A stretch of DNA of 51,788 bases, counting the filler, from Dirinaria sp. TL-2023a (Eukaryota): the NCBI GenBank assembly GCA_051941275.1. It is 3 parts of 3 records of this genome, joined end to end, with 100 filler letters (N's around TTAATTAATTAA, not from the genome) between each part and the next. Parts side by side here need not be neighbours in the genome. Positions count along the whole stretch, not along the records: positions 34,602 to 51,788 come from JAVEBF010000446.1; 2 more parts are not named here. The stretch is one strand, 5' to 3'. Positions 1 through 51,788 of the stretch are shown one piece after another; the stretch's first letter is position 1; the number at the start of each line of letters is the position of its first letter. Made by a program: the position numbers and the translations under genes. Under the pieces are notes generated by a model, which was not told where the DNA came from, ran no database searches, and worked only from the letters and a program-made list of their open reading frames with translations.

Positions 1-967
1 CCATCTTTCTTTTCCTCCTTCACCCTTAACTCACCCACCCATCCAGCTAAATATCCAAGTAAACATCCCAAACACTCATCTAAATAAAATCGACATCCCT
101 CGCTTCCGCTTCCGATTTTCTAAAGGCCTTAAAAGGAAAACGGAATGAAAAGAGTCAGGAAAAGGGATGAAAGGAAAAACAAATGTGATGGAATGGAATG
201 AGAATCTCTAGAGAAAAAAAGAAAGAGAGAGGGATTTCATTGTGATGATGATGAACAGCGATGAGAGGGACTACAAAATGACGAGTTACAAGTGATACAT
301 TGAGGGAAAAAAAGAGCGGCTCTCAAAGGAAGGAAGGGCAAGCGAATTTATTTCATCTACCAGACTGGGGGCGGCGGCCTTTATGAAAACAATTGAAAAG
401 GGCGTTGGTGGAGGAATACGGTATGGTATTGTATAAGACCCGCTGGGGTATCTGCTGCGCAATCACAGTGTGAGAGAGAAATCTCTTTAATCTAACGAGG
501 TGGCATGGCAATAGACTAGGAAAATTGGTGCGAGATGATTGAATGTATATGAGATGCGATGGGTTTTTTTTTTGTTTGTTTTTTTTAAAAAGTCATTCTA
601 CCTGGCATGCTAGATTCCCCATCATCATCATCCAAAGCAAACAAGCGAGTAAAGGAGAGTTATGCACATACGCGTGCGCACTGGCAAGGGGAAGAAAAAT
701 CAAGGGGGCTCCACTGTTTTCCTTCCCCAAATGTTGAACAACGAGAGAATGACCCATCAAGAGTGGGGTTGAGTGAGATCCTCCCATCCTTTACTACGAG
801 TCCCCTACCTACCTGGCATTCTGTTTTCCTGCACGCATTGCAAGCCCAATATTTTTTTTTTTTTTTCCTCTGCCACCTTCCTCAATTCTGCCATCTGTTA
901 CACGCACCGGGCCTTCCGTCACTCTACCCAAGGGTAGCAAGATCGGGCTGAAGAGCCATAGCGAGGC

Positions 968-3769
968 TCATTTCTTGCCATTTCTCGCCTCCTTGAACTC
1001 ATCCTCACTCGCGCTCAGCATTTCATACTCCTCATCAGTCAAGAACCCATCGTCTGTCTCGCTGTCATCGAGATCGAGGTTTTCGACCTCGCCTACCAGC
1101 TCGTCTTCCGCGGCATTGCTAGCAGCTTCCGTCTGTATCGCGGTGCCGTTGGCTGCCTCGTGTGTGCTGGAGACTGGAGATTCTTTATCGAGCTTGGGGA
1201 AGATCATGTGGCTCTCGGATGGCACTGCGGGCTCAGCGGCGGCAGCGACAGGCTTCTCTGGCGCACAAACGGTGATATCGCACCACAGCTTGTGTCCGAA
1301 GGGGAAGCCATCCTGGTCCTTCAAGCGCCAGTAAGAAATTGCCTTGCCCTCACGCTCAGGGGTTCGCATGGCAATCTTGAAGTCGACCTCCTCGCCGACC
1401 TCAACGACGCGGTCATGCACATTGCTTTCCGAAGCCTTCTCTATTTCGCGCTGGTGCGAAGGCTGGCTTGGGTCAACGTCGAACATGCTGTCACCGCCAA
1501 CAAAGCGTACACTGCAGCCGGTGGGCCAAGGATGCGGGCCAGGGTTGCGCAAAGTCCAGACTTGCTCGAATTGGGCGCCTGGTGGAAGTATAGACCCGTC
1601 CACAACAAGATCCCGTAGGAAGTGGGCTTGCAGCTCAGAAGTCCGGGGCGAGGCTTCTGCTTTCTTAATTTCAGCCTTTGCAGGCGACATCGGCGCCGTA
1701 AGCTCAGCTTCTACGACCGCCTGTACTTGGGTTGCGGCATTGGCAGAGGGCGCTGCTGGGGTCGTCTCCGTGGACTTCGAGCTCGTGTGTGGGAGCTGAT
1801 CGCCGACGGTGTATGAATGCTCTCCATTTTCTTTCTCACCAAGTGTAGTGACAGAGACGTTCTTCACCGGGGTCTTGAATTTGATGAGCGGATGGGTACG
1901 GTTATGGCGAGATGTTGGCAGAGCTTCGCAGTTGGCGCAGAAGTCAGTGTCGTGGCAGACTGCGCACTTGTAGCGATCTCCAGAAATATACGTTTGGGAG
2001 CCTTTGCCAATACACAAGGGGCCATCACAGTGGATTCCGTAATGGCGCTGCGGCCGCGTAGTGGGACAGGCGATGGGTTCATACAGCGGGACGAAGCGAT
2101 GCCCGGGATGACTTGTTGAGGCAGTCTTGACGCAGCCTGAGCAGAAGTCCCAGTCGGGGCAGTTCAGACATTTGTGACGGACACCATGAATGTCCTTGAA
2201 AAGCGTTAGCTGATGTCTTTTTTTCTCTCTTCAAGAGCGATTGGGTCATCGTACCTTGTCACAGCCATCGCAGATCGCAGAATGGCGAATGTCACGCCCT
2301 GGAGCCAGAAGCTTGCTGGCCAACGCACTCAGCTTGGTCTCCTCGGATGCGGGCATGAAAGCATGGTTTGGGTGGTGGCCATGCTTTAAACCCATATGGC
2401 AGGAAACGCAGAGGTCGTAGTCTTCGCACACGGTACAAGTTACGAAGCTGCTCTCATCGAAGACTACGTTCATCAGTGTCACGGCCATGTATCACGGCAA
2501 TCTCGAGGCTTACCCCCAACGCAAGAATTGCAGGTACGACTAGTTTCCATAAAGTCGCAAACAGGCTCTTTGGTCTCTGTAGTAAACGCGCCCGGTATCT
2601 CTTTAGGCTCATCGGTGGTAGATTTCTTTGGTGGAACAGTCTCTGTCAGACTTGACGCGACCTTGCCATCTTTCACATAACGCTTGACAAGCCAATGGTC
2701 GTCGTTGTCACAATGGATCTGCTGATTGTAGCACGCCTCACAAATGTCGAAATCGCCATCATCGCATATACTGCAATGGTAATGAGAGTTTGGGATGGCA
2801 TCGTTGCAGATATTGCAACAGATTGTGAACGATGTGCCTGGCGCATTAAAAGGGAGCGCTGTGCTGGAAAACATATTCTTGCGACTGTCCTTAGAAGACA
2901 TACTTGCGAGCTCTGCGTAGAACTGGTCGCGGGCAGGGAAAAGATCTACCAGCGCTTCTTTAGCACCATCCTTGACCTCAGCTTTGTTGAGAGCATATGG
3001 TTTCTTCAAGTCAGGCTCGATGGCATCTTTCTTGACGTTCAACTTCTCAGTAGCGACGAGCAGCTTCTTCAATGCTGCATCCGTCGAATAGGATTCAAGA
3101 TCTTCGCCAGATGTCGGAGGACTGTAAGTGTATGCTGGACGCTGCTGTTCCTCATTGCCCGTAACATTCAAGGATTTGATTGGTTGGCTTGGTTGGCTAA
3201 AGCCGGCAAGGGTATTAAGGGTTTGTATTGCGTCCACACTAAAGTGGTTTGGACCGACCGAGGGAGTATATGGCTGCCCAGTGAGATGATCAGGTACGGC
3301 AGCGGCTGGTGGAGCGGCATTAGGCACTGGCAATGGGTTGGTGCTGATGGTAGCACGGATTCGCAGCTTGAGTTTGGCTTTAGCGGCGCGGTAGAGCTGC
3401 TTGTAGACAGATGGATTATTGCTGTCAAGCTTGATGTAGGCCCCCGCGCTATCAGAGAAACGTTCGAAAATCACGTTCTGATTTGGAGGCACAGCCAGCA
3501 TGGACCGGAGCTAAAATGAACACAATCAGTGCCAGGTTTCCCAAGAACACACGACAGTCTGCGGCCTCATAGCTTGACTTTGTCAAGATATGATGAGGAT
3601 GTCGTCGATGACAAGGCTACAGCTAGCCTGTGAAACGTACCTGGTCTGGTAGAGTGTTTGCTCCAAGCTCTCGCAGAGCTAGCTTGAAGCGTCGATTCTC
3701 TCCATTGTTCAAGGCTATCTTAATAGTGATAGGCGTGTCAGGAGAAGGGGCAGGGTTTGTCGATGACAT
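968..3769 (-). CDS. NBR1: Nbr1-type selective autophagy receptor (N-terminal PB1-like region, four ZZ zinc fingers, FW domain, C-terminal acidic LIR/AIM)
   Basis: Spliced model with exons 3769-3641, 3510-2514, 2463-2255, 2194-968 and GT..AG introns. ZZ motifs: CNICNDAIPNSHYHCSICDDGDFDIC, CNSCV..CTVCEDYDLC, CDGCDKDIHGVRHKCLNCPDWDFC, CDGPLC..YKCAVCHDTDFC. FW domain FEQVWTLRNPG..WP..ISYWRL..FGHKLWCDI. Putative AIM DEEYEML. Confidence 0.9.
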
Positions 3770-4667
3770 GTTTGCGGGGAGGCTGAAGCTGCCTCGGTGC
3801 TGATGACGAATGTCCAGGGGACGTGTGTGAAAGCGAGGAATGATGGAGTAAAGGGAATGAGATTGTGGTTCAGTAGGTCAAGTGCCGATGGCTGTCAGTA
3901 TCGCTATGGGTACTGAAGGTCAAGATAGCCAGGAGATGGCTGATGAAGGGAAATGGATGGGGTGGTGGATGAAGGCGGTGGAAGGTTGAGGGCGAGAGGT
4001 CGGAGGTTAAGTAAGGTAGAGTAAGAGTGACTAGAACCCAGAAGGCAGCAGGAGCGAGGTGGGGGGGGGAAGCCCGAAGAACACACGAATGCCTCACCCA
4101 CTCACCCAGCTACACTTCCTCACTCTGTCACTGGTGGCATTTGATTACTAAGAAACTCCCTATTACGCAGTACTTCATGCTCCGTGCTTGGCGGGCTTGG
4201 CGGGCCCATAGTATGGAAGTGTAAGGTAAGGTACGAAGGTACTTGACTGTACTGGGGTACTGCTTCGTCTGCTATAATTCTATAATCTAGAATCGTTCTC
4301 CAAAGTAATATCTTTATGGCAAACGAAATCTCTCAAAAGACGGACATTCCCGGAGTAGACTGCAGGAAGAGCAGTCTTAAGAATGAAAAGCTCCAAAAAC
4401 TCGCTTTGCAACTCGCAACACTCTGGTCAAGGCCCTTTCCGAGCAGTAAGTAGGTAATACTAAAACATGACTTGAGAAGCAAAGAGCCGAACGCCGTTCC
4501 ACGCTACTGGCCCAAGGGACGAAAAGACTCTATACAAGATTCGAAACCCAATTACAAAGGCATATTGTATCAATGTCGCACGCTTGCAAATGCTGGGAAA
4601 AAAAAGAACACGCTAAGAGCAGGTAACGGAATAGAACGTCGCCCCAAAAGGCTAGGAGAATATTGTG

Positions 4668-6809
4668 TTACTGCGCAGGGTAGAATGTTGCCGCCGACGG
4701 TTGCGGGTAGTAATGGACCGGGGCCATCACGCCCACCCCATCTCCAGGGGGAGGCATGGTGTACCCAGGCGGCGGATAGGACTGGCTCAGCTCTGGATTG
4801 ACAGCAAGCTGCGAGGGATCATAGTAGTAGACCATACCGTTGGTTTCGTGGGCAACTGTGCCTGGTTGGGTAGTCGGTTCGGGCAGTGGAGGGGGAGGAG
4901 GAGCCACAGTGACTGGATAAGCGTACGGTTGACCGGGTATGAACGCTGGAGCAGTTGCAGAAGGCTGGGACTGCTGATTTGGGGCCGTCGGTGGATAAAA
5001 GAATACGGGTGGCGGGTATTGATGGGGGTAAAAGGCCGGCGGCTGCTGAAAGGCGTATGGCTGGAATGGCTGTGCATGGATTGCACGTTCGGGTATTTGA
5101 GAGAGAGGTGTTCCACCGGACTCTTGGCTTGGGTGAGATGGATGACGGAAATGGGGGTATAATGGTGCTTCGGGCTGGTATGGCTGGCTGGACATCTGCA
5201 GCGGCATTTGTTGGTGGAACGGCTGTTGCTGCTGCTGTTGAGGTGGGTTGAATGCTGGAGACTCGATGTCTGCCACGGAAACATTCTTCTGAGGACGAGG
5301 TTGATGCATCGGTAAAGGAGCTGGTCGATTCTCTCGGAATGTGGGGTCTTCCGGGGGTGGGTATGCTGAAGGTTGGGGTAGATTGGCGGTAGCCACTACT
5401 TGTGGATCTGGGACCACATCTTGACTGGTGGTTTGGGTTTGCTCTGTCGCGGGAGGCAAGCGTACGATAGGCTTGCTAGGCTCCGCTACCGTCACCGGCA
5501 GTCGTTGGAACGATGCACTCGTTGGTGAGATAAGAGCCTCCGTGGAGACTTCTCGCGCCATCGATGACCTTCTGCTCATGACCACGCTAGGCGAATAGGC
5601 ACTACCAGCATATGCACTCGTCCTCCGACTCGAGAAGCCGCCGTATCCTCCACTAAAACTTCCTCTTCCGCGCACTCTACCGAATCCTTGCTGGTTGGGG
5701 CGCAAAGCCCTCGGGATGAAGACAAAGGAGCGGTCCACGGAAGGAAAGATATATCTTATTTGCATCTCTGGTATTGATATGCGTACTGGCTTGTCTCGAC
5801 GCAAAGGTGGCCTATGATGCGGCAGCCGAGTATGACGATAGACAGGTACTGCGGAGACCGTGATTGGGCTTGACATGCCGGCCATGTAGACCCTGATTTG
5901 TACATTTCCGGTTTGCACGCTGGCGGAGAAGGACCGGTTCGGCGGTTGTACTCGCGTCTGAGGGGGCTTTTGTGACAATGACGCAACCTCTGCTCGTGCT
6001 AGAGACGCCGGTCCTGATTCAGCGATTGTTTCATGCAGGTCGTGAGCCCAGGGAGCATCTGCTAGATTCGTTGGCTGAGAGGATTGGCTATGATTCAGAG
6101 AGATCAGTGGACAATTCTACGATATCATTCACCGACGTAGGGCAACTTACTTGGTTGAAGAGAACGGACTTGCCGCCACTCCTCTCCCACGACCTCGTCC
6201 ACGACCAAAGGGCCTGAAACCGTTTTGTCCTGGCGCATCAGACCGGTGATCATGCATAAAGAATCCTCCACGATTAGGGACGAAGGTTGGATCGGCGTCC
6301 CTTTTCTTCTTATATTCCTCATGCTCCCGCAGTCTCCTTTCCCCAAGAGTATTCGAGGGCGTCGCCACGTTCGTTTGCTGCGAAGGCAGGGCATCGTGTG
6401 CGGTGGCTTCCGTTACCTTTCCTAAGTCTTCAAAATTGATCTCCTCACCCTCATCGGCCTCGCCCGAGAGCTTCAAACCGTTTATCATTGCGTCGGTATC
6501 CCCCATGACCGTACTGAAAGGGGTTTTGGTCGCCGGGGCAGAGGTTCCATTTCCAGAGTCCTGTGACATCTCTTGAGGCGCATTGATCCCGTTCTTCTGT
6601 TTGTTATCCCTCCCTTCCGAGGGTACAGCGTCGCTTCCGTCACTTCCTTCTGCGTCTGCGTCGTCATCAGCATCACTGATGATCGAACCCTCGCTCAAGG
6701 AGTCATCATCCACTCCGGCACCGATGGACCCTTCCTCTTCCTCTTCCTCGCCCTCATCCTCTAACCTCCTCCTCCGCCGAATGAGGTCTTTACGTCGGGG
6801 AGCAACCAT
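4668..6809 (-). CDS. CASC3/Barentsz (Btz) eIF4AIII-binding domain protein with Pro/Gln-rich C-terminus
   Basis: ATG at 6809 (MVAPRRKDL), intron 6150-6088. Btz motifs PTFVPNRGGFFMHDHR and WAHDLHE are joined by the splice; RG repeats and an acidic N-terminus are present. Confidence 0.8.
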
Positions 6810-7539
6810 TGTAAGACTCACGGATGTCCAGAGGGATGGCAGAAGGCAGGATGATTATGTCAGGAGTGGCGTTCAGCCAGGCAGCCACGCCGGGCCCCAA
6901 GTGTCCTGCGCCTGCCAGTAAGTATGAATGAAAAGGAATTAATACGCCGATAAGCAATAGATGACCAGCACCTACGGGGAAAGGGTATTAAGAGTGTGGA
7001 AAGGATTGCTATGATAAGTATGATGAAAAGTGCTTGACAGTCCGCTCACCATTTTCTTTGCCGGGGACTTTTCCCCGGGCTAGGCGGATTCCGCTTTCCC
7101 CTTTCGGGCAGCCTGAGTGGCTTCAAGTACAGCCAGTAACGTAACTCGGCAAGGTACAGTAGGTATGTACCTCAACATGCATACCTACTTCTATCTTTCT
7201 AAAACTATCGAACTTGATCAGACCTCCGATGTTAAACACACCTTATTCTGACTTGCCGGTAAATGCAGTAGTATACTACAAAATGAAATCCAGACATGCA
7301 GCTCTGAACCCAACCTCAGTTCAGAAGGTATCTTGTAATATCGAAGTATAAGGTAAAGAAGGGTCTATATTACAGGTACCTGGGGGAGCGATGAGCGTCA
7401 TGGCTTGCTCGTGCTTCTCACTCAACCCATGAGTAAGGTAGGGAGTCTGAAGTGGAGTATTAGGTACAGTATCCACGCATGCAATGCAACCTTTTGCTCG
7501 ATAATAAAAACGCATCCAAACGTGGTCACGGTTCACAGC

Positions 7540-9646
7540 CTATCCTCGCATGCCCCCCATATTGGGGCCCATAGTACCTTGTAGCCGACTTGCGAGCTGA
7601 GGATACTTTTCCTGCACCTCCAACTGTGTCCGCGTCGCTTCCGCGTACGACAAGGCATTGACAATCTCCACTTCCGTCCTTGAGAGCTCCGCTGCCCTTT
7701 CGAAGTACTTCAGGGCTTCTGTCACCTTACCTTGCTGTAATAAGAGCTGTGCCATCGTAGCCACGGCGATATCACATTCGGGATCGACTGAGCCGTCTGT
7801 CAATCAATCTGCACGACGTAAATCTTTTGGACTGGACTTACTAATCAACGCTTTTTGGCACAACTTCTCCGCTTCTTGGAAGTCCTGTCTCCACTGGAAC
7901 AGTGCCAGCGCTTTGTTAATCAATGGTAGCACATTCATGCCCATTGGTTTGGTCTGTTTCTCAATCTCAACGGCTGTATCGAATTTTTCAACAGCTTCTT
8001 GATAATTTTGTTGATCCAAGAGGATTTCGCCATAGTAGTTGTATACATCCGGGACCTTGTTAAAATTCTTAATACACCTCCTAAATGTAGCCATGGATGA
8101 AGCGATTGAGCCCATCTTATATTGGGTCACCCCAAGTTGTATGTGTGAAAATATGAAGTCGCGGTCTAGATCGATCGACTTTTGATAGTCCTTAGCTGCA
8201 TCGGCGAATTCGCCGAGGATGAAATGTAGTTGGGCTCGGTGATAGTAGATGTCTGGATCGTCCTTGTTCTGTTCCATTGCTTGTTCAAAGTCTTGAGACG
8301 CCGCATCTCGATTTCCTATCAACGTTTAGTATACGCGTATACCTGAGGTAATAAAAAGTAGCCTACCAAGCTCGAGATGCATGCTGGCTCGCTTGATATA
8401 ACTCTGAGACAGGGTAGGCTCAAGCTCCACACTCCTCGTCAGGTCTTTGAGGGCATCGGCGTTCTCCCCTCTGAGATATCGAAAAGTGCCACGCATGTTG
8501 TAGCCAAATGCTTCATAGTCCCCTAGGTCGCGAAGTTCGAGCGCTTTATCGAATGCCGCAGAAGCGGTCTCGTAGCCTTCACCAGTCTTCTTCCCTATCG
8601 CAGCCAAACCCGCTCGCAATTGACCTTTTGCGGATTCCTCCTCTAATTCCACTGTGTCCTCTAGCCCCTGGGGTGGAGGTTTTGGTCTGAAGCTCTGGAG
8701 GTAGTTGGTGACAAAAGTGGGACTTGGGAGCTTCTTCTCTTTGTTCTCGAGGATTGCCTTCCCTTTAGCTTCTGCGACTTTCTTCAATAATCGTTCCACG
8801 CTTTGCGCACTCTGGTCGTTCCGAAATTGGTCGATGATGCAGCTGGCCGTGTAATCCAGTAAGGCTTCACTGTTTTTCTGGAGATGCTCGTAGGCATTCG
8901 CTCTTCTATTAAGCGCCTTTACGTATTCGCTGTCAAGTGATATTGCGGCTGTGGTGTCTTCGACAACTTTATTCCAATCACCCAGCGCGTTGTAGCAGGC
9001 AGCTCGGTTTGAGTAGAAGATCGGATCGGGTTTGCACAGAATTGCTCTGCCGTATAAATCAATCGCTTCATTGTAGCTCTTATCGCCATATGCTTTGTTG
9101 CCAGCGACTTTGAGTTTTGTTGCATACTCTTTGCGTTCCTGTCCAGATTTAGCCTCAACCTTACCTTATCCTCATCAGTGGGCAAACCTCGTCTGAAAGA
9201 GATCCAACAGTTGACTCGTCAATGTTAGGAAGATCCTCTAAAGGATCTGATTCTATGGTAGCGACTTTGTCTTTTGACTCTAAGGATCAAGTTGTTAACA
9301 AAGCTCTAATGACAGAGGTCGCATTCTCACCTGTTTGTTTCGGCGTCTCTCTTGCCTCTGGCTGGTCTCGCTCTCTCTCCTTTTTTGCCTTTCGTCTCTC
9401 CTTCTTACTTGCTCGCTTCTTATCTCCTGCACCGCTATCCTTTCTCGGGTCTGAGAGATAATATATTACACCTGCACCGGATGCGACGACAACCACACCA
9501 GCAAGTGTGTAAACTACAGCTTTGTTCTCCGATGCCCATGCTGTTATTCGATCCCAGAGAGGTAACGAGGAAGATTGCGAGGACAGGGACGGGGTTTCGA
9601 GAGCGGTGCTGCGCGCAGGCGGGATAGGAATGGTTTCAGCAGACAT
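7540..9646 (-). CDS. TOM70: Mitochondrial import receptor Tom70 (N-terminal TM anchor plus TPR repeats)
   Basis: Introns 9330-9280, 9187-9139, 8366-8316, 7841-7788. Anchor [27 protein letters not shown]; TPRs [19 protein letters not shown] and [26 protein letters not shown]. Confidence 0.93.
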
Positions 9647-10284
9647 ACTTGGACTCACGGGGGTTCGATGGCTAAGCCAGTTGCCGTGCTGGAAATCTGT
9701 CTGAAGCGTGGACTCGCATATGGGCTGAGAGTGTGATCAGATATCCTCTGGAGGATACCCACTTTATTTATTTTTCCCTCTCTTTCAGGAGTTGGGATAT
9801 TCGCAGCAATAATTTCGATTGCCTTGCACAATTTTTGAACATTTTCCAAACTAAGCTAGAATGTTACATTAGATGACACCCTAACGTATCTGTAAGGTAA
9901 AATAATTTCATCACAGGTAACTTACTGACCGTACCACACTCCGTAGAAAACGTGCTCCCAACGAGGAAGATTAAGCCACCTCAGTCGAACTCCTTCAAGT
10001 AGACGCACACCTGGCACTCTGCAGGATTTTCAGCATAAATATAACATTTCAGCGTGGCAAAGAGAAGCGCGGGTTGAGAGGGGTTGAGGTGGAGATCATC
10101 AGTATCAGGGCTCAGTCAGGGTTTGCCTTCTGTTGAGGGTGTGTCTAAGGTACACACTTTTAATCTTCGATGTAGCTTTTCCACCAGCCATGTCAAATAC
10201 TAATTCATGATTGTCACTCATTGCAGGCTATCCAACCAGAAAGTATGAAACAAACCGCAGAATGATTGCGCAATCCATTCTGAC

Positions 10285-11067
10285 ATGTCCGAGGGATCCA
10301 TTCAAAAAGGGGCCGACCTCTGGAGCATTTCTACGTCGCTCCGGAGCGATCCGCAACTCGCCAGCGTTCTGATGTGTCCACATGCAAATTACATGCTTGA
10401 GCATCATCGTGAACGTTTGCTAGCTGCAGCTCATGATTTTGGTTGGCAGGAGGCTGAGCAACGCTTGGGTGGGACGGAAGGTCTTGAGTATTTGATGGCC
10501 GTACTGGATAGCCAGAAAACAGAACTTGTTTCCAAAGTCCGTATCCTTGTGAATGCGAGAGGTCAATTCACTGTCGACCTCTCAGCAACTTCGAAAGTAT
10601 CTATAGAGCATCTCTTTCCTACCAACTTGACGGCAATGAGCACAATCTCTCAGCCAATTTGGAGAATCTTCATTTCTCCAATCAAGACTACGCCGTCAAT
10701 ATTCACTAAGCACAAGACAACCTCTAGAGACTCATATGATGTAGTCCGAGAGCGGATCCCAGCTTGGGCTCGAGCCGCTGCCAATACCGGACTTGAAGCG
10801 GAGATCTTGCTTGTCAACCTCAACGGCAACATCATGGAAGGTAGTATCACCACGCCTTATTTCTTGCGTAAAGGAAAGTGGGTCACGCCGCCTATGACCT
10901 CTGGTGGCAATATAGGAACGACAAGGAGGTATGCATTGGAAAACGGTTTATGCAGTGAGGAGGAAGTCAGATTTGAAGAAGTACAGATCGGTGAGCGAAT
11001 CTGGTTAAGCAACGGCGTAAGAGGTTGGGGTTTAGGAGTCGTGAATGACCTTAGGCACGAGAATTGA
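10285..11067 (+). CDS. PLP-dependent class IV aminotransferase-fold enzyme, probably 4-amino-4-deoxychorismate lyase (Abz2-like)
   Basis: Intronless 260 aa. Motifs HRERL, FTKHKTTSR (PLP Lys), EGSITTPYF, GTTRRYAL and WLSNGVRG. Confidence 0.8.
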   Translation: MSEGSIQKGADLWSISTSLRSDPQLASVLMCPHANYMLEHHRERLLAAAHDFGWQEAEQRLGGTEGLEYLMAVLDSQKTELVSKVRILVNARGQFTVDLSATSKVSIEHLFPTNLTAMSTISQPIWRIFISPIKTTPSIFTKHKTTSRDSYDVVRERIPAWARAAANTGLEAEILLVNLNGNIMEGSITTPYFLRKGKWVTPPMTSGGNIGTTRRYALENGLCSEEEVRFEEVQIGERIWLSNGVRGWGLGVVNDLRHEN

Positions 11068-11135
11068 GGCACCAAGGCGGTAGACCGTCGATTGTGAGCG
11101 AAACCGGCGACTTGGCCGCTGCTCTAAACGCTTCG

Positions 11136-12607
11136 TTACGCTTCCTTGGCCGACTTTTCCTGCCTGAGAAAGTCTATGTCTGCCAGCGATAGCGCATCCA
11201 GCAGCGGGCCAAACTTTATTTTCCTGGAGGCTTCCTGCTCTTGTTCTGACGGCATACCTTTAAACACCAACTGTCGAGGTCTCATAAACTCGCCTCTAAC
11301 CTGGTCGGTGACTGCTTTTCGCCTCTCCCTGAACGCTCCGACATAGTCTTGCAATTCATTTATGCAGGCGGCTTTCATTTCTCCACTTGTGATCTCACCG
11401 CTCTCATAACCGTGTCGTAGCTGCTCAAGTTTTTCATCGTCTTCCAAGAAAAAGGTCAGGTATTGGAATGGTATATCGACGTTAGTTCGGCCACCTTTTT
11501 CTCGTTGTTCTTCAAGCGTCTCTTGCCCCCCGGAGAACGCTTGCCCGATTTTCTTTTTGATTTGCTTTTCAGTGTCGCTTAAGAAGATGCTGGAATCCAG
11601 GTCGGAAGCGCTCATCTTAGATTCACTGCCTTTCAGAGATGGTAGAAAGACTGTGTGGATTATAGCTGGTTTGGGGAGCTTCATCCGTGGAGCATTATCC
11701 CGACACTGGCGAAAGTAAGGATCTTGGTCGATGGCACATGGAATGAGACAGGGTATCTTCGACACTTTCTTGGTGTCATACCCAAAGATGAAAGGGAAAC
11801 TTGTTGCAAACGCGGTAGCGGACTGCATGGCTGGGAAATGAAACTCCGATATGTTGTTGCTGTCGGTAAAGCCAAATGTCCCCCTAATTTGGTTTGCAGT
11901 GGTTCTCTTGCCCATTTCTCTGACGTTCTCATTGAACGCAGCCGAGAATGTGCTCTCCATGAATTGTGTATCTGCGAAGATGAAAGTCTTTTGCATGTCG
12001 AACCCTACTGCGATAATGTCTAGAGCGTTTTGCATGGCAAATTTGCGGCAATCCTTTTGGGTGAGCTTTGCCGTATGGAAAAACTTCTCGTCGTCTGTTA
12101 ACATAATGACAAGCGGGACATTGAACACGTCTTGTAGATATCTGTAGAGTATAAGCCTTGGTGTTCGTATTCAATTGATTTACCCTGGACGTACTTGGTG
12201 AATTCAAAAGGTATAGAATGGCCAACATGCATGCTGTCGCTGCTGGGCCCGCGTCCGGTGTACAGAAAGAAAGGAACACCACTCTCATACTTATCCAGTA
12301 TGACTGTCAGATCACGGTGGCTGAATATCATTCCGCGACGCATCAGTCTATGAGCCTTGTGACCAGTGACTTTCTCAAAGCGCTCAAGGAGAGCCGCGTC
12401 TATTCTGCGAGATCCGAATTTGTCTACGAGCTTATCATAGTCAATGGCTACGGGCCTGCCATGCTCGTCAACACCACCTGATACATCGAAAGGCGTAATG
12501 ACTTGTTCTCTTGATTTGGCTTCGTCTTGAGACTTTGCCGCTAGTGACAGAGCCGTCAATGCCGGAGGTTGACCAGGCTCGTCTGGTATCTGAGACAGCG
12601 TCGCCAT
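11136..12607 (-). CDS. WRS1: Cytoplasmic tryptophanyl-tRNA synthetase
   Basis: Intron 12194-12142. YTGRGPSSDSMHVGH (HIGH-like), CLIPCAIDQDPYFR and KMSAS motifs. Confidence 0.95.
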
Positions 12608-12859
12608 TACCTTGGACTTTCGATCAGAAAGGCCAGACGATAAATTTTATCATAGACAAAGGAATGCAGCCGAAGCAGAGTCCAACGTCTACAGTTCCAC
12701 GTTTTCAGGACTTTGGCAGGCCGCGCCTTGAGAGTCTACGTGCCAAAGAGAAATGCTGTTATGGTCCGCAAAGATGAATCAGGCTATATGTTACCGATGC
12801 ATGAATCTGAAGCTGTTTGTATTTTGTTCAATTCATCCCGCCAATAGACCTTCTATGGG

Positions 12860-12916
12860 TACCTTAAGGTATATTGACTCAGGTAAGGTACTGTAGGTAA
12901 GGTAAGGTAAGGTAAA
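12860..12916. promoter_or_regulatory. Cluster of (GGTAA)n repeats and a TACCTTAAGGTA palindrome in the WRS1/UPS1 divergent promoter
   Basis: Palindrome at 12860-12871; aggtaaggtactgtaggtaaggtaaggtaaggtaaa at 12881-12916. A regulatory role is inferred only from position and recurrence. Confidence 0.45.
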
Positions 12917-13101
12917 ATATCTGAAGTAAGCGTCAAAAATACGATCATGAACCAGGGTGGGGATTAAACATACCGGCTAAGCTAAGGTAGCGCAGCAAGC
13001 GACTACCTCGGCGGAGACTTGCCTTCAACAAGTGAGTTATTTCCCCTTCGAAGAAGTCATTCAACGAACTATTGGACCATCGATGAAACCCTTTCGAGAT
13101 T

Positions 13102-13869
13102 ATGGTCAAGTTCTACAAGAACTCCTTCAGCTACGAGTACTCCTTTCCCGCGGTCAGCCTCGCCTACTTCCTTCGCTATCCTAACCCTTACGCAACCCAC
13201 GTCTTGTCGACCGACGTCATAGACCAACACTTTGACCCTATCTCCCAAAGACTCAGCACCACACGCCTGCATTTAAAGCGATCCAAGATCCCTCCTGCCG
13301 TTCTGAAAATCCTTCCGAAGGGCATCCTTGGCGGAAGTAGCGACGCTGGACAAAGCTATGTGTTGGAGAAAAGTGTCGTGGACGCAAAAGAGGGATGGAT
13401 GGAGACTGAAACAAGAAACCTGGAGTGGACGGGTATTCTCAGTGTAGTGGAAAAGCAGATATATCGGAGGTCACCCATCAGCGACCTCGATAAACGGCCT
13501 TCATTAAAGGAACTGGTGGATTTCCCTCGAAATGAAGGAACCGACGTTGCGACAACGACAACGTTACTTTCAAGATACGGTCAAGCCAAGTACTTCCGAA
13601 GGAGAGGCGATGCTGCGGGCCAAGGGTCAGACTCCTCGGACGACGAGGCGCCTACCAGGAAGGGTTTCTTTTCCACCTGGTCTACGACTTCACTTCAACG
13701 CAGCATTGAGGGCGTAGGACTGCGCCGTACCAGAGCCGCCTTAGCTAAGAGCAAGGACGGTATGAACGTCGTGTTGGATCGGTTAAGACAAGGTGGTTTA
13801 GGGGGTGTATTGGATGGCATGCGACGAGACCTCGAAATCGCTTCCAGCCAGGAGAAGCAGAAACAGTAG
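13102..13869 (+). CDS. UPS1: PRELI/MSF1-family mitochondrial lipid transfer protein (Ups1-like)
   Basis: AYFLRYPNPYATHVLSTDVI and ETRNLEWTGILSVVEKQ are PRELI motifs. Divergent from WRS1. Confidence 0.85.
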   Translation: MVKFYKNSFSYEYSFPAVSLAYFLRYPNPYATHVLSTDVIDQHFDPISQRLSTTRLHLKRSKIPPAVLKILPKGILGGSSDAGQSYVLEKSVVDAKEGWMETETRNLEWTGILSVVEKQIYRRSPISDLDKRPSLKELVDFPRNEGTDVATTTTLLSRYGQAKYFRRRGDAAGQGSDSSDDEAPTRKGFFSTWSTTSLQRSIEGVGLRRTRAALAKSKDGMNVVLDRLRQGGLGGVLDGMRRDLEIASSQEKQKQ

Positions 13870-15573
13870 TTGGGACTTGGACTGTTCGGTTTCAGACGCC
13901 TACCTTAGGCTCGCCATTCTGTTGTACTATTACATGTTTTACTCTCCGGTTCAAATGATGCATGGTGGGACAAGCGAGGTGTTGGGGCTTGGAGACCACT
14001 AACTTTCGTTTCCTACCAGTTTATAAATGCTATAAATGCTCTTCTATCAATTAGGCCGCCGAGCAGGTTTCATGCGACATGATTTCTTCTAAATCGTACG
14101 TTCACTATGGCATGCTCCTGCTATGAGTTTATCCCGAGAGTCTCATGCAATCCGTGCTGGCTAAGCTATATTTTGGCTGCAGAGGTCAGGTGAGGCAGGC
14201 TCTCACAAGACCACGTCAGCTGTGCCGGGGTGACAGAATTCGGTCAATGTGGTTTGCTCTGTCGGGACTGTTTCAGTATTTTCAGTATGAATGCGAAGTC
14301 CTCAACAGGTAATGTAAAGCATTCGAATCTCGTTCTCACAATGCAGATGACAGCTGTGGCTATTGATTTCGCAGTCATTTCCCCGCACTCGACGACAGTA
14401 GTCGTGTGAGCAGTCCAACAAGTCAATAGTTCCAACAGAGCTCCCCTCGCTCCCGTACCTTACCCTCCTGCCTCGGCTACTCGGGGCTTCCGATCAGGGT
14501 TAGACGTATCCGTTCCCCCGTTAAGTTCCCGTCAAACTCATGATGGAAAAGCGCAGATCGCTATGGATCTGAGGTGGCCTCGGTAGCGTGCCTTCATTAC
14601 ACTAGTGAAACCTGACGATACGCGGAGATTGTCAGCACAGTGCGTTCTCAGTGGAACGGGTCGAAAGCTTGGCCGCCAACTTGCAGCTTGCATCTGCACC
14701 TTCCTTCCACTTTCCCCCCATCTCCTCTCTTCACGTCCTCTCCTTTTCTCGTCGGGGTCCGGAAGACTGTGCTTACATGACGCATGCATCTCTGCCTCAG
14801 CGGCTGCCCAGAGCAACAATGCTTCTTACCGCTAACGCGACCAGGGTCCCTTAGTCCAGAGTGTCCAGGACTCCAGGTCCACCAACGGGCGGGGATAGCG
14901 GTGGATACTGACCCAAGGAATAGGAAGACTTTCCCATTCTTATTAATAGACCCTCACATTCTCTTCGTCCAGCAGGTCGTGCATGGATGGATGTACTGTA
15001 CAATTGGGAATGGAATACTCCGTCCCGGCAGTAAGGCATCGTACGTGTGAGGTGGTCACTCGGCACTGGCGGTAGGTAAGCTTCCAGTGGGTCAATCCCT
15101 TCTTTCCTGGGCCAGAGCGCTGTCATGAGGTCGGACCAGCGGCACTTGTTATAGTTTCATATTATTATTAAGATACTATTAAGGTGGTACATCCTCTTAA
15201 GCTCGCGAGTTTCTGCTGATCTGCTCGCGTTTGATCTCCGTATCATTTTGACGGCTTCAGGCTTCTCCTTCCTCCCCTGCATGCCAAACAGCCAAAGCTC
15301 CGTTCCATGTGCCTTAAGTTAGCGCGTTAGGGCTGCTCCTTCCCTTTTTAAAAATCCCACAGCACTCGTACCTTAACTTAAACCATATTCTCCAACCCGG
15401 CGCCAGCCTCTCTTCGACCACCAAAGTTTTCTTCTGTCTCTTTATATGTTCAATTGACTGCTGTCTGCAAGTCCTGTCTGTCCTTCCTCGTGTTTACCCG
15501 ACGCTGTATTACGTTCTTTCATCGATTATATTACGTACTTTTCCAGAAATAGACGCCCCGGTCATTGACCGCA

Positions 15574-16527
15574 ATGGCGACCTCGTCACGTTCGTTAATC
15601 ATGGCCCTGGCGGTTCTGTTGTTTGCCTTGGTCCTGCCCAGCGAAGCCCGTCATGTCCGTCGTCCAGCGAGGACTACTACGGCTGATCTCTCCAAGTATA
15701 CGCCTTCACTCTCCAACGGTAAGTTCCATTAAACATTGTGTTTCGTCTCCGGCGAGGCTGTTCTGCTGGCGCTCTGTTAAGCTGGAAACGTGCGATTTTT
15801 AGAAAATAGAAACTGATGTTAGAACCTGTACTTGTAGGTTCTGATTCCTTGCCAGCTCCCTCTGGGACCTTAAAAGCAATCACCGTTGGCCGTGGAACCC
15901 AGAACTACACCTGCGAGCCCGGATCTACCGGTGCTCCAGTGCCAATCGGCGCCAAGGCTGAGCTTCTCGTATGTGACTCTTATTTGCTGCAGTCCACGAC
16001 TTCACCTTTACAATTTGCGGTCTATCCCGAGCTCGCTGCCTGTAACGCACTTACCCGTCTTTGAATCGGGATGTCGAAGTGTTTGGTGTATGGGCAAGGC
16101 TAATTCTCGAAAACCTTCCTAGGATGCGTCTTCTCTCCTCCCTCTCTTCCCTGCCAACCAATCTCAAGAAATCCTGGATGAACTACCCAGCTACATAGTC
16201 AACTACGACTTTGCCGCCATCAGCAATTCTTCGATACCCTGCATCGGCCAGCATTACTTCGCCAACACGGGGCCCGCTCCGGTCAATGGCACGCCCACTT
16301 TCGATCTTGGATCTATTGGATTCCTTAGCGGCAAAAAGACTGGCGATATAAAGGCGCCCAAAGGAGCTGGCGTGGACTGGCTCCAGCTCGTCGCGAAGGC
16401 ACCAAGTAGGACCTTGACGGAGGTGTACCGAGTCAACACAGCCAAAGGCCAGGCACCGAAGTCTTGCGCTGGTCAACCGGCGAACATCCAGGTTCAATAC
16501 GCCGCGCTGTATTGGTTCTATGCGTGA
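15574..16527 (+). CDS. Secreted DUF3455-family protein (function unknown)
   Basis: Exons 15574-15718, 15838-15968, 16123-16527. Signal peptide MATSSRSLIMALAVLLFALVLPSEA; family motifs GRGTQNYTC, IGQHYF, PTFDL, VDWLQL, VYRVNTAKGQAP, QYAALYWFY. Confidence 0.8.
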
Positions 16528-17027
16528 AAATTTGCCTGCTTTACACGACAACAATACTAACGATAGACAAGCGATCATATTTGGCGAGGATAATGTTGCA
16601 CATACATAAGAGGGATGGCGCTTCTGCTTGATTTGCCGGGGGCATATATTCATAGCATAGTAATCGCTGTCACTCGAGTTACGACTTGCAATGTCGATAT
16701 GTATGATAAAGAACTCTAGCTAGCTAGGTAGCTACTTTCCTCTTTGGCGCTTTTTTGCTCGGAATCAATTTGAAATTGATCAAAACCACACTCAACATGC
16801 TCGATGATCGTCTTTCAATGCAATTGCCCAACTGATGATGAACCACTGAACCGACAGTCTTTCCCCCTTCCCCTCTACCCCTCTTCTACAAGATAGCAAT
16901 TCAAGTCCTGCTTCGCACCTCCCCTTCTACATCCCATATCAGAAATGCATAAAACACTCCTGAAATGAAAACAAAGGCACTCCATACATGCAGTGCATGT
17001 CTCCCCCCCCTTCCCTATTCCTCACTC

Positions 17028-17203
17028 TCAATCCTCATCCGTCTCCTCGCCCGGGATCTGCTGCGTATTCCGCAGCTCCTGATCCAGCTGCTCTTTTAAT
17101 TTCCCCAGCATACTCTCCTTCACGAGCGCCGTCTGCTCGTCCAGGTCTTCCACTATGTATTCGTGGTTGTTGTTGCTGTCGATCTTGAGGATTATTGCTT
17201 TTA
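17028..17203 (-). CDS. TFB5: TFIIH subunit Tfb5/TTDA, 5'-truncated by the assembly gap
   Basis: Minus-strand reading (I)KAIILKIDSNNNHEYIVEDLDEQTALVKESMLGKLKEQLDQELRNTQQIPGEETDED*, with the Tfb5 pattern IKAII..ID..IVEDLD. Not in the ORF track. Confidence 0.85.
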
Positions 17204-17303
17204 NNNNNNNNNNNNNNNNNNNNNNNNNNNNNNNNNNNNNNNNNNNNTTAATTAATTAANNNNNNNNNNNNNNNNNNNNNNNNNNNNNNNNNNNNNNNNN
17301 NNN
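17204..17303. other. Artificial contig linker (44 N + TTAATTAATTAA + 44 N)
   Basis: Exactly 100 nt; the core at 17248-17259 places stops in all six frames; an identical linker occurs at 34502-34601. Confidence 0.97.
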
Positions 17304-17480
17304 GGGGGAGGGAGTGTGTATTTTTGGTAGAATCGCTGTATAGATAGATACAGTAAATATGTTAATGCTCTACATGAATTTGAACAAAAAAAAAAAAAAA
17401 ACGCCGCCCCGTGCCTTGCAAATGCTGCTCAGACTTGAAAGTTGTACACTCGTTTCGAAACAGGACCCCCATCTGCCTTT

Positions 17481-18415
17481 TCACCCCAGAACCGCAGCCA
17501 ATATGATGATGATCAACACAACCGCGAGGATGATCAGCAAACAGCACGCCTTGGCCCTCGCACTCTTCTGGTACCGGCTCGCGCTCCGCAGCTCCACGTC
17601 CGCGTGCCGCGTGTCCACGGCCACGTTCTGCACATTGCCACTGATCGTGTCCAGCTGCGCGCCCTGCTCGTGCACAATGTGCGCCACGTCCCGGAACAGC
17701 TCGTTCAGCTCGCCCACGCTGGTCTCGATGTTGCGGATCTCGGCCTCCCGCTCCACGATCAGCGATTCTTGGAAATCGACCTCGTCTTGCGACGCCAGAT
17801 GTAATTGCTCTTGCTCTTGCTCTTGCTCTTGCTGTGGTTGTTGTAGTAGCTGCTGTTGCTGCTGCTGTCCGTGTTCGGGCTCGTCGCTATACCGCGGTAG
17901 ATTCGAGGTGTCGCTCGCGTCTATGGCTGTTCGGGCGGCGTTGGCTGAGGCCCGTTGCTTTTCGAGCGCGGTGCGTTGGATGGATTGGAACTCTGTGCCG
18001 GAAGCTTGGAACTCCCGGGATAGTTTCTGCTGGGTGTATTTCTGTGAGGGCTGGACATATATACAGCTTGCGTCAGCAATCTCCCATTGCTGAGTGACAA
18101 GTGTGGTCTGGGGGGAATATCTACGTTGACGTCTTCCCAAGCAGCTAGCTTCCGCATCTTCTCCCCGACATCTTTGAAGCCGTTTCTGGCCTCTTCTAAG
18201 AGATCGGACACCCGTTCCCGGACTCTTTCCGTGTCCCGCTTTGTGCCCAGCAGGTTGATCTGCTGGGAGAGCCGTGCTATCGAGGATGTGAGCCCAAAGA
18301 GCTGGACTGAGAGGTTCTCTGCAAATCTATCGAATTCTCGGTCATCGCGGGTTTCGGGGTCGTCTCGATATTGTGGTGGTTGGGCTTCGAGTGACGAGAG
18401 GTGGTTGAACGACAT
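17481..18415 (-). CDS. PEP12: Endosomal/vacuolar Qa-SNARE syntaxin (Pep12/syntaxin-7-like)
   Basis: Intron 18124-18051. Habc region LLGTKRDTERVRERV; SNARE motif IVEREAEIRNIETSVGELNELFRDVAHIVHEQGAQLDTISGNV; C-terminal TM CCLLIILAVVLIIIILAAVLG. Confidence 0.88.
17806..17868 (-). repeat. Coding microsatellite (poly-Q plus QE repeats) in the PEP12 linker
   Basis: (CTCTTG)n and (GCT/GTT)n tracts encode QQQQQQLLQQPQQEQEQEQEQ. Confidence 0.85.
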
Positions 18416-18750
18416 CTTAGGGTGTTATAGCGCTGAACGATAGCTTGGTCGTTTGAATGTACGGTCTTGATTTCAGCTACTGATGGATGACGCAAAGAAT
18501 GTGTCGATATTGCAGGGAATAGAAAACAAAGCTGAGGCCTTGAGCATTGAGTACAACTTGGAACATGATGCGCAGCATGCGACTCGGGACAATGCCGGGC
18601 CGGATCAAAGGCGCGCCAAGAGGGAACGAAATCGCGAGTTGATTGTTTGCACTTGATGTTGACGATTACTTTTTTCCTTGCTGAAACTCAGATTCGCTGC
18701 GAAAGTATGAGGTAAAGATCAGTGATGGAATTCTGAGATTACGCCCCAAC

Positions 18751-20902
18751 ATGGCTGCACCAGCAATCCGCCCCAGGCGCTACAGGGAATGCCTGACACC
18801 TGCACTCCACAGAAGATTCAATCGAGCTGTGGGCCTCGTGCTTGGTATCTGCTATGTGGAAGCGGTCCTTATGGGCGAGAAGTCCTCATGTAAGTCGGAA
18901 TCCAATATTCCATCTTGAAGGCCTTCAGTAGCTCACCCAGTCATTCAGGGTTCTGGGCATGGTTTCCTATTGGATTTGCCGGTTCTCGCACATTACTTCT
19001 CTTCATAGCCCCCCTTTCGATTTTCGTCTTGCGAGTCGCGCAGCTTCACATCGGCGCAAGATCGACCGTCTCACCGTTTCAGACGTTTGTCCAACAGGTA
19101 TTCAGCTTTAGCGCCGTTCAGACCTTCGGCTGGTACGCCTTCTCAGCATGGTGGTTCAGCGAAATATATATCTGGTCTGCGGCTGCCGATGCGAATCTAG
19201 GCTGGATTTCGGCTGGAAAGTACGGCATGATAAGACGATTGAAGGTGGAGGACGAGTGCTAAGATCGATACAGGTCATGGGAACGAAGACGGCTTAATGA
19301 GAGACCAATTTACCTACGGAGTATCTTCATGCTATTGACCATAGCGCAGACCGTTTGTCATCTTGGACTCGATTACGACAAGATCTCATTACCGTTAGAA
19401 AAGGCTCCTGCAGAGCCAGTTGCCCAAGATGACAAGTCTGCCACGGAAGCGAAGCCTCCCCGTAGGATTCAGCCATTGGACGATCTGAAGGCCAGGCTGC
19501 CGTCTACCTTGAGGATGATCGGCATCCAGAGCGCTTCGATTGCTTTCGTCGGACCCATTGTATACGCTCTATGCATTCGGAGGCGAGCATGGAATATATC
19601 GATGTTTCTTGCAAAGCTCGTCCAGGACGTTGCCCCTGTGACTGAGCTGTCCTACATACCGCCCTACCATATCTCGCTCATCTGGCGATCTATGATCTCT
19701 GGCTTTCTTCTCGTCTTCTTGTGGCAATCCTCGAATGCGATTTTCAGCGCCTTTTTCGCTCAGGAACCATTGAAAAACAGCCAGCCTGTGACCGCTGCCT
19801 CCACGGATCCCAATGCAAGTTTGCTAGGCGGGCTTAAGTCCAACAAGGAGGTCAACAAAGAAAGTTCACTCTCGTCTTCACCCAAGAATCAACTGCTAAC
19901 ATCTGTCAGAGTTTCGCTTACTGGGAGCTCCTCTACATTGCCCTCTACTTCCCCACCCGCCGCGCCTCCATTTTCACAGAAATTGCCCGACCCACTGGCT
20001 CCACCTGGTCACAAATCAAGACTGAATCTCTCCTCACCATCTCCAGCGTCAGCACCCGCATTAGCAATCATCTCAACCCACCGACCGCCACTCCTCCTGC
20101 CCAGCAACAGCAACAACAACCCCCTTCCGATTCCCTCCCCCGGCTCACGCCAGGCCTAAGGCAAGACCCAATCTTCGCTCCCCCGTCCACACCAAACACG
20201 CTTCTCAAAAAATTCTCTTCCGGTCTAAGCAGCACCCTCAAATCATACGGCGAATCGCCGCCCCCAACGCTGAAATCCAACCCCCTAACCCGCTTCAGCC
20301 CGCAAGCGAAACGGCTCACCGGCGCCGCAGGCCAGAAACTGCTCACATCCAGCCAACACGAGGCGCTGACGACAAAACCGCAAAGTCTCCGCGCCACATT
20401 CTCGAGCTACATGCACGCCTTCATCCGTTCCCCGCTCGGCCATCCCTTCCGACAACCCTTCTCCCGGCGCGTCAACGCCATCGCCTTCGGTACCAGCAGG
20501 GGGTACACGGACGTCTTCATCGTCGCCAACGCCATCGATGCCCTCACCCTCCTAACCCTGTGCAGCCTGAAGGAAGATCCGTACGGGAAAGTCGCGTACG
20601 ATGTCGAGGGGATCTTGCAGACTTTCTGCAACACATTCACTTCGCTTCAGGAGTTTGTGGACCGGTTGGAGGAGCATTGGACTGATGTCGATGATGTTGG
20701 TGGTGGTGGTGGAGGAGGAGGACGGGAAGGAGGAAAGGAGGTCAAAGATGTGGAAATTGTAAAGCAGAGACTGAGAGCTGGATTGGGTAGCTTGGTGGAT
20801 GCGTTTGGGCCCTACGCGGAGGACTTTGGGATTAGACGCGCGGTGTTGGAGAGGGCGAGGCAGTTGGTTGGAGAGGTGGAAAATGGGGGAGGAGGAGGAT
20901 AG
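18751..20902 (+). CDS. NDC1: Transmembrane nucleoporin Ndc1
   Basis: ATG 18751; introns 18890-18948, 19220-19273 and about 19860-19909 (non-canonical donor, see findings). Motifs LTPALHRRF, WFWAWFPIG, RLNERPIY, SFAYWEL..RRASIF..GSTWSQI and SLKEDPYGKV. Confidence 0.85.
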
Positions 20903-21597
20903 AGAGATCGTGTGCGAGCTGTGATCGGAATAATAATGGAGTTTTTCCTATACGGTTTAAGAAAACAGATCATTCACATGATGGGATTTTGCTCACGGAC
21001 CACGGGGGGGGGTTGGTGGTGGGTATATAATGAAATAAAGATTATCTACCCTGAGCGAAAAAAGGCGCAATGGCAAACATTCCTACTTTACCCGCAAAAG
21101 GAAAAATTCGAGGTTCTTCTAGAATGGAATGTGTGAGTGTGTAAGTGTGTGTAGTGTTGAATGAATAAGAGGGAATCAGATAGCTACCGACCCTATTGCA
21201 GAGCGTGCAACAGGTAGAAGGGGAAAGGAGTCGATTTTTTTTTTTTTGGTAATGAGATTTATTAGACGCATTTTTTTCTCCATTTTCGATGATCTAGATA
21301 AAGATTTGCCTATGGATGGATTGATTGATTGATTGGGTCGGTTGATGCCCACCGATAATGTCAAAGCCCTCCAGCAACTACATCTTTTTTTTTTTTTTTT
21401 GTTTTTCAGCTTTGAATTTTCTGCATGCGGTCGCAGAGGTTGCAGATTAGAAGGGGATATGGGAGGGAGAGGGAGAAGGGAGAGAGGGGGCCAAAGGTGG
21501 GTTTCTGATGACGACGATTTGCATGTAGTAGAAGTTCGTAACAGAACTGGCCATTCTAGGGTTTTTTTTTGAAGCATGCCATTCAGTCTCTTGGAGC

Positions 21598-23502
21598 TCA
21601 CATGCCAGGCGGAGGCGGAACCTATCGCGTATTAGCAATGACGAGGTTCTTCGTCTATGTATGTTTAACCCTGATAACAAGGGGACTCGCCGAATTGTAC
21701 CCTCCATTGGCAGGCGGGCTTCCGCTTGGTGGGGGCGGAGGAGGCGGTTCCTCGCTCGGAGGCCCCGGCGGAGCAGCTCCGGGGGCACCTTGCTGCTGTT
21801 GAGCCTGCTGATAGTACTGGGCGTAGTACGCCATGTAATTCTGGTAGCCTCCGTATGCGGCATAGGGGTCCTGACCACCGTAGTATTGCGCATACTGTGC
21901 ACTATAGTCTGTGGGGCTGGACGCACCAGAGACGCCGGGCGGCGCAGGTGGTGCGGAGGGCGTGGCTGGCGATTGTTGCCCGTAGGAGCCATATGGGTTG
22001 TAGGAAGCGCGTTGGTCGCCGTAGTTGTTGTTGTATGTGCGTTGAGGAGGGTTGTCCTTGAAACGTTGGTACTCCTCGCGAACTCTGCCGAGGAGATCTA
22101 CGCAAAGTTCTTTGGCGTTTTGGACTTCTTTTGGATCAGGGCCACTATGCGTGGTCAATGTGCCTATTAGGGGAATCAGGGGGGAAAAAGAGTGGCTTAC
22201 GCAACGTGCAAATACATTGGTTCATCGCTCTCCCGGTTCGTGCCATGTTCCATGAAGCCAGAGTTGCGGCCCTTGATCTGTACACGGCAGCGGGTTTCTT
22301 GTTGGATATGCTTGACGTAAGCTCCGCCCCCACCAACGACTTGAGCTCGGAGGTTGAAGCCGGGGATGGGCTCCAGATCAATGGGGATACGCTCTTCTGG
22401 CCATTTGCGCCGACCGAACTCGTCACGTTCGACTTGCTCTGGTTCACGTCGCCTAAAACGACGCTCGTCGACCAAGTTTGGTAGTTCCTGCTTCATGAGC
22501 TCCTCGATCTTTTCCACGGCTTTTTCAAGACCGGCTTTGGTGACACTCGTGATATGGAGATATAATGGAGGGTTCTGGGTTGTATGAGAAATCCTTCTAC
22601 GCGCACACAAGAATGCAGACTTACCGCTGCGGTAGCCATGCTCTTATCAGGGTAGTAATTCCCTCGGGTAGTGACATCTTTATACTATGAGCATTTCGTA
22701 ACAATCAGCCTTGTTAGGTAGGTATTGCGTACCGGCGCCAGTCTCTTCTTTTATCTAGATGTCACACAGCGGAGGTCAGCAGATGCAAAATGGGGTATGA
22801 ACAGTGCTAAGCGGCCGAATGTAAGCTTCAGATATTCTCCCACAAGTAGAACATAAAAGGGGAGAACTCTAAGTCTCCACTGGTACGGGTAAGAGGCCTG
22901 GAAAAATCAGTGGATATAACAAGTGTATTTACCATCTTCTGAGTCGCGCCTTTGGTCAGTGTGTATCTATTACGGAGATCATTGACCTCAATGTCCTTGA
23001 TGTAGTCGCCATCTGCGATGTACATATCGCCATTGATGTTGCTAGTACTAGACCCTGATGGGCCTGATGGAGAAGCGGCTTTCGGGACAGGGCTGGCTGC
23101 AGTCTAGTGTCATATTAGCTACATGCTATGAGAAAACAGCGCAGAACTTTCGCTTACAGGTCGAATTGGAGGCACGTCGACATGCTGGATGCCTTTCTTT
23201 GCCTGTATCGACGCATTGATACGAGCTGCGGCAGCCGCTGCTGAGACATCAGTGGTAGTCCCCCAAATGCGTTTTCGGAGGAACCAACCTGCTGCTGCAG
23301 CTGGATCGGCTGGGCTCTTAGCCCCTTCTGTAGCTGGACTCGATATTTTCACTGATCTCGAAGGGCTTCTACTTCGTCTTGTCTCCGAATGTCTGCTGAC
23401 AGGAGATCGGGAGCGTCGATCAAAACGGGAAGAGCGCTTGATTTCGGGCTCAGTTTGATCAAAACGCGACCGTTTCGTGTTTCTTCTCTCTTCATCGGCC
23501 AT
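21598..23502 (-). CDS. KH-domain RNA-binding protein (KHDC4/BLOM7-like)
   Basis: Eight exons: 23502-23289, 23240-23158, 23103-22933, 22754-22733, 22677-22625, 22574-22201, 22144-21691, 21621-21598. Motifs KDIEVNDLRNRYTLTKG, IKEETGADVTTRG, PPLYLHIT, GFNLRAQVVG..HIQQETRCRVQIKGR and EPMYLHV. Confidence 0.85.
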
Positions 23503-24661
23503 CCTTCAGATAAAGGGAATTCAATGATTTCTGAGCAGCTGAGGCGACAAGATGTGCAGTGCGATAGAATATGCAACGTTGTTTGGACCGGTGTTCAAAG
23601 TGACAACAATCATGCAGGAGGATGGTTGAGGAGTGGAAAAGCTGTGAAGACCGACAAACTCCGCCGGCAGAAGTTCGGATTTGACTTGCCTCGCTTATCC
23701 TTAGCGTCATTCAAGATACATTCGTGTTGGCACTTTCAACATCTGCCTTCAGCCGCTGATGATTCATTTCAGTCTCTCAGTCTGATCAACAAGTATCAAA
23801 CCGATGTTCTGCTAACCCTACATTATTAGGTAATAATATCTATTACTAATTACTGTACATAGTCACTATCGTCTTAATCGCTGCATCATTTCTGCTCTCC
23901 TCAATTTAGACATCCAATGCCCCCCAAAAAGCTCAATAATTTCGTTTTCATTGCTCCCGCGAGAGTCAAGGTAGATTTGAGCTTCGCAGTTTTTCTAGCT
24001 ATTCTGGTTTCTGAATCATCTGAGTGTCGACAGCAATGTTCCCTTCTTTTTTTTCGACTATGAAATCTTCGAATAAATCAAGTGTAATGATGCTTCCGAG
24101 CACGGCTACGGGTTCTGATCTCCTCAACTTCCATCCTCGTAATGCCTCCTAGGGCCATTTAAATGAGAATAGATACCACAAGACAACTACATTCTAATGA
24201 AAAGAAACATCATGGGTCAAGTTGACGATTCTGCCGAAGACCGAAGAGCGAAGCCAAGAATGCAATAACAAACGTCAAACTGGGTGCTAGCGTAATCCTG
24301 CTCGCGAATACGATGACCACAGGCATAGCACCCCAGTAATGGTGTCATCACATGGTCAATAAATATTGCTGACATTCTATGCGCCGAGATTACGCTATGC
24401 TTACCAAGCTGGTCAGTTCACGCGCCAGAACAAAGAGGACCCATACCAACAATAACGGTGGCTCAACGGAAAACAGGGCTACGGGGCTACTTTCGCCACG
24501 AACCAACTCGGCTGGGTTGGGACAAGCCAGGGCCAAGTGGAATGGGTATCAACAAACCAGATGTTCTAAGGAATGAGCACTGACAAGTCAGATGCCGAGA
24601 CATGAGCGTTCACATGCTTCAAGGCCCGAACTACCCTCCTTTCTTGATTCGAGCGCAATTG

Positions 24662-26088
24662 ATGGCCACTGAAGTCGCATCACTATGCGTACGAGTATCA
24701 AGAGCTTTGACGGCTGCTCTCAAGAGCTGATCAAGATTTGCGCAAGTTAGAGAAGCGTAATTGATCTAAGAGAGAAATATAGTGATGGGCTAACATGAGA
24801 GCGCGCGCAAAGAGGGGGGCTCTTTTTGAAAGTGCCGCAAGTGTGCAAATGGGGCTCGTCCAAGATAGATGGCTTGCTAACCAAGCTCGAAGGCGTTTTC
24901 AAGGAACTTTTCCAAGATCACTTGACACCAAAGCTCAGAGGAGTATTCTCGAGCTCTTTTTGTCATCTTCACCACCATTGCAAGTGGGATTTAGAACAAA
25001 TTGCAAACCTGGAGAGGTTAGGGTACCTTTTTATCGCTCTTAGTTTTCTTCATCTTCTCGTCGGTTCCAAAGAATGCACCTATTCTACAGTGGTACCCAC
25101 TGGTTTAAAGGATTCTTTGTCAAGAAACATGCCTCTTGAGATGTCATGGTGGAGTGCTTAGCAATTGAAAGCTTACGAGTATCTGCATTTGAGCTAGGGG
25201 TACAAGAAGGTTTGCCCCCTATCAAACTGTTAGCTCCCGACAAAGGGTTACAGCTGTAATAAAACATGCACATTTTCAAGGTAGCATGAATAGGTAGGTT
25301 TCATCAGCATTGCCTATCATTATTCATAGTGCTTACACCCTTCTTACATTTCCATTATCTCGGTTAACTCCGTGTGTCGTTCCGGGCACCTCCGGCTCGC
25401 GATTTGCAGAAGAATCCGGATACTTTAGGCGAGGCTTGATGCATCTCGTGTCCGAATATATTTTGCAGAACCCGCTTTCTGTCATACTACCTAGTAATGT
25501 CACTATCGTATTACAACAAGCCATCTGATTGTGGAGCGCTAGAAAAGAAAATAATTCCCCATCAATGGTTAAAGCCATCGGGCTATGGACCTCGGGAGTT
25601 GGGGATGGGTAGTGCTCACTGGAGAGTGGAAAGTTAATTTTTGACAATACAGCTCGGGCATTAAGCCATCCGACTGTACAAGATTCATCTCATGAGGATG
25701 ACCTTGAAGGCGAGCTCCGAAAAGTTGAGCAGTCATGTGTGAAGAAAATTCCACAGCAAAGCCCGAGCGGCAAGCCATCTAACTACGGAAGACCCATCTA
25801 ATGGTGATGGGGAGGATCTTGAAGCAGAGTTTCGAAGAACGTTGGGCAGCTTTGGGAAAAGAGAATTCCGATAATGCACCTTGGGCTGCATACTATTTTG
25901 ACCAGGTACCAACGGCCCATTCGATAACGAAGACACCAATCATAGAACACTCAACGCAGAGCTACTTTCAAAATGCTGAGCTAATGAACCTCTGCGATAA
26001 TCACGGCCAAAGAGCAGATTCCGAAGATGTGGCATGCTTTTTACCCATGCAGTGTATCATCGCCCACAGAATCGATCAATTCACATAA
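24662..26088 (+). pseudogene. Possible heavily decayed gene relic (N-terminal helical domain plus TPR-like segment)
   Basis: Frame-hopping fragments MATEVASLCVRVSRAL../RADQDLRKLEKR/CKWGSSKIDGLLTKLEGVF..KWDLEQIANLE and LKQSFEERWAALGKENSD..WAAYYF. Many stops and frameshifts; the resemblance was judged by eye only. Confidence 0.25.
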
Positions 26089-27031
26089 CCTTTTTGGGCC
26101 TTAGCGGAGAAAAGGGGGCCCGGGTTTTCAGATGAATGACAAGTGTGCTTGCATTCCCCTTCCAAAAAAGACAAAGACCTCTCATAGCTGTAAAGAACTC
26201 GACGCTGACACCTGTCCTTGATCAAGAAAATAGGCGAGGTGAATCCAATAACCCAGCAAAAAAAAAAAAGAAAAGAAAAGAAAAGGGTAACAGATAGCAA
26301 TAATATCACCCTCTTGAAAATGCCATGTATCGAACACTTTATTTTAAAAAAAAAAAAAAAAAAAAAGAGTCTACCGACCAAACATCCCTCTCCAGTTCTA
26401 GTACCCTTCTTCTATCTCAGAAGCCAAGACCGCAGTGAAACACTCCTCTCCCGTACACGCTTATATCAAGCAAGAATAAAACCGAGAATCATCCCACAGT
26501 CTCAATCAATCTTTGGTATTTACCTTGCCTTACCCTTTCGATCTATCTAAAGTCAGATATTGCAGACTTTTGTTATTATGTAGGTTTAGGACCTAGTGTC
26601 AGCTGCCGTATGAGGATCAGCTATAGATCTAGCTTGGGGGTTCAATGTTGACGATGAATTTTAGGAACGTGGTACTCGTACTTAACGACATAACTTTGAT
26701 GTGCGCGTGAATAAAGAAAGGGTAAGGTAGGTTTAGTATATTATGTATTGTGTTACGAGCTATAGGATTCGAAAGTAGGATTCAAGTAAGGTAAGGTGGA
26801 TCAATAGAAGTCGTGATAAGAAGTTTGAGAAGTTAAAGTACAAGGTATCTTTCTTCAGAAACCACCGAGCTTTTTTAAAGCGGGGTTGCTATCTCATGCA
26901 TGCTATTCTGTGTGGTATCTAACTATCTGGCGGCCTTATTATGATTATGAAATGCCCTTTCCATCATTTTTTGGTTTTTTTTTGGGAGCTGGAAACCACC
27001 ACAACATTGCCCGCCGACTGTGTAAACTCCC

Positions 27032-30000
27032 TCACAAATACAACGACTGTGCAGCCACGATATCCCTGCGGACCTTCTTCAGGGACTCCTCGAATTTCTG
27101 CTCCAGTTCTTCGCTGCCCATGACTTTGGCCGCCTGCGCCATCTGCCTCAGGAGCTCCTCGAGCCGGCGGAACAGACGGATCAAGCTGCCCTCGTACACG
27201 TCGGTCATCTTGCAGATCTCGGCGAAGGATTTGCCGTGCGCCCAGGCATAGACCACTTCCATCAGCTGCGGTTTGAAGGCTTGCAGGTACTCGTCTTCGT
27301 TGAGGGGCAACTTGCTTTCCTGGGAGACTTTGGCGATGAGCCGGGCCTGCGCCTGGACCTCGCGGAAGGGTTTGGCCAGCTCTTCCCGCAGTTCCGGGGA
27401 GTTGGCCTTCTCCTCGAAGATGAACACGCTGAGGACCGCGGCGCACATTTCCGGCGACAGTTCGTTGAAGAACCGGTTGAAGAGCAGTTCGCTCAGGAGC
27501 AGCTCGTCGCCCGTGCTGATCTCGCATGCTACGCGAGCCTTGAGCTGGACGACCTCCGCGTCGTTGATGAACTTAAATCGGCGCAGGACACGCTTGCGAC
27601 ACTTGAGTTCCTCAAGCTGCATGATGGAGAGGGCGACGGAGATTTGCTTCTTGACGGCTTTGATCTTGTCTTGAATGGCGACCTTGTCTGCATACTGATT
27701 ATATAATTCTGGGAGGCGCGGCGAATTGTAGAGGGGGTTGGAGAGTAACCGCGATTCGAGGACCTCGATTTTCTGGAATATATTAGCACAGCCTCCGTTG
27801 ACGGATGGTTAATTAGTACCCTAAGCAGCTTCTTGAACGATGCATCGGTGATGCCCATGTTCTCGATCGGATCCAAAACGGCAATCCCATTTGGGAACCT
27901 ACGCTTAACCTCCTCTAATGACTTCCTCACATTATTCCGCTGGTCTACCGACTTCAAGTCTGCGGGAAGATACAGCCTGATGTGGCCAATAGATGCGATA
28001 GCACTCAGCAAGATCGGCACTACCTCCATCTTTCCCTTCTCCCCTTCAATCGGTGGCCGAATACTGTTCCCGTCAATGGGTAGCTTCGACGATGATGAGT
28101 CGGCAACTTGAAGAAGCACGTCGATTATGAAAGATTCCTGGGGTTTCATGACTTCTTGGCTCTGGCTTTTGCCAGGCTTAACCGCCGTAAAATTGACCAC
28201 GGCCCCCCAACCGAAATCGTTGTCTCGATGTTTCACTTTGACCAGCCGTCCCGATTGCAGGAATTGCAAAGAATAATTCGGATGGTTGATGACATCTTGC
28301 ATATCCTGGGTATACGTCTTCAGTTGCTGGCGCAAGTCGTAGCAATCCCGGACCATGCTTTCATCTGCAATGTCAAAGCTCTCGCGCTGGTTTTCCAAGT
28401 CACGAAGCTCTTTCTCAAGTCCCGAGACACTGGCGGTATTCTGGAATTGGTAGAAACATCGTTCTAGCATGAATTCGGGAGAGATTCCCTCCACTCGCAT
28501 CAGATTCAAGATCATGTTGTACCCCAGATAGAAGGCGGAATTCAGCTTGTCTTGCTCGCCTCGCACGATATCTTTGGCGACTCCGGGCTCCATCTTTTCT
28601 TCAATCATCATAATAACAATACCTCGTTCATCGATACTACGCCGACCGGCGCGTCCAGACATTTGTACGAACTCCGAAGGTGTAACCCATCTTGAGGATA
28701 CGCCGTCAAATTTGCGAACATTGGTAAATACAACAGTCTTTGCAGGCATATTGAGTCCTATTGAGAAAGTCTCCGTAGCGAATAGAACCTTGATCAGACC
28801 TTCTTGGAAGAGAATCTCGATGGTCTCTTTGAGGATAGGAAGAAGCCCAGAGTGGTGGATACCAATACCTCGCCTGAGCAGGGGTAGAATGTTCTGGATT
28901 TGTGGCAAGCTTTTATCTTCTTCCGTGAGCATCTCCAGTGCGTTGTGGAAAACTTTCTCCACCATTGCTTTTTCCGACTCCTCATTGAAGGTCAGATTGC
29001 TCATTTGCAGAGCGTATGCCTCACATGCACTCTTGCTAAAGCTGAATACAATTACTGGGTTGTAGTTCTTCATCATTATCATCTTGACGATCTTATAGAT
29101 ATCAGATGGACCCTTAGTGCCACCCTTGTTGAGTCTCTTATCTTTACCCCTCCCTTTTCGTTTAGCCATCGCGTCGCCAGGATCATCGCCTTGCTTGTCA
29201 GATATTGAGGTCATGGCCCTGTTGAAGTTATCTTCGCGGAAGAGCCCCTTCTCGTCAACGATCAGATGGATCCCATCCGCTCCAGCAGGGAAGAAGTAAT
29301 GTTGCAAGGGAGTTGGCCTGAAGTCAGTATATACAACGTGACAGGGCTGGCCATGGGTCTTGGTTATCCATTCTGCGAATTGCATTGCATTCGGTATTGT
29401 GGCTGAGAGGAATACGTAGCGAACTTTGTCTGGTAAGAGAATGATCGTCTCTTCCCATACAACACCACGCGACTTATCACGCATGTAGTGGATCTCGTCG
29501 AAGATCACCCAAGCTACTTCTCGCATAATCTCCGAGCCCCTGTAGAGCATCGAGCGGAGGATTTCAGTGGTCATGACCAGACACGTCGCTGTAGGGTTAA
29601 TGGTGACATCGCCCGTCATCAATCCAACATCGCCAAAGTATGCCAGGAAATCCCGATATTTTTGATTACTGAGCGCTTTGATCGGACTGGTGTAAATCAC
29701 CCTTTGGTTGTTCTTCAGGCACTGAGCGATTGCATATTCGGCCACAGCAGTCTTGCCGGCGCTTGTATGTGCCGACACGAGAACGCTTTCTCCTCTCTCT
29801 ATTGATGCAATCGAAACTTTCTGGAAGGGATCGAGAACATATTTATATGTCCGTGCCGGCGTTTCCGGATCTTGGTGCTGTGATATGGGGATGTAATCGT
29901 AATCAGGTGGTAGGGCAACCTGATGTCGGACTTGATGGTGTAGGACGACTGCGTCCCCCTCTTTTGAAGCTTGAAGCCCTGCTGATGCCGCGACCTCTCT

Positions 30001-30261
30001 AGACTGTTCTGTCTCAAAAGCATCTGCAACCACAGGCTCGACTTCAGGTTCGCGTCTCTGCCGCTTCGTATCCGGCAGCTCCACTGGATTTGGGTTTGTC
30101 TGTGTGGAAGTAGATGTCTGGCCCGTGGCACCGGCTATCTCCTTGGGCTCCCCATTTGCTTGCCGTTTCTTACTTCTATCCTTGTACGCCTTTCTTGCGA
30201 TTGCCGTGGATTTGGATGCATCGGATGGCTTGTCGTCGATGGCATCGAAAAATTCGTCCAT
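27032..30261 (-). CDS. MTR4: Ski2-like DExH RNA helicase Mtr4/Dob1 (TRAMP/exosome cofactor)
   Basis: Intron 27819-27773. [15 protein letters not shown] and QMSGRAGRR motifs, KOW/arch region, and DSHCT end [12 protein letters not shown]. Confidence 0.95.
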
Positions 30262-30548
30262 ATCGCGGAAGTTCTCGCGGCGTGGAGCAATTGCGAGCTT
30301 GCCAGAGGGCGGGCTGGATCAGAATGTTGAGAGTAAGTAAATGGAGTATCCAATGAACCGCTAGCAAGGGTGATTGCGATTTCTTAATCAACCGAACTTG
30401 TGCCGAGATCGACTCCGAGGGCGTTTTCTTTGATAAGATAAGCTGCCTTACCTTAGGTGCTTTAGGGTATCAACACAACCCTACCTCACTAAGAATTGTC
30501 AATGACAAACGCTTGATAACACAGTACAAGTATTGCAGGACGATTAAC

Positions 30549-31301
30549 ATGGCATTGTATAATGTATGGCATCTTCGAAAAGTCGCAGATGCTTCGTCGA
30601 AGCCTTGCGACATATGTTACAAGCCAACAACAAGCGTACTGGTCACGCCTGATAACAAGGTGATCTAAGGCCTTCCACTCCACCTAAAGTCACCCAGCTC
30701 ATCCGATCAAGGACTACTTCTTCATATGCCCAGGGCACGTCAAGGACCGAAATTTTGCTACACCCATAATTGACGAGGCAGATGCTACAGCCAAGAAAAA
30801 GAGGGAAGAGCTGGACCGAGAGGTTGAGCTAGTAAAGAAAGAGTACGAAGAGAAGTTGAAGAAGAAGCAGGAAGTGAGGGATACGAAGAAGCAAGAAGCA
30901 GAAAAAGGCCAAGCAGGAAAAGACAAGGTCAAGAGCGAGCATGAAGAGACTGACGCCATGTTAGACAAGGAGAAAGATGAAAAGGTCTGCAAGCAGGCCT
31001 TGAGCAACATTGAGGGCGAAAACGGATGCTGATCTGTCGCACATAGATCAATGCAATCACCAGCAAACAAACCACCGCAGCAGCAGACGATGGACCTCGG
31101 ATCTTTGCTTTACAAAAGTAATTCTCTGCTGGCGTCATCATTCCGGCCATGAAACAGTCAGATGATAAACTGACTGGCCATAGGATCTTTTTTCAAAAAC
31201 GGCTTGATCGCATACGCAATGCAGAAATTGCCAAGAGAAATCGGGAACGGCTCAAAAGCCCGAATTTGTTTCCATCTGTACCCCACAGCAGTCTCGGATG
31301 A
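30549..31301 (+). CDS. VFA1: Vps4-associated protein Vfa1 (DUF1742 family)
   Basis: Introns 30660-30711, 30985-31046, 31118-31183. NVWHLRKVAD..KPCDICYKPTTSVLVTPDNKDYFFICPGHVKDRNFATP ... PRIFALQKIFFQKRL..LFPSVP. Absent from the ORF track. Confidence 0.85.
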
Positions 31302-32307
31302 GAAGATGCTTATGGAGATGACGGGTACTCGAACGGCTCTCGTCGCCTTACTTTCATTTCGTGGCTCCACTGATAGCACTTCAGAGGGTGGTTCGTCCTG
31401 TGCCATGACGAATGGACTCCTTATGCCTCTTCGGAGCCATCGCCATTTCTGACTAGATCCTGCCAGCTACTGTGCCATCTCTACTGTGCCATCTCAGACA
31501 AGGATGGGATGCAGCTTGCAGAATCGGAATAAGCACTGTGCATCGGTCCTAAATCCTTCACCCGTGTGTCTCCGTAGGATCGACAAAGTCTCGAAAGTAT
31601 AAGCTCTGAGGAAATTGATGGGGCTCTAAAGTAACGCCAGATCTCTCCGCCTCCCGCTGGGGCCGCGCACCGTTCGTTCCTCAAGGATTTCCATCCTGGC
31701 TGCCGATAACGGTGATGAGACGCCCTGCGCGAACGTGACAGCAGCAAGCCGTAGGCTCGTAGAGTTTCTAGCCGGCTTTATTCTACGGCAGCTGTCCCTT
31801 AAAGTTCTGACAGTGGACAGTGCAGCCGGCAAATCATTACTCACTTTGCCAGTAGGAACCATATTTCAAGAAAAAAGAGACCCGAGTATGAACCAATCGC
31901 AGGTTCACCGTGTACCTCCGGATTTCTCACCGATCGAATCACGAACTCAAAGTTATCAAACTGCACATTCGACTGTCACGCTCGTCTCACGATAGATGCC
32001 GTCGATCAGCTTGAAGCGTTGACTTGCTATCACAGCCCTTCAAAGTACAAGCATCAGCCTTTGTCTACCGAGGCCAAGTCCGAACGTGTTTTACTGCGGC
32101 AGACCTGATCCCTCATTAATGATCGAAATTATTCGAAAATGAGGACGGATACGTTCTGAGACAAGATGTCCGCGCTTCTAATAATCCTAGGTTTACTCTG
32201 AACGGTTTAGCAAGGCTTGGGATCCCGAAGCAGGCCTTACAAGCCCTCAATAAAAAAAGAATCCCTTGCAAAGCCTTGCAATTCCATGTCATCTGTTTCC
32301 TTTTCGC

Positions 32308-33490
32308 TTATATCTTACCGACTTCACCTTCACCTTTGCGGGCTATTTTCCGCGAACCATGAACCTCGTCTACACGGCCTCTTGCAATCGATATTGCAGG
32401 CACTACCCATTCTCCGCATGTACACTTCATCCCCTGCCACGCGTATTTGCCTACATTCTGTTCGCATTTCCGGTTAGGGCATTCCAGTCTACCGGACAGG
32501 AGACCTTTTTCCAGCTCAGGTCTCATCCAGGAGAGAGGGTCAAGGAACAGGTGGGAGCACGTCGGTAGCAGTGTTGAAGGTAGAGACCAACTCGAATCTG
32601 TTGATGACGGCTTGGAAGGAGAAAAGGATGTTGTGCGAGGAGTATGCGTCACCACATAGTCTGAAGTAGCAAGCGGTGTCCTGCACCTCCGACACCTCCA
32701 AATTGAACTCACCTCTTTAGTCTCATCGTTGCTCGGAGTTGTAGAGGTTAATTCCCCGAATTGGATTTCTCCGGCTTCTGGCGCCAAACCGGCCGCCCTT
32801 GAAGCTTCGACGTTGCGGTGGTACAGCCAGCGCTGATATAAAGGGGAAGAGTCGGGATCTTCGGGACACTGCATGCGGTGGTAGAGCTCCAGCTGTGACA
32901 TGAAACCTGAGTTCGGCTCAGCAGAAGGACGGCATCGGCGAATGAGACCCAGCGCGGATTGAAAATCTAAAGTAGGATTGAGAAATAGAAGATAGGCGAT
33001 GAGAAAAGCGGCAGAGCGGGATTTGCCCATTGCACTGAATATTTTAGGGTTAGCCTTCGAAGCAATCCATGTGATTGGGTACCTAAGGTAAGTTATGGTA
33101 CGGAACAACGTTATTATCACCTCACATTTCTGAGGAGCTTCCAAATGGAAGTCAGGACCTACCAGTGAACAAGCACCCCTCCTCCGCCGTCAAGCCCGGC
33201 CCGAATGAAGGCATTGGTGGTCGGAAAGTGCTGAAGGATGTTCTCATCTTCCAAGTCGTGCACTTCCACCACCAGATGCTTATAATCTTGGAACAGATCC
33301 CGATCGATTGGTAAGGTCAGGGCTGAGACCACATGGGTGATGTTTGCCTTCTTCAGAGCCTCTTTTCGGCGTAACGCGAACAGTCTAGCCTCGACATCAG
33401 CGTCTAAAAACCAGCAGCCGTGTCTGCACCACTTAGTACTTACCCTCCAATGTACAGCTGTGGTTCCCCAGGCACACGATCCAGGGACAT
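32308..33490 (-). CDS. YVH1: Dual-specificity phosphatase Yvh1/DUSP12 with C-terminal zinc-binding domain
   Basis: ATG 33490 (MSLDRVPGEPQLYIGG); introns 33443-33385 and 33162-33035. Catalytic VLVHCAMGKSRS spans intron 2; PNSGFMSQL; CRRCR..CSHLF..CPNRKC..GMKCTCGEWVVPA. Confidence 0.92.
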
Positions 33491-34501
33491 GGAGACTTGG
33501 TCGGGGTACTGGAATCAATAATAATAATGAGCTTAACGCCTGATGCGGAGATTCCAATTCTCGTCGGCAGATAATAGTGAATTTCCCTCGGCTCGGCTAG
33601 GCTACTCGGTACTCATGGTGATGATTTGACATCCCATACCTTACGGTATTCACATGATGCAGCACCAAGCAAGGTGAAACCTAAGGCAGCTGAACGAGAA
33701 TGACCAGATCTGGGCATCCCAGTCTGGATTGCGCCTCATTGCCCAGATCTTGGTTGAGGATGTAGGGAGAAAAGTCTGGAAGAGCTCACGTTATTCTCCC
33801 ATTGGACGCTGCTGTCCTGCCCTGGTCTGCTATTGACTCTTAAGCTTGTTCGAACCTCACCCTATCATTTGCTACCCCACCTTCGCTTTTTGGACAATCT
33901 TCAATACAGCCTAGGTAATTTTACACACCGCTCAAGAGAATGGGAACTCAATTTGCAATCACGCCTTAGGTAAATTTTTGCTTTCCGTCTTCTCTTCTCG
34001 GTGGCAACGGAGACAAAAGGCAAATGTTCAGCTTCGACGTGCGAGCCAAGCTGACGCCATCGCTGAAAATACTGGCCCAACTTTCTCATGGTCGACCTAA
34101 GACCACGCTGCCAAGCTCCTTTGGGACTAGCGCCCAAGCCAAGGACCCAGGCCAAGATCAGCCCTACGCCATACCGTAAGGCACTTAAGCGTTGGCGTGC
34201 TGCGAGCTTGCGACACCAGTGACCAAGGTACCACTAAGGCAAGGTAAGGTAGCAGTAAACGTGGATGCGCAAGCCTTGCAGCTCGTCTCCCCCGTCTAGA
34301 ACAACGATGGAGCGAATTTGTCCGCATCTTAGCACTGCCACAGGGCAATAGCAAGACACTACTGTGCTATGCGCTCTCTACTGAGTATGCTGATTGATAG
34401 GATACGATTCGCACTGAGTTCAGATAATTGTCAACCGCACCGCTGCGAGCTATCACTGCATCAGCAAATCATCAGCATGCAGATCACATTAGGTCCAATG
34501 C

Positions 34502-34601
34502 NNNNNNNNNNNNNNNNNNNNNNNNNNNNNNNNNNNNNNNNNNNNTTAATTAATTAANNNNNNNNNNNNNNNNNNNNNNNNNNNNNNNNNNNNNNNNNNN
34601 N
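34502..34601. other. Artificial contig linker (44 N + TTAATTAATTAA + 44 N)
   Basis: Identical to the linker at 17204-17303; core at 34546-34557. Confidence 0.97.
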
Positions 34602-34985
34602 TTCAAGACTCGTTTTGACGTTTTGCTTATTCGGATTCAAGATGAGAATATGCAACGCATTCTGGCAGACGACAGCGTCTATGGGTACGTGGGCGCTGAC
34701 TTTATAAGAACACTGTTCGCAAATACACGTGTCGAGGTTCTAGACGTCTACATCAATGTCTTGAAAGTCTTGTGAGAGACTGTCATAGTCTTCTCACTTT
34801 TCAGCTTCATCTTGGTCTTCATTGCTAAAGATGTCGAGTTCAGAAAGGAGTTGGACACCAAATTTGGGCTCAGTGAAGCAGAAGATATGAATAGGCATCA
34901 AACAACGTCTGAGAAAGAGAGCAACGTCACAGCGAGAAATCCTAGCAATCAATCGAGCACAGAGATGTCGAACGAAAAGGTCTAG
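34602..34985 (+). pseudogene. C-terminal remnant of an MFS drug-efflux (DHA2-type) transporter, point-mutated
   Basis: FKTRFDVLLIRIQDENMQRILADDSVYGYVGADFIRTLFANTRVEVLDVYINVLKVL*ETVIVFSLFSFILVFIAKDVEFRKELDTKFGL matches the fungal DHA2 tail pattern (..W...I.F...F.LVF..K..LRKEL.T.FGL). In-frame TGA at 34773-34775 replaces the conserved Trp. Confidence 0.75.
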
Positions 34986-35263
34986 ACATCTGAAACGCTG
35001 TTTGCATGTATTCAATCATCATTCTACTGATAAGATTCAAATGTTTAAGCTTACACCTAGTTCAAATGCCAATAGACGTCGGTCATTCAAATCATTATCA
35101 GTCTTCGTGTGGTAAAGAGCATCAGTGTTGCGAATCTTTTTTTCAAACATTATTATCGAATAGCAAAATTACTGCTTTATCTCTTCGTGCATAGCAGTCT
35201 CTTTTGAATCATCTTCTTCGTGCTGTCATCATGCCTCGTCGTGCGTCAAGCCTCTCACACAGA

Positions 35264-36435
35264 CTAAGTCAGTATCGGCCTTTGACCCCAAACAGCATAG
35301 ATTCGGTGCATGGCGCCAACTTTGAGCAATTCGCCCTCCACTCGCGCTGCTACATTATCAAGCTCTTCCCATCGAGAACGAAGTAGATGCCGCTACGGAG
35401 TCGGGGACATCAGCCGATTCACTACGCAAGCATTCAAAAGAGCGCCAACATTCATGACAGAAAAATGAGTCGAAAACTCACATCTCGCGTACTGGACTAC
35501 GCCGGCGATAGCTATGGTTAAGCTTCTGGCACCCTTTTCCCCTCAATTCCTTCTTTGCATTGCTTTTCCCAAGCGGCACGTCCAGTACCCGCTCTTCAAC
35601 CCTTTCCATGCCTATTTCCAGTATCCATCCTTTCATCGACCGTGGATAATCACAGTCGACGCCCATCTGCCCGAACAATTCTCTCAGCAAGCTGAACGCG
35701 TCATTCGTAGCCGGACCAAACCGCGCCGGGTCCCGCGTTGTCGGCCTCGAGCAGCCGGATCCACCCCCCCCCGGGCTTCACCAGCACGGTGAGAGCACCC
35801 ACGGCCGAGCGGAGGGAATATGTCTCACAGTCTGGGAGGGTCGGGCGTTGATGCACGAGATCGAAGCGGTCCCTGAACGATTTCGGATACGGCGTCGTCA
35901 TGTCATGGTACATGAGGACCACGAACGGGGCCGGAGGGCTCGGGAAGTAAGACGGCATGATGTCGGTCCCGATAAAGAATTTTGAATTGTTGATGTTGGA
36001 GACGGGCATGTTGGATCGTAGATCGCGGAGTCGGAGATTTGAAGCTCTTTTTCTTGAGCATCATCAAGAGAGGTTTCATGGGAAGGAACAAAAAGAGAAA
36101 GAGAGGGCCAAAAGGGGCAAAGAGATGGACGGAGAAACGCACCGTCGACGGTCGCGTCGTCGAAGATCTGCAGGCCGCGCTGCTGCGAGAGATCGAACGG
36201 GGCGAGCACCAGGTCCCCACCCATGCAGCCCTTGAAGACTTCGTGCTGGTAGCGCAGGCGCTCGACTTCCGTCGGGTTTTGGGCCAGAAAGTAGGTTTCG
36301 CCGTTCGTGTCCTGCTGTTCCTCTGGTTTTGGGTCCGAGGAAGGACGGATCAATGTTTGAGGGAAGGGAATCGAGATTTGTCTCTTTTTGCGCTGTTGTA
36401 GCCATGATCGCTGCTTGTGCGGTGGTGGTAGCCAT
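35264..36435 (-). pseudogene. Class I SAM-dependent methyltransferase pseudogene (fungal secondary-metabolism type)
   Basis: Fragments in different frames: YFLAQNPTEVERLRYQHEVFK..LVLAPFDLS..IFDDATVDG (degenerate motif I), IGTDIMPSYFP..HDMTTPYP..FDLVHQR..LVKPGGGWIRLLEAD, ..IYAVWGQRP. Frameshifts near 36350, 35720 and 35535. Confidence 0.75.
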
Positions 36436-38179
36436 GATTCTCAGAAGAAGACATTTCTTCAGTCGATGATCATCCTCGATTTTCACGGGTAGGGGCAGTT
36501 TTATGCATTGGGGTATTATCTAATCTCTCTTTTTTTTTTTTTTTTAATCTTATTTAGTAGGTAGCGCATCGGTGCCCATATCATAATCAGCCCGAAACTG
36601 TAGCCCGCAAAAGGGATTTTCCACCGGAAGACTTTTTGCCCACTCGCTCGGGCGCCGCTGGTTTGCCCCCCGAACCGATTCGAGCGATGATAGAAGAAGA
36701 AATGGAAATCGAGTTGTCATCGCTCTGTTTTCTCTCCCACACTCCAAGAATCCATGCCAGAAACGCCCTTTTCGAATGAAAATTTCGCGGGGCGGCGGGA
36801 TCTAAATCCATTCACTACAGTAATAAGGTCCATGAAGGGGTGGCTGTCACGTTGCCGACGTGAAACTTTACACGCCACATTTCGTTTGGTTTTTCGATTC
36901 ATAGCGAAAACAGCAAGAACTTCCGCTCTACACCGAAGAACTTTTCATCTTTGTTTTCCATGATTCTGATAGACCCACACCATCGCGATTTTTGTGTAAA
37001 ACCTTGTCTGGGATATTGTAGGAAAAGAGAGAAAAAGATACCATTCGTTGGAAATTTTTCGATGGGGGTTTTATTTGTTTGACTGTGGGATTTTTCTCTT
37101 GGGATGAGGAGGGGTTTCTGTATAAGATGAGGAGGGGGAGGGATTGGGATTAGGAATAATACCTTTTCAATCGTCATTCTTATGACGCAGTGTTACTAGC
37201 AGAGCAATCCCGTAGCGTAAAACCAGAAGATCAGCTAGGAGGGTCTCAGATGGCTTGCCTTATGTTTCATGTGCATATCCCGTACTCCGAGCGGAGAATT
37301 ATTGGAGTTTGGGAGGGAAGCCCAAAAAAAAAAAAGCATCTAGGCGATTCATCAAAGGAAGCGAGAAAGCTGCTTTGCGTGGTTCCTGCTAAGCGCGGGT
37401 CCCCTATGTAAGCATGGCAAGAATGCGTGCTTTTTAGATGCAGCGATATGTCGCTCCCCTTTCATGGCCTGGCTTGACCACCTCAGGGGCAAGTGTCTAG
37501 ATGCAGTATAGACATCGGTGTTACATACTTCGGATATTCGGATCGCTTATATAATTATGCGAGACTCGGTGAGCATGCATTTTACAAGTATATCTGAGGT
37601 GGCAACTGGTATCGGATTTGATATGGCATTGTTGGAGGTGACCTTCATGTGACGTCTTCAGAATATCGGAGAGGATGAAATGCCATCTCACGATGCTCTA
37701 TGGCAATTTGGGCGGCAAATGGACGGGAGATATATGGTCTCCCGCACATCCCCAGGCCTCCTCATTGCATTCGATATTGCAAATTCGGAGGCTCCAAAGC
37801 AACAACCCACCCATCCCAGGTGCATTCCAAACCAGGTTGACTCCAGGTATCGGCCGCTAAGGCAGAGGGAGCGTTGGCGCTAGCGGCAGCATTTTGGTGC
37901 GTGTTGCACTGCTGATCATGTGCGCATTACACTACTTTTTCGGCCTTGGAGCCTTGATTGTATAGGCCATGTGAGCCGTGTTCTGTGATGCTGTTGCCCT
38001 TGGCGCCGGCAAGGTCCAAACCATTAGCTCAATACCAGATAGATATGCGTTCATGACCATCGAAAGCACTTGTTCCCTGGCATGTGCTGCTCAGGCTAAG
38101 GGGAAAGCAACATCAATGAATATAACTTTTCCGATTCACTTCCCATCAATTTCCGAGAGTTGCAGGACTCATAGACTAG

Positions 38180-40128
38180 CTAGTCTCCCACCTCAGAACC
38201 GCCCCCGAGCTCTGTCAGGTTTGCAATGTTCATCAGCGCAGTCATGTCCGGTCCACCGGGCGCTAGAATTGGCGGACATGCGTAGTCGTAGGTTACCGGC
38301 GCAATGAAGGACGCGGTCGTTTGATTATCGTATGCCAGTCGAACTAGGGAATTACCTGTAGTCATACGTAAGGTCGATCGAGAGCCTTCAACATGTATAG
38401 GAGTAGATGTCCTTACTCTGAGGATTGTACTGTGGCCACGAATACGGTGCTCGTGATAGGCCTGCAGTAGGGTTTTTCGCAAAAGATGCCCAGGCGCCCA
38501 TGATATAGCTCGATATCAATGTCTCTGGCGATGTATTGGGTAATCCAGCAAGCTCAGCCGTCCCAAAGACAGTGGTTATCTCGGATCCGCGATAAGCACC
38601 GCTACTGGGGTTGATAGTCAGACGGAGATTTGGGAATTCTCCAAAATATCGATAGCGCCCGACGGGAACTCTATTGGACGCTCAATACTGAGCTGCGGCA
38701 TCGACTGGGCACGTAAATGTCTGAAGATTATTGAACCAACGACTGAGTCTTTCCCATCGACTGATACATAATTTTGATGAGTCCCGCTTCATAGTCGTTG
38801 CTACCAAGCAGCATAGGCTTCTTGATGAATCGCCCTGATTGTCCTCGAGATGCACAGTCGGAAAAGACAATCTTGTTGTCTGGAGTTGGGCCAAACGGTG
38901 CTATTATCGCTGTTGTCGATAGGATGTCCGACATTGACTTACTACGCATACAGTGCAGCGTGAACAGCACTCCTTTGGAAGTATCTCCACACCTCAAAGC
39001 CTGAGTAAGAGTGTACCAAGCTCTGGTATTATCGGGAGGAGCAGGGTTTAAGAAGCTTGTTGATACTCCTAATTCCGCGATAAAGCCATTAACAATCGGG
39101 TTTGAAGATCAAGCGTAGCTATAGTAGTCGATCGACGCGCCACCAGCAGAATTACCAAATAGCGTAATTCGGTTAGGATCTCCATCAAACCCTGCAATGT
39201 TGGGTTTTGCTCATTCGATTGCTAAGCGTTGATCCAAGAGACCAATGTTCTGGTTTGTGCCGGGAAGGCCGGGGAGCCCGAAGACTGAAGTTCGATAACT
39301 AGTCGCTTTCAGTATGATATCACTTTCGTGCAATACATTCTCAATTCTTGAGGGCGTACAGCATCTCGAATGGCGTTAACTCACTTTGCGGAAACAACAA
39401 TGACGTCTTGAGTATCAGCGAGGAACTCTCCATCGTAAAGAAACGAGTTCGTCGTTCTCTTTATAAAGTCTGACCTCGTCAGTCACTCTTATCACCGTAC
39501 ACGAAGGATGATCGACAGACCCTCTTCGGAGAGTCAGAAAAGTACTGCTTTGGTCTTTTCATCACTGTTCGCTTTGACTCGGATGTTGAAGGTCAGACAG
39601 TCTTCCCCGACGATTGCTTCTAATTGCTGGGTAGCATCAACGACTTTTGCAGCGGTTGGTTCTAACACCGTTACTTTGCTGCTTATGGAGGACGTGGCCA
39701 CGTTGGCAGGACAGTCACTTTACGTTGGCCATGTTAGTATCGCCTTCGCTCATAGTACTCAGGGTGTTTGCTTGTGGGAGTCCTCACGCAGACTATTCTC
39801 CCAGCCCAGGTCAGTAAAATGCCCGCTTTCAATAGGCTGGACTTGCGAAATCCAATGCTTGGTACGTGTATCGACCAGCTGCCCGATAAGGCTGCGGGGC
39901 GGCAAAGCGGAGATTTCCTAGTGGTGGCTTGGCAAAAGGAATGCCTAAGAACTCAGTCACCGAACTCTTATGAGGGGCCTTGTGGCCTTCAATCAGTCCA
40001 CTTGTGGTCGGCACTTGCAAAGTATTGTTGATTGCGTGGGGCGGAAAAGATGGTAATGATGATGATGATGATGCTACTACGAGCAGTAACAGTAGGCTTA
40101 CAGTGTGGAAAAACGCCCCTCCTAACGT
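38180..40128 (-). pseudogene. Secreted type-B carboxylesterase (cholinesterase-like alpha/beta hydrolase) pseudogene
   Basis: Signal peptide starts at ACG (40128). Motifs EFLGIPFAKPPLGNLRFAAP, EDCLTFNI, GLLDQRLAIE*, NIAGFDGDPNRITLFGNSAGG and RYRYFGEFPNL..GAYRGSE (catalytic His position reads Arg). Stops at 39536, 39213, 39111 and 38684, plus frameshifts. Confidence 0.88.
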
Positions 40129-40398
40129 TGCACCTGGGTTTGGTCACTTCAGTGGAAGAGGAATCGATGAAGTGATGTAGGTACCTAGTTCGCAGCGATT
40201 TTGGTGGTAAGGTAACATTTTTCTGTACTTACCTTAGTATCGCGACGATTTTGAGCTGAGGTGTGAGTCATCACCATTTTGGACCCTTTGAAACCTACCC
40301 TACCTTGCAAAAACCCGCGAAAGGAATTTTCCAGCACACATTCGGCTCACTGTGTTACATCTTGTCAGGTCTGATAATTGCGCTGTGCTGCTATCGCC

Positions 40399-41736
40399 AT
40401 GTCTGATGGTGCTGTTCATCTGGATGGCACTACACTCGAAGGTGGTGGCCAACTGCTACGTCTCGCTTTGTCTCTCTCCTCATTAACCCATATACCCATC
40501 CATGTCACAAATATCCGAGGCAAGCGAGGCTCGTTGTCTGCGCCTGGCGAAGCCGGTGGCTTGAAAGCTTCCCATCTGGCAGCAGTGAAGTGGCTCGCTG
40601 ACGCCACCAATGCCTCAACCGACGGAGCGGCAGTCAAAAGCAGTGATTTGATGTTTTCTCCCTCGGAGCGGGTGCACGGACTCCCTGGTGCTGATCCTCT
40701 ACCCATAGGCAAAGATTTGGTAAGAAGACGTAGAGGCGCTGGAGAAATCCAGTGGCACGATCGATACGACGGAAATGTGCTAGTTCGTAAAGAGTCTTTC
40801 ATCCCCGCAAGCACGCCCGGTTCGATCTTTCTCGTCTTCCAGGCTATCTTGCCTTATCTGCTTTTTTCTGCTCCTGTTGATCTAAAGGCTTCCAAAGCGG
40901 AGCTCCACGAGCCCGTGTGCCACAAACTGATCGTCGAAGGAGGAACAAATGTCAGCAAAGCGCCTTCATATGAGTACGCCAGCCAAGTCCTCCTTCCAAT
41001 GTTGGAAAAGGTCGGCATACCGCCCATAAAGATAAGTTTGGACAAGCGAGGTTGGAGTCATGGCAGAGCACAAGTAGGCAGAGTGAATTTTGAGATCACG
41101 CCTCTTGGGCAGGCTCTCACGCTACCTGCGTTCTCGCTCACCAATCGGGGTTCTGTGGTCAGATTTCTCGTTTCTATCCTTGCGCCTGACGAGGATAGCC
41201 GACGAAGTATCAGCAAATTAGCAACGGGAAAAATACTCAAATCCTACCCCGATGCTGAAATCTTGTTCCCTGTAGATGAAGACTCGAAACATCCTAAGCG
41301 ATTGTACTTGCACATTGTGGCCGAGACATCTGGAGGCTTCCGGCTTGGACGAGACTGGATGTACGACCGCAAATCTGCGGCTTCATCTCCTCAGCAGAAG
41401 ACTGAACAGCTTGTAGAGAAGGTTATGGATGACCTAGAAAGGGAACTGGCACACGGTGGTTGCGTGGATGAATACATGCAGGATCAGCTGGTGGTCTTTC
41501 AAGCTCTTACGCAGGGACGATCTGAGATTGATTATGGTAAAGACCGTGAAGTGAGTCTGCATACGCAGACAGCCAGGTGGGTGTCCAGAGAGATCTTGGG
41601 GTCGGATTTTGACACTAGAGGGCTTTGTGAGGGTGTTGGGTTTAAAGTAGGGGAAGAATACAGGGAGGGGTCCAAGAAGGGAGAAGTTGGCCTTGCCAAA
41701 AATATGAAGAGATTGAATATAAAGGGCCAGAATTAG
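40399..41736 (+). CDS. RNA 3'-terminal phosphate cyclase (RtcA-type)
   Basis: LDGTTLEGGGQLLRLALSLS, NIRGKR, GLKASHL, GGTNV, GGCVDEYMQDQL and SLHTQT (adenylated His position present, so RtcA-like rather than Rcl1). Confidence 0.88.
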   Translation: MSDGAVHLDGTTLEGGGQLLRLALSLSSLTHIPIHVTNIRGKRGSLSAPGEAGGLKASHLAAVKWLADATNASTDGAAVKSSDLMFSPSERVHGLPGADPLPIGKDLVRRRRGAGEIQWHDRYDGNVLVRKESFIPASTPGSIFLVFQAILPYLLFSAPVDLKASKAELHEPVCHKLIVEGGTNVSKAPSYEYASQVLLPMLEKVGIPPIKISLDKRGWSHGRAQVGRVNFEITPLGQALTLPAFSLTNRGSVVRFLVSILAPDEDSRRSISKLATGKILKSYPDAEILFPVDEDSKHPKRLYLHIVAETSGGFRLGRDWMYDRKSAASSPQQKTEQLVEKVMDDLERELAHGGCVDEYMQDQLVVFQALTQGRSEIDYGKDREVSLHTQTARWVSREILGSDFDTRGLCEGVGFKVGEEYREGSKKGEVGLAKNMKRLNIKGQN

Positions 41737-41983
41737 CGTCACTAAGCTGATATGGTATTCTTTGCGGTGAAAGAAAGGAAGCTTGGTGCACCAAATTCGA
41801 AATCCATCGGGTGGACTCCCTGCCCCGCTCCTCCTTTTAATCGTCCAGTTGCGGACGTCTTTCAAGCACAATCATCAGAGGTTCTTGTTGCGTAAAAGCG
41901 TGATCTGTTAACTCTAGGTACTCCTCCTATTTGCATGACGAAGGCTTTGGATTGCCATCTTCCATTGATGCTAGCCTTGTCTC

Positions 41984-42312
41984 TCAATCATCGTACCCTT
42001 CTGGTATCTTCCTTGGACCTTTCGGTACTGGCAGTCGCACTAGTTAGCTTTGCAATCGACATCTACACGAACGCACAGAAGCTATCAAGACTTTCGATGC
42101 CCTTGTGTGGTGATTAGGTGCCGCTTACTTGGGTAAGTCAATGGTATTTGCTCCCGAGGCCCATCACCAAAATACCTCCTCAATGGCGGCACAGCAATCA
42201 AGGACAGAGGACCCAAGCTCGCAATGCAACAGGAGAAGAATATTGCGGGCTTCTCATGAGATGACCAGCGCAGGTACTGTATAGGTTGGCGGAAAAAGTG
42301 AGGCGAGGCCAT
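41984..42312 (-). CDS. NADH:ubiquinone oxidoreductase 9.5-kDa accessory subunit (NI9M/NDUFA3-like)
   Basis: Intron 42128-42028. MASPHFFRQPIQYLRWSSHEKPAIFFS..LGPL..PPLRRYFGD..IPLTYPIPKGPRKIPEGYDD*. Confidence 0.88.
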
Positions 42313-42316
42313 TATT

Positions 42317-42348
42317 GCGGAGACAAGGCGGAGACAAGGCGGAGACAA
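42317..42348. repeat. 11-bp tandem repeat (GCGGAGACAAG, about 3 copies) directly upstream of the NI9M start codon
   Basis: Seen directly in the sequence. Confidence 0.85.
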
Positions 42349-42641
42349 TGTAGATAGGGTCAGTCGAGGTGGCCAAGGGTGCAGTATCAAGATATTGACT
42401 TCGTGGCCTTTTTTCGAAAGCCTAACTGGATGTTTAACGTTATAACTTTAGTAGACCTTTGAAGAATTGAAGGTTCGAAGGTTCCCTTGTACCGCAGAGC
42501 GGAAGAGGCCCGCTCGCTTGGCTTGGCGTCTCCAGTCCAAGGCCCCTGCCAAGATTGATAGCTTGGCGACACGTCTCAGATTTGTACTTGTAGCTTGGAA
42601 TCGGTCACTAAGCAATCAATTCAGCATTTACCGAGTCAAAG

Positions 42642-44210
42642 ATGCGCTGGCTTGTCCCTTTCTTCCTACTAGGCCTGTCGAGCTTGATCCAGGCCCTCAG
42701 CAGTAGTGGTAATCGATTGCTCGCTATCATTGAGGAGACGGCAGAGAAGGATAACTATTCGAAGCTTTGGGCCGACTTACAGGGTAGATCAGAGCCATTG
42801 CCTCAATGAGCCTTGCCAGCTGATGCCGTATCGCTTTTAGAACGAGGCTATAGCATCTCCTTCGAATCTCCGAAGAATGAAAAACTCGCGTTGTTCAAGC
42901 ATGGCGAAAGAGCGTACGACCACATCCTCTTGCTTCCCCCAAAATCCAAGGGTATTTAGCACTACCTCTGACGAATGAGATATGCGCTGAGCAGTCATCA
43001 GGTCTCGGTCCAGCTTTGTCACCGAACCGAATACTTGACTTCATCAATCAGAATGGAAATGTTCTGCTTGCCCTCTCCGCCGACTCTCCCACTCCATCTG
43101 CTATATCCTCTCTTCTTCTTGAGCTAGACATCCACCTCCCTCCTGACCGGACATCTCTTGTTGTCGACCACTTCAACTACGATTCTCTCTCAGCTGCCGA
43201 GAAGCACGACGTGCTCCTACTTCCGCACCCTTCAGCTCTACGGCCAGACGTCAAAAACTTCTTTGGCGGCGACGGTATTATTGCCTTTCCTAGAGCCGTG
43301 GCTCAAGAGCTTGGCAACGCGAGCCCGCATCTTGCGCCCATTTTGCGAGCAAAGGGACCAGCATACAGTTATAATCCGAAGGATGAATTTGAGAGCGTTG
43401 AAACGCCGTTCGCGGTAGGAGAGCAGATATCGCTCGTGTCAACCATGCAGGCGCGCAACTCTGCCCGTTTTACGGTGTTCGGGTCTGTTGAAGCATTGGA
43501 AGACAGGTGGTTCGATGCAACTGTGCAAAGCCCTGACGGCCAACAGACGGGAACTCGGAATAGGAAATTTGCCGAGCAGGTTATCGCCTGGACGTTCATG
43601 GAGACCGGGGTCCTCAAAGTCGGCAAAGTCCAGCATCACTTGAGCTCGCTCGATCGGAAAGCCACCGATAACGGAAGCGTTGTTCAGCTAGGCTATTTGG
43701 ATCCCAAGATCTATCGCGTGAAGAACGGTGTCGTACGTATTCGTGAAGTGGATGGCTGAGTGCCTGCTAATTCCTTGAATGCAGACCTTCAGCATCGAAT
43801 TGTCAGAGTATTCCTATGATCATTACTCTCCTCTGGAGATAAAGCCGTCAGATGCAGTGCAACTTGAATTCTCGATGCTATCACCTTTCCATCGCCTCGA
43901 TCTCCGACCAGTCTCGACTACCGTCAACGATACTCTTTACAGCACTACTTTTGAGACACCCGATCAGCACGGTATCTTCACCTTTCGCGTCAATTACAAG
44001 CGACCCTTCCTCACGAATATCGATGTCAAGCGGGAAGTAACTGTCCGACATTTCGCTCATGATGAGTATCCCCGCAGCTGGCAGATTACGGCTGGTTGGA
44101 CATGGATTGCGGGTATTTGGGTTACAGTGGCGGGATGGCTGGCTTTTGTAGGCATTTGGCTTTACAGCGAACCGGCATATGAACGGAATCAAGGGAAGAA
44201 GATGCAATAG
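42642..44210 (+). CDS. WBP1: Oligosaccharyltransferase subunit Wbp1/OST48
   Basis: Introns 42784-42840, 42952-43001, 43733-43784. Signal peptide; LVSTMQARNSARFTVFGS; DAVQLEFSMLSPFHRL; PDQHGIFTFRVNYKRPFLT; HDEYPRSW; TM helix and C-terminal KKMQ ER-retrieval signal. Confidence 0.95.
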
Positions 44211-44556
44211 ACATGGTGGCATATAAATCAGGTGTATAAAAGTGCGATTGTTTTGTCTTCTTGGCTAGTGCGACAAAGTTTCCTTAATCATGTTGTGGAA
44301 AGGGTTCGCGCAACCAATTCATCATTTCCGAATCACCTAAAACAATCCGGAAGAAAATCTGCACAGACAGCTACTGTGTTATGCCACGCAACAAAGTTGG
44401 CTGAAGTCTGAAGGCAAACGTGTTGCGGGAGCTGATATTACCTTACCTTACCTACCTATCCGTTGCTGGGCCAACCAATAGGTGACGTAATCATTACCCC
44501 AACTCACGCTCTAGGATTCCTCCTGGCAAATCTGCGATGCGCAAAACAATAGCAGT

Positions 44557-47242
44557 ATGGCAGCAATGGATCCACCTCCGAAGCCATCCTCGGCGTCGCT
44601 ATTCCAGGTCTATTTACGCCTGCGACCACCACCGTCCCCTTTACTCCAATTGACGCAGCAGTCCCTATACCCTCTTCTCCCACCCCCAGAGCGCTATTTG
44701 ACTGTCGAGCCACCGACTGAAGGACAAAATACCAAACCCACACACATTACAATCCATCCGCCTAGCGATTCACGTAAGCGGGCTGTGGAGAAATTTGCCT
44801 TCACCAAAGTATTTGAAGAAGATGCTGGGCAGTTAGAGATCTTCAAAGAGACTGGTGTTGTACCTTTAGTAGAAGGAGTTCTCGGAGAGGGAAGAGATGG
44901 CCTCCTTGCTACGTTGGGCGTGTCTGGTTCTGGCAAGGTTCGAAAAGAGCTCGATCCTGCAATACTCAAAGGGAATCTTGGTTAATTGACCAACAGAGCC
45001 ATACCATCCTAGGATCCAAGTCGCAACGAGGGCTCGCACAGTTATCACTTGATCTCCTGTACCGATCACTTGGTGACCAGACGCTACATCCCGCGCAAAT
45101 TATATCACTATTAGCATCCTTGAATGCTGCGGACGCATCGGAAGCGCAGATATACTCGGCTTCCACTTTTCTCGATGGAGTTTACGGAGAACCAATCCAG
45201 GAGCGAAATAACTCCAGGGCAACAACCCCTATGGCGGTAGGCAGAAATTCTACTTCTACATCAAGGATCCCCCCATCTACTGGGCTTTATAGCCAGTGGT
45301 CTATCCTCGGTATAAGCTCTCCCAGAGCAACACTTGGCCCGAGCGGAAAAGCAGCTGTTGCTCGTGGTAATGAGGGAGCTGCCGAGGCCACCCCTCAAAC
45401 CCTGAACCCATATGCGTATACTCCCAGAGCGATGAGAAACCAGGCTAAAGTACGCTTCGGCAATGCTGTACAGGATCCGACATTCGTCCCAAACGTACCC
45501 AAACGCCATGTTCTTCACCGGCCATCGGCTCTTCCACAATGTCCGAACATTAGCGACATTTCGATCCCTACAGACCAAACCTTGGAGTTCGTTATCCTAG
45601 TATCCATGTATGAGGTATACAATGACCGTATATTTGATCTTCTTTCTCATCCTCGAAATCCCAAAGACCTGCGAAGAAGACCTTTGTTGTTCAAGCCAAC
45701 GGAAGCATTACCCGATCGAAAAGTCGTCGCGGGTCTTCGAAAGGTAGTTTGTGGCACATATGAAGAAGCCTTGATGGTCCTGGAGACTGGCTTGCTCGAG
45801 CGAAGGGTGGCTGGCACAGGGAGCAACAGTGTAAGCTCACGAAGTCACGGCTTCTTCTGCGTCGAGGTCAAGAAACGGCCAAAGGGAGGAATGTCTAGTG
45901 CATGGAGTGGAGCTCAATTGACAATCGTTGATCTCGCTGGTACGAATTATTGTTATCTTGTAATGACCTCAGTATAAGAGCTTACAACGTATAGGATCCG
46001 AACGGGCGAAGAACGCGAAGACTGCAGGAGCCACTTTGGCTGAAGCAGGAAAGATCAATGAAAGCTTGATGTATCTCGGCCAGTGCCTCCAGATGCAAAG
46101 TGACTGCCATGAAGGCTCAAAGGTAGGGCCATTCTCATTGTGTTGCAAATTAGAATCTAACAATGTCAGGCTGTTGTCCCTTTCCGACAATGTAAATTGA
46201 CGGAATTACTCTTTTCCAATTCCTTCCCGTCACAATCCCACAATACAACATCGCACCATTCACATCATCACCGTAATCCTCAAAAGGCTATCATGATAGT
46301 AACAGCTGATCCACTTGGCGATTTCAATGCTACATCCCAGATTCTTCGCTATTCCGCGTTAGCCCGTGAGATTACGGTGCCCAGGATTCCGTCTGTCACC
46401 AGCACAATTCTTTCAGGTAATAATGTAGGAGCTCTCAAGACACATACGGCAAGCGGCAGGACCTCACCAAACACGCCACAGATGGATGAAGGAGCTTTGG
46501 AGATGGCACTCTCAGAAGTTGCGCGGCTAAATGAAGAAGTAGAAGTCTTGAGTGTCAAGCTGTCAGGGGAGCAAGGCCGTAGACGCGAAGCTGAAGAAGA
46601 GTGGCAGCGAGCTGAAAACAGAGCCGAAGAGATCGAAATTCAGATCAGAGAGGAATGCTGGCAAGATATGGAGAGACGGCTCGATGAAGAGCGGAGAAGG
46701 TGGCTGAACGCGTGGGGAGAGGAGGTATGCAAGTGTTCACCAAGGAGCCGGTCGCTCGAGAAGGCAGGCTGAATAACTTGTGTACTTAGGCTGATCGAAA
46801 CGACGAGCACGTGGACCGCAAGCTAGAGCTTCTTTCAAAGGGTATCCAGAGTAAGGCACCTTACTCCGAAACGATGTTCGGAACATATTGAAGGATCGCA
46901 CTTACATTTGTGGCAGTCTACGAAGATCCAATCGCATCAAATAATAGCGCTTCCGAGCTCGAGCACGAGAATGAGGTTTTACGTCGAAGAGTCGGCGTTT
47001 TGGAGCGTGAACTCCAATCTCGGTCACCTATCAAGTCAGCTAAGCAGCCACATGATTTGGGTCACATTGCTGGTACCGTGGCAGAGGACGATGCAACGGT
47101 TACACCGCTCTATGAAAAGCTCAATCGCATGAGTTTGAAAGAGAAGAGGGTTGTAACGCCGGGGAAGAAAGTCAGGAAGCTTACGGCGCGCAAGTGGGAT
47201 CTGATGGATGAGAACGAGATGGATGCCTATGAGAACTTTTAG
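44557..47242 (+). CDS. Kinesin motor, probably kinesin-6 (Klp9/MKLP-like)
   Basis: Introns 44938-44996, 45940-45994, 46123-46169, 46725-46789, 46851-46916, possibly also 45237-45473. VYLRLRP, P-loop GVSGSGKSHT, switch I NSVSSRSH, switch II DLAGSER, EAGKINESLMYLGQCL, VPFRQCKLTELL, then coiled coil. Confidence 0.88.
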
Positions 47243-47963
47243 GGACCACGATGTCAAGGCGTGGGCACCAGCGTCAACAGCTCTCCATCGATCTTGACGT
47301 CTTCTTCTTCCAACTCCGTATCCATTGACCGACTCAAGTTGCTTGGAGGTAAATGGGCTTCGACCTAAGGCTCCAACTGCTATGCGAGCCAAAAATACCA
47401 CGTCCATCGTCACTTATGTTTTGAGACCTACCTGGAGCTCTTCCCTCGGCAGAGGTAGCCTTGCCCATACGCCCTCTGCAAATATCACTTACTCTTTCCC
47501 AGCATCCAACCTACCTCTAGCGCCACCGGACGGGGTGCTCCTTGTGACTTAACAAGGCGCTAATGAGATCAGGCTCTCCCGCGCGTTTGGACCGCGGTTA
47601 CCAGGCAGAATTGCAAAGGAAAAGGGCTGATCAGGTGGAGCAGTATTAATTGGAATCGTGAATATTGCTTTCACCTTAGTCATGGACGGCTAGCGTGCTC
47701 GGATGTAGTATGTAGTGGAGCTCTCGACGGAAGAGAGGTTGATACTCAATTACTTGGGTTGAAGGCTACACAAAGCCGAATCCTTCGGCAAGGTGATCAT
47801 ACTGATCTTGTTTCTTCGAAACCCAAGCCATAGACTAACCGTACAGCGATGGAAGGTCAGAATTAGTGGTTGGGGATTTCATTTTTTCTTGCATTAGGGC
47901 AACTAGAGTTGGCTCCTCAAGCGATCAGCGAGGATAGGGCAATGGCTTTCGTACACCCTCAGC

Positions 47964-48863
47964 TTAAACCGAGTGCTGCTTCGGGGTGAGCAGATCATCC
48001 AGTTCCATGTCCTTCATAGCCTGCTCCCTCATTCTATCAGCCACTGGGTTTACGACGTGCGCCCCGTCCCCCTGAGTATCAACGTGCACCCTGAAAGGCC
48101 GCTTGCCAAACTCCATTCCCACAACCCCTACTATCGCTCTTGCCACATTCCCTGGGTCAGCATCTTTAGCTACCACTTTGACTAGCCCATCCGTCACCCT
48201 CGTACTGAGACCCTTGGACGCCCCTTGGTCATACTCTTCCGCCACGGCGCTGTCAGCAGGCTCGGCAGCATCGGCGAAGTGGTTGGTCCCTGAAACGTAT
48301 GGGCCGGGGACGATGATGGAGGTTTCGATGCCCCATGGCGCCAGCTCACCAGCATAGCATTCCGCAAGCGCGTCCATACCGGCCTTGGCAGCAAAATAAG
48401 GACCTAGGTACGGTGGAGTGCCGCCCCTGGTGCTGCTGGAGCCGACCCAGACGAGCAAGCCCTTGCGTGCATGGCGCATGTGCGGCAGCACTGCCCGGTT
48501 GACGCGGTGCGTTCCAATGCAATTGACATCGTACATCATCGCCAGCTGCTCCGGCTTGAACGCTTCCGAGGGCCCGAATGTCATTCTCCCGGCATTGTGA
48601 ACCATGACGTCGATACGGCCGGTTTCCTTGATGATGTGCGAGATGGCGCTCTGCACCGAGTCCGTTTGGAGAACGTTGAGCTCCACGGGGCGGATGTCCA
48701 CTTTGTTCTCTTGAGCGAAGTCGAGGGTGTCCCGGATCGAGGCAGATTCTTCGGCGGCGGAGCGCATGCCGGCGAAAACGGTGTGGCCAGCTTTGGCGAG
48801 GGCGCGTGCTGTCAGGGCTCCGATGCCGCTGGAGGCGCCGGTTATGACGATGATTTGAGACAT
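47964..48863 (-). CDS. Classical short-chain dehydrogenase/reductase
   Basis: Intronless 299 aa. TGASSGIG, HNAG, catalytic Ser (GSSS) and YFAAK motifs. Confidence 0.93.
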   Translation of the reverse strand: MSQIIVITGASSGIGALTARALAKAGHTVFAGMRSAAEESASIRDTLDFAQENKVDIRPVELNVLQTDSVQSAISHIIKETGRIDVMVHNAGRMTFGPSEAFKPEQLAMMYDVNCIGTHRVNRAVLPHMRHARKGLLVWVGSSSTRGGTPPYLGPYFAAKAGMDALAECYAGELAPWGIETSIIVPGPYVSGTNHFADAAEPADSAVAEEYDQGASKGLSTRVTDGLVKVVAKDADPGNVARAIVGVVGMEFGKRPFRVHVDTQGDGAHVVNPVADRMREQAMKDMELDDLLTPKQHSV

Positions 48864-49470
48864 GGTCGTAGCTCAATGCTCAAAAGGTGGTGTTGTGTTC
48901 GTCGAGAGTGAGACTAGTGCCATAAGAGACGCAGTACTCGTACACAGTGAGACTTTGTTATCACCGTAGGATTCTGCTACTTATGTGATAAGACGCGTAC
49001 GCAGCTTGCCGCGGATTGCCATGTGATTATTGATTCCATTCTCATTCATGGAGCTCTTGTACTTTCTGCCTTGTTTGCGCGCTGCTCCAGAGGTACCTGA
49101 AAAGTCATCTGGCCTGACGGCGATAGCAGAGGGACCGATGTAGCAAAGCTCGTCCTTATTTGGGCTATGGGTGCGAGCCTGGTTTGAATAGGATAGAGCA
49201 AATCTCTGATTGCCGTGTTTGAGACATCTATAGTGGAATTGGCACGAGATACTACTATCGATAACAATAATATCATGATTAGCGTGAGTGGCGCGTCTTC
49301 GTCTCGGTCTTTAGCGCCGGCGTTTGCTTCAGCCCGCTGCAACTCCAAGAGCTGCTTCTGTAGAGGGTCTATTGGATTCCTATCTCATAAAGTACTGCAA
49401 ATCAAGCTCAATACCGACCTCTCATTTAAAACACACGCATCATTTTCTACAGTTAGATTATCCATCGGTC

Positions 49471-50700
49471 ATGGCGCCGAGCTCGCCGCAGGATCAGCAA
49501 CCAGCCCTTCCGGCAGAATTGCTATTGCTCGCTGAGTCGCAATGGCTCTTTACTGACGAGGAGCTTACGCGGACCCCTTCCATTCTCGACGGCATGCCTC
49601 GGGAGAAGGAACGCGAAAGCAGAGCCAAAGGAGTCAACTTCATCCTCCAGGTCGGCATCATGCTCAAGCTCCCTCAGATTACCCTAGCGACTGCGTCAGT
49701 CTACCTCCACCGGTTCTACATGCGCCATTCAATGGTCGATGTCCCTCCAGATCGCAAAGGCCTCCACTATTACCCCATTGCAGCAACATGCTTGTTCTTG
49801 GCGACCAAAGTCGAAGAAAATTGCCGGAAGATGCGCGAATTGGTCATTGCCTGTGTTCGGGTGGCACAGAAAGATCCGACCAAGTTGATTGACGAACAGG
49901 ACAAAGAATACTGGAGATGGAGAGACAATATACTGCATAATGAGGATCTGCTGCTGGAAGCCATCTGCTTTGATGTGAGCTTGGAATCCCCCTACAAGAC
50001 CCTCTTCGAGCTTCTACTTCTTCTCCAGCAAGAGAACAATCGACCACTGAGGAATGCGGCATGGGCGTTTGTCAATGACAGCTGCTTGACCGTGCTTTGT
50101 CTACAATTCCACAATCGGACGATCGCTGCCAGCGCCCTTTACGCCGCAGCGAAGCATTGTGATGTCTCGTTCCCCGACGATGAATACGGAAGACCCTGGT
50201 GGGAAGTTGCCGGTGTGGAGTTGTCGGACATACGACGCGCGTGCAACTGTCTTGCAGATGTCTACGAGCCTGGTCAAGCATTACGAAGTCGACGCTCCTC
50301 CATCACCTACGAGCGGACGTCGGAGCGTGAAGAGTTCGAGAAAACCAGGGCGCCCGGCGCTGATCTCGACAGCCAGCAATCCCGACCGACCATATCGCCC
50401 TCTCAACCTACCGCGACCAGTACACCCAAACGTAAGCTGGAAGCGGACGATGAGATTGATGCTACGGCAGTGAATGGCGATTCTACGCACGAGCAGGAAA
50501 GTAACGGGGTGCTGGATCATTCGCAGAAGCATCCAATCAATGGTGCTGATGCCACTTCCGTGTCGCCGAACAAGAGGCCGAAGATTGATACCGGGGACAA
50601 TCAAGTCAACGAGACGAACGGTGTTCACGGAAACGAGGACAATGGTCTCGTGTCACCAAAGCTGGATGAAGGTAGCGAGGAGGGCGAGGTGGAATCATGA
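49471..50700 (+). CDS. Transcriptional cyclin (Pch1/cyclin T-K type, Cdk9/Bur1 partner)
   Basis: QWLFTDEELTRTPS, RAKGVNFILQVGIMLKLPQITLATASVYLHRFYMR, LFLATKVEEN, EDLLLEAICFD and AAWAFVNDS; acidic tail EEGEVES. Confidence 0.9.
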   Translation: MAPSSPQDQQPALPAELLLLAESQWLFTDEELTRTPSILDGMPREKERESRAKGVNFILQVGIMLKLPQITLATASVYLHRFYMRHSMVDVPPDRKGLHYYPIAATCLFLATKVEENCRKMRELVIACVRVAQKDPTKLIDEQDKEYWRWRDNILHNEDLLLEAICFDVSLESPYKTLFELLLLLQQENNRPLRNAAWAFVNDSCLTVLCLQFHNRTIAASALYAAAKHCDVSFPDDEYGRPWWEVAGVELSDIRRACNCLADVYEPGQALRSRRSSITYERTSEREEFEKTRAPGADLDSQQSRPTISPSQPTATSTPKRKLEADDEIDATAVNGDSTHEQESNGVLDHSQKHPINGADATSVSPNKRPKIDTGDNQVNETNGVHGNEDNGLVSPKLDEGSEEGEVES

Positions 50701-51120
50701 CATCGCTCTCGATCCGCAGGATACGAACTATTTCTAATACCCACAGGGAAATCGAGAAACCCCCATACAATACTCGCCTCACAAGGTGGAAGAATAGAGT
50801 AAGACGGGCCTTGCTCCATGACGCGCGGATGATGGCTGGTTCTCCAATGGAGATGCTTGTAGAGCTCAAATACGCTCATCTACCTATATTAAAACCTCGT
50901 GTTGGATAAGCTATGAATCAACGATGTTGATCTCAAGCATCTTGACCTCAGAATTCGAATGTACTTGATAGACAAGGAACAGTAAGTGCACTGCAGTCAA
51001 AAGAAGTCACGGTACGACCATTCTACATGATGGCTCGAGAACATCATGTGATACACACCCAAAAAAAAAAACCTGGATTAGGGCTGAAGGAAGTCTGAAA
51101 TAACCAAATGGATAAACCAT

Positions 51121-51150
51121 CTCTCTCTCTCGCTCTCTCTCGCTCTCTCT
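51121..51150. repeat. (CT)n microsatellite with CG interruptions
   Basis: ctctctctctcgctctctctcgctctctct. Confidence 0.85.
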
Positions 51151-51475
51151 GCGCGAAGAGAATAGCTTCTAAAGATGGGGAGGGATACGCAATACCATCC
51201 ACTACACAAATATATCAGATCCATTGAGGCTTAAAAGGGATTGCATCCTGAGATTCCACCTGATTCCACCATACCATCTCATAGAGCTAAACTTCAATAA
51301 AGCATCCAAGGCACGGAGACTCTCGATCCCGATTCCTCTCCATATCCATGCATGCACTTTGCTGTAGGCTATAATCTCGAGAAATAAAAAGGCAGCAAGG
51401 TAAGATAGACACGGCCGACACCGCCACGACCACCACCGCAAAACAAACAACACCACCACCAGCAATCCCCACCCC

Positions 51476-51788
51476 TCAATGCCCTCGTCTGGCAGCTTCG
51501 TCATCCAGGCGAGCGCGCATTTGCTGCATCGCCGTCATCACTACACAAGAAAAAAACCCATGCATTAGCCCCACACCCAAAAAAAGCCGCCAAAAACATA
51601 ACCAAAAAAAAGAACAAGGGGGGCAATTGGGAAAAATGCATACTCATATCCAACCCGAGCACATCCCACCCAGGGACCGCCCACCCTTCCGCCTCCGTAA
51701 AACTCCTCACCTGCACCTCGAAAACGGCCCAGAACTGCCTCTTCAGCTCGATCAGCGCCCACGGCAGCCGCTCGAACGCGCGCCGCTC
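51476..51788 (-). CDS. 3' end of an unidentified protein-coding gene running off the window
   Basis: ERRAFERLPWALIELKRQFWAVFEVQVRSFTEAEGWAVPGWDVLGLDM, intron 51643-51541 (GTATGC..GCTAAT..TAG), then MMTAMQQMRARLDDEAARRGH*. Strong G/C third-position bias. Confidence 0.6.

Follow-up and report, generated by a model that had tools for sequence, protein, structure and literature searches.

RIP in Neurospora crassa, which runs through a RID pathway and a second, DIM-2 pathway, is described as a directional C:G to T:A change of repeats with few transversions, in which the 3' base sets the preference and the hierarchy flattens on saturation (10.1101/344036, PMC2621366), and the effect of the 5' base on CpA is weak (10.1101/344036). 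In Magnaporthe oryzae, Botrytis cinerea and Sclerotinia sclerotiorum, RIP-like mutation is biased towards CpT and CpA, a RID-specific motif has been proposed as the cause, and CpC is absent from the signatures in the available text of the report (PMC4352252). Species-specific dinucleotide signatures in transposons, biased to CpG, have been described for Tuber melanosporum, Microbotryum and Aspergillus nidulans MATE (PMC4352252, PMC2621366). Among the Lecanoromycetes, transposons of Cladonia rangiformis and Xanthoria carry RIP signatures that were recognised by their GC content or by extensive RIP-affected regions, with no dinucleotide context given in the available parts of either report (PMC12542154, PMC13486527). 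No CpC-dominant RIP was found in the main texts of the literature searched, where mentions of CpC are limited to a class in RIPCAL, a depletion incidental to other changes, and CpC>TpT doubles in CpA-type RIP.

A window of 51,788 nucleotides from the lichen-forming fungus Dirinaria sp. TL-2023a (GenBank assembly GCA_051941275.1) had been reported in a first-pass annotation to carry the marks of a RIP-like C>T mutator preferring CpC to CpA, and the repeats of this genome bear the claim out. Transposon copies show dense directional C>T/G>A change in the order CpC, CpT, CpA, CpG. In 14 repeat pairs, hand-picked from 26 and with some loci shared between pairs, 294 of 502 CpC sites were changed, against 212/1094 for CpT, 117/1106 for CpA and 32/994 for CpG, where a 3' neighbour variable between C and T was scored as C, raising the CpC figure in saturated pairs. 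An excess over CpA, CpG and CpT, the lack of which was to have counted against the idea, is thus present. The same pairs hold 655 transitions vs 38 transversions in 8784 columns, and most remaining differences in the saturated ones are CpT and CpA. CpC exceeds CpT threefold overall, unlike in M. oryzae, B. cinerea and S. sclerotiorum, with which this RID-bearing ascomycete shares a preference other than CpA; CpT ranks second here. The excess is about fifteenfold in one lightly mutated LTR pair (CpC 85/174, CpT 5/160, CpA 3/196, CpG 2/100, 1 transversion), where all 95 changes lie in one copy and the other LTR is unchanged; strands are mixed, and the changes are not grouped in single-strand runs. 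When the C2677 repeat was compared with C1331, its least-mutated relative, 41/41 differences were one-directional. The CpC rate is 0.52-0.63 whichever of the four bases precedes (ACC 0.61, GCC 0.56), vs 0.14 for TCA, 0.03 for TCG, 0.05 for CCA and 0.07 for CCG.

Genome-wide, the change is confined to repeated DNA, with CC+GG below 0.3 of expected in 16/30 RT loci vs 4/3880 windows of gene-rich contigs (400 kb; 19/3880 below 0.5). The loss of CC/GG in affected repeats reaches 99%, and stops within 32 RT matches comprise 34 TGA, 9 TAG and 7 TAA. GC content stays at 30-38% in the loci with most mutation, whereas it drops to 10-20% in the relics described in Cladonia (PMC12542154). Since TpA is not made in excess, TpA/ApT stays at 0.56-0.82 in the 16 most affected RT loci, and under default thresholds (TpA/ApT at least 0.89, (CpA+TpG)/(ApC+GpT) at most 1.03; PMC2621366) none of the 16 passes both indices and four pass one. 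Canonical CpA-type RIP was rejected on this result and on the CpA and CpC counts above. RIPCAL already offers a CpC index, and this cleanly separates the 16 loci (0.00-0.12) from six window genes (0.69-0.85). A search for hAT elements gave no match, and its control likewise matched nowhere. A metagenome scan with a LINE protein returned one usable locus, L076, which at 70% DNA identity is too distant for the CpC target to be tested in other lichens.

The CpC signature of the transposons recurs in two gene segments, a ~1.5-kb patch in an MFS gene and a ~550-bp patch in an esterase gene. The first had been placed beside a gap thought to hide a repeat. However, positions 34502..34601 are an artificial linker (44 N, a 12-bp all-frame stop and 44 N) and no scaffold gap; it joins the unrelated contigs C445 and C446, and an identical linker is found at 17204-17303 of the window. 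Contig numbering in this assembly runs by size (C443, 17210; C444, 17203; C447, 17169). Window position 34602 is base 1 of G000:C446, and the true left neighbour of this contig is G000:C326, which shares a 16-bp overlap with it and carries the remaining MFS gene; no repeat was seen at the C326/C446 junction.

The C-terminal end of this MFS (MFS_1/TRI12-like) transporter pseudogene lies on the plus strand at 34602..34985, and forms the 3' part of hypermutated patch 1. An exhaustive homologue search found 124 relatives, the full-length ones being MFS_1, while the 127-residue remnant gave no homologue when compared with longer proteins only. The rest of the pseudogene (G000:C326:1-~1350, minus strand) matches residues 44-467 of P0054. 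The near absence of CC from 34602-34985 noted earlier was confirmed (2 vs 14.6 expected, equalled in 0/20000 shuffles; GG 14 vs 22), as was the persistence of CA (31 vs 22.7) and TG (24 vs 24.2). Similar depletion is not general in the window, as CC+GG observed/expected is 0.44 here vs a mean of 0.94 and a minimum of 0.56 for 384-bp windows outside 34500-35400. The 3' flank (34986..35250) is still CC/GG-poor (CC 3 vs 11.8, GG 2 vs 7.0), and a 150-bp profile places the right edge close to 35250, followed by a short ramp that ends at about 35500. Patch 1 is a bounded stretch from C326:~910 to window ~35250, affecting both strands. From 35251 to 38100 CC/GG is normal (0.96 and 1.13), which makes the esterase patch an event of its own; the proposed increase towards the gap was not borne out, and CC/GG along the sequence shows a plateau with edges and the distinct esterase patch, not a slope.

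Gene-level context tests took protein consensus, not ancestral DNA, as the reference. On this basis, conserved CpC sites were changed at 28/48 positions in the 3' 920 bp of the MFS part on C326, compared with 0/53 in other contexts, vs 1/19 and 1/38 upstream of it and 7/294 and 42/451 in six paralogous MFS genes; strands are mixed in the MFS patch. The in-window remnant is too short to reveal an excess (missense changes 3/7 CpC vs 4/10 others). It contains a TGA of CpC type at 34773..34775 (plus strand), where 117/123 aligned MFS relatives have Trp. Against the relative described below, 33/286 bases of the remnant differ, compared with 26/789 in the RTC gene and 34/797 in the esterase 3' half.

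The carboxylesterase (PF00135) pseudogene has six exons on the minus strand (38180..40113) with intact splice signals, four internal TGA codons and an 11-bp deletion near 38730, and 434/528 aligned residues are identical to P0003. In RNA contigs of a small-share relative, used as an outgroup only and drawn from three runs (X1/X3/X4) of one sample in one study, two of the esterase introns are spliced out and the 11 bases are present. Patch 2 (39109..39661, minus strand) has 13/36 conserved CpC sites changed vs 5/90 others; its limits were set after the fact, for which a scan statistic gave p 0.0001-0.0014. Read on the coding strand, 12 of the 13 CpC changes are G>A (p 0.04). The whole gene shows 16/130 vs 15/293 (p 0.014) and the 3' half no CpC bias (3/69 vs 6/161). 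Patch 2 contains the TGA codons at 39536, 39213 and 39111, where Trp is found in P0003 and in 9/10, 12/12 and 10/12 outgroups, respectively, and the relative reads TGG at 39111. It also contains a Gly-Gly-Gly run at 39527-39469, and the FGGDP>FDGDP change noted earlier is real, with Gly in 12/12 outgroups. The fourth TGA (38682..38684, minus strand) derives from CGA, a CpG site with Arg in P0003 and 12/12 outgroups and CGA in the relative, and is ordinary decay outside the CpC process. Three further Trp codons were lost by other routes, and among the 40 listed of 153 differences from the relative, nearly all outside patch 2 and none in the MFS remnant, there is no CpC excess (9 CpC, 11 CpA, 10 CpG, 2 CpT, 8 transversions). 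Patch 2 is superimposed on ordinary decay of the esterase. The earlier observation that the four stops placed at conserved Trp positions (34773, 39536, 39213 and 39111) are all TGA and none TAG is correct, and Trp is the family residue at each; taken by itself, such a run of four carries little weight (p 0.06), and for both pseudogenes together the count is 7/7.

Homologues of RID and DIM-2 had also been suggested for examination, and the former was found. A sequence search placed a RID/Masc1 homologue on G000:C1379 (PF00145, E 6.8e-30, 866-codon frame), stopped by the contig end ahead of the recognition domain. EQT replaces ENV, and changes near the active site include Asp>Pro in the catalytic loop and Arg-Arg>Ser-Gly after the EQT motif. 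As numbering is by size, the contigs numbered beside this one are unrelated to it. DIM-2 was not found in the fragmented assembly, where PF00145 gave RID and DNMT5 only, the latter being the only other methyltransferase found, and BAH/PF01426 gave three other proteins. A putative methyltransferase gene in the window (35484-36434), queried in three pieces, had no Pfam match, and two window ORFs had no exact match in the protein collection.

It is thus probable that this fungus has a form of RIP whose target has moved from CpA to CpC. As in Neurospora, change is dense and directional with few transversions, the 3' base sets the preference with little effect of the 5' base, the hierarchy flattens on saturation and a RID homologue is present, though here CpC ranks first and CpA third, Trp codons become TGA rather than TAG and no DIM-2 turned up in the searches. 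Which cytosines are hit would depend on the 3' base and hardly at all on the 5' base, and the enzyme would be the RID homologue with an altered dinucleotide preference, acting, as in Neurospora, on paired repeats in the sexual cycle. With less confidence, each gene patch would be a segment once duplicated and mutated while paired, its partner since lost or unassembled, after more than one round in the MFS patch and about one in the esterase patch. Because the assembly holds no partner copy, the patches are read as probable footprints of lost duplicates, an origin that is favoured by a little on balance.

A CpC process acting on repeats might be real and the gene patches nonetheless be leakage from neighbouring transposons since deleted, as single-copy-DNA RIP has been interpreted in Cladosporium fulvum (PMC9453070). 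Both genes are single-copy in the assembly, and searches for a second MFS or esterase copy, which give lower bounds in so fragmented an assembly, found none. However, no repeat or transposon relic was seen adjoining either patch in the 346 kb of loci examined, and patch 1 forms a plateau bounded at either end rather than a one-ended slope. Mutation of single-copy linkers between repeats in Neurospora is mainly attributed to the DIM-2 pathway (10.1101/344036), and DIM-2 was not found here, leaving leakage rather unlikely. Another enzyme, through vegetative CpC methylation and deamination by an undetected DIM-2 or other methyltransferase, or a cytosine deaminase guided to silenced chromatin, would need no pairing and could reach silent single-copy genes, two of which are affected with no partner. 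DIM-2 may have been missed in the fragmented assembly, and both RID and DIM-2 are reported in C. rangiformis (PMC12542154). The DNMT5 that was found is, however, of a kind described as a CG maintenance enzyme (PMC7862722), yet CpG is the least mutated context, unlike in the CpG-biased Tuber, Microbotryum and MATE signatures; a reading as CpG methylation decay was dropped after testing. Within a round of RIP, changes fall in one-strand bursts. The mixed strands of the LTR pair and its single altered copy favour a different enzyme, but the mostly one-stranded patch 2 is easier to reconcile with a burst than with gradual deamination, and this explanation is considered distinctly improbable.

Damage might instead come from UV acting on dipyrimidines of a lichen that grows in the sun, or from deamination of the DNA of old specimens, and become fixed in the absence of selection; CC and CT, both dipyrimidines, do rank first and second. 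In TC and CC it is mostly the 3' cytosine that UV strikes, tandem CC>TT being a further product, and in UV or APOBEC3G-type mutagenesis the rate depends on whether a pyrimidine or a C lies on the 5' side. Both were rejected, as the 5' base has no effect, TCA, TCG, CCA and CCG showing no increase, the 3' C of CC is spared and the LTR pair has one CC>TT vs 84 CC>TC. The 3' half of the esterase, decaying neutrally next door, also lacks the bias, and the 5' context table with confinement to repeats and patches largely refutes UV or old-DNA damage, which is very improbable. Least credible, to the point of near dismissal, is that TGA is decoded as Trp in the nucleus and both genes are alive. The 7/7 stops are what it predicts, but in five intact window ORFs TGG occurs 26 times and TGA once, as terminator, the stops are accompanied by Pro>Ser, Gly>Asp/Glu and Ser>Phe changes in the same context, and the esterase has a CGA>TGA and a frameshift and reads TGG in the relative.

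A CpC target is especially damaging to proteins because every Pro, Gly and Trp codon contains CC or GG, and duplicated host genes are therefore killed fast; here the CpC process helped to remove a transporter and an esterase. If RIP can favour CpC, surveys based on TpA and CpA indices would score such genomes as RIP-free. A further and tentative possibility, on present evidence doubtful as a whole, is that RID was naturally retargeted from CpA to CpC, and works without DIM-2, via a few residues near the active site, with the sharply bounded gene scars recording vanished duplications or even marking silent single-copy genes that have no partner. If so, this RID would amount to a naturally occurring specificity mutant, able to show whether RID itself picks and edits the cytosine.

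TGA was confirmed at all four positions named in the first-pass annotation (34773 in the MFS remnant, window 34602-34985, plus strand; 39536, 39213 and 39111 in the esterase pseudogene, 38180-40113, minus strand), all of them sites where the family has Trp. The near absence of CC from the remnant was also borne out, with 2 found against 14.6 expected and CA and TG normal or raised, a depletion equalled by none of 20000 shuffles. CC+GG stood at 0.44 of expected, the minimum of other 384-base stretches in the window being 0.56; gene-rich contigs, sampled evenly in 40 stretches of 10 kb, had 19 of 3880 windows below 0.5 and 4 below 0.3. The remnant's in-window missense changes alone were not significant (CpC 3/7, others 4/10).

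The rest of the MFS gene was located on contig C326: a full-length relative, used as a query against the genome, matched there over residues 44-467, with the match running off the start of C326, and C326 overlaps contig C446 (base 1 is window 34602) by 16 bases. Scoring of non-synonymous transitions (C>T or G>A) was limited to columns with at least 8 relatives and conservation in at least 60% of them. In C326:920-1, CpC was changed at 28 of 48 sites and CpT, CpA and CpG together at 0 of 53 (p 2e-12), on both strands (16/21 and 12/27), and 11 of the CpC changes were Pro>Ser and none Pro>Leu. As the upstream segment C326:1400-921 gave CpC 1/19 and others 1/38, this patch extends over ~1.5 kb, beginning at C326:~910 and ending at window ~35250, with the contig break within it by chance. 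In six paralogous MFS genes, the same scoring gave CpC 7/294 and 42/451 elsewhere. The remnant differs from the contigs of an outgroup relative, whose DNA was found in lichen metagenome runs, at 33 of 286 bases, the corresponding figures being 26/789 for the RTC gene and 34/797 for the 3' half of the esterase. Directly upstream of this TRI12-like MFS gene is a Pyr_redox_2 (pyridine nucleotide-disulphide oxidoreductase) gene (L108, C326:1817-3006, minus strand) without CC depletion, a pairing that may resemble GliT/GliA-type self-protection genes.

The signature had been described as strongest beside a gap that probably hides a repeat. However, the 'gap' (34502-34601) is one of the identical 100-base linkers joining the three window contigs, and as contigs are numbered by size (C443, 17210; C444, 17203; C447, 17169) its two sides are unrelated. 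There is no repeat at the C326/C446 join; comparisons of the two contigs with themselves, with each other and with 346 kb of further loci also yielded none. CC/GG is normal between the two patches (0.96 and 1.13 of expected), so the signature does not fall away from the linker and the esterase patch is not the tail of such a gradient. CC/GG is likewise normal in the gene between the patches (35484-36434, minus strand), which is a putative relative of fungal SAM-dependent methyltransferases; its product, searched in three pieces, gave no Pfam match. Its reading frame shifts near 35720-35775, next to a run of C; it is possibly a third pseudogene, or else the assembly is in error there.

The nearest named relatives of the esterase come from Alectoria and Physcia, the organism being a lichen-forming Lecanoromycete. 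When the esterase was scored against P0003 and polarised by 12 outgroups, its derived non-synonymous transitions were CpC 16/130, CpT 4/93, CpA 6/110 and CpG 5/90 (p 0.014), alongside reverse transitions (8/369), 12 transversions and 6 multi-base changes. The CpC changes are clustered (scan p 0.0001-0.0014), with 13 of 36 sites changed in the second patch (39109-39661), 12 of these G>A on the coding strand; beyond residue 250 the counts were CpC 3/69 versus others 6/161. The gene has also lost 11 bases and gained a stop by CGA>TGA, and no close second copy was found in the assembly. It is a pseudogene in ordinary decay with one short CpC burst. A 5-base micro-exon seems to lie at 39792-39788 (minus strand; within 39788-39847), preceded by an intron that uses a GC donor, and with it the frame continues and fits the motif in P0005. 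The outgroup copy, spliced in RNA contigs (runs X1, X3 and X4), has TGG at 39111. It lacks 8 bases near 38702 and is altered at conserved residues, and thus looks decayed too; loss in the two lineages was apparently parallel or shared. No CpC excess was seen among 40 listed of the 153 differences between the copies, nearly all of them outside the second patch, part of whose changes may be older than the split.

The proposed C>T mutator preferring CpC over CpA was upheld in repeats. In 14 pairs, hand-picked from 26 alignments (at least 200 columns, at least 82% identity) to limit reuse, with some loci recurring and a C/T-variable 3' neighbour counted as C, changes numbered CpC 294/502, CpT 212/1094, CpA 117/1106 and CpG 32/994, with 38 transversions. 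The cleanest pair comes from a single element (L049, contig C1265), whose two LTRs of 1324 bases gave CpC 85/174, CpT 5/160, CpA 3/196, CpG 2/100 and 1 transversion; all 95 C>T/G>A changes are in one LTR, the other LTR and the interior being unmutated, which points either to asymmetric RIP or to a mosaic of copies in the assembly. Saturated pairs have exhausted their CpC, so what still differs is mostly CpT and CpA. The CpC signature extends to DNA transposons (DDE_1), and CC+GG was below 0.3 of expected in 16 of 30 reverse-transcriptase (RT) loci, 1 remaining of ~170 in the extreme case. Stops inside 32 RT matches were TGA 34, TAG 9 and TAA 7. The process is therefore repeat-directed and directional, in the order CpC > CpT > CpA > CpG, and the two bounded patches are its work in host genes. 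UV-like and APOBEC3G-like patterns were ruled out because the 5' base has no effect (CpC rate 0.52-0.63) and mutation passes over the second C of CC (CCA 0.05, CCG 0.07; CC>TT 1 versus CC>TC 84 in the LTR pair).

Two RT matches are off-pattern, C2403:766-1167 (TAG 5, TGA 1) and L040 on C2955 (TGA 4, CC/GG normal, CpG low), and possibly derive from another organism in the assembly. CC/GG-poor patches also occur in gene-rich contigs at L133:900-3200 (C205), with internal repeats, and L135:4300-5200 (C265), which looks like a LINE endonuclease relic. L139:3801-4700 (C385; TpA/ApT up to 3.5, 47-52% GC, CC/GG normal) satisfies classical RIP indices without GC loss and is probably a tandem repeat, and a LINE locus of another genome (L076:2800-3600) has an AT-rich tail of classical RIP type (GC 0.17, TpA/ApT 1.11, substrate index 0.67).

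A RID-like gene is present on C1379, which ends before the recognition domain; P0174, labelled Dirinaria, is identical to this genome's RID over the searched part. The second PF00145 candidate (L073, C712:4327-7539) is presumably DNMT5-like, judging by its motifs, although repeats are mutated least at CpG. DIM-2 was not found in the 3105-contig assembly, where PF00145 gives only these two and BAH matches are other proteins. Among 115 alignable of 120 RID matches, the catalytic-loop Asp (89%) is Pro in P0174-P0176 (versus ~107 others), and Ser-Gly replaces the Arg-Arg (90% and 99%) that follows the EQT motif. Further lichen RIDs, P0266 among them, share the Pro, and these changes are a lead only to a possible basis of the CpC target. 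Excerpts of 10.1101/344036 describe Neurospora RID as mutating within paired repeats and DIM-2 mainly single-copy linker. By analogy, RID would act within paired repeats here, during the sexual cycle, and the gene patches would be marks of lost duplicates. The patches could instead be leakage, but DIM-2 is unseen and the first patch is edged on both sides; with RID present, lost duplicates would explain them somewhat better.

The process works like RIP but is not canonical CpA RIP, as CpC leads and default indices fail: of the CC/GG-poor RT loci, none passed both default thresholds (from sections of PMC2621366) and 4 passed one. RIP signatures in sections of PMC2621366 and PMC4352252 are CpA, CpT and CpG, and lichen papers, in the portions available, report RIP without dinucleotide context (PMC12542154, PMC13486527, PMC13535494). 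CpC-dominant RIP was not found in the portions of the RIP literature covered, which include parts of PMC5737583, PMC5602860, PMC5555474, PMC7882544, PMC10246852, PMC8959702, PMC9453070, PMC7862722 and 10.1101/344036. This locus contributes a case of the CpC signature in host genes that are single-copy, backed by measured patch edges, paralogues as controls and an allele from an outgroup.
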